From the NCBI GenBank assembly GCA_944386715.1, contig CALXCD010000003.1, positions 3,294-67,293 of the forward strand: a DNA stretch of 64,000 nt, written 5' to 3'. Below, piece after piece: positions 1 to 64,000 of this stretch. Origin of the DNA: an uncultured Clostridia bacterium (GTDB lineage Bacteria > Bacillota > Clostridia > TANB77 > CAG-508). Below the pieces are notes generated by a model. It was not told the origin of the DNA. It made no database searches and was given only the letters and a program-made list of their open reading frames with translations. The translations under genes were made by a program, and so were the position numbers. Every line of letters begins with the position of its first letter. Position 1 is the stretch's first letter.

Positions 1-1
1 A

Positions 2-457
2 AATATAGAAGCTAAGGGAATTGAGCTAGATGGGTTTACAAAGATTACGATTATAGAAGCAAGTGTGGGTATTGCTACGATAGTAGTATTTATTGCAATT
101 TATTTAGGAATTATTTTCTTGATTGCAAGTTCTGCCATATTAGCTTTAAAACAATTAACTGAAAGTACAGATAATAAGCAAAGATATCTTATTTTAAGAA
201 AAATTGGTTGTGATGAAAAAATGATTCATCAGGCATTGTTTAGACAAATAGCAATTTTCTTTATGTTACCGCTTGTTTTAGCCATTATCCATTCTATTTT
301 TGGAATACAATTTGTATTAACAATGATGTCTACACTTGCAAGTAGTGAACAATTGTTACCTTCTGTTATTGCAACTGTGGTGATTATTGGAGTGATATAT
401 GGTTTATATTTCTTAGCAACGTATTTAGGAAGTAAAAATATTATTAAAGAAGAATAA
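2..457 (+). CDS. FtsX-family ABC transporter permease, C-terminal fragment (BceB-like); 5' end lies upstream of the window
   Basis: The frame is open from base 2. The translated tail has hydrophobic TM helices plus a KQLTESTDNKQRY..LRKIG segment typical of the last FtsX repeat of BceB-type permeases. Confidence 0.7.
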   Translation, partial: NIEAKGIELDGFTKITIIEASVGIATIVVFIAIYLGIIFLIASSAILALKQLTESTDNKQRYLILRKIGCDEKMIHQALFRQIAIFFMLPLVLAIIHSIFGIQFVLTMMSTLASSEQLLPSVIATVVIIGVIYGLYFLATYLGSKNIIKEE

Positions 458-541
458 ATAGTTTAAGAGGATTTTATATCATACTAAAAAACTTGATAGA
501 TAGATATTTTAAATCAAAAAATAATATTATATTTAGTTATT

Positions 542-695
542 ATTCAGTCCCAGGTATAATTATATTATTTTTTACACTTTGTGTGTTGCAACTTTTATAA
601 AACAAAAAAAGAAAGTTGCTCCAATCGCACTGCAGTTTTGCTCGTTTGGTCGCTACGCAGTGTTAAAAATAATATAATTATACCTGGGACTGAAT
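542..695 (+). repeat. Structured intergenic repeat, copy 1 (conserved core closed by a 36-nt inverted repeat)
   Basis: Arms 542-577 and 660-695 are complementary at 35 of 36 positions (hand count). The core TTTTTTACACTTTGTGTGTTGCAAC...GTTGCTCCAATCGCACT recurs at 25411 and 39445. An inner hairpin pairs 588-595 with 612-619. Confidence 0.7.
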
Positions 696-739
696 TGTAG
701 CAATATTTACACATTTTTATTAAAAAATACAAAAAAATA

Positions 740-770
740 TTGACTTAGAGCTAACTCTAAGTGATATGAT
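740..770 (+). promoter_or_regulatory. MerR-type promoter: TTGACT, 19-bp spacer, TATGAT, with a perfect dyad CTTAGAG-N4-CTCTAAG inside the spacer
   Basis: The -35 is at 740-745 and the -10 at 765-770. The spacer is 19 bp by hand count and the dyad is at 744-750/755-761. A MerR gene lies in the downstream operon. Confidence 0.6.
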
Positions 771-799
771 GATTGCATAAAAAAGAAGGAGTGATTTAA

Positions 800-1927
800 A
801 TGGGATATTTGGGCGAAGAAATAAAAAAATTAGGATTTGGATTAATGCGATTACCACAAAAGGAAGGAAAAATAGATATTGAGCAAACAAAAGAAATGGT
901 AGACCACTTTATGAAAGCCGGATTTACTTATTTTGATACAGCATGGGCTTATGCAGGGAGTGAAGATGCTATTCGTGAGTCTTTAGTAGAACGTTATCCA
1001 AGAGAAAGCTTTCAATTAGCAACGAAAAATGCGGCTTGGATTAATTGCAAAACAAGAGAAGAAGCGATTGCTCAATTTGATACATCTTTAAAACAAACTG
1101 GTGCAGGTTATTTCGATTTTTACTTATTACATAATTTAGGAGAAGGAAGAACGAAGTTTTTTGATGAATTCAATATGTGGGATTGGATTATAGAAAAAAA
1201 GAAGGAAGGAAAAATAAAACATGCAGGATTTTCTTTTCACTCTACCCCAGAAGAATTAGAAGAAATTTTAAAAAAACATCCAGAAATGGAATTCGTGCAA
1301 CTCCAAATCAATTATGCTGACTGGGAAAACCATGCTATTCAATCAAAGGCTTGTTACGAAGTAGCTAGAAAATATGAAAAACCAGTTATCATTATGGAAC
1401 CTGTAAAAGGAGGAATGCTTGCTAACCCACCAGAGGCGGTTCAAGAAGTATTTAAAAAAGCAAATCCAGATGCCTCTATTGCTTCATGGGCTATTAAATT
1501 TGCTGCTAATTTAGAAGGTGTTATAACGGTTTTATCCGGAATGAGTAATATTGAACAAATGGATGATAATTTATCTTTTATGAAAGATTTTACCAAATTA
1601 TCTGAAAGTGAAAAAGCGACTATTGGGAAGGCACAAAAGGTATTAAAAAGTATTCCTTTAATCCCATGTACAACATGTAATTATTGTGCTAAAGTTTGTC
1701 CAATGCATATAGGAATTTCTGGTTCTTTTACAGCAATGAATTATTTTACTTTATATCGTGATAAAGCAGCAGCAAAACATCAGGAAGAATGGCTTGTTGG
1801 TGGTCATGGATTAAAGAATGCTAGAGAATGTATTAAATGTGGAAAATGTGAGGCAGTGTGTCCACAACATATTTCTATTAGAGAAGAACTTGTTAAAGTA
1901 GATAGAGCATTAAGTAGTGATGCTTAA
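800..1927 (+). CDS. Aldo/keto reductase with C-terminal 2x[4Fe-4S] ferredoxin-type domain
   Basis: AKR-like N-terminal region (GFGLMRLP, FDTAWAY). The C-terminus has two CxxCxxCxxxCP motifs (CTTCNYCAKVCP, CIKCGKCEAVCP). An SD (AAGGAG) lies upstream. Confidence 0.85.
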   Translation: MGYLGEEIKKLGFGLMRLPQKEGKIDIEQTKEMVDHFMKAGFTYFDTAWAYAGSEDAIRESLVERYPRESFQLATKNAAWINCKTREEAIAQFDTSLKQTGAGYFDFYLLHNLGEGRTKFFDEFNMWDWIIEKKKEGKIKHAGFSFHSTPEELEEILKKHPEMEFVQLQINYADWENHAIQSKACYEVARKYEKPVIIMEPVKGGMLANPPEAVQEVFKKANPDASIASWAIKFAANLEGVITVLSGMSNIEQMDDNLSFMKDFTKLSESEKATIGKAQKVLKSIPLIPCTTCNYCAKVCPMHIGISGSFTAMNYFTLYRDKAAAKHQEEWLVGGHGLKNARECIKCGKCEAVCPQHISIREELVKVDRALSSDA

Positions 1928-1971
1928 AAAGTTAATTAAAATAGATTTATTAGAAAGGAATGTGAGTAAAA

Positions 1972-2391
1972 ATGGAAAAAGAAGAACATGGAGGAATTTT
2001 TGGACAAGGAGAGCCAAATGTAAATTTTGCACAATATTTTATAGGAAATTCTTATTTAAATCCTTTGGCAAAAACAGAAAATCTTTCTATCGCAAATGTA
2101 ACATTTGAACCTAGATGTAGAAACAATTGGCATATTCATCATGCTACAAAAGGTGGGGGACAAATTTTAATATGCGTAGATGGTGAAGGATGGTATCAAG
2201 AAGAGGGAAAAACAGCGCAAAGTTTAAAACCTGGAGATGTGGTTACCATACCTGCAAATGTTAAACATTGGCATGGTGCAAAAAAAGATTCTTGGTTTAG
2301 TCATTTAGCAGTAGAAGTACCAGGCGAAAATACAAGTAACGAATGGTGTGAACCAGTGGTTGATGAAGAATATGACAAGTTAGGAGAATAA
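1972..2391 (+). CDS. Cupin domain protein
   Basis: Shows the cupin pattern NNWHIHH...GGQILICVDGEGW...GDVVTIPANVKHWHGA. An SD (AGGAATGTGAG) lies upstream. Confidence 0.8.
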   Translation: MEKEEHGGIFGQGEPNVNFAQYFIGNSYLNPLAKTENLSIANVTFEPRCRNNWHIHHATKGGGQILICVDGEGWYQEEGKTAQSLKPGDVVTIPANVKHWHGAKKDSWFSHLAVEVPGENTSNEWCEPVVDEEYDKLGE

Positions 2392-2428
2392 TTTGAAAAA
2401 ATAAAGACAATATATAAATAGGTAGGAA

Positions 2429-2827
2429 GTGATGGGAGAAATGACGATAGCAGAAGTAAGTAAAAAATATAATGTAACACCAGATACCATAAGATATTAT
2501 GAAAAGATAGGGCTATTACCAACCATTCCAAGAACGAAGAATGGCATAAGAAATTTTGATGAACAATCTTGCAGATGGTTAGAATTTATTAAGTGCATGA
2601 GAAGTGCGGGAATGGAAATAGAAATATTAATGCAATATATTTCCTTATATAGAAAGGGAAAAAGTACAGTAAATGAGAGGAAAAAATTGTTGGAAGGTCA
2701 AAGAGAAAAATTATTAGAAAAACAAAAAAATATTAATCAAACCATTGAAAGACTAAATTATAAGATAGAATTGTACGAAGAAATAACTTCAGGCAAGAGA
2801 AAAGATTTTACAGAAGAGATATTTTAA
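2429..2827 (+). CDS. MerR family transcriptional regulator
   Basis: N-terminal HTH (IAEVSKKYNVTPDTIRYYEKIGLL) followed by a coiled-coil dimerisation helix. The true start may be the ATG at 2432 or 2441. Confidence 0.85.
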   Translation: MMGEMTIAEVSKKYNVTPDTIRYYEKIGLLPTIPRTKNGIRNFDEQSCRWLEFIKCMRSAGMEIEILMQYISLYRKGKSTVNERKKLLEGQREKLLEKQKNINQTIERLNYKIELYEEITSGKRKDFTEEIF

Positions 2828-2855
2828 AAATTTATAAAGAAAGGATAGATGTAAA

Positions 2856-3749
2856 ATGGAAAAAGCGAAGGTATATTTTACAAGAGAAATAACCCCAGAA
2901 AGTGTTGTAAAAATGTATGAAACTTTAGGAGTAAAATTGCCGGGAAAAGTAGCTGTCAAATTACATTCAGGAGAAAAAGGAAATCAAAACTATATTAGAC
3001 CTGAATTTGTAAAAGCTATTGTAGAACATGTGAATGGAACAGTAGTGGAATGTAATACTGCTTATGAAGGTGCGAGAAATGCTACACAAAAGCATAAAGA
3101 ATTGATAAAAGAACACGGGTGGACAAAATATTTTGATGTAGATATCATGGATGCAGAAGGACCAGATAAAGAACTTCAAGTAGTAAATGGAAAAATATTA
3201 ACTAAAAATTATGTGGGAAAAAATATTGATAATTATGATTCTATGTTAGTATTATCTCATTTTAAAGGACATCCAATGGGAGGATATGGAGGAGCATTAA
3301 AACAATTATCAATAGGTGTTTCTTCTAGTAGAGGTAAATCTTGGATTCATAGTGCAGGAGTTACAGATAAGCAAGAAGAAGTATGGGATAGATTGCCAGA
3401 ACAAGATAAATTTCTAGAAGCAATGGCAGATGCGGCATCTACCGTTCATGAATTCTTTAAAAATAAAATTGTATATATTAATGTTATGTGTAATTTATCT
3501 GTTGATTGTGATTGTTGTGCAGTTGCAGAAGACCCATGTATGAAAGACATTGGAATTCTTGCAAGCACAGATCCAATAGCCATAGACCAAGCATGTATAG
3601 ATTTTATTTATCAATCAACAGACCCGGGAAGAGACCATTTTGTAGAAAGAGTAGAAAGACAACATGGAATTCATACCATTGAGGCAGCAGCTGAACTTGG
3701 ATTTGGTACAAGAGAATATGAACTAATAGATATGGATAAACAAGAATAA
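2856..3749 (+). CDS. DUF362 domain protein (Cys-rich, probable metal/Fe-S site)
   Basis: The N-terminus (KVYFT...VAVKLHSGEKGN...VVECNTAY) matches what I recall of DUF362 proteins. It also carries a CNLSVDCDCCAVAEDPC cluster. Confidence 0.7.
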   Translation: MEKAKVYFTREITPESVVKMYETLGVKLPGKVAVKLHSGEKGNQNYIRPEFVKAIVEHVNGTVVECNTAYEGARNATQKHKELIKEHGWTKYFDVDIMDAEGPDKELQVVNGKILTKNYVGKNIDNYDSMLVLSHFKGHPMGGYGGALKQLSIGVSSSRGKSWIHSAGVTDKQEEVWDRLPEQDKFLEAMADAASTVHEFFKNKIVYINVMCNLSVDCDCCAVAEDPCMKDIGILASTDPIAIDQACIDFIYQSTDPGRDHFVERVERQHGIHTIEAAAELGFGTREYELIDMDKQE

Positions 3750-3761
3750 GGTGGAATAAAA

Positions 3762-4928
3762 ATGAAAACATTATATTTTGATTGTTCTAGTGGAATAAGT
3801 GGAAATATGACTATTGGAGCATTACTAGAAATTGTAGAAGATAAAGAGTACTTATTAAAAGAATTAAAAAAATTGAATTTAGAAGGATATAAAATAGAAA
3901 TATCTAAAAAAGTAAAAAATGGAATTACAGGAACTTATGTGGATGTTATTTTAGAACATTCACATGAGCATCTTGACCATAAAGAACATCATCATGTACA
4001 TAGAAATCTAGAAGATATCTATACTATTATTGATAATAGTAGTATAGATGAAAAAACGAAACAATTATCTAAAAGAATATTTGAAAGAGTAGCGAGAGCA
4101 GAAAGTAAAGTGCATCATAAACCTTTAGAAGAAGTACATTTTCATGAAGTAGGGGCAATAGATTCTATTGTTGATATTGTAGGAACAGCAATTTTGATTC
4201 ATAAAATAAATCCAGATAATATCATATCTAGTGTTGTAAATGATGGTTATGGATTTATAGAATGTGCACATGGTATGATATCTGTTCCAGTACCTGCAAC
4301 TAGTGAAATATTTGCAGAAGCATCTGTAAAATGTAGACAAATTGATATTGATACAGAACTAGTAACACCAACAGGAGCAGCTATAATAGCAGAATTGGCA
4401 ACAGAATTTACGACACTTCCAACTATGAGAATAAAGAAAGTAGGTTGGGGAGCAGGAACAAAAGATTTAAAAATACCAAATGTTTTGAAAATATATGAAG
4501 GAGAGATGGAAACATCTACTCAAAATATTGTAGTGATGGAAACTAATATAGATGATTGTAGTGGAGAAATATTAGGATATACAGAGGAACAATTATTTAA
4601 AAATGGAGCATTAGATGTATTTTATACACCAATTTTTATGAAGAAAAATAGACCAGCTTATCGTTTGACAGTAGTTTGTAAAAAAGAGGATATGTTTTTA
4701 CTACAAAATATCATTTTTAAGCAAACTACTACAATTGGAATTCGATATCGATTTGAATCAAGAACAGAACTTCCAAGGGAAATGATAGAGATAGAAACTA
4801 AATATGGTAAGGTAAAAGCTAAAAAAGTAATGAATGATGGTGAAGTATATCTATATCCAGAATATGAAAGTATCAAGCAATTAGCAGAGAAAAATGATAT
4901 CTCTTTAAAAAAGTTTTATCAATTTTAA
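3762..4928 (+). CDS. larC: Nickel-pincer cofactor biosynthesis protein LarC (DUF111 nickel insertase)
   Basis: The N-terminus MKTLYFDCSSGISGNM.IGALL and the His-rich stretch EHSHEHLDHKEHHHVH are characteristic of LarC. Confidence 0.85.
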   Translation: MKTLYFDCSSGISGNMTIGALLEIVEDKEYLLKELKKLNLEGYKIEISKKVKNGITGTYVDVILEHSHEHLDHKEHHHVHRNLEDIYTIIDNSSIDEKTKQLSKRIFERVARAESKVHHKPLEEVHFHEVGAIDSIVDIVGTAILIHKINPDNIISSVVNDGYGFIECAHGMISVPVPATSEIFAEASVKCRQIDIDTELVTPTGAAIIAELATEFTTLPTMRIKKVGWGAGTKDLKIPNVLKIYEGEMETSTQNIVVMETNIDDCSGEILGYTEEQLFKNGALDVFYTPIFMKKNRPAYRLTVVCKKEDMFLLQNIIFKQTTTIGIRYRFESRTELPREMIEIETKYGKVKAKKVMNDGEVYLYPEYESIKQLAEKNDISLKKFYQF

Positions 4929-4945
4929 ATGAATAATATTAAGTT

Positions 4946-4975
4946 AAAAAAGACTAACTAGATTTAGTCTTTTTT
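4946..4975 (+). terminator. Rho-independent terminator after larC
   Basis: AAAAAAGACTA / TAGTCTTTTTT stem with an 8-nt loop and a T-run. Confidence 0.7.
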
Positions 4976-5044
4976 AGTTGCAAAAAGATAAAAAAAGTTA
5001 ATTTTACTGTAAATTTTTTTGAATTTTGTGTTATAATAAAAAAC

Positions 5045-6127
5045 ATGAAAAACAATAAATTTGAAAAAATAAATAATTTAATAAAAAAAGTAAAACGAGA
5101 AATAAAATATATACCAATAAGAATAAAAATATCTTTTGTAATGATATTAATTATTATAATTGCTTTAATATCTGTTTCAATCTTTATAGTAGATGAAAGC
5201 CAGCAAAAATATGAAATATACGAAGGAACAAATTTAAAAGAAGAAAAATATCCAGGATATAAAGAATTATTAGATAATCTGCAAGCTAGTCATCCTAATT
5301 GGACTTTTACATTATTTTATACAAGGCTTGATTGGGAAGAAGTAATCTCAAATGAAGGACATTCAGATACAAGAACGAACCCTTTAAATTTAATTCCAGA
5401 TTCTTCTGAATATCCAGAGGATTGGAGATGTGAAATAGATAAAGATAAAAGATTTGACAATGGAACATGGCTTTGTGCTTCAGATAAAGCAATAAGACAT
5501 CAAATGGATCCGAGAAATATTTTAAATGAAGAAAATATATTTCAATTTGTGGAATTAAAATATACGCAAGGAGCTCAAACAGTAGGTGGAATAAAATCAC
5601 TTACAGAAAATTCTTTTTTGGCAGGTGATAGTATTGCTAAAGCTCTAATACAAGCAGGAGAAAATGCAAATTTAGATGCGTATTTTATTACTTCTAGGTT
5701 AATACAAGAACAAGGTAGAAAAGGAACTGTTTTATCAAGAGGCTATGAATATAATGGAGAAATTGTATATAATCCATTTAATATAAGAGCAACCGGAAAT
5801 TCGAGAGAAGAAATACTACAAAATGCAGCACAATATGCCTATGAACAAGGATGGGATTCCTTAGAAGAAGCTTTAATTGGTGGAATAAATTTTGTCAAAA
5901 ACGATTATATTGATATAGGGCAAAACACATTGTATTTGCAAAAATTTGATATTGTAAATCAAGATGGGGAATTATATACAAATCAATATATGCAAAATTT
6001 ATTAGCACCTGAGTCAGAAGCAAGTAATATGAAATCTATATATGAAGCTTCAGATACGGTAGATGCCAATTTAAATTTTATCATACCTTTATATGAAAAT
6101 ATGCCAGAAGAATTTTCAGAATATTAG
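5045..6127 (+). CDS. Membrane-anchored peptidoglycan hydrolase (glucosaminidase domain)
   Basis: N-terminal TM helix. The C-terminal half (FITSRLIQEQGRKG...YNPFNI...YLQKFD) resembles mannosyl-glycoprotein endo-beta-N-acetylglucosaminidase domains. Confidence 0.6.
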   Translation: MKNNKFEKINNLIKKVKREIKYIPIRIKISFVMILIIIIALISVSIFIVDESQQKYEIYEGTNLKEEKYPGYKELLDNLQASHPNWTFTLFYTRLDWEEVISNEGHSDTRTNPLNLIPDSSEYPEDWRCEIDKDKRFDNGTWLCASDKAIRHQMDPRNILNEENIFQFVELKYTQGAQTVGGIKSLTENSFLAGDSIAKALIQAGENANLDAYFITSRLIQEQGRKGTVLSRGYEYNGEIVYNPFNIRATGNSREEILQNAAQYAYEQGWDSLEEALIGGINFVKNDYIDIGQNTLYLQKFDIVNQDGELYTNQYMQNLLAPESEASNMKSIYEASDTVDANLNFIIPLYENMPEEFSEY

Positions 6128-6211
6128 TTATAATCTATGTAGTAAAAATAAATAAAGGGAATGGTTTGATGACTATATTATGCATTATAGAAGGAGTAGG
6201 AGATTATATAT

Positions 6212-9200
6212 ATGTTACAAATAAAAAATATTCATAAACAATATAAAACAGGAGACCTAATACAAAAAGCTTTAGATGATGTGAGTTTAAACTTAAGAGA
6301 TAATGAATTTGTTGCGATTCTTGGACCAAGTGGTTCTGGAAAAACAACACTTCTAAATATTATTGGAGGTTTAGACCGTTATGATAAAGGGGATTTAATC
6401 ATAAATGGAATTTCTACTAAAAAATATAAAGATAGGGATTGGGATTCTTATCGTAATCATACAATTGGTTTTGTATTTCAAAGTTATAATTTGATACCAC
6501 ATCAAACTATTTTAGCAAATGTAGAATTAGCCTTAACCATATCAGGTGTATCTAAAAGTAAACGCAGGAAAAAAGCAATAAAGGCTCTTGAACAAGTAGG
6601 ACTTGCAAGCCAAATGCATAAAAAGCCAAACCAATTATCTGGTGGGCAAATGCAAAGAGTTGCAATAGCAAGAGCATTAGTAAATGACCCAGATATCGTA
6701 CTTGCGGATGAACCAACTGGTGCATTAGACAGTGACACGAGTGTTCAAGTAATGGAATTATTAAAAGAAGTAGCAAAAGACCGTTTAGTAGTAATGGTAA
6801 CACATAACCCAGAACTTGCAAGAAGCTATGCTACTCGTATTGTAAACATTAAAGATGGGAAAATACTTTCAGATACAAATCCTTATATCATAGAAAATGA
6901 GAAATATACGGAACCTGTACATAAGAACTTAGGAAAAACAACAATGTCTTTTTTCACTTCATTATCACTTAGTTTTAATAATTTAAAAACTAAAAAAGGA
7001 AGAACCATTTTAACATCTTTTGCTGGTTCTATTGGTATTATTGGTATAGCACTAATATTATCATTGTCAAATGGTGTTAATAGATATATTAAATCAGTTG
7101 AAGAAGATACATTATCAGAATATCCTTTGCAAATTCAAAGTTCAGGAGTTGATATTAGTTCATTATTGATGGGTTCAAGCAATGATGATGGTGATAATAA
7201 AGAAAGTGGAGATATCAATGTCAGCAAACGATTAACCAGTATGTTTTCTACAATAGGTTCTAATGATTTAGTATCCTTAAAGCAGTATTTAGAAAGTGAT
7301 GATTGCAATATTGAAGAATATGCAAAAGCTATTGAATATTCATATGATGTTACACCAAGAATTTATCATTCAGATATCGAAAATTTAAGACAAGTAAATC
7401 CAGATATTACTTTTTCAAGTTTGGGAATGGGTTCAGGAGCATCTACCAATAGTATGATGTCCAGCATGATGAGTACAGATGTATTTTTTCCGATGCCAAA
7501 AGATACAAACTTGTATGAAAGCCAATATGATGTAAAAGCAGGAAAATGGCCTACCAAATATAATGAATGTGTTTTGGTTTTAACATCAAAAGGAAATATT
7601 AGTGATTTTCTATTATATACATTAGGATTAAGAGATTATAATGAATTACAAAATTTAGTTACTCAATTTTCAAATGGAGAAGAAGTAAGTGCTCCTGACA
7701 ATTTAGGCTCTTATTCATATGATGATATTTTAGGAACTACTTTTAAATTGATTAATAATAGTGATTGTTATGAGTATGATGAAGAATATAAAATTTGGCG
7801 TGATAAAACTGACAATACTGAATACATGAAAAATATTGTTGCAAATGGAGAAGACTTAAAGATAGTTGGAATTGTACAACCAAAAGAAGGAGCAACAAGT
7901 ACTATGCTAACTAGCGGAATTGGTTATCCAGCATCTTTGACTGATTATGTGATGGAAAGTGCAAAAAACAGTAAAATTGTACAAGAACAATTAGCAAATC
8001 CAGGGATTAATGTATTTACAGGCAAAAGATTTGAGGAAACAGAAGAAGAAAATTCTTTTGATATGAATTCTTTAATTGATGTAGATACAAATGCAATTAG
8101 GTCAGCTTTTAAGTTAGACCAATCAAAAATAAAAGTGGATTTTGGAAACTTAAATAATATATTAACACAAAACTCATTACCAGCTCTTAATATAAATGAT
8201 ATTTTAAGTAATATTAAATTTTCTATGTCAAGTGAAGATATACAAAGAATCATAAGTGACTTTTTAAACGGTTATGAAGAATATGTACAAAACAAACCAG
8301 GAGCTAATATAAGTCAAATAGGTAAGCAATTGTCAGAATATTTGCAATCAAAAGAAGTGAATGAATTATTAAATAAAAAAATTCAAGAAATTATTCAGGA
8401 AAATGGTAGTTTAACAATTACGCAGGAACAATTGCAAGAAATTATGAAAGAAATTTTAGCAGGATATGAGAAGTATGTAGATGACAATGAGTTGGTAAGG
8501 GTAGAAGATTTGAATAAGTACCTTATGGAATATCTTGATTCAGAAGAAGCAAAAAATATTATTACCAATAATATATCACAAATAATAACATCTCAAAATT
8601 TAGATAAGCAAATATCTACTATCATGGAAAAATATATGCAAAATGTCGTAGGGACAATTAGCAAAAGTATTCAAAAACAAATGGAATCAAGCATTCGAAC
8701 TTTGAGTAAATCTATAACAGGTGCCATTAGTATAGATGAAAATGCTTTTATTGGTGCATTTCAGATGAAAATGAATGAAGAAGAATTATCAGAACTATTA
8801 AAATCTTTTATGTCTAAGGAAAGTGTTACTTATGACAATAACTTAAAAAAATTAAATTATGCTAATTTTGATGAACCAGATGGAATTAATATTTATCCAA
8901 AAGATTTTGAAGGAAATAAGGCAATTACTAATTTATTAAATGATTATAATAATCGTATGCAAGAGAATGGAGAAGAAGATAAAGTGATTTCATTTTCTGA
9001 TATGGTAGGAACATTGATGAGTTCTGTAACGACCATTGTTAACACGATTAGTTATGTGCTAATTGCTTTTGTTGCTATATCATTAGTCGTTTCTTCTATT
9101 ATGATTGGTGTTATTACTTATATCAGTGTATTAGAACGAAAAAAGGAGATTGGAATTTTAAGAGCAATGGGAGCATCTAAACATAATGTGTCACAAGTAT

Positions 9201-9451
9201 TTAATGCGGAAACTATTATTATCGGTAGCCTTGCAGGAATTATTGGAGTGGGCATTACTTTATTATTACTGATTCCTACCAATCAAATTATTGCCTCTAT
9301 AGCAAATGGAGTAAATGTTAGAGCATCATTACCATTTACGGCAGGAATTATTTTGATTGTACTAAGTATAGTTTTAACTTTAATTGGAGGAATTCTACCA
9401 TCTAGAAAAGCTGCAAAAGAAGATCCTGTATTGGCACTAAGAAGTGAGTAA
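6212..9451 (+). CDS. Fused ABC transporter ATP-binding protein / FtsX-type permease (MacB-like)
   Basis: Has Walker A (GPSGSGKTT), the signature LSGGQMQR and Walker B (VLADEPT). A TM helix is followed by a very long extracytoplasmic region and a C-terminal FtsX 3-TM module. Confidence 0.85.
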   Translation: MLQIKNIHKQYKTGDLIQKALDDVSLNLRDNEFVAILGPSGSGKTTLLNIIGGLDRYDKGDLIINGISTKKYKDRDWDSYRNHTIGFVFQSYNLIPHQTILANVELALTISGVSKSKRRKKAIKALEQVGLASQMHKKPNQLSGGQMQRVAIARALVNDPDIVLADEPTGALDSDTSVQVMELLKEVAKDRLVVMVTHNPELARSYATRIVNIKDGKILSDTNPYIIENEKYTEPVHKNLGKTTMSFFTSLSLSFNNLKTKKGRTILTSFAGSIGIIGIALILSLSNGVNRYIKSVEEDTLSEYPLQIQSSGVDISSLLMGSSNDDGDNKESGDINVSKRLTSMFSTIGSNDLVSLKQYLESDDCNIEEYAKAIEYSYDVTPRIYHSDIENLRQVNPDITFSSLGMGSGASTNSMMSSMMSTDVFFPMPKDTNLYESQYDVKAGKWPTKYNECVLVLTSKGNISDFLLYTLGLRDYNELQNLVTQFSNGEEVSAPDNLGSYSYDDILGTTFKLINNSDCYEYDEEYKIWRDKTDNTEYMKNIVANGEDLKIVGIVQPKEGATSTMLTSGIGYPASLTDYVMESAKNSKIVQEQLANPGINVFTGKRFEETEEENSFDMNSLIDVDTNAIRSAFKLDQSKIKVDFGNLNNILTQNSLPALNINDILSNIKFSMSSEDIQRIISDFLNGYEEYVQNKPGANISQIGKQLSEYLQSKEVNELLNKKIQEIIQENGSLTITQEQLQEIMKEILAGYEKYVDDNELVRVEDLNKYLMEYLDSEEAKNIITNNISQIITSQNLDKQISTIMEKYMQNVVGTISKSIQKQMESSIRTLSKSITGAISIDENAFIGAFQMKMNEEELSELLKSFMSKESVTYDNNLKKLNYANFDEPDGINIYPKDFEGNKAITNLLNDYNNRMQENGEEDKVISFSDMVGTLMSSVTTIVNTISYVLIAFVAISLVVSSIMIGVITYISVLERKKEIGILRAMGASKHNVSQVFNAETIIIGSLAGIIGVGITLLLLIPTNQIIASIANGVNVRASLPFTAGIILIVLSIVLTLIGGILPSRKAAKEDPVLALRSE

Positions 9452-9454
9452 TAA

Positions 9455-9562
9455 ATGAGTAATATTATAATATATGCTTCTCATTATGGAACAACAAAAC
9501 GATATGCAGAAGAACTTTCAAGAAGAACTAATATAGAAACAATTGCAACAGTTGTTTTTTAA
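9455..9562 (+). pseudogene. Flavodoxin-like N-terminal relic (35 codons)
   Basis: MSNIIIYASHYGTTKRYAEELSRRTN matches the flavodoxin-domain N-terminus (IxYxSxxGxTxxxA) and then stops. It is not in the ORF track because it is under 60 aa. Confidence 0.45.
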
Positions 9563-9657
9563 ATCCGACAGATGAAGTAAATAATTAGAAAGATAGTTAT
9601 ACAAAGTTATACAAACTGTTTAATTGATTGAATAGAGAAAAAAATAGATACAAGGTA

Positions 9658-10545
9658 TTAAACATCTGTATCTATTTCTTTTTGCAATTCATCTAAAAAC
9701 TTTTGAGAAGCTTTAGAGAAAATCTGATATTTTTTCCAAACAATATTTATTTCTAAATCTAATTTAGGAGAAAGCGGTTTAAAACAAAGTTTAGTAGTAT
9801 CAGTAACATTTACTAATTTATCTAAAATAAGAGCATAACCTAATCCCTTATCCACTAAAATAGAAGCATTATATACTAAATTATAGGTAGCAATAATATT
9901 CAAATTACTTAAATCAGATTTAAACCAGTTAAACAAATTAGAGTTTGCATCAACTTGTCTTGAAAGAATAAGAGGTTTATCTTTTAAATCTTTTGGAGTA
10001 ATAAATTCTTTTTTAGAAAGTGGAGAATCTTTTCTCATTAAAACTCCCCAAATATCTTTTATAGGTAGAGTTATATAATTATATTTTGTTTTATCAATGT
10101 TACCAATTAAAATACCAAAATCAATAAGACCTTTATCCAAGTTTTCCATTACATCAAAACTGTCACCACTAGAGATATGGTAATGTATATTTGGATATTT
10201 TTTCTGAAGCTTTAGTATAATATCTGCAATAATTCTAATAGAATCAGATTCTCCAGTACCTATATAAATATCTCCACCTATAATTTCGCTTGAGAGCGAA
10301 ATTTCTTTTTCTGTTTTTTTGACAAGATTAATAATTTCTTCCGCTCTTTTTCTAAGAAGCATACCTTCTTCCGTTAAAGTTATTTTTCTTTTACCTCTTA
10401 TAAAAAGTGTTTTACCAAGTTCTGCTTCTAAATCTTGTAATTGCCTTGAAAGTGTTGGCTGTGTAATATGCAAGGTTTTTGCTGCATTTGAAATATTTTG
10501 TTCTCTTGCTACTGTTATAAAATAATTTAAAACTCTAAATTCCAT
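9658..10545 (-). CDS. LysR family transcriptional regulator
   Basis: N-terminal HTH (FITVAREQNISNAAKTLHITQPTLSRQLQDLE) plus a LysR substrate-binding region. It is divergent from the island genes. Confidence 0.9.
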   Translation of the reverse strand: MEFRVLNYFITVAREQNISNAAKTLHITQPTLSRQLQDLEAELGKTLFIRGKRKITLTEEGMLLRKRAEEIINLVKKTEKEISLSSEIIGGDIYIGTGESDSIRIIADIILKLQKKYPNIHYHISSGDSFDVMENLDKGLIDFGILIGNIDKTKYNYITLPIKDIWGVLMRKDSPLSKKEFITPKDLKDKPLILSRQVDANSNLFNWFKSDLSNLNIIATYNLVYNASILVDKGLGYALILDKLVNVTDTTKLCFKPLSPKLDLEINIVWKKYQIFSKASQKFLDELQKEIDTDV

Positions 10546-10719
10546 ACAATATCTCCATGATTTAATTGGTTATTTCATACAATTCTTTATTATTGGTATT
10601 AGTCTATCATAACTAACTATACCTGTCAAGCATAGTAAATTATACAAAATAAGTATTAGACATTGTGAAAAGACTATGATAAAATAAAATTGACAAAAAA
10701 TTATGCTAATTAAAAGAAG

Positions 10720-10962
10720 GTGATAAGAGTGGATGTTTACAATTCAGAGCAAGACATTATTCAAAACTTAAAAGACGCAGGATGTGACGATAAACAAATA
10801 CAAGAATTACAAGAATTATATGAACAAGGTCAAAAGGAAAAAGTGCATAAAATTTTAGAAAAACATAGAAAAAATATATTAGATAAAGTTCATAAAAATG
10901 AAAAACAAATTGATTGTATAGATTATTTTATATATCAAATGGAAAGAGGTAAAAGATTATGA
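10720..10962 (+). CDS. Small hypothetical protein (start more likely the GTG at 10729)
   Basis: The ORF has an SD (AAGGTG) and is translationally coupled to the next gene (ATGA overlap at 10959). No family recognised. Confidence 0.5.
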   Translation: MIRVDVYNSEQDIIQNLKDAGCDDKQIQELQELYEQGQKEKVHKILEKHRKNILDKVHKNEKQIDCIDYFIYQMERGKRL

Positions 10963-11597
10963 AAAATAAAAAAATTATAGCTTTAATCGTTTTTTTAATA
11001 ATTATCATATTAGTAGCAATAATTATAGCATTTAATATGTTTAATTTAAATCAAGAGGAAAATTTGAATGAAATAAATACATTGGAAAACAATAATAGCG
11101 AAAGTGAAAATTTCCAAAATAATGAAAATCAAATAAATACAGAATTAAATGAAAATAATACAGATAATACACAAACAAGTGAAACAAATAATAACCAAAT
11201 AAACGAAAATGGAGGAATTGGAAATATGAATAATCAAAGTGAAGAAATAAAAATAAATTTAATTGTAAATAATAAAACTTTTACAGCAACTTTAAATAAT
11301 AATGAAACTGTAAGACAATTAGTATCAATGTTCCCAATGACATTAGATATGAGCGACTTACATTCTAATGAAAAATATAATTATTTAGATACGACTCTAA
11401 CGACCAATAGTAGTAAATCAAGTAGAATAAACGAAGGAGATATTAAATTATATGGAAATAACTGCTTAGTTCTATTCTATGAAAGTTTTAGTAATTCATA
11501 TAATTATACTGATTTAGGAAGAGTAGATAATGTAGATGCATTTGTTTCTGAACTAGGTAGTGGAAGCGTAAATATTAGATTTGAACTTGCAAATTAG
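10959..11597 (+). CDS. Membrane-anchored cyclophilin-like fold protein
   Basis: N-terminal TM helix and an Asn-rich linker. The C-terminal part (TATLNNNETVRQL...GDIKLYGNNCLVLFYESF) matches the cyclophilin-like family common in such islands. Confidence 0.7.
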   Translation: MKNKKIIALIVFLIIIILVAIIIAFNMFNLNQEENLNEINTLENNNSESENFQNNENQINTELNENNTDNTQTSETNNNQINENGGIGNMNNQSEEIKINLIVNNKTFTATLNNNETVRQLVSMFPMTLDMSDLHSNEKYNYLDTTLTTNSSKSSRINEGDIKLYGNNCLVLFYESFSNSYNYTDLGRVDNVDAFVSELGSGSVNIRFELAN

Positions 11598-11610
11598 GAG
11601 GAGTGAGAAA

Positions 11611-12468
11611 ATGAAAGTAAAAAATAAAATAGAAAACAAAATATTTGATGAAGAAAGAGCACTATATAATTTAAAAGATACAGAAGTTTTAAACTGTATT
11701 TTTGCAGGGGAACAAGATGGAGAATCTGTATTAAAAGAAACAAGAAATATAAGAGTAATAAATAGCAAATTTTCTTTAAGATATCCTTTATGGCACGCAA
11801 AAAAATATGAATTAATACATTCAACATTTGATGATAAAACAAGAGCTCCAATATGGTATTCAGATGATGGTTTAATTGATAATTGTGATTTACAAGGTAT
11901 AAAGTTATTAAGAGAATGTAATAATACAGAAATAAAAAATACCAATATTGTTTCTCCAGAGTTCGGATGGAAATGTAGAGGAATTAATGTGGAAGATAGC
12001 AAAATTATATCAGAATATATCTTTTTAGATAGCAAAAATGTAAAACTAAAAAACGTTGAATTTCAAGGTAAATATTCTTTTCAATATATGGAAAACTTAG
12101 AAATTGAAAATTGCAAATTAGATACAAAAGATGCTTTTTGGCATAGCAAGAATGTAACTGTAAGAGATTCAATTGTAAAAGGAGAATATCTTGCTTGGTT
12201 TTCAGAAAATTTAACATTAATTAATTGTAAGATAATTGGAACACAACCACTTTGCTATTGTAAAAATCTTAAACTAATAAATTGTACAATGGAAGATACA
12301 GATTTAGCTTTTGAATATTCAGAAGTAGAGGCTGATATAAAAGGAAATGTGTTATCTATAAAGAATCCAAAATCAGGAACAATAACAGTAGATTCTGTGG
12401 GAGAAATTATAAATGAAGATTCTATCATGGAGATAGAAGGAAGGGTTATTATAAGAGAAAAATTATAA
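11611..12468 (+). CDS. DUF3737 family protein (beta-helix-like repeats)
   Basis: The N-terminus FDEERALYNLKDTEVLNC and repeated CxL../N-rich turns are present. I moved the start to the ATG at 11611, which is preceded by AGGAGG. Confidence 0.7.
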   Translation: MKVKNKIENKIFDEERALYNLKDTEVLNCIFAGEQDGESVLKETRNIRVINSKFSLRYPLWHAKKYELIHSTFDDKTRAPIWYSDDGLIDNCDLQGIKLLRECNNTEIKNTNIVSPEFGWKCRGINVEDSKIISEYIFLDSKNVKLKNVEFQGKYSFQYMENLEIENCKLDTKDAFWHSKNVTVRDSIVKGEYLAWFSENLTLINCKIIGTQPLCYCKNLKLINCTMEDTDLAFEYSEVEADIKGNVLSIKNPKSGTITVDSVGEIINEDSIMEIEGRVIIREKL

Positions 12469-12533
12469 ATTTAAAAATTATTAAGGAAGGAGAGATTTAT
12501 GAAAGTAAAAGAATTATATTTGGATTATAAAAT

Positions 12534-13514
12534 ATGAAAGTAGGAGAAAATATGGATAAGAAAATATTAATTATAATAACAATTTTCCTGATAATTATAT
12601 TAATTATTGTTGGATATGTTATATTTAGTAAAAACTTAAAACAAGAATTCGGAGAGGAACAAGAGATGGCGATGCAAAACAATACAGTTAATAATGATAC
12701 TTCCTTTGATTTTGAAACAAAAACAGTTACATTAAATAGTGGATATGAAATGCCACTAAATGGAATTGGAACATATAGTTTAACAGGAGATGAGTGTTAC
12801 AATTCAATAATAAGTGCATTAAATTCAGGTGTAAGATTGATTGATACAGCATATATGTATCATAATGAAGAAGAAATAGGTAGGGCGATTAGAGATTCAG
12901 GTGTGCCAAGAGAAGAAATATTTGTCATCACCAAAATATATCCTAGTCAATTTGATGATCCAGAAAGTGCAATAGAATTGGCATTAGAAAAATTAGATAT
13001 AGGATATATAGATATGATGTTATTACACCATCCAGGAGATGGAGATGTAGAAGCATATAAAGCAATGGAAAAATATGTAGAACAAAGACAAATTCGCTCT
13101 ATCGGACTTTCTAACTGGTATATAGAAGAATTGGAAGAATTTTTACCACAGGTTGAAACAGTACCAGCATTGGTACAAAATGAAATACACCCATATTATC
13201 AAGAATTAGAAGTTGTACCATACATTCAAAGCAAAGGAATAGTAATGCAAGGTTGGTATCCATTTGGTGGTAGAGGTCATACGAGTGAACTTTTGAATGA
13301 TGAAACAATAGTAGAAATTGCAAATAATCACAATGTAACAGCAGCACAGGTGATTTTGAGATGGAATTTACAAAGAGGAGTTGTTGTGATTCCAGGTTCA
13401 AGTAATCCAGACCATATAAAAGAAAACACAGAAATATATCATTTTGAATTAACAGATGAAGAGATGCAGACAATGGAAAGTTTAAATCGTAATGAAAAAC
13501 ATGATTGGTATTAA
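12534..13514 (+). CDS. Aldo/keto reductase with N-terminal membrane anchor
   Basis: TM helix, then AKR motifs (GIGTY, RLIDTAYMY, YIDMMLLHHP, IRSIGLSNW, VIPGSSNP). An alternative start is the ATG at 12552. Confidence 0.85.
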   Translation: MKVGENMDKKILIIITIFLIIILIIVGYVIFSKNLKQEFGEEQEMAMQNNTVNNDTSFDFETKTVTLNSGYEMPLNGIGTYSLTGDECYNSIISALNSGVRLIDTAYMYHNEEEIGRAIRDSGVPREEIFVITKIYPSQFDDPESAIELALEKLDIGYIDMMLLHHPGDGDVEAYKAMEKYVEQRQIRSIGLSNWYIEELEEFLPQVETVPALVQNEIHPYYQELEVVPYIQSKGIVMQGWYPFGGRGHTSELLNDETIVEIANNHNVTAAQVILRWNLQRGVVVIPGSSNPDHIKENTEIYHFELTDEEMQTMESLNRNEKHDWY

Positions 13515-13582
13515 AAGTTGAATTAATATTAAATTCATTTTGTAGAATAATATAAATAAATTAGAGAAAGAAGGTAAAAAGT

Positions 13583-14572
13583 ATGGAAGAAAAATTAAAT
13601 TTAGTTCAAGAATGGGATAAGACATTTCCTAAAAGTGAAAAGATAAATCATAAAAAGGTAATATTTCATAATCGTTATGGAATAAATTTGGTAGCAGACT
13701 TATATGAACCAAAAGATGCTAAAGGAAAACTTCCTGCGATTGCTGTATGTGGACCTTTTGGAGCAGTAAAAGAGCAAGCATCAGGATTATATGCACAAAC
13801 AATGGCAGAAAGAGGATTTTTGACAATTGCATTTGATCCATCATATACAGGAGAAAGTTCAGGAACACCTAGATACATGGCATCTCCTGATATCAATACA
13901 GAAGATTTCCAAGCAGCAGTCGATTTCTTATCAGTACAAGAAAATGTTGATTCAGAAAAAATTGGAATTATCGGAATTTGTGGATGGGGAGGATTAGCAC
14001 TAAATACAGCAGCAATTGATACAAGAATAAAAGCAACGGTTGCATCTACAATGTATGATATGTCAAGAGTTGGAGCAAAAGGATATTTTGACGCAAATGA
14101 TAGTGAAGAAGAAAGACATAACCTTCGTGTAACATATAATACACAAAGAACAGAAGATTACAAAACAGGAACATATAAGAGGGCAGGTGGAGTTGTAGAT
14201 CCACTTCCTAAAGATGCACCGTTCTTTGTAAAAGATTATTATGATTACTATAAAACAAATCGTGGATATCATAAAAGGTCTTTAAACTCAAATGATGGAT
14301 GGAATGTAACAGGAACAATGTCATTTATGAATATGCCAATTTTAACATATACTAATGAAATTAGAAGTGCTGTTTTAGTAATACATGGAGAAAAAGCACA
14401 TTCATGCTATATGAGTAAAGATGCATTTAAAAATATGACAGAAAATAGTAATTATAAAGATAATAAAGAATTAATGATTATTCCAGATGCGGTTCATACT
14501 GATTTGTATGACAAAGTAGATATTATTCCTTTTGATAAAATGGAAAAGTTTTTCAGAGAAAATTTAAAATAG
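13583..14572 (+). CDS. Alpha/beta hydrolase
   Basis: Has a nucleophile-elbow-like ICGWGG and typical hydrolase-fold spacing, with a C-terminal HTDLYD. Confidence 0.8.
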   Translation: MEEKLNLVQEWDKTFPKSEKINHKKVIFHNRYGINLVADLYEPKDAKGKLPAIAVCGPFGAVKEQASGLYAQTMAERGFLTIAFDPSYTGESSGTPRYMASPDINTEDFQAAVDFLSVQENVDSEKIGIIGICGWGGLALNTAAIDTRIKATVASTMYDMSRVGAKGYFDANDSEEERHNLRVTYNTQRTEDYKTGTYKRAGGVVDPLPKDAPFFVKDYYDYYKTNRGYHKRSLNSNDGWNVTGTMSFMNMPILTYTNEIRSAVLVIHGEKAHSCYMSKDAFKNMTENSNYKDNKELMIIPDAVHTDLYDKVDIIPFDKMEKFFRENLK

Positions 14573-14721
14573 GAAGAATGCTACATATGATATCTATTTC
14601 AAAAGTGTACAAATAATTTTTATATATTAAAAATTTAATCTTAAATGGTAAAATAAAAAAGATGTAATTGTTTATACATAAAAAGATTAGTTCTTGTGAA
14701 CTAATTTTTTTGTAAAAAGTA

Positions 14722-14774
14722 TTGACACGGTGTCAGAAACGTGATATATAATACCTAAATTGACATGATGTCAA
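14722..14774 (+). promoter_or_regulatory. Promoter with two TetR-type dyads (TGACAC-G-GTGTCA and TTGACAT-G-ATGTCAA)
   Basis: TTGACA at 14722-14727 and TATATA(AT) about 17 nt downstream. Perfect dyads at 14723-14735 and 14760-14774. A TetR gene lies downstream. Confidence 0.5.
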
Positions 14775-14947
14775 AAAGAGGGGCGGTTATATATTATGGA
14801 TTTATCAATTATATAGATATTTATTGGATTCATAATCCAATGGATGTAGAAAAATATACACCTATGATAGCACCATTATATAAAAAAAGATTAATAAAAT
14901 TTGTTGGAGTATTTACAATAAGATATTGGGAAAAAGAAATGAAGTAG
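14765..14947 (+). pseudogene. Aldo/keto reductase internal fragment (relic) in the TetR leader
   Basis: IDIYWIHNPMDVEKYTPMIAPLYKKRLIKFVGV parallels YIDMMLLHHPGDGDVEAYKAMEKYVEQRQIRSIGL of the AKR at 12534. Only about 40 residues of the fold remain. Confidence 0.45.
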
Positions 14948-14964
14948 AAAAGGAGACAGATAGA

Positions 14965-15576
14965 ATGAGTAAAGAAATTGTTGATATGAGGAAAGAAGAA
15001 ATCATAAATGCTTGTGAAAAACTTTATGAAAATAACAGTTTTAAAGATATAACAATAAAAAGTATAGGAGAAAAAACAACTTTTTCTCGTACCTCAATAT
15101 ACAATTATTTTCAAACTAAAGAAGAAATATTCTTAGCACTTTTAAAAAGAGAGTATGAAAGATGGAGAGATGACTTAAATGAAATGTATGAGAAAAATTC
15201 TGAAATGACAAAAGAAATGTTTGCAGATGGGTTAGCACATACAGTTGCAAAGAGAAATAATCTATTAAAGTTACTTTCTATGAATATGTATGATATGGAA
15301 GAAAACAGCAGAATGGAAGAGCTAATAAAATTTAAAAGAGCTTATGGAAATGCAATAAAAATGGTAAGAAAATGTGTTGATAAATTCTTTGGGAAAATGA
15401 GTGATGAAGAAAAAGAAGAATTTGTATTCTTATTTTTTCCACTAATGTATGGAATTTATCCTTATGCAGAGGTAACAGAAAAGCAAATGCAAGCAATGAA
15501 AGCATCTGATGTACCGTTTAAGTATTTATCTATTTATGAGATTACCTATAAGGGAATCATAAAATTGTTAAGTTAG
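14965..15576 (+). CDS. TetR/AcrR family transcriptional regulator
   Basis: HTH region FKDITIKSIGEKTTFSRTSIYNYFQTKEEI. The start is set at the ATG preceded by AAGGAGA. Confidence 0.85.
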   Translation: MSKEIVDMRKEEIINACEKLYENNSFKDITIKSIGEKTTFSRTSIYNYFQTKEEIFLALLKREYERWRDDLNEMYEKNSEMTKEMFADGLAHTVAKRNNLLKLLSMNMYDMEENSRMEELIKFKRAYGNAIKMVRKCVDKFFGKMSDEEKEEFVFLFFPLMYGIYPYAEVTEKQMQAMKASDVPFKYLSIYEITYKGIIKLLS

Positions 15577-15673
15577 GAGTGATTTCTATGGATAAAAGTT
15601 CCTAAAAGCATATATACAAGTGAGGAAGACTTAAAATTATGGGTTAATAGCCTAGATATATAGGAGGAAAAGT

Positions 15674-16207
15674 ATGAAAATAGTCATATTAACAGGAAGT
15701 TATAATTTACACGGAACATCTAATACATTGGTCGATGAATTTATAAGAGGAGCTAAAGAAAATGGTAACGAAATCGTAAGATTTGATACAGCTCATTTAG
15801 ATATACATCCTTGTATTGGTTGCAACCATTGTGGAATGGATGGAGACTGTGTTTTTAAAGACGATATGATAAAAATATTAGATGAAGTAGAAAGTGCAGA
15901 TATGTTGGTTTTAGCAACACCAGTTTATTATTTTGCAATGACAGCACCACTTAAAGCTACAATAGATAGGTTTTATTCAAGAACAGGAAGAATAAGTCGC
16001 AAAAGACTAAGAATAGCATATATAATGACTTGCTGGAATACAGATAATTCAACAGTAGAACCATTAATCGTGCATTATAAAAAATTAGTAAGTTATATGC
16101 ATTATAAAGATGAAGGAATGATTGTAGGAAAAGGATGTGGAACAGTAGGTATGATACCAGAACATTTTTATAAAGAAGCATATGAATTAGGAAAAAATAT
16201 TAAATGA
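15674..16207 (+). CDS. Flavodoxin-like fold flavoprotein (iron-sulfur flavoprotein / NADPH-FMN reductase type)
   Basis: MKIVILTGS...GTS and a Cys cluster CIGCNHCGMDGDC typical of Isf-like proteins. Confidence 0.8.
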   Translation: MKIVILTGSYNLHGTSNTLVDEFIRGAKENGNEIVRFDTAHLDIHPCIGCNHCGMDGDCVFKDDMIKILDEVESADMLVLATPVYYFAMTAPLKATIDRFYSRTGRISRKRLRIAYIMTCWNTDNSTVEPLIVHYKKLVSYMHYKDEGMIVGKGCGTVGMIPEHFYKEAYELGKNIK

Positions 16208-16237
16208 TTAAGAATTTATTAAATTGGAGGAGATGTT

Positions 16238-17710
16238 ATGAACAAGAAAGTAATTGCCTTATTAGTTGCAATTCTTATTGTAGCAGTCATTGCAGGAATT
16301 ATCTTTGTAGTTTATCGTCAAGAAGAAAGTGAAACTCAAAATAATAATTTAGGAGGAACAACTACAAATGATGGAAATGTAAGTGTAGATATAGCAGATG
16401 AGTTAGTATTAATCAATGGTGGAACTTTCCAAATGGGAAGTCCAGAATCAGAAATGCAAAGAGAAACAGATGAAACGCAGCATGAAGTAACAGTAAGTGA
16501 TTTTTATATAGGAAGATATGAAGTTACACAAGAACAATATGAGAAAGTTATGGGAGATAACCCAAGTAATTTTTCAGGAGAGAATTTACCAGTTGAAAAT
16601 GTTACTTGGTATGATGCAATTGAATACTGCAACAGATTAAGTGAGCAAGAAGGACTAACACCAGTATATACAGTAGATGGAGAAAATGTAAGTTGGGATA
16701 GATCAGCAAATGGATATAGATTACCAACAGAAGCAGAATGGGAATATGCAGCAAGAGCGGGAACAACTACTCCATTTAACACAGAAACTTCAATAAGTGA
16801 TGAAGAAGCAAATTATTATGGACATTATCCATATGGAATAGAAGAAAATTATTTTTCACAAGATAATTTAGAAACAGAGCCAGGACAATATAGACAAACA
16901 ACAGTAGAAGTGAATAGCTTTTCTCCTAACAACTGGGGACTATACAATATTCACGGAAATGTAGCAGAATGGTGCTTTGATTATTATGGAGCATATGATT
17001 TAGAAAATACAGATAATCCATCAGGACCAACAACAGGTACTTTAAGAGTAAATAGAGGTGGAGGATGGAACGATTATGCAAAACATTTAAGAAGTGCATA
17101 TCGTGCATCAACAACACCTAACCAAGGAATGAGTAATATTGGATTTAGAATAGCAAGAAATGGAGATAATAATTCTAATACATCTGTAGTAAGTGATACA
17201 AACAGAGATTTACAAACACAAACAGATGGAAATATACTAATTGCATATTTTTCTTGGAGTGGAAATACTGAAAATGCAGCACAAATTATTCAAGAAAAAA
17301 CAGGAGCAGATATTATTGAGCTAAATCCAGTAGAACCTTATTCATCAAACTATAATGAAGTTTTAGACCAAGCACAAGAAGATATGAATAATGATGCAAG
17401 ACCAGAACTTGCAAACCACGTAGAAAATATGGAACAATACGACACAATACTTTTAGGATATCCTAACTGGTGGGCAACAATTCCAATGCCAGTAGCAAGT
17501 TTCTTGGAAGAATATGATTTTAGCGGAAAGACAATCATTCCATTTTGTAGCCACGGTGGTGGAGGATTTGGACAAAGTATTACAGATATATCAAAACTTG
17601 CACCAAATTCAAGAATAGGAGAAGGATTAAGCATACACTATTCTGGTGGTTCTAGTTTAGAAAATGATATATCAAATTGGTTAAGTGCTAATGGTATTTC
17701 AGAAAATTAA
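16238..17710 (+). CDS. Membrane-anchored fusion: FGE/SUMF1-type (sulfatase-modifying-factor) domain + flavodoxin domain
   Basis: TM helix, then FGE motifs (GGTFQMGS, NVTWYDAIEYCN, YRLPTEAEWEYAAR, RVNRGGGW, GFRIAR), then a flavodoxin domain (LIAYFSWSGNTE...GYPNWWATIP...CSHGGGG). Confidence 0.8.
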   Translation: MNKKVIALLVAILIVAVIAGIIFVVYRQEESETQNNNLGGTTTNDGNVSVDIADELVLINGGTFQMGSPESEMQRETDETQHEVTVSDFYIGRYEVTQEQYEKVMGDNPSNFSGENLPVENVTWYDAIEYCNRLSEQEGLTPVYTVDGENVSWDRSANGYRLPTEAEWEYAARAGTTTPFNTETSISDEEANYYGHYPYGIEENYFSQDNLETEPGQYRQTTVEVNSFSPNNWGLYNIHGNVAEWCFDYYGAYDLENTDNPSGPTTGTLRVNRGGGWNDYAKHLRSAYRASTTPNQGMSNIGFRIARNGDNNSNTSVVSDTNRDLQTQTDGNILIAYFSWSGNTENAAQIIQEKTGADIIELNPVEPYSSNYNEVLDQAQEDMNNDARPELANHVENMEQYDTILLGYPNWWATIPMPVASFLEEYDFSGKTIIPFCSHGGGGFGQSITDISKLAPNSRIGEGLSIHYSGGSSLENDISNWLSANGISEN

Positions 17711-17730
17711 TAGATAATGGAGAAAAATAG

Positions 17731-18399
17731 ATGAAAAATAAAATTAAAATAATAATAGATATATTTATGACTTTTCTTTTTATTATATTAATGGGATATT
17801 ATGTAACAGAAAACGAAGTACACGAAATATTAGGAACAATTACATTTATATTGTTTATCATTCATCACATATTAAATATAAAATGGTATAAATCAATCTT
17901 TAAAGGAAAACATAACTTTCAAAGAACATTTCATATTATACTAAATTTATTACTTTTTATAGCAATGGTAGGAATGATGGTAAGTGGAATAATGATTTCA
18001 GCTGATGTATTTGCATTTTTAGGTATTCCTACAACGATGTTTGGAAGAAGATTACATATGTTATCTACATCTTGGGGATTTGTATTAATGGCTATCCACG
18101 TTGGACTTCATATATCAGCACTTATGAACAAATTAAATACAAAGATGAAAAATAGCACCTTTGAATATGTATATTACTTTATATTACTTCTGTTAGCAGG
18201 ACTAGGAATATACTCATTTATAAATTTAAAAGTGTGGGAAGATATGTTTTTAGTAAATGACTTTAAATTTTTCGATTATGAGCAAAGTCCAATATTATTT
18301 TACTTAAAATATGTATTAGTATTAATTGCAATAGCACTTGTTATTTATATGATCTTTTCTTTAATAAGAAAAGAAAAGAATATAAAAGTTAAAAATTAG
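17731..18399 (+). CDS. DUF4405-like polytopic membrane protein with conserved His in TM helices
   Basis: Five or more hydrophobic helices. His pairs sit in the helices (VHEILG...IIHHILN; RLHMLS...AIHVGLH). Confidence 0.6.
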   Translation: MKNKIKIIIDIFMTFLFIILMGYYVTENEVHEILGTITFILFIIHHILNIKWYKSIFKGKHNFQRTFHIILNLLLFIAMVGMMVSGIMISADVFAFLGIPTTMFGRRLHMLSTSWGFVLMAIHVGLHISALMNKLNTKMKNSTFEYVYYFILLLLAGLGIYSFINLKVWEDMFLVNDFKFFDYEQSPILFYLKYVLVLIAIALVIYMIFSLIRKEKNIKVKN

Positions 18400-18415
18400 G
18401 AAGGAGAAAAGAGTT

Positions 18416-19165
18416 ATGAATATTACAGAAAAAGCAATGGAAAATTTAAAAAAATTATTTCCAGAGGCAAATTTAAATGAAAATAAGGATGAAGAATTAA
18501 TGGAGATTATCTCAAATTTTAGTTTAGATGAGGCACAAGAGTATGACCATTTAGATGAAAAAACAAGACAAATGGTTATAATAGCTGCAACAATAGCTAC
18601 ACAAACACAAAAAAGATATGAGACATTCGTAAAAGTAGCATTAAATATTGGAATAACTCCAATAGAAATTAAAGAAATATTATATCAAGCAGTTCCTTAT
18701 GTAGGAATTTTAAAAGTATTAGATTTGTTAGAACCAACAAATAAAATATTTGAAGAAAGAGAAATTAAACTACCATTAGAAAAACAAGGAACAACAACTT
18801 TAGAAAATCGTTTTGATAAAGGATTAGAAGTACAAAAATCAATATTTGGAGATGTAATAGATAAAAATTATGAAAATTCTCCAGAAAATCAAGTTCATAT
18901 TCAAAAATTTTTATCTGATAATTGTTTTGGAGATTATTATACAAGACAAGGATTAGATGTTAAAACAAGAGAATTAATTACATTTTCAATACTAATTTCA
19001 CAAGGAGGTTGTGAGCCACAAGTAAAAGGACATATAGCAGGAAACGTAAATGTTGGAAATGATAAACAAACATTAATAAATACAGTAACAGCACTTCTTC
19101 CTTATATAGGATATCCAAGAAGTTTAAATGCAATTGCATGTATTAATGAAGTAATACCTGAATAA
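18416..19165 (+). CDS. Carboxymuconolactone decarboxylase (AhpD-like) family protein, two CMD repeats
   Basis: Two CMD-like halves (LDEKTRQMVIIAATIA...; LDVKTRELITFSILISQGGCEPQVKGH). Confidence 0.8.
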   Translation: MNITEKAMENLKKLFPEANLNENKDEELMEIISNFSLDEAQEYDHLDEKTRQMVIIAATIATQTQKRYETFVKVALNIGITPIEIKEILYQAVPYVGILKVLDLLEPTNKIFEEREIKLPLEKQGTTTLENRFDKGLEVQKSIFGDVIDKNYENSPENQVHIQKFLSDNCFGDYYTRQGLDVKTRELITFSILISQGGCEPQVKGHIAGNVNVGNDKQTLINTVTALLPYIGYPRSLNAIACINEVIPE

Positions 19166-19182
19166 AGAAGGAGGAAAAGAAA

Positions 19183-19725
19183 ATGCAAAAAAATATAGGT
19201 TCAAAATTAGCATTATATCCAATGCCATTATTAGTAATAGGAACAATGGTAGATGGAAAACCAAATTGGCTTTTAGCAGGACATAGCGGAATTATAGGTC
19301 ATGACAGAGTAATGGTAAGTCTAGTTAAAACACATTATACAAATAAAGGAATCAAAGATACAAAACGATTGTCTATTAATTTAGTCACTGAAGAAATGCT
19401 AAAAAAAGCAGATTATGTAGGAAGTGTAAGTGGAAACAAAAAAGATAAATCGGAAGTTTTTGAATATCGTATAGGAGAAGCAGGAACTCCAATCATAAAT
19501 GATGCACCAGTTGTTATGGAATGTAAGGTAGAAGATAATTATGAAATAAATAATTTTGATAATTTTATCATGTCAATATCAAATACTTATGTTCAAGAGG
19601 AAAACTTAGATGAAAATGGAAAAATAGATTATACAAAATTTCATCCAGTATTATTTGAATTTCCAAATTACACATATTTAAGAACAGGAGATACAATTGG
19701 AAATTGTTTAAGATTAGATAAATAG
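19183..19725 (+). CDS. Flavin reductase-like (FMN-binding split barrel) protein
   Basis: The N-terminus LALYPMPLLVIGT...GKPNW and the length are typical of flavin reductase domain proteins. Confidence 0.75.
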   Translation: MQKNIGSKLALYPMPLLVIGTMVDGKPNWLLAGHSGIIGHDRVMVSLVKTHYTNKGIKDTKRLSINLVTEEMLKKADYVGSVSGNKKDKSEVFEYRIGEAGTPIINDAPVVMECKVEDNYEINNFDNFIMSISNTYVQEENLDENGKIDYTKFHPVLFEFPNYTYLRTGDTIGNCLRLDK

Positions 19726-19776
19726 AAATAAAAAATATATTTTGCTTTTATAAAAGCAATAGATTGGAGGAAAATT

Positions 19777-20472
19777 ATGAATAGAAAAGTAATAACATTA
19801 ATTATCGTAATATTAGTAATAGCAGTAATCGCTATCGTTGTAGGAATTAACTTAGCAGGAAACAATGAAAATGCAAATACAGTACAAAATCAAGCAAGTA
19901 GTGAAAGTCAAGAAGAAAATCAAGAAGTAGGACAAGTTGCAAACAATGAAGATGAAACAAATACAGAAGAAAATCAAAATAAGCAAGAAAGCGGAAGTGG
20001 AAATGTATTAGTTGTATATTTCTCACATACAGGAAATACAGAGAATGTTGCAAACTTTATACATGAAGTAGTAGGTGGAGATATTGTAAAATTAGAAACA
20101 GAAGAACCATATACGAATAATTATAATGACTTATTGGATATAGCACAAGAAGAAAGGAATGAAAATGCAAGACCAGCTTTAAGTACACAAATAGATAATA
20201 TAGATGATTATGATACTATCTTTTTAGGATACCCAATATGGTGGGGAGATATGCCAATGGCACTATATACATTTTTAGATGAATATGATTTATCTGGAAA
20301 AACAATAGCACCATTTGTAACTTCTGGAGGATCAGGGCTTTCTGGTACACCAAGCAAAATAGAAGATGAAGAACCAAATGCAACTGTTACAGAAGGATTA
20401 TCAGTAAGAGATAGTAATAGTGAAAACTCACAAAGTGCAGTAAGTGAATGGCTATCTGAAATAGGATTTTAA
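19777..20472 (+). CDS. Membrane-anchored flavodoxin
   Basis: TM helix and an acidic/Asn-rich linker. The flavodoxin domain (VLVVYFSHTGNTE...GYPIWWGDMP...VTSGGSG) is paralogous to the C-terminus of the ORF at 16238. Confidence 0.8.
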   Translation: MNRKVITLIIVILVIAVIAIVVGINLAGNNENANTVQNQASSESQEENQEVGQVANNEDETNTEENQNKQESGSGNVLVVYFSHTGNTENVANFIHEVVGGDIVKLETEEPYTNNYNDLLDIAQEERNENARPALSTQIDNIDDYDTIFLGYPIWWGDMPMALYTFLDEYDLSGKTIAPFVTSGGSGLSGTPSKIEDEEPNATVTEGLSVRDSNSENSQSAVSEWLSEIGF

Positions 20473-20485
20473 GGAGGTTTTTATT

Positions 20486-20779
20486 ATGAGTTTTACAATT
20501 AATATTTATTATACAGGAGAAAATGGAAGTGCAAGAAAATTTGCAGAAGAAATGGTAAAAAAGGGAGTAGTAGATAGAGTAAGGGCAGAAGAAGGAAATA
20601 AAAAATATGAATACTTTTTTCCAATGGATGATCCAGAAACCGTTTTATTAATTGATAGATGGGAAAGTCAAGAGGCTTTAGATGAACATCATAAATCTCC
20701 AATGATGAAAGAAATAGCTGAATTAAGAGATAAATATCATCTTCATATGAAAGTGGAACAATTTGTAGAAAGAAAATAG
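20486..20779 (+). CDS. Antibiotic-biosynthesis-monooxygenase (ABM) domain protein
   Basis: About 97 aa, with the ferredoxin-like ABM pattern ...LLIDRWESQEALDEHHKSPMM... Confidence 0.75.
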   Translation: MSFTINIYYTGENGSARKFAEEMVKKGVVDRVRAEEGNKKYEYFFPMDDPETVLLIDRWESQEALDEHHKSPMMKEIAELRDKYHLHMKVEQFVERK

Positions 20780-20799
20780 GAAAGTAAAAATATAAAACC

Positions 20800-21055
20800 C
20801 GATAAACTTCAATGTGTCAGAGTTATAAAATTCAGAAATGGTGAAACTGGTTATTTTGGTGGCGGTGCTGATCACAATCTCCATAATCCACCCGCAGTGC
20901 TTAACAGGTACAATTTCGAGCGCGAGCCCAATTTCATGAGATACAATTGTACACCGTATGCATTCCGCTTTTGTAATTGAACTGTTTCGTTGCTTCGAGT
21001 TACTTAACTGAAGCAAATTAAACTTAAGGGAGAGTGATTTCCCCTTTAAGTTATT
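20800..21055. other. Orphan segment visibly richer in G+C than its surroundings; candidate structured RNA or foreign gene relic
   Basis: No ATG/GTG/TTG-initiated ORF explains it. Stems occur at 20908-20915/20945-20952, 20989-21016 and 21023-21050. A start-less 70-codon open frame continues in frame after the ABM stop codon. Confidence 0.3.
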
Positions 21056-21084
21056 AAAACATGTAGAAAGTAAAAATTGTGAAT

Positions 21085-21278
21085 AATTTGAGGTTAATAC
21101 CCCAAATTATTCTCATTTATGATATTAGTAGGAGAATTTATAGTAATTTTTTTATAGAGGTTCAACAGATATTAATGATATTATATTAAATACAATAGGA
21201 GCAGTTATTATGTATGTGCTAATGAAAACAAAAGTTATAAAGAAAATTTCAAGAAGAGTTATTGATATAGCAGAATAA
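21085..21278 (+). pseudogene. VanZ-like protein relic (frameshifted C-terminal part)
   Basis: FFYRGSTDINDIILNTIGAVIMYVL matches the VanZ C-terminal motif (R.fDi.DiilN..G). The upstream piece ...NFFIEVQQ is in another frame and there is no N-terminal half. Confidence 0.55.
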
Positions 21279-21516
21279 AAAATTACAAGTTACGAAAGAA
21301 ATCTAATAAAGATTCAGGTTTCTTTTTAAGTACTACAAATTTGATATAATATTTAACAAATTGAAACAATCGTAGGATAAAATTTTAATTTATTCTACAA
21401 TTTATAAAAAATACTACACAAACTAAAAAAAGTATGATAGAATATTTTAGAATTAACAAATTATAAATTTGCTAAAAATAATATAAATAAAAACAAAATC
21501 AAAGGGAGGATTTAAA

Positions 21517-22236
21517 ATGTCAGGACACAGTAAATGGCATAATATACAAGCAAAAAAAGGAAAAGCAGATGCAGCAAGAGGAAAAATATTCACAAAACTA
21601 GGAAGAGAACTATTAATAGCAGTAAAAGAAGGAGGACCAGACCCAGCAGGAAACTCAAAATTAAAAAATGTAATTGCAAAATGTAAAGCAGCAAACATGC
21701 CTAATGATACTATTAATAATGCCATTAAAAAAGCATCTAGTAGTAATGAAAATTATGAGGAAATTGTATATGAAGGATATGGACCAAATGGAGTTGCTGT
21801 TATTGTAGAAGCTTCTACAGATAACAAGAATAGAACTGCAGCAGATGTAAGACATGTATTTGATAAAGCAGGAGGAAACCTAGGAACTACAGGATGTGTA
21901 TCTTACATGTTTAATAAAAAAGGAATGATAGTAATTGAAAAAGCTTCTACTACTATGGAAGAAGATGATTTAATGATGCTTGCACTAGATGCAGGTGCAG
22001 AAGATTTTTCAGCTGAAGAAGAAGTTTATGAAATTGTTACAGATCCAGCAGATTTTTCTAATGTACGAGAAAAATTAGAAAAAGCAGGATTAGAATTCTT
22101 AGAAGCAGAAGTGCAAATGATACCAACTACAACAGTTAGTCTAGACGAAAAGGGAAGAGAGAAAATGGAAAGGTTAATAGAAAACCTAGAAGATTTAGAT
22201 GATGTGTCTAATATCTATCATAATTGGGAAGAATAA
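21517..22236 (+). CDS. yebC: YebC/PmpR family DNA-binding transcriptional regulator
   Basis: [28 protein letters not shown] is the hallmark N-terminus. Confidence 0.95.
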
Positions 22237-22381
22237 TAAGAAACTGACTCGACTAGTAATCAAAGATTGAAGTCTGATATCCCAGAACCTTGTTGTCTAA
22301 GACAATAAAAAATAGATAAATGACTTTATAATATGTTATTTATCTATTTATTGTATTTGTAATTGTGAAGGAGAATGGAAA

Positions 22382-24358
22382 ATGGAGCAAAAGAAAAGTA
22401 AAAAGTTGTTAATTGTTATTATTGTTTTAATTGTATTAATTGTATTAACAATAGGAGGAATTGCATTTACGTATTTTGCGACAGATGTTTTTAAAACAAA
22501 TAAAGAACTGTTTGTGAAGTATGCATCTAGTTTATTTGACCAAGAAAAGGGCTTTGTAGACAGTAGTTTGAAACAATATTATGAAAAATTAAAATCTACA
22601 GCTTATGAAAATAATGGAACTTTAGATTTTACTATTAATATGCCAAATGCAAAAGAAATAACAGAACGTGCTAATAATTTTAGTATTGGTTTTTCTGGAA
22701 AAGTAGATTCTGCAAATGGAAAGGCACAACAAGATATTACTCTAGATTATGGAAATGATGTTCAATTTCCAATTTCTTATAGACAAGTAGGGAATATGGT
22801 AGGATTACAAACAGATTATGTAGGAAGTAATTATATTGCTATCAGAAATGAAAACTTACCTGAATTAGTTCAAAACTTAGGTTTAACATCTACTTTTACT
22901 AATGTACCAGAAAAATTAGAAATTTCAGAAAATTCCAACTCTTCCATTTTTACACAAGAGGAAATGAAGCAATTGCAAGAAAAATATTTAAGTAATGTTA
23001 TATCAGAATTACAAGATAGTAATTTTACTAAAATAGAAACATCATTGGGAGAAGGATATCAATTAACTCTAGATGGTACACAATTAAAAAGTGTAATTGG
23101 GAAAATATTAGATACTTTAAAGAATGATACTAATTTATTAGATAAAATAAATCAAATGGTGCAAAGTTCGGAAAAACTAGATACAAATACCATCGAAGAG
23201 ATGCAAAAAAATATTAGTAGTAATACATCATTAGATTCTGAAAAATTGGAAATTGTTATGTATCAACAAAATGGAGAAGTTAATAAAATAACAATTCAAA
23301 TAAATGAAGGTAAATTAGAGATTGAAAAAGTAAAAGGTGGTAATGAATTACAATATTTAGTAACTTTACAAAATACGGACGGAACACAAAAAATTTATCT
23401 TACTATTAGATATACAGGAATACAAACAGATAATGTATCAGAAAGTTTCGAGTTAGGTATTAGTTATCCTTATCAAGAAGAGGTGCAAAGTGAAGAATTA
23501 ACAACCGAACAAGAAAAAGAAATGGTAGAAAAATTAATTGCAGATGCAAAATCAACTAAATTGCTACAAGGACAAGATAGTACTACGATTACTGACCAAG
23601 ATATAGAAACGACTTTGAATACTGGAAATGATGAAAATTATCAAAATATGAAATTAGAAAAATTGAGTGATACTTCTTTTAAGATTACATTTATAAGTAG
23701 TAATCAAAGTTATGAATTTGATAATACTGGAAAAATCACAAAAGAGCCAGAAGTAGTTGAGGTACAAAATAATGAAGAGGGACAAGAAGAACAAGATTCC
23801 CAAGTAATACAATATCAATATAATTACGAAAATAATGTTAAATTAACAGGAAATGTAACAATAGAAGATATGACACAAGATAATACAGTTATTTTAAATG
23901 ACTTAGATTCTGAAACAGCAACAAATTTAATAAATGCTATTGGAGAGAGAATAAATCAAGTAAATGAAGACCAAATGGGAAAATTAGGAATAGCTGGTGC
24001 ACAAAATCCTATTTTATATGTAACACCATCAACAGATATCTTAGGAAATGCAGGAGGAACTGCTACTAGTATGAATCAACAAGAGTTAGAAGTATTTAAC
24101 AGTAAATTTACTATGTATGAAAGTACAAACACAAAAGGTGCCACAGTAAAAGGGCTTTTAACAGTTATACAATCTAATAATGAAGAAAGTGATAAAAAAA
24201 TAACAGAAATTAATTTTGATGGACAAGAGTATGAGGTAACAGAACAAAATATTACTTTAATAAAGAGTAGTATTAATGTAGATGATGATTATAAAGTGGA
24301 ATTTGAATATGATAGAGATACAGGAGCAATTTATCGAACAATTATCAATAAGAAATAA
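22382..24358 (+). CDS. Large membrane-anchored hypothetical protein
   Basis: Long ORF with an SD (GGAGAATGGAAA) and an N-terminal TM helix. No family recognised. Confidence 0.6.
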   Translation: MEQKKSKKLLIVIIVLIVLIVLTIGGIAFTYFATDVFKTNKELFVKYASSLFDQEKGFVDSSLKQYYEKLKSTAYENNGTLDFTINMPNAKEITERANNFSIGFSGKVDSANGKAQQDITLDYGNDVQFPISYRQVGNMVGLQTDYVGSNYIAIRNENLPELVQNLGLTSTFTNVPEKLEISENSNSSIFTQEEMKQLQEKYLSNVISELQDSNFTKIETSLGEGYQLTLDGTQLKSVIGKILDTLKNDTNLLDKINQMVQSSEKLDTNTIEEMQKNISSNTSLDSEKLEIVMYQQNGEVNKITIQINEGKLEIEKVKGGNELQYLVTLQNTDGTQKIYLTIRYTGIQTDNVSESFELGISYPYQEEVQSEELTTEQEKEMVEKLIADAKSTKLLQGQDSTTITDQDIETTLNTGNDENYQNMKLEKLSDTSFKITFISSNQSYEFDNTGKITKEPEVVEVQNNEEGQEEQDSQVIQYQYNYENNVKLTGNVTIEDMTQDNTVILNDLDSETATNLINAIGERINQVNEDQMGKLGIAGAQNPILYVTPSTDILGNAGGTATSMNQQELEVFNSKFTMYESTNTKGATVKGLLTVIQSNNEESDKKITEINFDGQEYEVTEQNITLIKSSINVDDDYKVEFEYDRDTGAIYRTIINKK

Positions 24359-24384
24359 AAAAATAAGTTCTAAAAAGAAAAGAT

Positions 24385-24436
24385 GAGCATATATTATTAA
24401 TATGTTAGGTATTAATAATATATGCTCTCTTTTTTT
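24385..24436 (+). terminator. Rho-independent terminator (18-bp AT-rich stem + T-run)
   Basis: GAGCATATATTATTAATA / TATTAATAATATATGCTC followed by TCTTTTTTT. Confidence 0.75.
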
Positions 24437-24500
24437 GGAGAAATAGAAAATAATGGAGCATAGAGGTTATTTATATAAATGCTCCAAGAAAGAAGAAAAA

Positions 24501-25376
24501 ATGCAGATAGAAGAAGTGATAAGATATTTTCCGATACATATTTATTCCTTATTAAAAAACACCTTTGAAAAAAATAGTCAAATAGAAGAAAATTTACAAG
24601 AGATAAGAGTGAGAGTAAATAGACCCATTTTATTAAAATTGAGACAAGCTGATATTTTGATACAGTATCCAGTAAATACAACAGAAATATTACAAATATT
24701 AGAAAAGCTATGTGAAAATTCAATTTATGCTTATAAAAATCAAATTTGCCAAGGGTTTTTAACAATAAAAGGAGGACATCGAATAGGTATTGCAGGGACG
24801 ATTGTAGAGGAAAACGGAAAAATTTTAAATGTGAAATACATAACAAGTCTAAATTTTAGAATTGCAAGACAAATTAGAAATTGTAGTAATGCTATTTTAA
24901 AAGAAATAGTAGATTTTAAAAATCAAACTATTTATAATACTTTGATTGTGGCACCTCCTGGAAAAGGGAAAACTACGGTGCTCAGAGATGCCATACGAAA
25001 AATCAGTAATGGAATTAATGAAATGAATTTTAAAGGTAAGACTTGTGGTGTAGTAGATGAAAGAGGAGAAATTGCAGCTATGTATAAAGGAGTTCCTCAA
25101 AATGATATCGGAATGAGAACCGATGTTGTTGAAAATGTTTCGAAATCACAGGGGATGAGGATGTTGATTCGAAGTATGGCTCCAGAAGTGATTGCTTGTG
25201 ATGAAATTGGTTCAAAGGAAGATGTACAAGCAATAAAAGAAGTATTAACTGCTGGGGTGAAAGGGATTTTTACCATGCATGGAAGAGATATGAAAGATGT
25301 TAAAAATAATGTAGAAATTAATAATTTAGTAGAAACGAGACAAATCGAAAAGGTGATTTTTTTGAATGATAGTTAA
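24501..25376 (+). CDS. spoIIIAA: Stage III sporulation protein AA (ATPase)
   Basis: Walker A in VAPPGKGKTTVLRD. EIRVRVNRPILL matches the SpoIIIAA N-terminal region. The start at 24501 was chosen over 24453 by N-terminal length. Confidence 0.85.
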   Translation: MQIEEVIRYFPIHIYSLLKNTFEKNSQIEENLQEIRVRVNRPILLKLRQADILIQYPVNTTEILQILEKLCENSIYAYKNQICQGFLTIKGGHRIGIAGTIVEENGKILNVKYITSLNFRIARQIRNCSNAILKEIVDFKNQTIYNTLIVAPPGKGKTTVLRDAIRKISNGINEMNFKGKTCGVVDERGEIAAMYKGVPQNDIGMRTDVVENVSKSQGMRMLIRSMAPEVIACDEIGSKEDVQAIKEVLTAGVKGIFTMHGRDMKDVKNNVEINNLVETRQIEKVIFLNDS

Positions 25377-25387
25377 TTGTTGTTTGT

Positions 25388-25534
25388 TTTGAAATAATAG
25401 GATATGATTTTTTACACTTTGTGTGTCGCAACCTACGAAAACAAAAATTTATGGTAGGTTGCTCCAATCGCACTCACATTCGTTTGTTCGGTCGCTTACG
25501 TAATGGTTTCAAAACCATATCCTAATATTTCAAA
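25388..25534 (+). repeat. Structured intergenic repeat, copy 2 (inside the spoIIIA operon)
   Basis: Same core as 568-663. It is enclosed by TTTGAAATAATAGGATATGATTTT / AAAACCATATCCTAATATTTCAAA arms. The inner hairpin pairs 25428-25436 with 25454-25462. Confidence 0.7.
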
Positions 25535-25647
25535 TTAGAAAATAAGAATAAATATGATATCAGTTCTAAATATCCTATAAAGAACATATAATAGAACTAT
25601 ACATATATCATGTATAGAAAATCAAACGAAAGATGAGGGGAAAAAGA

Positions 25648-26157
25648 ATGCAAGTTGTAAAATATATCATGTTATTTTTTGTTTTTGTAGCTTCTAGCTT
25701 AATAGGAAAAATGGTGGCGAAAAAATATACTTATCGCTTACAAGAACTAGAAGAAATGAAAAATGCGTTAAATGTTTTTAAATCCAAAATAAAATTTACT
25801 TATGAACCAATTCCAGAAATTTTTGCAGAAATAGAAAAAAACACAGAAGAAAATATTGCAAAAATTTTTCGATTAGCAAGAAACAAAATGCAAAAGCAGT
25901 CAGCAGAAACAGCTTGGAAAGAGGCAATAGAAGAAACACAAAACAATTTAAATAAAGAGGACAAACAGGCATTAAGTATGTTGTCTAAAATGTTAGGACA
26001 AACAGATATAGAAGGACAAACTAGTCAGATAGAAATTACTCAAAATTTTTTAGGAGTTCAAATTAAAGAAGCATTAGAAGAGAAACAAAAAAACGAAAAG
26101 TTATATTCTAGATTAGGAACTACGATTGGTTTGGTGATTGTTATTATTCTAATATAG
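25648..26157 (+). CDS. spoIIIAB: Stage III sporulation protein AB
   Basis: Operon position, size, an N-terminal and a C-terminal TM helix, and an SD (GAGGGG) before the ATG at 25648. Confidence 0.8.
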   Translation: MQVVKYIMLFFVFVASSLIGKMVAKKYTYRLQELEEMKNALNVFKSKIKFTYEPIPEIFAEIEKNTEENIAKIFRLARNKMQKQSAETAWKEAIEETQNNLNKEDKQALSMLSKMLGQTDIEGQTSQIEITQNFLGVQIKEALEEKQKNEKLYSRLGTTIGLVIVIILI

Positions 26158-26189
26158 AAAATTTAATGCATGCAGAAAGGAAGAGAAGA

Positions 26190-26384
26190 ATGGATATTAA
26201 TCTATTATTTAAAATAGCAGCAATTGGAATATTAGTGGCTGTTTTGCATCAAGTATTAGTGAGGGCTGGGAGAGAAGATCAAGCAATGATGACAACTTTG
26301 GCTGGGCTTGTTATAGTTTTAACAATGGTAATTAAAGAAATTAGTGGTTTATTTGATACGGTAAGAACAATTTTTAATTTATAA
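26190..26384 (+). CDS. spoIIIAC: Stage III sporulation protein AC
   Basis: About 64 aa with two TM helices. LFKIAAIGILVAVL..VL..AGREDQA matches SpoIIIAC. Confidence 0.85.
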   Translation: MDINLLFKIAAIGILVAVLHQVLVRAGREDQAMMTTLAGLVIVLTMVIKEISGLFDTVRTIFNL

Positions 26385-26435
26385 AAGTAATAAAAAGTAG
26401 GAAAATGAAAAAAGAGAAGAAAGGGTGAAAATACA

Positions 26436-26822
26436 ATGGAAATTATTAAAATAATCGGAATAGCTTTAGTTGCACTTATTATTATCATCCTTTTAAAACA
26501 ATATAAGCCAGAATTTGCAATTTATATTAGTTTATTGACAGGAGTTTTAATTCTTGTTCTAGTAATGGACGAGCTAACAGGAATCATGAGTTTAATTCAA
26601 ACAATAGCCAATAAAGCATCCATTAATCAACAATTTTTAACGATTTTAATTAAAATTACAGGAATAGCTTTTTTATCAGAGTTTGCTGTTAGTATTTGTA
26701 AAGATTCAGGAGAAGGAGCTATTGCTAGTAAAATAGAATTGGGTAGTAAGATTATTATCATATCTATGTCTATTCCTATTTTGTCTAGTCTATTAGAAAT
26801 TATTTTAAAAGTATTACCCTAA
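26436..26822 (+). CDS. spoIIIAD: Stage III sporulation protein AD
   Basis: 128-aa polytopic protein. IIKIIGIALVALIIIILLKQYKPEFA matches SpoIIIAD. Confidence 0.85.
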   Translation: MEIIKIIGIALVALIIIILLKQYKPEFAIYISLLTGVLILVLVMDELTGIMSLIQTIANKASINQQFLTILIKITGIAFLSEFAVSICKDSGEGAIASKIELGSKIIIISMSIPILSSLLEIILKVLP

Positions 26823-26856
26823 ATTGCTTAGCAGTGGTTTAGAAAAGGAGTTACAA

Positions 26857-27999
26857 ATGAAAAAAATAATCTGTATTTTTGTCCTTATTTTAATTTGTTT
26901 TACTCCTATCAGTAAGGCAGATAATGAAGAAACGATGAAAGAACAGCAAGAAGAATTTGGTATTACTGATTTTATTAAAAGTGCACAAGAATATACCGGT
27001 GAATTTTTTGAAGAAATGGATATAAGTACTATTTTAGATAATGCTTTGAAAGGAGAAGTTGATAATACAAGTTTAGGAAAAAGAATTTTTAATTTGCTAG
27101 GAAAAGAAGTAGTAAATGGAGTTAGGTCTATTCTTATCATATTAGTTATTGTAATGATACATAGTATTTTAAAATCTGTTAGTGAAAGTTTAGAAAATGA
27201 AAATATTGCAAAATTAATTTATTATGTGCAATATATTTTAATTATTACAGTAGTCATGACAAACTTTTCGGAAATTGTGACAATGGTAAGGGATACTTGT
27301 ACCAATTTAGTAGGCTTTATGAATTTACTAGTACCATTATTAATTTCGCTAATGTTGTATACAGGAAGTATTACTACAAGTGGCTTGCTTGAACCAATTA
27401 TCCTGTTTATGATAAATTTTATGGGAAATCTCATTCAAAATCTTATTATTCCATTTGTACTAATTTTTGCAAGTCTGGTGATTATTTCTAAAATATCTGA
27501 TAAAGTACAAATTCATAAAATAGCTAATTTTTTGAAATCTGGAATTGTTTGGTTTTTGGGAATTGTATTAACCATATTTGTGGGTGTGGTATCCTTAGAA
27601 GGCACTTTGTCTAGTAGTGTAGATGGAGTAACTGCTAAAACAACAAAAGCAATTGTCAGTTCTGCGATTCCTGTAGTAGGAAAAATATTAGGGGATGCAG
27701 TGGATACTGTCTTGGGTTGTGGCATTATTTTAAAAAATGCAGTTGGATTAATTGGTGTTATTATTGTTATTGGAATTTGCATTATGCCTGTATTGAAATT
27801 GGCAGTTTTAACAATAGCATATAAGTTGCTATCAGGAGTATGCGAACCTATTGCTGACACAAAGATTGTTAGCTTATTAGAACAAATAGGTGATATTTTC
27901 AAAATTTTATTAGCAATTTTATGTTCTATTTCTGTTATGCTTATTATTGGAACCACATTAGTAATAAAAATGTCTAATGCAGGTATGATGTATCGATAA
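26857..27999 (+). CDS. spoIIIAE: Stage III sporulation protein AE
   Basis: Signal/TM helix plus about 7 TM helices, with fitting operon order and size. The start is at the ATG after AAGGAG. Confidence 0.85.
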   Translation: MKKIICIFVLILICFTPISKADNEETMKEQQEEFGITDFIKSAQEYTGEFFEEMDISTILDNALKGEVDNTSLGKRIFNLLGKEVVNGVRSILIILVIVMIHSILKSVSESLENENIAKLIYYVQYILIITVVMTNFSEIVTMVRDTCTNLVGFMNLLVPLLISLMLYTGSITTSGLLEPIILFMINFMGNLIQNLIIPFVLIFASLVIISKISDKVQIHKIANFLKSGIVWFLGIVLTIFVGVVSLEGTLSSSVDGVTAKTTKAIVSSAIPVVGKILGDAVDTVLGCGIILKNAVGLIGVIIVIGICIMPVLKLAVLTIAYKLLSGVCEPIADTKIVSLLEQIGDIFKILLAILCSISVMLIIGTTLVIKMSNAGMMYR

Positions 28000-28011
28000 A
28001 GAGGAAGGAAA

Positions 28012-28668
28012 ATGATAGAATTTTTAAATACTTGGGCTAAAAATTTAGGATTGGCAATTGTTGTGATATCTATTCTAGAAATGTTATTGCCAAATAATAA
28101 AATTAAAAAATATATTAGAATGGTGATGGGAATATATATTTTATTTTGTATTTTGTCACCATGGATAGGAAACGAGGATATTTTACAAGAAGATATCAAA
28201 GAATTAACAAATTCTATTTCTACCCAAACAGCAAATGCACAAACAACGGTTAATCAGACATCTATGGATGAACGTATTCAGGAATTGTATGTAGAGGAGT
28301 TAGAAAAAGATATCACAAAAAAACTAGGTGAAAAAGGATATGAATTAAGTAAATGTAAGGTAGATGCTACTATTTCTGACAAAGAAGAAGAAACCAAAAT
28401 CACAAAGATAAAAATAAAGGTAGAGAAAAAAGTAGAAATAGAGGAAGATACAGAAAGTAGCGAACAAACGGAAGAGATAGAAAATAGAATAGTAACTCAA
28501 ATTCAAAAAATAAAAACAATTGATACGAATATTCAAAAAGAAGAAAAATCAGAGGAAACAAAACAAGAGGATGATTCTAAAGAAATTACAGAGGTAGATA
28601 TTCAAAATATCAAAAAATTTTTAATGGAAGAATACGGGGTGAAAGAAAAATGTTTAGAGATAAGTTAA
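28012..28668 (+). CDS. spoIIIAF: Stage III sporulation protein AF
   Basis: The N-terminus FLNTWAKNLGLAIVVISILEMLLPNNKIKKYIRMVMGIYIL is typical of SpoIIIAF. Confidence 0.8.
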   Translation: MIEFLNTWAKNLGLAIVVISILEMLLPNNKIKKYIRMVMGIYILFCILSPWIGNEDILQEDIKELTNSISTQTANAQTTVNQTSMDERIQELYVEELEKDITKKLGEKGYELSKCKVDATISDKEEETKITKIKIKVEKKVEIEEDTESSEQTEEIENRIVTQIQKIKTIDTNIQKEEKSEETKQEDDSKEITEVDIQNIKKFLMEEYGVKEKCLEIS

Positions 28669-29282
28669 AAGGATTAATACCTAAAAAGGAAGAGTCCGAA
28701 GAAGGCAACTCTAAAAAGAAAATTGAGAATTTAGTATTTTTTGTGGTGCTTGCTATCATTACTATTATCATTATTAATATAATATGGAACGGTGATAAAA
28801 AAACAACAACAAAGCAGGATAATACAAATGTTAATAAACAATTAGCAAGTAGTAATACAGAAGTGAACTTATCAGGAAACCAATCTATACAAGAAATTAG
28901 TGAACTAGAAAACAAATTAGCTAATATATTATCTAAGATTCAAGGAGTGGGAGAAGTAAGTGTTTTTATTAACTGTTCGGAGTCTAGCGAAGTGGTAGCC
29001 ATGTATAACGAAAATTCAAAAGTAAGTAACACAGAAGAAACAGATACTTCTGGGGGAGTTCGCAAAATAGAAGAAACAGATTCACAAAAAGATATTATTT
29101 ATCAAGAAACCAATGGGGAGAAAGTTCCTATTACACAAAAAATTATACAACCTAAAATAGAGGGAGCTATTATTACAGCAAAAGGTGCAGATAATGCTAA
29201 TGTAAAGAATAATATTATTCAGGCAGTGGAGGCTGTGACCGGTTTAGCGACTCATAAAATTCAAGTATTTTCTCAAGATTAG
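28650..29282 (+). CDS. spoIIIAG: Stage III sporulation protein AG
   Basis: TM anchor, then LENKLANILSKIQGVGEVSVFIN and a ring-forming C-terminal domain pattern. Confidence 0.8.
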   Translation: MFRDKLKGLIPKKEESEEGNSKKKIENLVFFVVLAIITIIIINIIWNGDKKTTTKQDNTNVNKQLASSNTEVNLSGNQSIQEISELENKLANILSKIQGVGEVSVFINCSESSEVVAMYNENSKVSNTEETDTSGGVRKIEETDSQKDIIYQETNGEKVPITQKIIQPKIEGAIITAKGADNANVKNNIIQAVEAVTGLATHKIQVFSQD

Positions 29283-29289
29283 TGCCAAA

Positions 29290-29368
29290 GGTTCCAGGTT
29301 TGAATGCCAAAAAATTGGCGTTGGTTCCAGGTTTGGATGCCAAAAAATTGGCATCCAAACCTGGAACC
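29290..29368 (+). repeat. Tandem 33-nt duplication ending in a perfect 19-bp hairpin between spoIIIAG and spoIIIAH
   Basis: Units at 29290-29322 and 29323-29355. The arms 29323-29341 and 29350-29368 are perfectly complementary and the loop is AAAAAATT. Confidence 0.75.
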
Positions 29369-29391
29369 AATACCCAAAGGAGGAGTTTAAT

Positions 29392-30066
29392 TTGAAATTT
29401 TTTAAGAAAAATCAAGTAATTATTTATACTATTGCTTTGATGTTAGTAGTAGCAGGATATTTAAATTACACGACAAAACAGGAAAATCCATCTGTTGAAA
29501 CCAGCATGCAAGTGGAATCTAAAGACGATACACAATTAGCAGATATTGGTGATGCAAGATTAGTAAGTAGTAATGATGTGACTAGTGAAAATGAAAATAC
29601 AGTTAATAATACTATTAATAGTACCAATACTGTAAATAGTACGAGTGATACTGCAAATGTAAATGATATAGCAAATACAAATAGTACTAATCAAACACAG
29701 GAAACAAATGCGGTAACAGAAGATGAATATTTTGTGAAATCTAAATTAGAAAGAGATACGATGTATTCTCAAATGATTGAAACTTATGAAAAAGTATTGA
29801 ATAGTACGAATTCATTAGAAACGCAAAAGCAAGCTGCTACACAAGAAATTACCAAAATTAATGAAACGAAAAATAGTATTATGATTTGTGAAAATTTAAT
29901 TCAGACAAAAGGTTTCGAGAATAATATTATTTTTGTTAATGGAGAAAGTATTAGTGTTATTATAGGTGTAAAAGAATTGAAAACAGAGGAGATTGCACAG
30001 ATTCAAAATATTATTTCTAGAGAAATGAAAGCAGAGATTGAAAATATTCATATTGCGACAAAATAA
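29392..30066 (+). CDS. spoIIIAH: Stage III sporulation protein AH
   Basis: TTG start after GGAGGAG. TM anchor, and a C-terminal YscJ/FliF-like part (ICENLIQTKGFENNIIFVNGESISVII), with fitting operon position. Confidence 0.75.
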   Translation: MKFFKKNQVIIYTIALMLVVAGYLNYTTKQENPSVETSMQVESKDDTQLADIGDARLVSSNDVTSENENTVNNTINSTNTVNSTSDTANVNDIANTNSTNQTQETNAVTEDEYFVKSKLERDTMYSQMIETYEKVLNSTNSLETQKQAATQEITKINETKNSIMICENLIQTKGFENNIIFVNGESISVIIGVKELKTEEIAQIQNIISREMKAEIENIHIATK

Positions 30067-30121
30067 CTTTTTATATTACAAAATTATGTAAAAAAAGTAA
30101 TATATAAAAAAAGAAATATCA

Positions 30122-30150
30122 TTGCAAAAAAATTTCCCTAAAAATATAAT
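30122..30150 (+). promoter_or_regulatory. Sigma-A-type promoter (TTGCAA-17-TATAAT) for the pilin-like gene
   Basis: Hexamers at 30122-30127 and 30145-30150 with a 17-nt spacer. Confidence 0.45.
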
Positions 30151-30191
30151 TTTAAGCGTATCAAAAATACAAAAGAAGGAAGGGGAAAACA

Positions 30192-31322
30192 ATGATAAAA
30201 AAAGAAAAAGGAATCACATTAATAGCGTTAGTAATTACAATAATTGTATTATTAATTTTAGCAAGTGTAACAATTGCAACTTTAACAGGAGAAAATGGAA
30301 TTTTAACAAGAGCAAATGAAGCAAAAGAGCAAACAGAAATTGCATCTGTAAAAGAACAAGCACAGTTAGATATAGCAAATTGGATAGCAGAAGAATTAAA
30401 AAATGGAAGAGATACAACAATTGATGATTGGGAAGGTATAAAAAATATATTAGAGACAGCAAATCCAGATGTAGAGGATAGATATTATAAAAATGTAACA
30501 GAAGAAGGAGTCGAAACACCAAATGGATATATAGTACCAATAGAAGAACTATATACAAATAGTCCAGAGGGGGGAGATGTACCAAACTTTGATGAAAATA
30601 CTTTAACATTAGGAGAAGCAATCAATACAGAAAAATACGGATATATAGTTCCAGAATATACAGTTCGAACATCAATAATAGGGTCAAATGTATGGAGATT
30701 ATTCTATCAAGATAGTAATTATACTTATTTAATTACAGATGAAGTGATAGGGAGTTATAAACCAAGTGATTATTGTAGTTCTTATACTAATGGTTCAATG
30801 GTAAGCACAATAGGGCAGAGATTAAATCCAATGCTATTAGAAACAGGAACATTTTTTACTGATAGTAATACAAATCTAAATATTCAAGCAACAGCATGGT
30901 TAACAGATACATCAGAAACAAGTATGTGGAGTGAATACAAAAATAATGATGCAGTATTTGCAATAGGAAGTCCAACAATAGAACTATATGTAACATCATT
31001 TAATGCAACAGCAAGTGCAAATTCAGCAAATCAAATAATATTAGGGGTAGATGCATATGGGTATACACACAATACAACACCGAATCAATTAAAATTGGAT
31101 TATAATTATGGAATTTATGTTAAAACTACATCATCAAACTTTTGGCTTGCTTCTCCTAAAGGTGCTGGCCCCGGCTACGGACTTAGTGCGTATGGAGGTA
31201 TGGGTATTTTTCTTACCAGCAGTTTAAACTTTTCTTCAGGAGCAATTCGCCCCATAGTTTGTATCCAAACATCAGTATTTAATGAAAAATACACATTATC
31301 TAGTCCAGAATATAATTCATAG
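30192..31322 (+). CDS. Pilin/pseudopilin-like protein with prepilin-type N-terminus
   Basis: MIKKEKGITLIALVITIIVLLILASV resembles a class III signal peptide (KG|ITLIxLV). The large C-terminal domain ends ...FWLASPKG...GAIRPIVCI. Confidence 0.65.
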   Translation: MIKKEKGITLIALVITIIVLLILASVTIATLTGENGILTRANEAKEQTEIASVKEQAQLDIANWIAEELKNGRDTTIDDWEGIKNILETANPDVEDRYYKNVTEEGVETPNGYIVPIEELYTNSPEGGDVPNFDENTLTLGEAINTEKYGYIVPEYTVRTSIIGSNVWRLFYQDSNYTYLITDEVIGSYKPSDYCSSYTNGSMVSTIGQRLNPMLLETGTFFTDSNTNLNIQATAWLTDTSETSMWSEYKNNDAVFAIGSPTIELYVTSFNATASANSANQIILGVDAYGYTHNTTPNQLKLDYNYGIYVKTTSSNFWLASPKGAGPGYGLSAYGGMGIFLTSSLNFSSGAIRPIVCIQTSVFNEKYTLSSPEYNS

Positions 31323-31502
31323 TAAAGTAGTGAAAAAATTGTAAGATTAGCGTTTCCCTATTTATTTGTATTAAACCCTAGTATAGAAAATAAAGATTCA
31401 GTAAAAAAGAAAAATTGAAAATCCTTCTAAAAACTGTTGTAAAAATTTGAAATATTGGTATAATAAGGAATGGAAACAATATTTTAAAAGGAGGACTTGG
31501 TT

Positions 31503-32648
31503 ATGTTAAAAAAAGTAGCAATATTAGCAAATGGAGGAGATGTATCTGGATTTAATGCAGTCATAAGAGCGATTGTAAAAACAGCAGAAAATCATAATAT
31601 TGAATGTTATGGATATATAGATGGATATAATGGATTATTAAAAAATGATTATGTTTTATTATCAACAGCTGGAAATGGAGATGCTAAAGGAATTTTACCA
31701 AAGGGTGGTTCTATTATAGGCTCTTCTACAAACAGTAATGTATTTCATTATAAGGTAAAAAAAGAGGATGGAACTGTAGAATATAAAGACTTATCAGATG
31801 TATGTATTCAAAATATAAAAGATGCAGGATTTGATTGTATATTCACTTTAGGTGGAGATGGAACACAAAAGTCAGCAAGGGATTTTGCAACAAAAGGAGT
31901 AAATGTAATAGGAGTTCCAAAAACAATTGATAATGATGTTGCTTGTACAGAAATTACATTTGGATATAATACAGCTGTATCTGTTGCAATGGAAGCAATT
32001 GACAGGCTCCATACAACAGGAGAAACACATCATAGAATCATGGTTTTAGAAGTAATGGGAAGATATGCTGGATGGATTGCATTAGAATCTGCTATTGCAG
32101 GAGGAGCTGATGTGGCTTTAATACCAGAAATTCCTTATGATATTAATAGAGTAGCAACAAAAATCGAAAATAGGAAAAAAAGAGGAAAAGAATTTAGTAT
32201 TGTAGTAGTTGCAGAAGGTGCGAAACCTATTAATGGGGATATTACTATTATGGGAAAAAGAGATAATGGTGCAGGTGTTGATAATACTAAATTAGGTGGA
32301 GTTGGACAAGTTGTTGCAAAACAGTTAGAGGAATTAACTGGACTAGAGGCTAGAAATACAACACTAGGATATATGCAAAGAGGGGGTAGCCCAACAGCCT
32401 TTGATAGAGTATTATCTACCAAATATGGTGTAAAAGCAATGCAGCTTGCCTTAGAAGGAAAATTTGGTACATTAGCAGTAATGAAAAATGGAAAACTAGA
32501 TTATGCATTATTAGAAGATGTTGTAGGTAATAACAAAGAAATCGGTGCAGTATCTGGGAATACAGCAGAAAGTAATATTAGAAAAGTAACAATGGATCAT
32601 GATTTGGTAATTACAGCTAGAAATATCGGAATTAACTTAGGTGATTAA
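31503..32648 (+). CDS. pfkA: 6-phosphofructokinase (PfkA family)
   Basis: Has GGDVSGFNAVIRA, LGGDGTQ, PKTIDNDV and MGRYAGW motifs. The ATG at 31503 lies 7 nt after AAAGGAGGA. Confidence 0.85.
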   Translation: MLKKVAILANGGDVSGFNAVIRAIVKTAENHNIECYGYIDGYNGLLKNDYVLLSTAGNGDAKGILPKGGSIIGSSTNSNVFHYKVKKEDGTVEYKDLSDVCIQNIKDAGFDCIFTLGGDGTQKSARDFATKGVNVIGVPKTIDNDVACTEITFGYNTAVSVAMEAIDRLHTTGETHHRIMVLEVMGRYAGWIALESAIAGGADVALIPEIPYDINRVATKIENRKKRGKEFSIVVVAEGAKPINGDITIMGKRDNGAGVDNTKLGGVGQVVAKQLEELTGLEARNTTLGYMQRGGSPTAFDRVLSTKYGVKAMQLALEGKFGTLAVMKNGKLDYALLEDVVGNNKEIGAVSGNTAESNIRKVTMDHDLVITARNIGINLGD

Positions 32649-32665
32649 TAAATAATTTAATATAG

Positions 32666-32705
32666 AAAAACAAACCCCTTTTCCAAAGAATAAGGGGTTT
32701 GTTTT
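32666..32705. terminator. Bidirectional terminator between pfk (+) and prs (-)
   Basis: AAAAACAAACCCCTT / AAGGGGTTTGTTTT stem flanked by A- and T-runs. Confidence 0.8.
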
Positions 32706-32715
32706 CGTAGAGGAG

Positions 32716-33672
32716 TTAATCCATAGAATAGATTTCGCCTAAAGGTAATTCTTCATTTAATCTTCTGATTGCTTCTGCAAAATTTTTAGCAATAGACAAA
32801 ACTTTGATTTTATCAATTTGTTTTTCTTTTGGTAATGGAATTGTATTTGTAATAACAAGTTCCTCTAATGCTGAATTTTGAATTCTTTCAATAGCTGGAC
32901 CGGATAAAATACCATGTGTACATCCAGCATAAATTTTTTTAGCATGATATTTTTCTAAAATATTAACAGTTTCAATTAAAGAGCCAGCAGTGTCAACCTC
33001 ATCATCAAAAATAATGGCATATTTATCAGTAACATTTCCAATAACAGTAGAAGCAATAGCTCTATCGTCATTTCCTTCTCTTCTTTTATCAATCATTGCA
33101 ATAGGGCAACCAAAGTATTCTGAATATTTATAAGCTTTTTTAGAACTTCCTGCATCTGTTGCTACAATAACCATTTCTTCTACTGGAATATTTTTTTCTT
33201 TAAAATAAGATTGTAATAAATATTGAGCAGTTAATCTATCACAGTTAATAGTATTAAAATATCCTTGAATTGCTGGATTGTGCAAATCACAAGTAGTTAC
33301 TCTAGTAGCACCTGCTGCTTCAATTAATTGTGTGATTAATTTTGCAGTAATAGGGATTCTAGGTTGGTCTTTTTTATCAGAACGAGAATACATAAAATAA
33401 GGCAAAATAACATTAATTCTTTTTGCAGATGCTCTTTTTAAAGCATCAATAGTGATTAACATTTCCATGATTCTTTCATTTACTGGTGGGGTAGTTGTTT
33501 GAATTAAATAAACATCTTGGTCTCGAACAGTTTCTAAAATTTGAACAAAATTGTTATCATTTTTAAATTTAAAGGATTTTATTTGTCCTATTGGCAAATT
33601 GAGAATGCTACAAATTTCTTCTGTAAAAGGTTTAGCAGATTCACTGCAAGAAAAAATTTTAATATTTTTCAT
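32716..33672 (-). CDS. prs: Ribose-phosphate pyrophosphokinase
   Basis: Has YFMYSRSDKKD, the PRPP-binding loop IIFDDEVDTAGS, and a typical length. Confidence 0.95.
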   Translation of the reverse strand: MKNIKIFSCSESAKPFTEEICSILNLPIGQIKSFKFKNDNNFVQILETVRDQDVYLIQTTTPPVNERIMEMLITIDALKRASAKRINVILPYFMYSRSDKKDQPRIPITAKLITQLIEAAGATRVTTCDLHNPAIQGYFNTINCDRLTAQYLLQSYFKEKNIPVEEMVIVATDAGSSKKAYKYSEYFGCPIAMIDKRREGNDDRAIASTVIGNVTDKYAIIFDDEVDTAGSLIETVNILEKYHAKKIYAGCTHGILSGPAIERIQNSALEELVITNTIPLPKEKQIDKIKVLSIAKNFAEAIRRLNEELPLGEIYSMD

Positions 33673-33953
33673 GATTTCCTCCTATTAATAGATTTGCTTT
33701 TATCTATCATTTTTTTCTAAAAAAATTATATGATAGGAATATTTTTTCGTCAAGAAAAAACACGAAAAATGTCAAAAAATATGTAATTATTCAGTAATGT
33801 ATTTTTAGACAAGAATTAATACTAGTGAATAGTTATTAAAACATTTAATGATTCAATAACATTACAAATTTGTGACTTTTTTATGAAAAATATTGTCACA
33901 AAAAAATATTATTGATATAATTTAGGCATAATAAATACGAAGGAGGAAAAAAT

Positions 33954-35120
33954 ATGTTAAAATCAAATGTTGCATGGAGTACAAATGAAGATAGTTATAC
34001 ACAAGGAAAGGAAACAGCACAAAAAGCAGTGCAAGACTTAATACAAACAAAAGTAGCATTTTTATACACATCAGTAGATTGTAATGTAGAAAAAGTTTTA
34101 GAAGGTGCAAAAGCAGAATTAGGAACAGCACCAATCATTGGATGCACATCTAGTGCAGGAATTATTGTCCCAGATGGATTTATTTCTTCAGAAAAAGGGT
34201 TTACTGGAATTTTAGCATTAGGGGACCCTGAATTAGAAGTCGGAGTTGCAGGTTCTTGCAAACAAAAATCAGCTAGAGAAACAGGAAGAAAAGTCGCAGA
34301 AGAAGCGATAAAAAAAGCAGGTAAAGATTGCGCACCAGCTTATTTTTATATGGTAGCTTCTCCAGGAGAGGAAGAAGATTATTTAAAAGGAATTGAAGAT
34401 GTTATAGGAAGAGTGCCTGTATTTGGAGGAAGTAGTGCAGATAATACAGTAGAAGGGAAATGGAGTATTTATACAAATGATACTGTATTTAATGATGGAG
34501 TAGCAGTAGCCTTTTTCTATACAAATAAGCCAATGGCAAATGTATTTACAGGAGAATATCATGAAACAACGAATTCAGGAGTTATTACAAAAGTAGAAGG
34601 AAAAAGGACATTAGTAGAAATTGATGGAACACCAGCAATTAAGAAATATGCTGAATGGACAGGTAACAAAATGAAAGACTTACAAGGAAATAATTTATTA
34701 GTAACTACTATTACTAAGCCTTTAGGAGTGAAAGATAGATTAGGAGATTTAATTGCAATCCGTCACCCAATGTATGGAAATGATGACAACTCTATGAATA
34801 TAGGAGCAAATCTTGCTGTCAATACAGCTATTATTCAAATGGAAGCATCAGTAGATGAATTAATTGATTCTACAGGAAAAACATTAAGGGAAGTAAATAA
34901 AGAGTTACCAACAGATGCAGGCGCTTATTTATTAGTACACTGTGGTGGTAGAAGATTAGGAATTGGAGATAGAATAGATGAAGTAGCAAAACAATTAAAA
35001 CAAGAAGCAAAAGGAGTTCCATTTATTGCCGTATTTACTTTTGGAGAATATGGAGTAAAAGACCATGGAGCAAATACAACAGGTGGATTGATGCTTTCTT
35101 TCACAGGGTTTGCTAAATGA
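33954..35120 (+). CDS. FIST domain protein
   Basis: FIST_N/FIST_C layout with ...VFGGSSADN... and a C-terminal FTFGEYG motif. Confidence 0.75.
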   Translation: MLKSNVAWSTNEDSYTQGKETAQKAVQDLIQTKVAFLYTSVDCNVEKVLEGAKAELGTAPIIGCTSSAGIIVPDGFISSEKGFTGILALGDPELEVGVAGSCKQKSARETGRKVAEEAIKKAGKDCAPAYFYMVASPGEEEDYLKGIEDVIGRVPVFGGSSADNTVEGKWSIYTNDTVFNDGVAVAFFYTNKPMANVFTGEYHETTNSGVITKVEGKRTLVEIDGTPAIKKYAEWTGNKMKDLQGNNLLVTTITKPLGVKDRLGDLIAIRHPMYGNDDNSMNIGANLAVNTAIIQMEASVDELIDSTGKTLREVNKELPTDAGAYLLVHCGGRRLGIGDRIDEVAKQLKQEAKGVPFIAVFTFGEYGVKDHGANTTGGLMLSFTGFAK

Positions 35121-35237
35121 AGAGAAGGGGAAAAACCACAAAACCAAACACAAAAGTACGAATGTAAAATAGAAAGCTATGAAACAGGAGAAGAATTGAT
35201 GGTTTGTAAAGCCATAAAAAATAAGGAGGGAGCAAGT

Positions 35238-36671
35238 ATGAAAAATTTAATCGGTTATGAATGGAAGGATGCTTCTAATGGAGCTACCATAGAAGTAGTA
35301 AATCCAGCAACACAAGAATTAATAGATACCGTGCCTAATGTGACAGAAGAAGATGTAGATACAGCTGTAAAGGTAGCAATGGTAGAACAGAAAAAATGGC
35401 AAGAAGTTTCTATTTATGAAAGAGCAGAAAAATTATATCGTTTTGTAGATTTAGTAGAACAAAATAAAGAAAGACTTGCAACATTATTATCTAATGAAAC
35501 AGGAAAACCAATTACAGAAGCAAGAGGAGAAATTGCAAATGTTAAAATAGGTGTAAGAGGTTTTGTTGAAAGAGCAAAACATTTCTATGGAGAAAGTATT
35601 CCGGCAGGGACAGAAGCAGGGCAAGAAAAAACAATGCAAATCACAAAAAGATATCCATTAGGTGTTGTCGCAGCTATTATTCCATTTAACTTTCCAAGTG
35701 ATTTATTCTGTCAAAAAGTACCACCAGCATTATTAATGGGAAATAGTATTATTGTAAAACCATCTAATTATAATCCATTAACTTTAATTGAGTATGTAAA
35801 GTTAATGATTGAAGCAGGTGTACCAGCAGGATGTATTCAAATTTTAACAGGAGATGGACCAATAGCAGGGCAAGCTTTAGCAAGACATCCAGGTGTTCAT
35901 TTAGTATCTTTAACAGGTGGAACAGCTGCAGGAATTCAAACAATGGGAACAGCTTCTCAAAATCTAACACATGTTATGTTAGAATTAGGTGGAAATGATG
36001 CTTTTATCTTCTTAGAAGATGGAGATATGGATTTAGCAGTAAGAGAAACCAAATGGGGAAGATTATATAATGGTGGACAAGTATGTTGTGCAAGTAAAAG
36101 ATTTTTAATTCATAATTCTAGAAAACAAGAATTTATAGATAGAATTAAAGAATTAATAGCAAGTCTAAAAATTGGTGACCCAATGCAAGAAGATACAGAT
36201 ATGGGACCAATGGTAAATATTAATGCAGCAAAAAGAATTGAAGAACAAGTAAATAAAACCATAGCAGAAGGTGCTACCTTAGTATGTGGTGGAAAAAGAG
36301 AAGATGCTTATTATTATCCAACTATTTTAGACAATGTAACAAAAGATATGGAAGTTGCAAAAGATATGGAAATATTTGGACCAGTTATTTCTGTTATTGG
36401 ATTTGATACAGTAGAAGAAGCAATTGAAATTGCAAATCAATCTTCTTATGGTTTATGCGGATGTGTGATTTCAAAAGATGTAACAAGAGCCATGAAAATT
36501 GCAGATAGATTAGAATGTGGTGGAGCTGTTATTAATGGTGCTAGTTTCTATCGTTCTTTTGAAATGCCATTTGGAGGATGGAAACACTCTGGAATAGGAA
36601 ATGAAGGAGTAATTAGTACATTACAAGAAATGTCAAGAGTAAAAACCATTGTGTTAAAAAATATTTTATAG
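35238..36671 (+). CDS. NAD(P)-dependent aldehyde dehydrogenase
   Basis: Has the ALDH motifs FNFP, LELGGND and the catalytic GQVCCA. The start is after AAGGAGGGAG. Confidence 0.9.
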   Translation: MKNLIGYEWKDASNGATIEVVNPATQELIDTVPNVTEEDVDTAVKVAMVEQKKWQEVSIYERAEKLYRFVDLVEQNKERLATLLSNETGKPITEARGEIANVKIGVRGFVERAKHFYGESIPAGTEAGQEKTMQITKRYPLGVVAAIIPFNFPSDLFCQKVPPALLMGNSIIVKPSNYNPLTLIEYVKLMIEAGVPAGCIQILTGDGPIAGQALARHPGVHLVSLTGGTAAGIQTMGTASQNLTHVMLELGGNDAFIFLEDGDMDLAVRETKWGRLYNGGQVCCASKRFLIHNSRKQEFIDRIKELIASLKIGDPMQEDTDMGPMVNINAAKRIEEQVNKTIAEGATLVCGGKREDAYYYPTILDNVTKDMEVAKDMEIFGPVISVIGFDTVEEAIEIANQSSYGLCGCVISKDVTRAMKIADRLECGGAVINGASFYRSFEMPFGGWKHSGIGNEGVISTLQEMSRVKTIVLKNIL

Positions 36672-36689
36672 GAGGAAAAATAAGGAAAG

Positions 36690-37370
36690 ATGGATAAAAA
36701 AAGAAAAATTATTATTTTGATTATTATTTTAATACTTGCTATTGTAATAGGTGCTGTATTCATCTTTTCTTATTTTCAAAATCAAGAAAAGCAAAATGAT
36801 ACAAGTACACAAACGAGTATAAGTAGTTTAAAACCTACTTTATCTAAAATTTATGAAAAAATGTTACAAGGAGAAATTTATACTTTTTCTCTTATATTAG
36901 ATGAGAATAATAAAACAATTACAGCACGAAATGGAGATAATGCTAGGATAGATTTTTATCAAAATGGAGTTCATACAACAGATATCATAAAAGAGGGGGC
37001 AACTTATAGATTAATTCATAATGATAAACAATATTTTGAATATCCTAGTAATACCATAGAACTTACCAATTTATTAAGAAAATTTGAAAGAACAAAAGAA
37101 GATGTAACACCTCAAAAAGGAGAGGAAACAATAGAAGGGAAAAACTATTATTATGAAGAATATAAAGGGACAGCAGAGTTTTTAACACAAGGTAAAGCAG
37201 GAGTAGATTTAACAGAAGCATCCACAAAATTTTATTATGACGATGATTCTTTAATCTATATCAAAACCACAGTAAAAGAAAAAGAAGAATTACTAAAAGT
37301 AGAAATGTCTTATACAACACAAGGAACTTCTTTTGAAATACCATCAGATTATGTAAAAATAGAAGTATAG
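36690..37370 (+). CDS. Membrane-anchored hypothetical protein
   Basis: ORF with a TM anchor inside the ALDH/ADH operon. No family recognised. Confidence 0.55.
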   Translation: MDKKRKIIILIIILILAIVIGAVFIFSYFQNQEKQNDTSTQTSISSLKPTLSKIYEKMLQGEIYTFSLILDENNKTITARNGDNARIDFYQNGVHTTDIIKEGATYRLIHNDKQYFEYPSNTIELTNLLRKFERTKEDVTPQKGEETIEGKNYYYEEYKGTAEFLTQGKAGVDLTEASTKFYYDDDSLIYIKTTVKEKEELLKVEMSYTTQGTSFEIPSDYVKIEV

Positions 37371-37403
37371 ATAATAAAGATAAGAAAGAGGAGGAAAAGC
37401 AAA

Positions 37404-38555
37404 ATGTCAATGAGATTCGTGTTAAATGAAACATCATATTTTGGAAAAGGTGCAAGGGAAGAACTTGCAGGTGAAATTAAAAAAAGAGGATTTGAAAAAG
37501 TTTTTTTAGTAAGTGATAAATCTTTAGTAGATGCAGGAGTAACTGCTAAGGTAGAAAAAGTTTTGGAACAAGCAGATATTCCATATACATTGTATTCAGA
37601 AATCAAACCAAATCCAACCATCGAAAATGTATTAGATGGGGTAGAAGCTTGTAAAAATGCAAGAGCAGACCTTATTGTAGCAGTAGGAGGTGGGTCTAGT
37701 ATAGACACAGCAAAAGGAATTTCTATCATTATGACAAATCCAGATAGAGCAGATGTAAAATCTTTAAATGGAAATTCTAATACCGTAAATAGAGGAATGC
37801 CAATTATTGCTATGCCAACAACAGCTGGAACTGCTGCGGAAGTTACAATTAATTATGTTATAACAGATCCTGATGCAGAAATAAAAATGGTATGTGTAGA
37901 CCCAAATGATATTCCTATTTTAGCAATTATAGATTCTGAATTAATGGCATCTATGCCAAAAAGTTTAGCAGCAGCAACTGGAATGGATGCATTAACACAT
38001 GCAGTAGAAGGATATATCACCTTAGCACATAATGAAATGTCTGATATGTTTCATATGAAGGCTATTAAAATGATTTTTAAATATTTAGCAAAAGCAGTAA
38101 ATGAAAAAGATGAAGAAGCAATAGAAATGATGGGAATGGCTCAATATATTGCCGGAATGGGATTTTCTAATGTAGGACTTGGAATTGTACATTCTATGGC
38201 ACATCAATTAGGAGCTGTTTATGATACACCACATGGAATTGCAAATGCAATGTTGTTGCCAACAGTAATGAAATTTAATGGAGAAGTATGTTATGAAAGA
38301 TTTAGAGATATCTTAAAAGAATTAGGATATCCAGCAGAAAAATATACAAAAGAAGAAGTAATAAAAACATTTGTTGAAAAAATCCAAGGGTTATCTGAAG
38401 AAGTTGGTATTACAACAACAATTAAGGATTATGGAGCAAAAGAAGCAGATTTTGAAATGTTAGCTGATAAAGCAATGAAAGATCCATGTAAACCAGGAAA
38501 TCCAAGAGAAGTGACAAAAGAACAATTTATAGAATTGTTTAGAAAAGCAATGTAA
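37404..38555 (+). CDS. Iron-containing alcohol dehydrogenase (FucO/lactaldehyde reductase-like)
   Basis: Has GGGSSIDTAK, PTTAGTAAEV and a His cluster (HAVEGY...HSMAHQLG...PHG). Confidence 0.9.
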   Translation: MSMRFVLNETSYFGKGAREELAGEIKKRGFEKVFLVSDKSLVDAGVTAKVEKVLEQADIPYTLYSEIKPNPTIENVLDGVEACKNARADLIVAVGGGSSIDTAKGISIIMTNPDRADVKSLNGNSNTVNRGMPIIAMPTTAGTAAEVTINYVITDPDAEIKMVCVDPNDIPILAIIDSELMASMPKSLAAATGMDALTHAVEGYITLAHNEMSDMFHMKAIKMIFKYLAKAVNEKDEEAIEMMGMAQYIAGMGFSNVGLGIVHSMAHQLGAVYDTPHGIANAMLLPTVMKFNGEVCYERFRDILKELGYPAEKYTKEEVIKTFVEKIQGLSEEVGITTTIKDYGAKEADFEMLADKAMKDPCKPGNPREVTKEQFIELFRKAM

Positions 38556-38631
38556 ATAAGTTTCAATGCAAAATGAAAAATAAATATAAGCGGAGCAAAA
38601 ATATTTTGTTCCATTAAATTAAAAAATAGAT

Positions 38632-38717
38632 AAATGTTAATATATTGATATTGATACCTAAAGGTTTAGACGGTAAACTTAAGCAGTTTTTTGGTAAAAT
38701 ATAATATATTAACATTT
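38632..38717. repeat. 15-bp perfect inverted repeat enclosing a 56-nt non-AT core
   Basis: AAATGTTAATATATT at 38632-38646 and AATATATTAACATTT at 38703-38717, followed by a T-run. Confidence 0.6.
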
Positions 38718-38736
38718 TTTTGTAGTATACCTAAAT

Positions 38737-38786
38737 TTGACAAAAAGACAAAAATGAGATAAACTTTAAAAAATGACAAAATGTCA
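38737..38786 (+). promoter_or_regulatory. Promoter (TTGACA-17-TAAACT) and TetR-type dyad TGACA-AAA-TGTCA
   Basis: Hexamers at 38737-38742 and 38760-38765. The dyad is at 38774-38786, directly upstream of a TetR gene. Confidence 0.45.
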
Positions 38787-38805
38787 CAATTAAAGAGAGG
38801 TGTAA

Positions 38806-39408
38806 GTGGTGCCAAAAGAAACCTATTTTCATTTAAAAGAGGAAAAAAGAGAAAAAATAGAAAAGGCTTTGGAAAAAGAATTTGCTAGAGTGTCTTTTGA
38901 AAAAGCTTCTATTAGTAATATTATTGAGGATGCTCAAATTCCAAGGGGGAGTTTTTATCAATATTTTGAAGACAAAGAAGATGCTATTCGATATATTGTA
39001 CAAAAATATATTATGTTAGAACATAAGATGATATATGAAGCGTTGGAAAAAACAAAAGGAGATATATTTCATATGGCTATTTTGGCTTTTGAATATATTG
39101 TTAAAAATGCAACTCAAAAAAAGGAAATGAATTTATATAAAAATATTATGAAAGAAATTAAAAGAAATAATATTAATATTTTTGATGAAAATAAAGAACA
39201 TATAAAGATACAGCAAATAAAGAATATGGTAGATACTAGTAATCTAAATTTGCAGAACGAAAAAGATTTGAAATATATGATGAAGATATTGATAAGTATT
39301 ATTAGGACTACTGGCATAGAGGTTATAGATAATAAAATTTCTGTGGAGCAAGGAAAATTAGATTTAGAAGAACAATTAGAAATTTTAAAACGTGGTATGT
39401 GCAAATGA
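38806..39408 (+). CDS. TetR/AcrR family transcriptional regulator
   Basis: HTH region FEKASISNIIEDAQIPRGSFYQYFEDKEDA. Confidence 0.85.
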   Translation: MVPKETYFHLKEEKREKIEKALEKEFARVSFEKASISNIIEDAQIPRGSFYQYFEDKEDAIRYIVQKYIMLEHKMIYEALEKTKGDIFHMAILAFEYIVKNATQKKEMNLYKNIMKEIKRNNINIFDENKEHIKIQQIKNMVDTSNLNLQNEKDLKYMMKILISIIRTTGIEVIDNKISVEQGKLDLEEQLEILKRGMCK

Positions 39409-39430
39409 TTTTATGCATTTATACATAAGT

Positions 39431-39475
39431 ATTAGGATATTGTTTTTTACACTTTGTGTGTCGCAACCTACGAAA
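39431..39475 (+). repeat. Structured intergenic repeat, copy 3 (5' half only)
   Basis: ATTAGGATATTGTTTTTTACACTTTGTGTGTCGCAACCTACGAAA matches copy 2 almost exactly and then diverges. There is no partner GTAGGTTGC. Confidence 0.6.
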
Positions 39476-39573
39476 GCTAAAAATTAATGAATAAGAATTG
39501 AATAAAAAAGCTATACAAAAAAATTTATCTATGATATAGTAAGAGTAAATATGATAGTAAAGAAGGGAAGAAA

Positions 39574-40107
39574 ATGTTAGAAAATTTTTTGAAAAAATCA
39601 AGTTGGACAGATATTGTTGTATCACTTATTTTTGTTTTATTTGGGGCTATGTTGGTGATGAATCCGGAAATGGTACAAGCAATGATTGCTATTTTATTAG
39701 GTGCTGTATTTATTGCAATGGGAGTCTTTAGATTAATTAATTATTTTGCTTCTGGTAAAATGGATAATTATTCACTAGCGACGGGAATTGTTGCTATGAT
39801 TGTTGGTATTGTTATTATGTTTTGTTCTGGAATTATTTTATCCATATTTAGAATTATTATAGCTATTTGGATTATTTATAGTGGAATTATTAATCTCCAA
39901 ACTACTATTATTTGGAAAGACTTTAAATCTAGGTTGTGGTTATTATCTTTAATTTTATCTATTTTAATGATAATAGCAGGTATTTTTATTTTAGCAAATA
40001 ATGGTGCTATTTTACAAACGATAGGAGTTATGATTATTGCTTATGCAATTATTAATATTATAGAGAATATTATTTTCATGAAAAAAATAGAAAATTATGG
40101 AGATTAG
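39574..40107 (+). CDS. DUF308/HdeD-like polytopic membrane protein
   Basis: Six hydrophobic helices with repeated G-rich helix starts. Size and N-terminus are typical of the HdeD family. Confidence 0.65.
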   Translation: MLENFLKKSSWTDIVVSLIFVLFGAMLVMNPEMVQAMIAILLGAVFIAMGVFRLINYFASGKMDNYSLATGIVAMIVGIVIMFCSGIILSIFRIIIAIWIIYSGIINLQTTIIWKDFKSRLWLLSLILSILMIIAGIFILANNGAILQTIGVMIIAYAIINIIENIIFMKKIENYGD

Positions 40108-40140
40108 TACAAAAGGGAAATAAAGAAAAAGGAGAAAACA

Positions 40141-41862
40141 ATGGAAAGAGATAGTATTAATAAATTAAATGATTTAATAGATAGAATTCCTGTTACAGAT
40201 GATAATAGAGAAGAAATTAAAGAAATTAAGCAAATGTTATCAGAAGGAAATTTTAAAAAAGCTTTAGAAAAAATGAAAGGATTAACATATCAGACACAAG
40301 ATGAAAAGAAAAAAGTAAAAAAGAAAAAAGAAAAGAAGAAAGAAAATGAGTATCCTAGTAAATTGAGTAGTCCAGAATTAGAAGCACAATTTATAGGACT
40401 ATTATTAGAAAATCCTAAATTAATTGTTAGATATCACTTTTTGTATGAAGAATGCTATTTTGAGGATAGCGAGTTATTGAATATTTATAAAAGTGTCATT
40501 TTTACGGAAGGTGCTGCCTATAGTTCAGAGGCTGTGAAAAACGGATTTAATTTTTCTAAGAGTTCTGAAGAAGTTTATCATTTAAAATTAAAATTAAAAG
40601 CAGATGTAGAAGGAAAAAATTATAATATTGAAAAGATATATAGAGAATTGAAAAAATTATTTGTATTAAGAAAAAGCTATTTAGAAATACCAGTAAAAGA
40701 ATTACAAGAAAAAATAGTAGATATTACAGATTATGAGCTATATGACCAGATGTCTGTAGAAGAAGTAGAAAGTGCCATTAATCAAGTAACAGTAACAGGA
40801 AAATTCAAACAATCTGTTTTAAATATGAATCTTACAAGATTTCTGGAAGAGGGAGATAATAATTTAACCAATGGAATTGCATTGCCTTTTCCTGCTTTAA
40901 CAGAAGTTTTTAAAGGTTTAAGAAGAGGAGAAACAATGGCTTTTGCAATGCCTTCTAACTCAGGAAAAAGTAGATTTACTATTAATCTTGCAGCTTATAC
41001 AGCATTTGTACATCAAAAAAAGGTATTAATTATTTCTAATGAAATGTCAGAAGAAAAAATGAAGCTTTGTTTAATTACGACAATTTTAAATAATCCAGAA
41101 ATTCAAAAAATACATGGACAAGTTTTACATAAGACTGAAGGGGAATTGTTAGAATTCAAATTTAGACCTGATGAAGATAAACAGGTAAAAGTAGATGAAG
41201 ATGGATTTGTTGTCCAAGGAGAAGATGAAAATAGAGCTGATTTTATAAAAAGATTAATCAAAGTATCTACAGAGTTTAATAAAACGATTGCTGCAACAGA
41301 ATGGGTTAATAAGCAAATCAATAATGCGATTCATTTTATTAATATTACAGACCATACCAATGATGAGTTGCAAAAGGTTATTATGAATTATTATTATAAG
41401 GAAAAAATAGAATATGTTTTTTATGATACTTTAAAAACAGATACAGCAAATATAGGGATAGGAGAAGAATTAAAAAAGACAGCTACTATTTTATCTAATT
41501 TAGCACAAAACTTTAGTATTTTTATTTGTGCAACTCTACAATTAACAGAAAATTCTACTTTACCAATCAACTTAGACATCAATGATTTAGCTGTTAGTAG
41601 AACGGTAAAAGAAGTTTTAGATACTTTGTGTTTAATGAAAAGAATTGATAATGAAGATTTGAAAGATTATGAGTATTCTTTAAAAGAAGTAGATACAGAA
41701 TTTTTTGATTTAAAGAAGAGCCAGGACCCGGATGTTAGATATTATGCTTGTGTAGTAGATAAGAACAGAGCGGGAGCAAAACCTAAATTAGTTTTTAGAT
41801 TAAATTTGGCATATAACAGTTGGGTGGAATTGGGATATTTGAGATTAAAGTCACAAAAGTAA
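40141..41862 (+). CDS. Divergent DnaB-like helicase paralogue (mobile-element type)
   Basis: DnaB N-domain-like ELEAQFIGLLLENPKLI. P-loop region GETMAFAMPSNSGKSRF. C-terminal VVDKNRAGAKP parallels the KNRNG of DnaB. It has an extra Lys-rich N-terminal extension. Confidence 0.7.
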   Translation: MERDSINKLNDLIDRIPVTDDNREEIKEIKQMLSEGNFKKALEKMKGLTYQTQDEKKKVKKKKEKKKENEYPSKLSSPELEAQFIGLLLENPKLIVRYHFLYEECYFEDSELLNIYKSVIFTEGAAYSSEAVKNGFNFSKSSEEVYHLKLKLKADVEGKNYNIEKIYRELKKLFVLRKSYLEIPVKELQEKIVDITDYELYDQMSVEEVESAINQVTVTGKFKQSVLNMNLTRFLEEGDNNLTNGIALPFPALTEVFKGLRRGETMAFAMPSNSGKSRFTINLAAYTAFVHQKKVLIISNEMSEEKMKLCLITTILNNPEIQKIHGQVLHKTEGELLEFKFRPDEDKQVKVDEDGFVVQGEDENRADFIKRLIKVSTEFNKTIAATEWVNKQINNAIHFINITDHTNDELQKVIMNYYYKEKIEYVFYDTLKTDTANIGIGEELKKTATILSNLAQNFSIFICATLQLTENSTLPINLDINDLAVSRTVKEVLDTLCLMKRIDNEDLKDYEYSLKEVDTEFFDLKKSQDPDVRYYACVVDKNRAGAKPKLVFRLNLAYNSWVELGYLRLKSQK

Positions 41863-41892
41863 ACAAAATAAAACTCTTTTCATATGATTAGT

Positions 41893-41927
41893 ACCTCGTG
41901 TAACCTTAGGTTCCGAGGTCTTTTCTT
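41893..41927 (+). terminator. Terminator after the helicase gene
   Basis: ACCTCG...CGAGGT stem with inner AACC/GGTT pairs, followed by CTTTTCTT. Confidence 0.6.
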
Positions 41928-41946
41928 ACAAAACAGGAGGTAATTA

Positions 41947-42694
41947 CTGGAAAAAGAATTCAAAACAATAGATGAGCAAATAGAATTATTAAAAAACAGA
42001 AATTTACACATAAAAAATTTAGCTATTGCTAGAGAAATATTATCAAACAATAACTATTATTATTTGATAAATGGATATAAAGATGTATTCTTAAATAAAA
42101 ATAGTAGAGAAGAAAAATTCTCTTAAAAATAGAGAGTTAATTCTTAAATTTATAAATGATATTAATCTTGAAATATCCCATCAATATAAAAACGCCAATA
42201 AGATGATTATACATTATTTAGATACATATAGATATATTCCTTTATGGGTATTGATTAGAATTTTATCTTTTGGAAAAGTTTCAAAATTTTATAGTTTTAT
42301 GAAGCAAAAAGAACAAAATAACATAAGTAGAAAATTTAATATACAAAATGAAACGTTAAAAGTATATTTAATAAACCTAGGTAATGTACGAAATATATGT
42401 GCTCATGATGAAAAATTATATGATGTTAGATTAAAAAAGAGAATAAATATTACTGATTATCACAGACAATTAAAATTAACAAGAAAAGATAATAAAACTG
42501 CATATGCGACAAGAGATTTATTTTCTGTAATAATGATATTAAAAATATTGTTAGAAAAAGATGCGTTTAATGAATTTTATCGTAATATTGTAACAAAAAT
42601 AGAAAGATTAGAAACTCAACTTTTTACAATAAAAATAGATAAAGTCTTATATAAGATGGGATTTCCTAAAAATTATAGAAATTTGTTTAAGTGA
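41947..42694 (+). pseudogene. Abi_2 (AbiD/AbiF-like) abortive-infection gene, start codon lost and frameshifted
   Basis: Frame 1 reads LEKEFKTIDEQIELLKNRNLHIKN...NYYYLINGYKD and ends at 42126. Frame 2 is open from 42095 and continues ...YIPLWVLIRILSFGKVSKFY...VRNICAHDEKLYD. The shift lies at an A-run near 42110-42120. CTG stands where an ATG is expected after GGAGG. Confidence 0.7.
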
Positions 42695-42834
42695 AGAAAA
42701 ACTAGAATATGGTCAAGAAAATGTGATAAGTCTAAAAAAAGTTCTTTGAAAAAATAAGATAAGAGCATTTGCTGTCTTATTATCAAAAGCCAAACTCTTT
42801 TCATATTATAGGATAATGAAAGGAGTTTTTATTT

Positions 42835-43524
42835 ATGGATTATGAATTAATGATGAATGGAACTGTTAAAATAGGGCAAAAAGCACCTGATTTTGAAGCA
42901 ATTACTACAATGGGAAATATGGCATTGAATGATTACAGAGGGAAATGGTTAGTACTATTTTCTCATCCGGGAGATTTTACTCCTGTATGTACAACAGAAA
43001 TGATTGCCTTTACAAGAGCACATACATATTTTAAACAAATCAATACAGAACTATTAGGATTAAGTGTAGATAGCAATAGTTCACATTTAGCATGGGTATA
43101 TGATATTTATTGTAAAACAGGTATTCAAATTTCATTTCCTATTATTGCAGATAGAAATGGAGAAATTGCTAGAAAATATGGAATGATAGCAAGTGATATC
43201 AGTAATACGCAAACGGTCAGAAATGTATTTATCATAGATGATAAAGGAATAGTAAGAACGATACTTGTGTACCCAATGAATATTGGAAGATTTGTACCAG
43301 AAATTATTCGAATTGTGCAAGCATTGCAAATGGCAGATTGTAGTGAGGCAATGACAGCTGCTAATTGGATTCCAGGTCAACCAGTTATCATGCCACCACC
43401 TAATACTTTTGCAAAATTGCAACAAAGAAATGAAGAAATTCAGTGTAATGGTAATGGAATTAGTTGGTATTTGAGTTTTAAAGAACCTTGTCAAGAATGT
43501 AAAAAAATAGAAGAAAAAAATTGA
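42835..43524 (+). CDS. Peroxiredoxin (Prx6-like 1-Cys type)
   Basis: Has KAPDFEA...GKWLVLFSHPGDFTPVCTTE. Confidence 0.9.
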   Translation: MDYELMMNGTVKIGQKAPDFEAITTMGNMALNDYRGKWLVLFSHPGDFTPVCTTEMIAFTRAHTYFKQINTELLGLSVDSNSSHLAWVYDIYCKTGIQISFPIIADRNGEIARKYGMIASDISNTQTVRNVFIIDDKGIVRTILVYPMNIGRFVPEIIRIVQALQMADCSEAMTAANWIPGQPVIMPPPNTFAKLQQRNEEIQCNGNGISWYLSFKEPCQECKKIEEKN

Positions 43525-43625
43525 AAAAAATTTCCAAATAAAAAAAGCATAAGAAAATTAAAAAATCACATAATAATAATATGAACCAAAAAGAAAGTTC
43601 AAATCTTTTTTCTTGGAGGTAAACA

Positions 43626-43793
43626 ATGGAAAAAAATCAAAAAATTCATTGTACAGTGGAAAGTTGCACTTATCATAATAAAGATAAAAATTTATGTGTT
43701 TTAGAAGCAATACAAGTAACCCCAATTGCTAACAAAAAAACAATGAAACCAGATGAATCAATGTGTGCAAGTTATGAATATGAGAAGGAATAA
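43626..43793 (+). CDS. DUF1540-like small Cys-rich protein (55 aa, below the ORF-track cutoff)
   Basis: MEKNQKIHCTVESCTYHNKDKNLCVLEAIQV... An SD (GGAGGTAAACA) lies upstream. Confidence 0.6.
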   Translation: MEKNQKIHCTVESCTYHNKDKNLCVLEAIQVTPIANKKTMKPDESMCASYEYEKE

Positions 43794-43885
43794 AATTTCT
43801 TCTCTTTTTTCTTGACATATCTGAAAAATAGAAATACAATAACAAAAGAAACTAGAAAAGTAAAAAATAGGAAGGAAGGATAATT

Positions 43886-44815
43886 ATGTTAGTAACGACA
43901 AAAGAAATGTTTGAAAAATCAATGAAAGAAGGATATGCTATAGGAGCATTTAATGTGAATAATATGGAAATTATACAAGCCATTGTAGATGCTGCAGCAG
44001 AAAGCAAATCACCTGTCATTTTACAAGCATCTTCCAGTGCTATTAAATATGCAAGAATTAATTATTTAATGAAAATGGTACAAGCAGCAGTAGAGGAACA
44101 TCCAGAAGTACCAATTGCTATTCATTTAGACCATGGACCAGATTTTGAAACTGCTAAAATGTGTATTGATAATGGTTTTACATCTGTCATGATAGATGGT
44201 TCTAAATATGATTTTGAAGAAAATGTAGCTTTAACCAAAAAGGTAGTAGATTATGCACATAGTAAAGGTGTTGTTGTAGAGGCAGAACTTGGAAAATTAG
44301 CAGGAATAGAAGATGATGTTAATGTAGAGGCGTCAGATGCTATGTATACAGACCCAGCACAAGCACAAGAATTTGTAGAAAGAACAGGTTGTGATTCTTT
44401 AGCTATTGCCATTGGAACAAGTCATGGAGCATATAAATTTAAAGGAGAAGCTAAATTAAGATTTGATATTTTAAAAGAAATTAAAGAAAGAATTCCAAAT
44501 ACTCCAATCGTTTTACATGGAGCATCTACTGTAATACCAGAATTAGTAGAAATGTGTAATCAATATGGAGGAAATATCCCAGGAGCAAAAGGAGTTCCAG
44601 ATGAAATTTTACATGAGGCAAGTGTTTCAGGGGTATCTAAGATTAATGTGGATACAGATTTAAGATTAGCTATGACAGCAGGAATTAGAAAAGTATTTCA
44701 TGATGACCCTAGTGCATTTGACCCAAGAAAATATTTAACTCCAGCAAGGGATTTAATTAAAGAAACAGTAAAACATAAAATGATAGATGTATTTGGCTCT
44801 AGCAATAAAATATAA
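43886..44815 (+). CDS. fba: Class II fructose-1,6-bisphosphate aldolase
   Basis: Has GAFNVNNME, HLDHG, GTSHGAYKF and LHGAS motifs. Confidence 0.95.
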   Translation: MLVTTKEMFEKSMKEGYAIGAFNVNNMEIIQAIVDAAAESKSPVILQASSSAIKYARINYLMKMVQAAVEEHPEVPIAIHLDHGPDFETAKMCIDNGFTSVMIDGSKYDFEENVALTKKVVDYAHSKGVVVEAELGKLAGIEDDVNVEASDAMYTDPAQAQEFVERTGCDSLAIAIGTSHGAYKFKGEAKLRFDILKEIKERIPNTPIVLHGASTVIPELVEMCNQYGGNIPGAKGVPDEILHEASVSGVSKINVDTDLRLAMTAGIRKVFHDDPSAFDPRKYLTPARDLIKETVKHKMIDVFGSSNKI

Positions 44816-44856
44816 AGTAAAAAACGGCTCAAGAATTTTATTCTTAAGCTGTTTTT

Positions 44857-45318
44857 TTAATACATTTTATTATTATTTTTTAATTGCATGTTAATTTGTT
44901 TTTGAGCATCTTTTTTGGCTAAATCCTGACGTTTGTCATACAATTTTTTACCTTTACCAATACCAAGTTTCAATTTTACAAAACTACCCTTAAAGTATAG
45001 TTCTATGGGAATTAAACTATATCCTTTTTGTTTTATAAGACCTAGTAGTTTATGTATTTCTTTTTTATGGATTAATAATTTTCTATCTCTTAAAGGGTCT
45101 TTATTAAAGATATTTCCATGTTCATAAGGACTAATATGCATTCCATAGATATAAGCTTCTCCATTTTTTATACTAGCATAGGTATCTTTTAAATTTACTT
45201 TTCCCATACGAATAGATTTTATTTCTGTTCCTGATAATACAATTCCCGCTTCTAAAGTATCTTCAATTGTATAATTATGATATGCTGTAGGATTTTTGGC
45301 AATAATTTTTATATTCAT
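44857..45318 (-). CDS. smpB: SsrA-binding protein SmpB
   Basis: Has [29 protein letters not shown] and [12 protein letters not shown]. Confidence 0.95.
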
Positions 45319-45404
45319 TTTTAAACTCCTGATTATTTTTTTTTATTATTATAACACAGTAAAATAAAAATGCCAATAGGAACATCCTATTGACATTACA
45401 AGTA

Positions 45405-45866
45405 TTACTCATTATGCGAACTAGCATCTCTTAATTGCATTGAATAATACCAAACAAGAGCTACAATTGCAATAGCAGCAATACCTAGAATAAGCCAAGT
45501 CCAAGCAGTTGCATTCATTCCCATGAAAGTAGCTTGAGTAGTTGCTGTTCTAGTAGCTGTATAATTTCCGTTGTTAGTATCAGCCATCATGGTATTGTTA
45601 TTTGTATCTTTTTTTGTATTATCATTATTGCCATTTTCTCTCATTGTATTTATAGTATCGTTGGTAGCATTTTCCATAGCTCCTGTTGCATTCTTAGAAG
45701 CATCAGAAATATCTTTTACGCCGTTTTCAATAGCATTTTCAGCACCACCTACAACGTTTCTAACGCCATTGGCAGCATCTTGAAGTCCATTGTTTGCGAA
45801 ACAAAATGTAAAAGTAAAGATAATACTTAATAAGACACCTAAACTGATTAATAATTTTCTGTACAT
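45405..45866 (-). CDS. Hypothetical secreted/membrane protein (signal peptide, Asn/Ala-rich repeats, C-terminal TM)
   Basis: ORF with an SD (AGGAGGATAAT). Low-complexity repeats (NA.NG..N). Confidence 0.5.
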   Translation of the reverse strand: MYRKLLISLGVLLSIIFTFTFCFANNGLQDAANGVRNVVGGAENAIENGVKDISDASKNATGAMENATNDTINTMRENGNNDNTKKDTNNNTMMADTNNGNYTATRTATTQATFMGMNATAWTWLILGIAAIAIVALVWYYSMQLRDASSHNE

Positions 45867-46092
45867 AAAATTATCCTCCTATCAAATTTTCAAAGAACTT
45901 ATATATCTATATAAGTAATAAAATGATGACAAAATAAAAATTTTTTCATCATAAAAATACAAAGTTCTATTAATAGTATTTAAAAAATGGGATAAAATAT
46001 ACATGTAAAATTTGAAAAAATCATCAAAAAGCAATAAAAAAACTCTAAAAAATTAGAGTTTTGAAAAATTTTATAAAAATGGATTTTTTTAG

Positions 46093-46470
46093 TTATTTTT
46101 TTAATCGAATAAGAATGGCAATTGCTAATAATATCAAAAGAATGCCAATGACAATTAAAAGAATATTTAGAATACCAACTAATCCTAAGTCAGAATCTGA
46201 AGATGAGTTGTTAGCACTATTAATTGTTGTGGAATAAGGTGAAGAAGTTGTATTAGTATTAGAAGTATTACTAGTATTTGTATTATTGGTAGCATTATTT
46301 GTGCTAGATGTATTAGATGAATTTGTATTTCCAGAAGCATTTGTATTAGAAGTGTTTTGCGTTGTTTCATTATCTGTTATATTCATATCAACAGCAAAAG
46401 ATAAAATAGGTGTAAATAAAATTAGTATCATTGACATTACTATTAATAAATATTTAATTGATTTTAACAT
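46093..46470 (-). CDS. Hypothetical protein (signal peptide, Ser/Thr/Asn-rich region, C-terminal TM)
   Basis: The start was moved to the ATG preceded by GGAGGGAG. The composition resembles a mucin-like surface stalk. Confidence 0.5.
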   Translation of the reverse strand: MLKSIKYLLIVMSMILILFTPILSFAVDMNITDNETTQNTSNTNASGNTNSSNTSSTNNATNNTNTSNTSNTNTTSSPYSTTINSANNSSSDSDLGLVGILNILLIVIGILLILLAIAILIRLKK

Positions 46471-46674
46471 TTTATATCTCCCTCCAAATGAAAACAATGA
46501 TGTTTTTTTATTCTTTTGTTTTATACTTTATCATGATATCATAAAAGAGGAAAAGATGTCTAGTTAATTTAGTAAAAAATTAAAGAATTTACAAAAAAGT
46601 TACAATATGGTATATTATGTATGAAAAAATAAGAAAGTATTCATCAATAAAGAAATTAGGAAAGGGATGAAAAA

Positions 46675-47346
46675 ATGGCAAAGATATTAATTGTAGAAGA
46701 TGATAAGAAAATAAGAGAAGAACTAGAATTATTTTTGAACAAACATGGATTTGAAGCAATTGGTTTGGTTGATTTTCAAAATATGATACCAGATATATTG
46801 GCACAAAATGCGGATTTACTTTTATTAGACATTAATCTTCCTATGGTAGATGGAGAATATATTTGTAAGGAAATTAGAAAAGTGTCTAATATACCAATTA
46901 TTATTGTTACCAGCAGGAATAATGAAATTGATGAATTATTAAGTTTAAATAATGGAGCAGACCAATATGTCACCAAACCATATAATATACAAATTTTGTT
47001 AGCTAAAATAAATGCTTTATTAAAACGAAGCCAAAATAAAGATACCAACCAAAATAAAATAGATTGTAAAGAATTTATTTTAAATGTTTCAAAAAGTATG
47101 ATTGAGGCTGAAAATAAACAAATTGAACTGACTAAAAATGAATCTAAAATATTATATTATTTAGTGCAAAAAAGAGGACAAATTGTATCAAGAGAAGAAA
47201 TCATGAGTTATTTATGGGATAGTGAAAGTTTTATTGATGATAATACTTTAACTGTTAACATGAAAAGATTAAGAAATAAATTACAAGAAATAGGAAAAGC
47301 TGATATGATTGAAACTAAGAGAGGACAAGGATATTTATTAAAATGA
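46675..47346 (+). CDS. OmpR-family response regulator
   Basis: Receiver domain (ILIVEDD...LLLLDINLP) plus a winged-helix output domain (LTKNESKILYYL...RGQGYLL). Confidence 0.9.
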   Translation: MAKILIVEDDKKIREELELFLNKHGFEAIGLVDFQNMIPDILAQNADLLLLDINLPMVDGEYICKEIRKVSNIPIIIVTSRNNEIDELLSLNNGADQYVTKPYNIQILLAKINALLKRSQNKDTNQNKIDCKEFILNVSKSMIEAENKQIELTKNESKILYYLVQKRGQIVSREEIMSYLWDSESFIDDNTLTVNMKRLRNKLQEIGKADMIETKRGQGYLLK

Positions 47347-48359
47347 AAAAGTTTAAGTTATGGAAAGAAAAAGTAAATTATTTTTTAGTATTATTAATGA
47401 TAGTAATTACAATAGAAATATTTTTAATTCCGTTTCCTATTCATTTTATGATTAGAATTTATATTTTTCTAGCTCCATTATTAGGTTTGGTTGTTAATAT
47501 TTCTTTGGAATGTTTCCAAAAAAAGAAATATTATGAAACGGTATTAGAAACCATGAAAGAGTTAGACCAAAAATATTTAATATCAGAAATGTTACAAACA
47601 CCAACTTTTGTGGAAGCACAGATACTACAAGAAATATTGATAGAAACAGGAAAATCTATGTTAGAGAATGTAAATCAATATAAATATTTGCAAGAAGATT
47701 ATAAAGAATATATAGAATTGTGGATTCATGAAATAAAAACTCCTATTGCAGCTAGTAAATTAGTAATTGAAAATAATAAAACCGAGGCTACTAAAAGTAT
47801 TGCAGAAGAGCTTGAAAAAATTGAAAATTATACCGAACAAGCATTGTTTTATGCAAGAAGCAATACAGTAGAAAAAGATTATTGTATTAAAAAAGTGAAT
47901 TTAAAAGAAATGGTAAATGCTTCTATTGTCAAAAATAAAAATTTGTTCATTTCAGAAAAAGTTAATATTAAATTAGAAAATTTAGAACAAGAAGTATATA
48001 CAGATAGTAAGTGGACAATTTTTATCTTAAACCAGATTCTACAAAACAGTGTTAAATACATGAAAAAAGATGAAAAGCAAATAACAATTTCAGCGAAGGA
48101 AAAGAAAAATCAAGTGGTATTAGAAATTCAAGATAATGGTATTGGAATTCCAAAAGGAGAAATTACAAGAGTATTTGAAAAAGGATTTACAGGAACGAAT
48201 GGAAGAATGTCAGAAAAGAAAGCTACAGGTTTGGGATTATATCTTTGCAAAAAACTATGTCATAAATTAGGGCTAAAGATAGAACTTAATTCAGAATTAG
48301 ATAAAGGAACATTAGTAAGATTAGTATTTCCTAAAAATAGTTTAACTATGTTAGACTGA
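47343..48359 (+). CDS. Intramembrane-sensing histidine kinase (BceS-like)
   Basis: Two TM helices with a minimal loop. H-box HEIKTPI, N-box and G-boxes (DNGIGI, GLGLYL). It overlaps the RR gene by 4 nt. Confidence 0.85.
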   Translation: MKKFKLWKEKVNYFLVLLMIVITIEIFLIPFPIHFMIRIYIFLAPLLGLVVNISLECFQKKKYYETVLETMKELDQKYLISEMLQTPTFVEAQILQEILIETGKSMLENVNQYKYLQEDYKEYIELWIHEIKTPIAASKLVIENNKTEATKSIAEELEKIENYTEQALFYARSNTVEKDYCIKKVNLKEMVNASIVKNKNLFISEKVNIKLENLEQEVYTDSKWTIFILNQILQNSVKYMKKDEKQITISAKEKKNQVVLEIQDNGIGIPKGEITRVFEKGFTGTNGRMSEKKATGLGLYLCKKLCHKLGLKIELNSELDKGTLVRLVFPKNSLTMLD

Positions 48360-48386
48360 AATAGTGGTAAAAATATATGTATAATT

Positions 48387-48468
48387 ATTGCTATATTAAT
48401 ATTTTTGACAAAAACATAGCTAGGGCGTAACAATCCGGGTCTTTGTCTGCCAATATTAATATAGCAAT
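48387..48468. repeat. 17-bp perfect inverted repeat enclosing a 48-nt G+C-richer core
   Basis: ATTGCTATATTAATATT at 48387-48403 and AATATTAATATAGCAAT at 48452-48468. There is an inner GACAAA/TTTGTC stem. Confidence 0.6.
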
Positions 48469-48606
48469 AGTTTTAAAAAAGTAAAACACAAAAGTTACAA
48501 AATTGTAAGATTTTTGTCACCAAAAACGATGGCAACTGCGTTATCATAAATGTTATAATAAAAACAAAGATAGCACAAATGTGAGGAAAAATAGAGGTGA
48601 TAAAAA

Positions 48607-49311
48607 ATGAAGAAATTTTTGAAGTTTTTATTTTGTGTGATACTAATAGCCATTAGTATAGGACTATTATTTGTAGGAAATGGATATAAAATGTATCAAG
48701 AAGCTATTGAAGCGGTGCCTTTAGAAGAAAAGATAGCTCAAATAAAAGAAACGCCTAATTACACAACATTAGAAGAATTGCCACAGATGTATATAAATGC
48801 TGTTATTTCTGTAGAGGACCATCGTTTTTATGGGCATCCAGGCATTGATATTATTGCAATTGGTAGAGCACTTATCAATGATATAAAAGCAATGAGTTTT
48901 GTAGAAGGTGGTAGTACGATAACACAGCAATTGGCTAAAAATGTTTATTTTACCCAAGAAAAGAAAATAGAAAGAAAAATAGCAGAAGTTTTTATGGCTT
49001 TTCAAATGGAAAATAACTTAGATAAAAATGAGATTTTGGAATTATATTTAAATACCAGTTATTTTGGGGATGGGTATCATACCCCTAAAGAAGCGGCTAG
49101 AGGTTATTTTAATAAAGAATTAGAAGAATTAACAGATGGGGAATGTGTTATGCTTGCGGGTATTCCTAATGCTCCTTCTGTGTATGCTCCTACAAAAAAT
49201 TGGAATTTAGCTAAACAAAGGCAAAAGCAAGTGGCTAATAAAATGGTAGAGTATGGATATTTAACTCAAAGTCAGGCAGAAAAAATAATTTCAGAGAATA
49301 TAAGTGTCTAA
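48607..49311 (+). CDS. Monofunctional peptidoglycan glycosyltransferase (GT51)
   Basis: Has EDHRFYGHPGID, GGSTITQQLAKN and RKIAE motifs, with an N-terminal TM helix. Confidence 0.85.
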   Translation: MKKFLKFLFCVILIAISIGLLFVGNGYKMYQEAIEAVPLEEKIAQIKETPNYTTLEELPQMYINAVISVEDHRFYGHPGIDIIAIGRALINDIKAMSFVEGGSTITQQLAKNVYFTQEKKIERKIAEVFMAFQMENNLDKNEILELYLNTSYFGDGYHTPKEAARGYFNKELEELTDGECVMLAGIPNAPSVYAPTKNWNLAKQRQKQVANKMVEYGYLTQSQAEKIISENISV

Positions 49312-49348
49312 AAAGAGCCAAGAGAATTTATTCTCTTTGGCTTTTTTT
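49311..49348 (+). terminator. Rho-independent terminator
   Basis: AAAAGAGCCAAGAGAA / TTCTCTTTGGCTTTTTTT. Confidence 0.8.
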
Positions 49349-49430
49349 GAACTTTACTATTTTTATATTCTAATCTGTTTATTTTTTTTATTTTTTATGA
49401 TATTATAAAAAAAATTGAGGAGGAAAGCAA

Positions 49431-50318
49431 ATGAAAAAAATAGATTTTTTAGCGACAGATGGAATAGCCCTAAATGGATTTCTATATCAAGCAAAAGAAG
49501 CAACTAAAAAAGTTATTTTAGCAGTTCATGGTATGAGTAGTAACTGTTTTAAAGAAAGAGATGACATCATAGCTAAAACTGCAAATGAGGAGGGCATATC
49601 CTATTTTTGTTTTAATAATAGAGGAAGTGAACTTGTAAAATATATTAGAAAAAATATAAATGGAAAAAAAGAAAAAACATTAGGCGGAACTTCTTATGAA
49701 GATGTATTAGAAGGTTATGAAGACATCGTAGGAGCTATTTTAAAGTTAAAAGAATTAGGTTATGAAAATATTTATTTACAGGGGCATAGTTTAGGTTGTA
49801 CAAAAATAGTATATACCTATCATGAATTAAAAGAAGATGATGATGAGCTTTTAAAATGTATCAAAGGGATTATATTACTTTCTTTAATAGATATACCAGG
49901 TACTTTGAGAATATATTTGAGAGATAAATTTACAACTTACATAGATTTAGCACAAGAAAAAGAAGATGCAGGATTAGGAAAAGAATTAATGCCAAAAGAT
50001 GCTTTTATACATCCCATTAGTGTGAAAACTTTTTTAAGATATGCAAAAAATAATCAAGAAATAGATTTTGCGCAATATGGAAAAGATACACAATTAGAAA
50101 AACTGAATGAAATCGAAGCCCCTCTTTTTATGAGATGGGGAAATGAGAATGAGATGATTTTACAAAAAGCTGATGAGTTAGTGGATATAGTTTCTAATAT
50201 CATACAAAATCCTGAAAAGGATATTGATTATATAGATGGTGCAGACCATGGATATGCAGGTAAAGAAGAGGTATTGGCGAAACAAATAATAAACTTTATA
50301 CAAAGGATAAAAGATTAA
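49431..50318 (+). CDS. Alpha/beta hydrolase
   Basis: Nucleophile elbow GHSLGC, with a C-terminal GADHGY. Confidence 0.75.
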   Translation: MKKIDFLATDGIALNGFLYQAKEATKKVILAVHGMSSNCFKERDDIIAKTANEEGISYFCFNNRGSELVKYIRKNINGKKEKTLGGTSYEDVLEGYEDIVGAILKLKELGYENIYLQGHSLGCTKIVYTYHELKEDDDELLKCIKGIILLSLIDIPGTLRIYLRDKFTTYIDLAQEKEDAGLGKELMPKDAFIHPISVKTFLRYAKNNQEIDFAQYGKDTQLEKLNEIEAPLFMRWGNENEMILQKADELVDIVSNIIQNPEKDIDYIDGADHGYAGKEEVLAKQIINFIQRIKD

Positions 50319-50335
50319 ATAGGAAGGGGGTACAA

Positions 50336-51616
50336 ATGAAAGAAGATTTAGTAAAAGCACGAAAGCAAAATATGCGATTATATGCATTATATAGACCAAT
50401 ATCATTAGATTTGTTGTTTTATTATTGTATTGAATTTTTATTTTTAACACAAGTAAAGCAAATTAGTGCTTCTCATGTTGTATTAGGTTCTTCTTTTTAT
50501 GCTATTTTTATGATAATATGGCAAATACCAGCAAGTGTTATTATTGATAAAATAGGAACCAAAAGATGCACTGTTTTAGCAAATGTTTTTAATGTCTTAT
50601 ATTTAATACTAATTATGGGATGTACAGGATTAGAAACTCTTATTTTAGCACAATTTTTTAGTTCATTATGTTTTACGTTAAAAGATATTTCTGATATAGC
50701 ATTATTAGAGTATTCTATTCCAGAAACTAGTAACAAAGGGGCAATCTTTTCTAAAATAGAAGGGAAAGCTTACAAAGATTATTACTTGTTCAATTGTATT
50801 TCTTCTGTTATTTGTGGTTTTTTATATGCATTTAATAATTATTTGCCTATGATAATTTCTCTTATGATAAGTATCCTGGCAGTTGTTATGTCTTTGGGAT
50901 TCAAAGAATTAGGAGAGAAATCAGAAAAAAAACAAAATTCTCAAGAAAAGATGATAAATTATTTTCAAGATTTGAAAAAAGGAATGCAATTTATATTTAA
51001 ATCACCTAGATTAAGAAGTTTATTTATTTGTGTAGGTATTACATGGGGAATATTTTGTTTAATGGGAACATATCAAAGTAGTATTTTAGTAGATATTGGA
51101 GCATCTGCCCAAGTGATTTCAATTGTAACAGCTTTATCTAGTTTAGCATCTTCTATAGGACTAAAAAGACAGGCAAAATTTCATAGACACTTCAAAAATA
51201 AGACGTTATCTACCATATTAATTGTTATGATAGTAACGATATTTGTGATTGGAATAACAGGAATATTGCAGTTACCTTATGACACAACATTAATTATTAT
51301 TGTATTAGCATTTTTAGTATTTTATAGCGTGAAAGGAATTAATAATGTATTGCTAGATAGATATTTAAGCAATTTTGCCAAAGAGAATATAATTACACAA
51401 ATACTTGCAGTAAAGGCTATTAGTAAAAATGTTTTTAGGTCTTGTATTGGATTTTTGGGTGCTTATTTATTAGATATCACAAATACTGCAAATGCGACAA
51501 TATTAGTTGGGATTGTTTTATTAATTGCTACTTTGGGATTAGTTAGTTATATGCAAACAAGGCTTGGTTTAAAGCCAGAAGAATATGATGAGAAAGATAT
51601 TATTTCTATCAAATGA
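50336..51616 (+). CDS. MFS transporter
   Basis: About 12 hydrophobic helices, with a D-K-I-G-T-K-R loop between TM2 and TM3. Confidence 0.75.
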   Translation: MKEDLVKARKQNMRLYALYRPISLDLLFYYCIEFLFLTQVKQISASHVVLGSSFYAIFMIIWQIPASVIIDKIGTKRCTVLANVFNVLYLILIMGCTGLETLILAQFFSSLCFTLKDISDIALLEYSIPETSNKGAIFSKIEGKAYKDYYLFNCISSVICGFLYAFNNYLPMIISLMISILAVVMSLGFKELGEKSEKKQNSQEKMINYFQDLKKGMQFIFKSPRLRSLFICVGITWGIFCLMGTYQSSILVDIGASAQVISIVTALSSLASSIGLKRQAKFHRHFKNKTLSTILIVMIVTIFVIGITGILQLPYDTTLIIIVLAFLVFYSVKGINNVLLDRYLSNFAKENIITQILAVKAISKNVFRSCIGFLGAYLLDITNTANATILVGIVLLIATLGLVSYMQTRLGLKPEEYDEKDIISIK

Positions 51617-51639
51617 AAAATGAAAGGGAGATGGATAAA

Positions 51640-52341
51640 ATGAAAAAAAGAACAAAAATTTTAATTATAGTGGGTGTAATAGTACTTATTATGATAGCAG
51701 GTATATTATATTTGGTGGCATTAGATGAAAAACAAAATGAACTTTTAACAGAAGAACTAGCAAAAATAGAGAGTTATGCACAATCAGGAGATAGCAATAA
51801 TGAAGAATTACAAGCTATTTTAAATAGAACTGTTACAACAGGTGATTATGCCAAAATAGAAAAAGCATGTAAACAATACTTAACAGATATATTGGATAAA
51901 CAAGAAAAAATAAAACAGATTTTAGAGGACGAAAAGCTAACTAAAATATTGTCAGTAGAAAATTATCAAGTAGATGGTCCAGAATTTGTTAGTACGAAGG
52001 AATATATTACAACTACTAGAACAAATTTAAATCAATATACAGAAGAATTGACACAATTAATAAGTGAAGAAAAAATATTGTCTTATGCAGAAAATCAAGG
52101 TATGGATTCTACCGATATAGAAATTTATAGACAAGAGTTAACAGACCAAATTAATGAAGAGGAATTGAAAAATGAATTAGATGGTTCTATTGGTGAAATT
52201 ACAAAGATATTAGATACAGCTGAAAAAATAATAGATTTTTTAATGCAAAATAAATCGCATTGGACAGTGGAAGGAGAAAATATTATTTTTGAAAATCAGC
52301 AATTATCTGACCAATATAATACATTAATTGCAGAATTATAA
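51640..52341 (+). CDS. Membrane-anchored hypothetical protein
   Basis: The ATG at 51640 follows AAGGGAG. TM anchor plus a coiled-coil-like region. Confidence 0.55.
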   Translation: MKKRTKILIIVGVIVLIMIAGILYLVALDEKQNELLTEELAKIESYAQSGDSNNEELQAILNRTVTTGDYAKIEKACKQYLTDILDKQEKIKQILEDEKLTKILSVENYQVDGPEFVSTKEYITTTRTNLNQYTEELTQLISEEKILSYAENQGMDSTDIEIYRQELTDQINEEELKNELDGSIGEITKILDTAEKIIDFLMQNKSHWTVEGENIIFENQQLSDQYNTLIAEL

Positions 52342-52359
52342 ATTTTTTAAAAATAGCTA

Positions 52360-52389
52360 TTGCATTTTAGTATTAGGTTTTGTTATAAT
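52360..52389 (+). promoter_or_regulatory. Extended -10 promoter (TTGCAT-N18-TGtTATAAT) upstream of the carAB leader
   Basis: Hexamers at 52360-52365 and 52384-52389, with TG at 52381-52382. Confidence 0.5.
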
Positions 52390-52419
52390 AAAAAAAATAA
52401 ATAAAAAGGAAGTAAAAAA

Positions 52420-52503
52420 ATGCACAACAATTTAAGAAAAATAAAAATAATCTCAATCCCAACTATTATTTTAATAGTTGTTGCATTTGCTTTCTTGTTT
52501 TAA
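52420..52503 (+). CDS. 27-codon leader/small hydrophobic peptide ORF (MHNNLRKIKIISIPTIILIVVAFAFLF)
   Basis: An SD (AAAGGAAG) lies 8 nt upstream. Its stop codon abuts the terminator stem. It is not in the ORF track because it is under 60 aa. Confidence 0.4.
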   Translation: MHNNLRKIKIISIPTIILIVVAFAFLF

Positions 52504-52532
52504 ATAAGGATATTTATTCCTTATTTTTTTTT
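52503..52532 (+). terminator. Intrinsic terminator / candidate attenuator immediately upstream of carA
   Basis: AATAAGGA (52503-52510) pairs with TCCTTATT (52518-52525), followed by a T-run. Only about 30 nt separate it from the carA start. Confidence 0.7.
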
Positions 52533-52563
52533 GTGAATAGGAAAAAAAGAAAGGAAGAAAGGT

Positions 52564-53646
52564 ATGGAGAAACCAAACAAAAAAATCGTTTTAGAAGATG
52601 GAGAAGAATATTGCGGATATGGATTTGGAGCTAATAAAGAAGCTATTTGTGAAATTGTATTTAATACTTCTATGGTTGGTTATCAAGAAATTGTTTCAGA
52701 CCCATCTTATACGTATCAAATGGTAGTAATGACTTATCCGTTAATCGGAAATTATGGAATCACAGATGAAGATTACGAAACAAAACAACCTACCATAGGG
52801 GGAATGGTGGTAAGAGAATATAATGACTTACCAAGTAATTTTAGGTATACAAAAACATTATCTGAATATTTAGAAGAAAATGATATACCAGGGATATTTG
52901 GAATAGACACCAGAAAATTAACAAGAAGTATTAGAGAAAAAGGAAGTAGAAAAGTTATTATAACAGATATCACAACTAGTAAAGAAGAAGCACTAAGAAA
53001 ATTAGAATCATATCATATTCCAAAAGATGCCGTAGCTAAAGTGAGTTGTAAAAAAAGATGGTATTCTAGAACTGCAAATGCAAAATATAATGTAGTTGCA
53101 GTAGATTGTGGAATTAAATTAAATATTGTAAGAAGTTTAAATAAAAGAGAATGTAATGTAACGGTAGTTCCTTATTGTATTACTGCACAAGAAATAGAGG
53201 CTTTAAAACCAGATGGTATATTTTTATCCAATGGACCAGGAAATCCAGAAGATGTGCAAGAAGTAATAACATTAGTAAAAGAATTGAAAGGCAAATACCC
53301 TATTTTTGGAATCTGTTTAGGACACCAAATGATAAGTTTAGCATATGGAGCAAAAACATATAAACTTAAATTTGGTCATAGAGGCGGAAATCACCCTGTG
53401 TTAAATTTAGAAACAGATAAAATAGAAATAACAAGCCAAAATCATAGTTATGCAGTAGAAGAAGATTCTATCAAACAAACATCATTAAAAATAACTCATA
53501 AAAATATATTAGATAATACAGTAGAAGGAGTAGCATGTAAAAAAGATAAAATATTTAGTGTACAATATCACCCAGAAAGCGCACCTGGTCCACAAGATAG
53601 TGGATATTTGTTTGATAAATTTATTAATTTGATGGAGGGGAAGTAG
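52564..53646 (+). CDS. carA: Carbamoyl-phosphate synthase small (glutaminase) subunit
   Basis: Has [15 protein letters not shown] and QYHPE motifs. Confidence 0.95.
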
Positions 53647-53647
53647 A

Positions 53648-56600
53648 ATGCCAAAAAGAAAAGATATAAAAACTGTGTTAGTAATTGGTTCAGGACCAAT
53701 TGTAATAGGACAAGCAGCTGAATTTGATTATGCAGGGACACAAGCGTGTTTAGCACTAAAAGAGGAAGGATATAAAGTCATATTGGTAAATTCCAATCCT
53801 GCTACTATTATGACAGATACTTCTATTGCAGATAAAGTATATATGGAGCCATTAACTTTAGAATATGTTGCTAAAATTATTAGATATGAAAGACCAGATG
53901 CTATTCTTCCAGGGATAGGGGGACAAACTGGATTAAATATTGCAATGCAATTATATAAAAAAGGTATTTTACAAGAATGCCAAGTAGAGTTATTAGGAAC
54001 CAGTAGCCAAAGTATTGAAAGAGCAGAAGATAGAGAAAAATTCAAAGAACTATGCCAAGAATTAGGAGAACCGGTGCTAGAGTCTATGATAGCAAGTTCT
54101 TTAGAAGAGGGAATGAATGCAGCAAACAAAATAGGATATCCAGTGGTATTAAGACCTGCTTTTACTTTAGGTGGAACAGGTGGAGGTTTTGCAGATAATG
54201 AAGAAGAATTGCAAGAATTAATGAAACATGCCCTAAAGCTTTCTCCTGTAGGTCAAGTGTTAGTAGAAAAGAGTATTAAAGGTTATAAAGAAATAGAATA
54301 TGAAGTAATCAGAGATGGCAATGATACAGCAATTACAGTATGTAATATGGAAAATTTGGACCCAGTAGGAATTCATACAGGAGATTCTATTGTAGTGGCA
54401 CCAAGCCAAACTTTGACAAACAAAGAGTATCAATTGTTAAGAGATAGTAGTTTGAAAATTATTAGAGCATTAAAAATTGAAGGAGGTTGTAATGTACAAT
54501 TTGCTTTAGACCCTCATTCTTTTAACTATTATGTCATTGAAGTAAACCCAAGAGTATCTCGTTCTTCTGCGTTGGCATCTAAGGCAAGTGGTTATCCGAT
54601 TGCAAGAGTTTCTGCTAAAATTGCAGTAGGTATGAGATTAGATGAAATTATGTTGGCAAATACTCCTGCAAGTTTTGAACCAGCACTAGATTATATTGTT
54701 TGTAAAATTCCAAGATTTCCATTTGATAAATTTACACTTGCTTCTAATAAATTAAGTACGCAAATGAAAGCTACTGGAGAAGTTATGAGTGTGGGAAGAA
54801 CTTTTGAAGAGAGTTTGTTGAAAGCAATTAGGTCATTAGAAGTAGGAGCTTGTCATATTCATATTCCTAAATTTGATAAAATGGAAACATCAGAAATGAT
54901 GGAATATATCAAAGATGGAACAGATGATAGAATCTATGCAATTGCAGAATTAATGAGAAGAAATATAGATTTAGGATTAATTTATCAAACGACAAAGATT
55001 GATATGTTTTTCTTAGAAAAGATTAAAAATATTACTAAGTGGGAAAAGATATTAGCTGAAAATGTAGGAAATTTAGAAATTTTAAAAGCTGTTAAAAAAA
55101 TGGGATTTAGTGATAAATATATTGCAGAAGTATGGAAAAAAGAGGAAGAGGAAATTTATCTTTTACGAAAAAAGGAAAATATTTATCCTGTGTATAAAAT
55201 GATTGATACATGTAGTAGTGAATTTGAAAGTTATGTGCCATATTTTTATTCTACATATGAAGAAGAAAATGAATCTATTGTGAGCAATAGAAAGAAAATT
55301 ATTGTACTAGGAGCTGGTCCTATTAGAATAGGCCAAGGTGTAGAATTTGATTATTCTACTGTACATGCTGTAAAAACTATTAAAGAAGCAGGATATGAGG
55401 CTATTATTATTAATAATAATCCAGAGACGGTTTCAACAGATTATACAACTAGTGATAAATTGTATTTTGAACCATTGACAGTAGAAGACGTTATGAATAT
55501 TATTGATTTAGAAAAACCAGAAGGTATTATTAGCTCTTTAGGAGGACAAACAGCTATTAATTTAGCAGAGCCACTTTCTAAATTAGGAGTAAAATTAATC
55601 GGAACAGATGTGAGTGCCATCGAAAAAGCAGAAAATAGAGATGCTTTTGAAAAGGTAATGAAAAAATTAAATTTATTGCAACCTAAAGGAGAGGCAGTAA
55701 CAAGCATAGAGGATGGAATTAAAGTGGCAAAAGAAATTGGCTATCCTGTATTAGTAAGACCAAGTTATGTATTAGGTGGAAGAGCGATGCAGATTGTTTC
55801 TAATCAAAAGGCATTAGAAAAATATTTAAAAACAGCAGTAGAAATCAACAAAAAACAACCTGTACTTGTTGATAAATATATTATTGGTAAGGAATTAGAA
55901 GTAGATGCTGTTTGTGATGGTAAAGATGTATTTGTGCCAGGTATTATGGAACATGTTGAAAAAACAGGAATTCATTCAGGAGATAGTATTAGTATTTATC
56001 CTACTTTTAGTGTTAGTCAAAAAGCAAAAGAAACCATATTAGATTATACTGTAAAACTAGGCTTAGGTATTGGAATTGTTGGATTATATAATATTCAATT
56101 TATTGTAGATAAAGAAGAAAAAGTTTATGTAATAGAAGTAAATCCAAGGTCTTCTAGAACGGTTCCTTTTATTTCAAAATCAACAGGGTATTCGCTTGCA
56201 GATATAGGTACTTTAGTGATGTTAGGAAAATCTTTAAAAGAGCAAGGGATAACACAAATTTACCCAAAAGAAAAAGAAAGATGGTATGTAAAAGCTCCTG
56301 CATTTTCTTTTTCAAAATTATTAGGATTAGATGCTTATCTTTCTCCTGAAATGAAATCAACAGGAGAGGCAATTGGATATGATAAAAAATTAACAAGAGC
56401 ATTATATAAAGCATTACAATCATCTGGAATGCGTTTAGCAAATTATGGAACAATATTTGTTACGATTGCAGATAAAGATAAAGAGGAAGCATTACCTTTA
56501 ATTCAAAGATTTTATCAGTTAGGATTTAATATTGAAGCAACCAAAGGTACAGCAAAGTTTTTAAAAGAACATGGTATTAGGACAAGGGTAAAGAAGAAAA

Positions 56601-56824
56601 TTAGCGAAGGTAGTGATGAAATTTTAGAATCTTTGAGGAGAGGTCATGTGAGTTATGTGATTAATACTAGAAATATGGATTCTATTGACCAAGAAACAGA
56701 TGGTAGTTTGATTAGAAGGTGTGCTGCTGAAAATAATATTGCTATGTTTACAGCTTTAGATACGGTTAGAGTTCTTTTAGAAGTACTAGAGGAAATTACA
56801 CTTGGAATTTCTACTATTGACTAA
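53648..56824 (+). CDS. carB: Carbamoyl-phosphate synthase large subunit
   Basis: Duplicated ATP-grasp halves ([19 protein letters not shown] / [19 protein letters not shown]) and a C-terminal MGS-like domain. Confidence 0.95.
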
Positions 56825-56839
56825 ATAATGAACATTAAA

Positions 56840-56877
56840 AAAATCTCTTTATGACAGAAATGCCATAAAGAGATTTT
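56840..56877. terminator. Bidirectional terminator between carB (+) and the ORF at 56893 (-)
   Basis: AAAATCTCTTTATG / CATAAAGAGATTTT stem. Confidence 0.8.
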
Positions 56878-56892
56878 GGTATATAAAAAATA

Positions 56893-57405
56893 TTATATTT
56901 CAAATTCTTCTGAATCAAAGTATATATCTGAATCTGAAGTATAAACATATTTTATGACTCTATAAGTTCCTTTGGATAGAGTTCCATAAATATCATTCCA
57001 ATTAAGTACTTGTTCAATTTGATTGTTTTTGTTTACTTTATAGATACTATCACTAAAATTAGGGTTTTGTAATAAATCTAATTTTTTCCAACTACCGTTT
57101 TCTTTTTTCTCTAGGTAGTAAGTTTCTTTCCAAATGTAAGGAAATTCGTTGTTATCTGTAATTAAGATAGTTGCTCCGGTTGGAGTTAAGGAACTTTTAA
57201 CAATTTCTATTTTTACGTTTTCTGTATTTCTGTTATAATCTTTTTCTATTTGGTTTGCTTTTTCTGTTAAATGCATCATATTTGTTGCGACACTTTTATA
57301 GGCATTCGCAAAATAGAAGCAACGATTGATAGCTACTATAAGGATAATAATTAATATAAGAATTATAATTAAAAATATTTTATTTAATTTATTCATATAC
57401 ATCAT
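56893..57405 (-). CDS. Membrane-anchored hypothetical protein
   Basis: ORF with a TM anchor and a beta-rich C-terminal domain. No family recognised. Confidence 0.5.
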   Translation of the reverse strand: MMYMNKLNKIFLIIILILIIILIVAINRCFYFANAYKSVATNMMHLTEKANQIEKDYNRNTENVKIEIVKSSLTPTGATILITDNNEFPYIWKETYYLEKKENGSWKKLDLLQNPNFSDSIYKVNKNNQIEQVLNWNDIYGTLSKGTYRVIKYVYTSDSDIYFDSEEFEI

Positions 57406-57629
57406 CTCCTATGTTTTAATTATAGCATATTTTACAGTATTTTACAAGATTTTCACAGTAGTAACAGATTTCTCAAAAAATATCAGAGAAGTTGTTGGAA
57501 AAAATTGACAAAAGAAAACAAATAAAGTATAATTTATCTATCACTAGAATTTCATAAAAGTAGTATTTTTTATTTGTATTTATATGCCAATTAATGTTTA
57601 CAAGAATAGTAATAAAGGGGGAATTTAGA

Positions 57630-58367
57630 ATGAAAAAAGAAAAGAGAGAAATGAAGTTGTGGAAAAAGATACTTATTGTTATTGTAATTATATTAATCAT
57701 ATTTGTTGGCATTACTTTAAGAAAATTAATAATATTGAATGATATAGATAATAAAGTATCAAAATTAGAAAACAATAATGATAATATATATATAGAAGTA
57801 ATTGTAAATAATGGCACACATATTTCCAAATTAACAAGATTTATAAAAGATAATATTGATAAAGTAATAGTTGAAAATATAGATAATAAAGGAGAAAAAA
57901 CTACGACAATTCAAATCACATATCCAAATCAAAGAAAAGTTTTTACAGAAAAAGATGGAATGAAAGTTATGAGTGTATATGATGAAACAGCTCCAAAAAG
58001 AGGAGCACATATAGAAAATACAACTTCATCATCATACAGCTCTATTGTTAATTTTGCATATAATAATAGTATTCCAGAAAAAATTTTGGATAGTGTTTTA
58101 ACTAATATAAAAGATATGAAAATGGATGAGAAACAATGTTATGAATTATCTAGTTTGTATAATTCTAATTTTATGTATTCAGAAAATAAAAAGGAAATAA
58201 AAGCATATATAGAAAAAGATACGGGATTACCAATAAAGTTAATAGAAGTCGTTAATGAAAATGGGAAAAATGTCGAAAATGTAACTACTTATAAATATCA
58301 ATTTAATATAGTTACTGATGAAGATATGCAGGAACCAAATAATCAAGAATATACGTTACAGAGATAA
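57630..58367 (+). CDS. Membrane-anchored hypothetical protein
   Basis: The ATG at 57630 follows GGGGGAAT. TM anchor. No family recognised. Confidence 0.5.
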   Translation: MKKEKREMKLWKKILIVIVIILIIFVGITLRKLIILNDIDNKVSKLENNNDNIYIEVIVNNGTHISKLTRFIKDNIDKVIVENIDNKGEKTTTIQITYPNQRKVFTEKDGMKVMSVYDETAPKRGAHIENTTSSSYSSIVNFAYNNSIPEKILDSVLTNIKDMKMDEKQCYELSSLYNSNFMYSENKKEIKAYIEKDTGLPIKLIEVVNENGKNVENVTTYKYQFNIVTDEDMQEPNNQEYTLQR

Positions 58368-58722
58368 GCTTTAAGAAAAATAAAATTTCCTTGTAAGAAG
58401 AATGGAAAATATTGACAAAAAACACCTTTAAATGTCTAATTTACACAGACTCAAAATGAGCCTGTATAGAAAATTTTGTTGCAACTATCTCTCAAACTCA
58501 ATATAATTAAATTAAACTGAATAAATAAAAAAATTTTATTACTACTGATTCAAGCTTTGTCTATACAAAGGGTATCCTATTAGGATACCCTTTAAACATA
58601 GTATTAAAAAATTAAAAGATTTTTAATTTTGAATTATTATATTTTATTGACTTTTAAATATACAGATGTTAAAATTCTAATATAAAGTTACATAAAATTT
58701 ATCAAATTATGGAGGTAAAGAA

Positions 58723-59391
58723 ATGATGAAAGTAGAGAAGCGGTATATTTATTGGGACTTGGATGGAACTATATGGCAGCACAAGCAACATGAAGTTGAA
58801 TTAATTGCTCGGCATTTACAAATTCCTTATTCTATTAAGTTAGAGGAAGAATTCTTTTATATGATAGGAGAATTTAATCGTTGTTTTGCAACACAAAAAG
58901 TGACACAAGAAGGGATATGTGCAATCATAGAACGGACGATGTTAGAATTGCTTTCAGCAGGAATAACAGGTAGAGAATTCTTAGACGGATGGTGCAATAC
59001 AGATTGCAATACAATAAATGAAAATGCAGAGTATGTACTCAGAACATTAAAAGATGCTGGAAAGCAGAACAATGCTTTAACGGACTGGCTTTTTGAGAGA
59101 CAGATTACGCAACTAAAAGACTTTGGGATTTTTGATTATATGGAAAAGATTTATAGTTGCGAAGGGTATTATCTGAAAAAGAACCCATTATCAATTGCCA
59201 GAGTGATAAAACCAAAAAACAGGGAAGATTCTATTTTAATAGGAGATTCTTTGAGCAGTGATATTGCTTTTGCAAATAATGCGGGAATTGATAGCATCTG
59301 GTTTAATCCGAATCGGACAAAAAATCTTACATCTTTAAAACCGACTTTCGAAATTACTTCATTATTGGAAGTATTGGATATTATTCAATAA
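58723..59391 (+). CDS. HAD-superfamily hydrolase
   Basis: Motif I (WDLDGTIW) and motif IV (IGDSLSSDI). Confidence 0.8.
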   Translation: MMKVEKRYIYWDLDGTIWQHKQHEVELIARHLQIPYSIKLEEEFFYMIGEFNRCFATQKVTQEGICAIIERTMLELLSAGITGREFLDGWCNTDCNTINENAEYVLRTLKDAGKQNNALTDWLFERQITQLKDFGIFDYMEKIYSCEGYYLKKNPLSIARVIKPKNREDSILIGDSLSSDIAFANNAGIDSIWFNPNRTKNLTSLKPTFEITSLLEVLDIIQ

Positions 59392-59475
59392 GATGTCCTT
59401 GAAATTAAGGAAAACAGTACCATTCTTTATGGAGTAGTGGTACTGTTTTATTATGTAAAAAAGTGAAAATAAATC

Positions 59476-59519
59476 TTGACAAAGAAAAAAATGTGTCTTA
59501 AAATAGTTAGGTAGCTAAC
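59476..59519 (+). promoter_or_regulatory. Promoter (TTGACA-17-TAAAAT) followed by the dyad GTTAG-GTAG-CTAAC, a likely MarR operator
   Basis: Hexamers at 59476-59481 and 59499-59504. The dyad is at 59506-59519, just upstream of the MarR gene. Confidence 0.45.
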
Positions 59520-59537
59520 AAAAAAGAAGGTGAAACA

Positions 59538-59993
59538 TTGAAAAAAGAAAGAGAAGTTGGAAAAGAATTGCAAATGTTATCTAGACAAATAAAAAGAAGA
59601 ATGGATCAATCTGTATCAGAATATCAAATTACTGGAAAACAAGTATCTATCCTGTTATATATTTATGATGAATCTAAAAAAAGAGATGTGTATGCGAAAG
59701 ATATAGAATTGGCATTTGATATGAGAAGGGCATCTGTAACAGGAATTTTACAATTAATGGAGAAAAATGGAATTATTAAAAGAGAAGGAAATGCTCAAGA
59801 TGCCAGATTAAAAAAATTGATGTTAACGACAAAAGCTAAAGAAGCAAGAGAAAAACTAAAAAAGGAAATTATTCAAGTAGAAGAAGTTTTAACAGAAGGA
59901 ATTTCAAAAGAAGAAATAGAGACTTTTTTTACAATCATGAAAAAAATGTCTCATAATTTATGTTTAAAAGAAAAGAAGGAGGAGAAACAATGA
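59538..59993 (+). CDS. MarR family transcriptional regulator
   Basis: Winged-helix region (ITGKQVSILLYIY...DIELAFDMRRASVTGILQLMEKNGIIKRE). TTG start. Confidence 0.85.
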   Translation: MKKEREVGKELQMLSRQIKRRMDQSVSEYQITGKQVSILLYIYDESKKRDVYAKDIELAFDMRRASVTGILQLMEKNGIIKREGNAQDARLKKLMLTTKAKEAREKLKKEIIQVEEVLTEGISKEEIETFFTIMKKMSHNLCLKEKKEEKQ

Positions 59994-61735
59994 TAAAAAA
60001 ATTAGCAAGTTATGTGAAAGAATATAAAAAATCTGCAATACTTACACCAATATTTGTTATATTAGAAGTTGTCATGGAAGTTATTATTCCGCTTCTGATG
60101 GCTAACATCATAGATGTAGGAATTCAAAATAATGATATAGATTATATTCTGGAAATGGGAATATTGCTAATCATATCTGCTATATTATCTTTAACATTTG
60201 GAATGTTATCAGGAAGATTTGCAGCAAAAGCCTCAGCAGGATATGCTAAAAATTTAAGAAAAGCAATGTTTCACAAAATACAAGATTATGCATTCGAAAA
60301 TATAGATAAATTCTCAACATCAAGTTTAGTAACAAGAATGACAACAGATGTAACAAATGTACAAATGGCATTTCAAATGATAATACGTATCTTAGTGAGA
60401 GGACCTATTATGATGATATTTGCTCTTTTAATGGTATTATCGATAAGTGCTAAATTATCTTTAATCTTTTTTGTTGCAATTCCAGTATTAGGAGTAATAC
60501 TATATTTGATAGCAACAAAAGCACATCCTATCTTTGAAAAAGTATTCAAAAAATATGATAAATTAAATAGAGTAGTACAAGAAAACTTAAATGCAATCAG
60601 AGTAGTGAAAGCTTATGTTCGTGAAGATACAGAAGAAGAAAAATTCCAAGATGTCAATAATGAAGTATATACCAACTTTAAAAAAGCAGAAAAAATAGTA
60701 GCCTTCAATAGTCCTGTAATGCAATTTACGATTTATACCTGTATTCTATTTATCTCATGGATTGGTGCAAGATTAATTGTTGGCGGAGATATGCAAACAG
60801 GTCAACTTTCTAGTATCATTACTTATGCATGGCAAATATTATCTAGTTTGATGATGATATCTATGGTATTTGTCATGGTAATTATTGCACAATCATCAGC
60901 AGAAAGAATAGTAGAAGTAATTGATGAAGAACCAGCTTTAAAAAATCCAGAAAACCCAATCAAAGAAGTAAAAAGTGGAGATATCTCATTCAAAAATGTT
61001 AGTTTCTGTTATAGTGATGAAGAAGATGAGAACAAATTTGCATTAGAAAATATAAACTTAGAAATAAAAGAAGGAGAGACCATTGGAATTATAGGAGGAA
61101 CGGGAAGTTCAAAATCAACATTAGTACAATTAATACCAAGACTTTATGATGTTACAAAAGGTGAAATTAAAGTTGGAGGAGTTAATGTAAAAGATTATGA
61201 TATCCATACCTTAAGAGATGCTGTTGCAATGGTATTACAAAAAAATGTATTATTTTCTGGAACTATTGCAGAAAATTTACGTTGGGGAAAGAAAAATGCA
61301 GAACAAGAAGAATTAGAAGATGCATGTAAATTAGCACAGGCAGATGGATTTATACAAGAATTCCCTTCCAAATATGAAACTGTTTTGGACCAAGGGGGTA
61401 CTAATGTATCTGGTGGTCAAAAGCAAAGAATATGTATTGCAAGGGCAATACTTAAAAAACCAAAAATATTAATTTTAGATGATTCTACAAGTGCAGTAGA
61501 TACGAAAACAGATAGTTTTATTAGAAAAGCCTTTAGAGAAGAAATACCAAATACCACTAAGATAATTATTGCACAAAGGGTTACATCTATAGAAGATGCT
61601 GATAAAATTATTGTATTAAATGAAGGAAAGATTGATGGAATAGGTACATCAGAAGAATTACTTAAAACAAATGAAATTTATAAAGAAGTATATGAATCTC
61701 AAATGAAAGGAGATGACAAAGAAGATGGAGAATAA
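59990..61735 (+). CDS. ABC exporter, fused permease/ATPase (heterodimer partner A)
   Basis: Six TM helices plus an NBD (GGTGSSKST, VSGGQKQR, ILILDDSTS). The ATG at 59990 follows AAGGAGGAG. Confidence 0.9.
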   Translation: MIKKLASYVKEYKKSAILTPIFVILEVVMEVIIPLLMANIIDVGIQNNDIDYILEMGILLIISAILSLTFGMLSGRFAAKASAGYAKNLRKAMFHKIQDYAFENIDKFSTSSLVTRMTTDVTNVQMAFQMIIRILVRGPIMMIFALLMVLSISAKLSLIFFVAIPVLGVILYLIATKAHPIFEKVFKKYDKLNRVVQENLNAIRVVKAYVREDTEEEKFQDVNNEVYTNFKKAEKIVAFNSPVMQFTIYTCILFISWIGARLIVGGDMQTGQLSSIITYAWQILSSLMMISMVFVMVIIAQSSAERIVEVIDEEPALKNPENPIKEVKSGDISFKNVSFCYSDEEDENKFALENINLEIKEGETIGIIGGTGSSKSTLVQLIPRLYDVTKGEIKVGGVNVKDYDIHTLRDAVAMVLQKNVLFSGTIAENLRWGKKNAEQEELEDACKLAQADGFIQEFPSKYETVLDQGGTNVSGGQKQRICIARAILKKPKILILDDSTSAVDTKTDSFIRKAFREEIPNTTKIIIAQRVTSIEDADKIIVLNEGKIDGIGTSEELLKTNEIYKEVYESQMKGDDKEDGE

Positions 61736-63590
61736 AAAGAAAACTTCCAAATGGGCTACGATAAAAAGACTTTTAGGATATGTGGTTTCTACTTATAAAT
61801 TGCAATTAGTAGTTGTTTTAGTTAGTATCATTATCAGTGCATTGGTAGGAGTAGCTGGTATTGAATTTATCAAATATTTAATTGACGACTTTATTACTCC
61901 ACTTCTTGGAAGTCAAAATCCTGACTATACAGCACTATTTAATGTTATTATGATGATGGCACTAGTATATTTGGTTGGGGTAATAGCAACTTATATTTAT
62001 AATAGATTAATGATAAATATATCTCAAGGAGTATTAAATAAAATACGTAAACAATTATTTAATCATATGCAAAAATTACCAATCAGATATTTTGATAGTA
62101 GACCACATGGAGAAATCATGAGTATTTATACAAATGATGTAGACACTTTAAGGCAGATGCTTAGCCAAAGTATTCCACAGGTATTTTCAGCAATTGTTTC
62201 TATGGTAACAGTTTTAATATCTATGTTTACAACAAATGTATATTTAACACTTGTTGTGCTTGCTATGGTAGTTATCATGATATTTGTTTCTAAATATCTA
62301 GGAGGAAATAGTTCAAAATTTTTCGTAAAACAACAAGAAGACCTTGGAAAAGTGGATGGATATATAGAAGAAATGATGGAAGGTCAAAAAGTTGTTAAGG
62401 TATTTAATTATGAAGAAGAATCTAAGAAGAAATTTGATGCATTAAATGAAGCATTATGTGATAGTAATACAAAGGCAAATATGTATGCTAATATCTTAAT
62501 GCCATGTATCATGAATATTGGTAATTTAGGATATGTTTTAGTAGCGGTAATCGGAGGAATGTTATCTGTTAATGGAATATTATCTATCGGAAGTATAGCT
62601 GCCTTCTTACAATTTGTAAAAGCCTTTACAAATCCATTAGGTCAAGTATCACAACAAATGAACTCTATTGTAATGGCATTAGCAGGTGCAGAAAGAATAT
62701 TTGAATTAATAGATGAAGAAGTGGAAATGGATGAAGGATATGTTACTTTAGTAAATGCTAAAATAGAAGATGGAAAAATTACAGAGTCTAAAGAAAGAAC
62801 TGGTGTATGGGCTTGGAAACATCCGCATAAGGATGGAAGAATTACTTATACAAGATTACGTGGTCAAGTAGAATTTGAAAATGTTCAATTTGGATATGAA
62901 GAAAATAAAAAAATATTACATGATATTACTTTGACTGCAAAAGAAGGTCAAAAAGTTTCCTTTGTTGGAGCAACTGGAGCTGGTAAAACAACGATTACAA
63001 ATTTAATAAACCGCTTCTATGATATTCAAGAAGGAAAAATAAGATATGATAGAATTAATATTAGAAAAATTAAAAAAGATGACTTAAGAAGGTCATTAGG
63101 AATGGTTTTACAAGATACTAGTTTATTTACAGGGACAATAAAAGATAATATTAGATATGGAAAGTTAGATGCAACAGATGAAGAAGTAATAGAAGCAGCG
63201 AAGCTTTCTAATGCGGATAAGTTTATCCAACATCTACCACAAGGTTATGATACGGTAATTACAGGAAATGGAGAAGGATTATCACAAGGACAAAGACAGT
63301 TGTTATCTATTGCAAGAGCAGCTTTAAATAATCCACCAGTTTTAATATTAGATGAGGCAACTTCAAGTATTGATACAAGAACAGAAAAAATAGTGCAAGA
63401 AGGAATGGATAAATTGATGAAGGGAAGAACTGTTTTTGTTATCGCACATAGATTGTCTACGATTAGAAATTCTGATTTAATTATGGTATTAGACCATGGT
63501 AGAATTATGGAAAGAGGTAATCATGATGAGTTAATAGCTAAAAAAGGAATGTATTATGGTTTGTACACTGGTGCTATTGAGATTGATTAA
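61713..63590 (+). CDS. ABC exporter, fused permease/ATPase (heterodimer partner B)
   Basis: Six TM helices plus an NBD (GATGAGKTT, LSQGQRQL, VLILDEATS). The start could be 61713 or 61725. Confidence 0.9.
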   Translation: MTKKMENKKKTSKWATIKRLLGYVVSTYKLQLVVVLVSIIISALVGVAGIEFIKYLIDDFITPLLGSQNPDYTALFNVIMMMALVYLVGVIATYIYNRLMINISQGVLNKIRKQLFNHMQKLPIRYFDSRPHGEIMSIYTNDVDTLRQMLSQSIPQVFSAIVSMVTVLISMFTTNVYLTLVVLAMVVIMIFVSKYLGGNSSKFFVKQQEDLGKVDGYIEEMMEGQKVVKVFNYEEESKKKFDALNEALCDSNTKANMYANILMPCIMNIGNLGYVLVAVIGGMLSVNGILSIGSIAAFLQFVKAFTNPLGQVSQQMNSIVMALAGAERIFELIDEEVEMDEGYVTLVNAKIEDGKITESKERTGVWAWKHPHKDGRITYTRLRGQVEFENVQFGYEENKKILHDITLTAKEGQKVSFVGATGAGKTTITNLINRFYDIQEGKIRYDRINIRKIKKDDLRRSLGMVLQDTSLFTGTIKDNIRYGKLDATDEEVIEAAKLSNADKFIQHLPQGYDTVITGNGEGLSQGQRQLLSIARAALNNPPVLILDEATSSIDTRTEKIVQEGMDKLMKGRTVFVIAHRLSTIRNSDLIMVLDHGRIMERGNHDELIAKKGMYYGLYTGAIEID

Positions 63591-63663
63591 AATTAAAAAA
63601 TTACTTTATACCTAAAAGGATAGAGTAATTTTTCTTTTTATGTTATACTAAATTCGAAAATTT

Positions 63664-63689
63664 TGTAACGAAAATGAATTTGATACGTC
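63664..63689 (+). promoter_or_regulatory. ECF-type promoter TGTAAC-N16-CGTC
   Basis: TGTAAC at 63664-63669 and CGTC at 63686-63689, about 25 nt upstream of the ECF sigma start. Confidence 0.5.
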
Positions 63690-63714
63690 CTATATGCAAA
63701 GGAGGATAAAAGTT

Positions 63715-64000
63715 ATGCAGGATATTGAAAAAATCTATGAAGAATATTTTGAAACAGTAAACAAATATTTATTCTGTTTAACACATAATCAAGATATCTC
63801 TGAAGAGCTTACTCAAGAAACATTTTATAAAGCGGTAAAGAAAATTGATACTTTTAAAGGTGAATGTAAAATGTCAGTATGGTTATGCCAAATTGCTAAA
63901 AATTTATGGTACGACCAATGCAGAAAAAAACAAAAAGTGATTCCTGCAGAGGAGAAAGACTTATTTCCTATAGAGACATTAGATACTTTAGAAGAACAAG
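63715..64000 (+). CDS. ECF (sigma-70 family) RNA polymerase sigma factor, N-terminal part; continues beyond the window
   Basis: Region 2 motifs (EELTQETFYKAVKKIDTF, VWLCQIAKNLWYD). An SD (AAAGGAGGA) lies upstream. Confidence 0.85.
   Translation, partial: MQDIEKIYEEYFETVNKYLFCLTHNQDISEELTQETFYKAVKKIDTFKGECKMSVWLCQIAKNLWYDQCRKKQKVIPAEEKDLFPIETLDTLEEQ

Follow-up and report, generated by a model that had tools for sequence, protein, structure and literature searches.

A probable family of MITEs with IS4-type ends and a conserved, asymmetric core in uncultured Clostridia

The window analyzed here, a stretch of 64,000 nucleotides from an uncultured Clostridia bacterium (contig CALXCD010000003.1), contains three copies of an intergenic repeat, at positions 542-695, 25388-25534 and approximately 39425-39481. 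A 25-nt motif from the 5' side of the repeat core matches the window three times, always on the + strand (at 568, 25408 and 39443), where the chance expectation is 0, and a 17-nt motif from the 3' side matches twice (615 and 25458), where it is 0.05. A profile search of the whole window returned these three copies and no other. The first-pass annotation had described a three-copy family, and three matches are indeed found, although the third is just a 5' fragment.

Copy 1 is bounded by a terminal inverted repeat whose left arm (542-572, + strand; ATTCAGTCCCAGGTATAATTATATTATTTTT) is complementary to the right arm (665-695, + strand) at 31 of 31 positions, a slightly different count for the same feature that had been scored by hand as 35 of 36. 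The complementarity continues in degenerate form out to about 532 and about 706. On the left, pairwise alignment places a degenerate outer extension at 532-541 (+ strand; TTTAGTTATT), which is homologous to the outer arm of the copies assigned below to subfamily 2, for example those at loci L008 and L108; on the right, the corresponding extension occupies 696-706 (+ strand; TGTAGCAATAT). Between the arms lies the conserved, asymmetric core (574-663, + strand), closed by an innermost helix of ACACT (574-578) with AGTGT (659-663) and containing two hairpins on the same strand, H1 (588-596/611-619) and H2 (621-649). The GC content of this core is 40%, compared with 28.6% across the window, and the predicted fold of the copy has an energy of -67.8 kcal/mol (z = -11.7 against shuffled sequence).

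Copy 2 lies within the spoIIIA operon, between spoIIIAA (identified as Spore_III_AA), whose stop codon falls 11 nt before the start of the left arm, and spoIIIAB, which lies 98 nt downstream of the right arm. Its arms (25388-25411 and 25511-25534, both + strand) are complementary at 22 of 24 positions, in agreement with the two mismatches in arms of about 24 nt recorded earlier. The core (25412-25510, + strand; profile E = 1e-25) retains hairpin H1 (25428-25436/25454-25462, + strand), while the innermost helix is degraded, with AATGG where AGTGT is expected. The predicted fold is -44.2 kcal/mol (z = -5.2 against shuffled sequence). Public assemblies from the species to which the window belongs break at this copy.

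Copy 3 is truncated (39425-39481, + strand; profile positions 2-40, E = 2e-8) and consists of a left-arm remnant resembling that of copy 2 (GTATTAGGATATTG), followed by ~39 nt from the 5' end of the core; the sequence breaks off within the H1 loop. A deletion probably produced it, just as the copy at L084 is a deletion derivative of the state seen at L111. No target duplication is recognizable at any of the three window copies, and no arm of the subfamily-1 type described below occurs in the window.

As the first-pass annotation had proposed, the search was extended to relatives, and one genome per species was scanned with the 19-nt 5' core. The scan gave 113 further loci, nearly all of them in MAGs, about 25 in number, whose label is uncultured Clostridium sp. 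or Clostridia bacterium; a single MAG has up to 16 copies, and the window's own species is absent from these matches. The repeat family is real. Nucleotide identity between the window and several of the family loci is 71-81% across syntenic stretches, so the window belongs to the same clade as the family hosts. The elements measure approximately 150-250 bp between the arm tips and every copy is intergenic; the absence of an ORF from the window copies extends to the whole family, in which there is neither a conserved ORF nor an ORF in any single copy.

Ninety complete copies have inverted arms, which range from 24 to 76 nt and are mostly 45-50 nt long with 0-2 mismatches, and these arms sort into three related types. 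Subfamily 1, the main one with approximately 60 copies, has arms of 47 bp composed of TTY-AAGTTTCGACTTTTTGCAAG, about 7-10 variable G-rich bases and then TATAATATATCATTTTT, so that its exact ends read TTY-AAGTTTCGAC...GTCGAAACTT-RAA. The arms of subfamily 2 have AGTTACTGTTCAGCCTTAG and those of subfamily 3 CAATGCTGTCAACYTAAG, in both cases ahead of a variable stretch. Window copy 1 has an arm that agrees with that of a subfamily-2 copy (L008) at 31 of 39 positions, and the arms of subfamilies 2 and 3 match one another at about 27 of 34. In some copies the core also contains an additional hairpin of about 51 nt. A search for solo arms across the 113 genome loci found arms without a core only as truncated or internally deleted remnants. 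The suggestion that half copies are the ends of a longer element was rejected, as ordinary genes adjoin them; one half copy, at L103, is located inside a Wadjet-like operon.

Outside these genomes, blastn of a plasmid collection with the whole element gave no match, and neither core motif was matched in viral contigs; three viral-contig matches to the subfamily-1 tip lie inside coding sequence and were set aside as chance. A literature search with sequence strings taken from the element found no paper. The family is previously undescribed but of a known kind, that of bacterial MITEs with IS4-type ends.

The elements are mobile. Direct repeats of 8-9 bp stand immediately outside the TTYAAG...CTTRAA ends of subfamily 1, and 41 of 61 subfamily-1 copies have a direct repeat of at least 8 bp. 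Subfamily 3 has 10-bp duplications, which are perfect at L022 and L041 and match at 9 of 10 positions at L050 and L106. Empty and filled versions of the same site can be compared directly: L010 has a single AGT(T/A)AAAAT where, in the orthologous L059, two copies of AGTTAAAAT flank the element, and the site filled at L076 is empty in its ortholog at L008. We therefore consider that the repeat is probably a MITE, that is, mobile non-coding DNA with terminal inverted repeats, and that the three window copies are likely to be old, partly decayed members of the family. The first-pass annotation had argued against a classical MITE, having seen neither a target duplication nor a terminal repeat conserved between copies; that description is true of the window copies, but the family contradicts it with its terminal inverted repeats, its duplications (8-9 or 10 bp) and its orthologous sites that lack the element, and the argument falls with it. 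In the mechanism that we propose, a DDE transposase supplied in trans would bind the arm tips, excise the element and insert it by means of staggered cuts, which would duplicate 8-10 bp of the target.

The sequence of the arm tips points to the type of enzyme. Metagenome contigs were scanned with the 17-mer AATGCTGTCAACYTAAG from the tip of the subfamily-3 arm, giving at least 120 loci. At a minimum of 14 of these, two inverted copies of the 17-mer lie 1.35-1.5 kb apart and enclose one ORF, 330-495 aa long; at least 14 full-length elements thus share 17 identical nt at their ends with the subfamily-3 tip CAATGCTGTCAACYTAAG. The one ORF tested, at L126, matches NCBIfam NF033592 at 4.6e-44, above the cut-off, and Pfam DDE_Tnp_1 at 4e-18. 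It carries a YREK motif (YGYRWGEEEHFKFQK) and its plasmid homologues are annotated as IS4 family, so that its predicted product is an IS4-family transposase. The same 17-mer tip also occurs in short, MITE-like pairs at L159, L181 and L220.

Within the IS4 family, the IS4 and IS231 subgroups have a published end consensus and direct repeats of 10-13 bp, and the subfamily-3 tip fits the end consensus of both subgroups in that table (PMC2266710). The ISPepr1 subgroup, whose end consensus is YT-AA-YTT---A, makes direct repeats of 7-8 bp and favors AT-rich targets (PMC2266710). Subfamily 1 has 17 extra outer bases, which match this ISPepr1-subgroup consensus, and its tip TTCAAGTTTCGAC agrees with it at 8 of 9 specified positions. 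Subfamily 3, with duplications of 10 bp, and subfamily 1, with 8-9 bp, both fit the IS4 subgroup table, in which the target duplication measures about one helical turn and runs from 7 to 13 bp by subgroup. The tips of the arms in subfamilies 2 and 3, among which the window copies fall, are IS4-family terminal repeats, the window arms being diverged versions of the subfamily-3 tip, and full-length parent elements would be expected to end in TTCAAGTTTCGAC or CAATGCTGTCAAC.

In the full-length IS4 elements from other metagenomes that share the tip, the core was not found. A tblastn search with 14 IS4 transposases gave no match in the window or in the 113 host-clade loci (~800 kb), and a search of the same DNA for inverted matching terminal repeats 0.7-4 kb apart gave unrelated repeats only. 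Given the absence of an IS4 transposase from these sequences, it is from the tips, rather than from a gene in hand, that we infer a transposase acting in trans. MAGs usually lack assembled insertion sequences. One gut IS4 remnant, at L172, has TGTGTTCGCAAC 9 nt inside a 17-nt tip match, and this resembles the 5' core; as a single case that is not repeated in other elements, this possible homology is a weak lead.

The insertion sites of subfamily 1 have a feature of their own. In 54 of 60 non-redundant copies, a TTGnnn sequence lies 9-14 nt (mode 11-12) outside one end, and counts of TTG per offset rise from a background of about 1 to 10-13 at offsets 11 and 12 on each side. When the flanks are aligned on the TTG alone, the sequence TTGAcA, a spacer of 17 nt and TAtAAT emerge, with a partial TG extension; the TAtAAT box at this spacing had not been selected for. 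The sites are genuine sigma-A-type promoters. Among the copies, 25 have the promoter only to the right, 19 only to the left and 10 on either side at once, and it was already present at the empty L010 site. No consistent promoter proximity was found in subfamilies 2 and 3 or at the window copies.

This position recalls the prokaryotic Mutator-like transposases, and a transposase of that type (ISLre2/TnGBS or ISKra4), rather than an IS4-family enzyme, might have moved subfamily 1. TnGBS, ISLre2 and ISKra4 insert 15-17 bp upstream of the -35 box with direct repeats of 8-9 bp, and Mutator-like elements with near-perfect repeats insert in both orientations (PMC3942029). The subfamily-1 copies resemble them in their fixed, short distance from sigma-A -35 boxes, in the length of their duplications and in having the promoter on either side. 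Here, however, the spacing is 11-12 nt instead of 15-17; the ends, 5'-TT...AA-3', lack the conserved terminal cytosine; and the 47-bp arms exceed the 18-39 bp of Mutator-like elements. The repeats listed in the supplement to PMC3942029 show no match to the arm tips, which instead agree with ISPepr1 of the IS4 family at the 8 of 9 positions given above, in a subgroup with 7-8 bp duplications and AT-rich targets, and no Mutator-like transposase was recovered. These differences in distance, terminal bases, arm length and repeats lead us to keep a Mutator-like origin for subfamily 1 only, and there as an unlikely one. If it is instead an IS4-type enzyme that targets these promoters, this would be a second, independent origin of promoter targeting.

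The arms of the repeat retain their complementarity while their sequence changes. Eighty-two complete copies were aligned for covariation. RNAalifold predicts 41 pairs from this alignment, 29 of them with changes on both sides. For a structure named by hand (arms, innermost helix, H1 and H2), standard pairs occupy 94% of cells compared with 79.5% in shuffles, and changes on both sides occur in 482 cells compared with 110 in shuffles, 0 of 500 shuffles reaching the observed value; sliding the partner columns lowers pairing to 35-41%. In subfamily 1 the arms are 97.6% complementary within a copy and 75% identical between copies, and in the middle segment of the arm these values are 97.5% and 63%. 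Covariation of the stem, which the first-pass annotation had claimed from two copies, is therefore strong across the family, although the six compensations aligned by hand are insecure, the arms of copies 1 and 2 being too diverged for the purpose.

The pattern of mismatches, in turn, bears on the level at which the pairing is maintained. Watson-Crick pairs occupy 3940 of 4101 arm positions (96%), and the mismatches are strand-symmetric, including 49 G.T and 44 A.C. A selected RNA helix should favor wobble in the transcribed strand, while random transitions in two DNA repeats would give symmetry, so the observed symmetry points to concerted evolution of the repeats at the DNA level and fits a wobble-tolerant RNA helix poorly. 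Among orthologous pairs, L021/L072 differ by one compensated double change in the arms and L012/L085 by three uncompensated ones. The same arm variant and H1 loop occur at different loci in different MAGs (L003 and L100), which indicates that arm variants are inherited through transposition. The stem covariation would accordingly represent concerted evolution of two inverted DNA repeats: new arm variants would arise in active master copies and pass to daughter copies, while mismatches in the quasi-palindrome would disappear, either because transposing lineages lose them or because template switching or gene conversion within the element removes them.

How the arms are homogenized may be of interest in its own right. 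A transposase normally requires just ~20 bp of terminal repeat, yet here 45-60 bp are complementary, part of them in a stretch that is free to vary in sequence, and the classical MITE model does not require complementarity of that length. Correction of quasi-palindromes by template switching or gene conversion, or the need for a hairpin during transposition, are plausible sources. A guide-like role, in which the variable arm segment would pair with the flanks, was rejected by eye, the segment being G/C-rich and the flanks A/T-rich. Promoter-like sites facing inward from the arms (TTTGCA-16-TATCAT) are weak and no more frequent than in shuffles.

The core behaves differently from the arms. It is asymmetric, about 95 nt long and, in subfamily 1, 94% identical between copies compared with 75% for the arms, and its GC content of 40% stands out from the 14-23% of the flanking intergenic DNA. 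Its helices also vary in a paired manner. The innermost helix changes from ACACT/AGTGT to ACACC/GGTGT in 4 copies and to ATACT/AGTAT in 2, the C.G pair at position 6 of H1 is replaced by T.A or A.T in 14, and the two-pair tip of H2 is found as AC/GT, GT/AC or AT/AT in place of GC/GC. An inner hairpin that covaries had been noted from the window, and this stands: H1 is present in copies 1 and 2, and changes on both sides keep it paired across the family. Substitutions on the 3' side of the core helices, on the other hand, divide about evenly between those compatible and those incompatible with pairing. Comparing decay of the arms with conservation of the core, as a test of selection in place, proved unreliable, since the alignment does not hold the subfamilies in register.

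The elements are also oriented. Between tandem genes, 42 copies are in the sense orientation and 13 antisense (p = 1e-4), and just 2 copies lie between convergent genes. In the older subfamilies the numbers are 15 and 1, and the left arm often begins within 26 nt of the upstream stop codon, so that these copies would be co-transcribed with the gene before them. The sense orientation of all three window copies, remarked on earlier, is correct in that all lie on the + strand but is uninformative alone, because nearly every gene in the window is on that strand. A symmetric DNA transposon does not predict a sense bias, which suggests an added strand-specific constraint arising from transcription or replication; the bias could be an RNA-level effect of the asymmetric core or an effect of the replication strand. 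GC skew did not separate the two, as it is confounded by the composition of the coding strand.

These observations give grounds for regarding the repeat as above all a structured non-coding RNA, either a cis-acting element of 3'-UTRs and intercistronic regions or a small RNA, with mobility serving only to spread it. Such an RNA would account for the pairing kept through both-sided changes in the arms, innermost helix, H1 and H2 tip, for the sense orientation and the proximity of older copies to stop codons, and for a conserved core of higher GC content; there is, moreover, a precedent in bcr1, a transcribed mobile repeat with the same properties (PMC3184786). We nevertheless think it improbable. 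A search of the whole window against Rfam 15 gave no match at the gathering score, consistent with the earlier remark that the repeat belongs to no named RNA family, and at relaxed E-values the matches were only to generic long hairpins of plant miRNAs (25.9 bits where the cut-off is 144-245). Wobble in the arms is no commoner than A.C, nearly all of the pairs being strict Watson-Crick, and neither the element nor the sequence next to it yielded a terminator-like site. The orientation bias, for its part, is inseparable from a replication-strand bias, and the 3'-side core substitutions are about evenly split, as described above.

A reading that combines both sets of observations with mobility is that the core is a functional, strand-specific structured module, of RNA or single-stranded DNA, carried on transposon ends whose tips appear to have been switched at least once, from IS4/IS231-like to ISPepr1-like, the youngest subfamily being the one positioned 11-12 nt upstream of sigma-A -35 hexamers. 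We advance this tentatively, as possible though on the unlikely side. Were it true, the MITE family would carry a portable regulatory or structural element to sites upstream of promoters, by a mode of targeting so far described only for Mutator-like transposases.

Two further explanations survive less well. An IS200/IS605-derived single-stranded DNA hairpin element, a palindrome-associated transposable element moved by a Y1 TnpA, had been suggested for the window copies, and it would suit the long hairpins, the lack of an ORF and an orientation bias that could reflect single-stranded DNA of the lagging strand. IS200/IS605 elements are not known to carry terminal inverted repeats or to duplicate their target. 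The present family has both features, its tip is the terminal repeat of an IS4-family DDE element, and its flanks hold no conserved tetra- or pentanucleotide beside one end, which together exclude such an element as far as the family is concerned and leave only a very slight chance of this origin. Even less credible is an insertion of the core into the loop of host palindromes (terminators or REP-like sites, for instance), which would then form the arms. Arm sequence does vary from copy to copy and the window copies do lie just downstream of genes, but the arms of all subfamilies share homology with each other and with the terminal repeat of an insertion sequence, target duplications are found beyond the arms, neither arms nor core are present at empty orthologous sites, and coreless arms are found only as remnants.

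As a MITE, the family can be set beside several known systems, of which bcr1 is the closest parallel. This repeat of the Bacillus cereus group (group A of the bcr repeats) is mobile, with direct repeats and compensatory changes (PMC3184786). Like the elements described here, it is a non-coding, interspersed Firmicutes repeat, ~155 bp long, with direct repeats on its flanks; related strains differ in whether they have it, and compensatory base changes preserve its cruciform-like fold (PMC3184786). It differs in having direct repeats of 5 bp, where those here are 8-10 bp, and in sharing no sequence similarity; bcr1 is known to be transcribed, and no cognate transposase tip is cited for it, while the tip here is an IS4-family terminal repeat.

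The resemblance to the IS4 family itself lies in a terminal repeat that begins 5'-CA with the pattern -AATR--------WTW / AA--TAA, in a target duplication of ~10 bp and in the full-length elements with the same 17-mer tip, which are single-ORF DDE elements with a YREK motif. The present elements differ from these insertion sequences in having no gene, in arms 2-3 times longer than the IS4 terminal repeat, in a structured core unseen beside any full-length insertion sequence and in the lack of a matching transposase from the ~800 kb of host-clade DNA. Non-autonomous derivatives are known in this family, the MIC231 cassettes being derivatives of IS231.

MITEs of the Correia/NEMIS, ERIC and RUP types affect mRNA processing. 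They share with the present family the form of intergenic palindromes of 100-200 bp that give long hairpins when co-transcribed, but their terminal repeats are conserved between copies, while the middle of the arm here is 63% identical between copies and 97.5% complementary within them. All three types are listed among bacterial MITEs (PMC3184786). TnGBS, ISLre2 and ISKra4 share with subfamily 1 a fixed short distance upstream of the sigma-A -35 box, repeats of 8-9 bp and, where the two inverted repeats are near-perfect, insertion on either side, and differ from it in their spacing of 15-17 bp, their terminal bases and their shorter arms.

For the uncultured gut Clostridia, the family is an abundant repeat that breaks metagenome assemblies. 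Its compensated stems might readily be mistaken for those of a new RNA gene, and it illustrates that perfect covariation in a long hairpin can stem from the concerted evolution of transposon ends.

Among the element loci recovered by scanning one genome per species (L001-L113), subfamily-1 elements terminate 11-12 nt upstream of the -35 hexamer of sigma-A-type promoters, as at L025 (1143-1341), L038 (2152-2350) and L069 (3859-4109). The promoter can lie on either side of the element, and the -10 box emerges at the flanks of subfamily-1 copies without having been selected for. Promoter-upstream targeting of this kind has so far been described for Mutator-like transposases only.

Within the window, in the stretch 24453-26157, copy 2 (25388-25534) lies in the spoIIIA sporulation operon, with spoIIIAA 11 nt before it and spoIIIAB 98 nt after it, and it is identical in a second metagenome assembly of the same species (L234). 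Numerous public contigs terminate within copy 2, indicating that the element fragments assemblies. Similar sequences, TAAGAATAAATATGATAT and TAAGAGTAAATATGATAG, are found 3' of copy 2 and of the 5' fragment that constitutes copy 3 (25535-25560 and 39530-39560, respectively); these look like either a common -10 region serving the gene that follows, or an additional element remnant common to both copies.

On the reverse strand of L103 (~1330-7098), one 3' half copy and one 5' half copy border the first gene of an operon whose appearance, judging from N-terminal sequence alone, is that of a defence operon of the Wadjet type (JetA/B/C-like). Further, unrelated GC-rich repeats recur in the element-bearing metagenome-assembled genomes; these comprise TTCCCCACTGGTTCCGGGTTTAAATGGGGAAA, GGGGACGTTTCC-type motifs and CCTGTCCCAAA, and occur in L038 (5941-7990), L069 (1080-7213), L034 (1801-7875) and the flanks of L016 and L044, in both of which CCTGTCCCAAA adjoins the element.

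The core itself exists in a long form, in which an additional hairpin of ~51 nt (TGCTGTCCACTGTTAAAGCTTTGCTTGTTACAGTGGCAGTATGCGTTAGCT) is placed between GCTCGTTT and GGTCGC and in which CCAATGCTACTTGC frequently replaces CCAATCGCACTCGC; this form is present in the core region of L010, L011, L017, L023, L041, L044, L064 and L069. L031 (2514-2560) carries a mini-palindrome made of the outer parts of the subfamily-1 arms alone (AAGTTTCGACATTTTTTGAGATTTGCCAAAAGTCCAAACTT), without a core; either it arose by internal deletion or it is left over from an ancestral outer element.

Among the metagenome matches listed (L114-L233), the 17-mer AATGCTGTCAACTTAAG at the arm tip of subfamily 3 forms the tip of an IS4-type terminal repeat that is very widespread. 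These matches come from metagenomes of soil, of marine samples and of the termite and human gut, and in them the 17-mer borders not only full insertion sequences but also many short, unrelated MITE-like elements (for example L159, 2796-2927; L181, 6883-6958; L220, 1474-1664; L133, 8026-8537). One match, on the reverse strand of contig OIGD01000952.1 (L172, ~4420-4900), is a truncated IS4-type element in which TGTGTTCGCAAC lies 9 nt inward of the 17-nt tip match. This sequence is similar to TGTGTGTCGCAAC of the core, and this single case may possibly preserve a trace of the origin of the 5' core.
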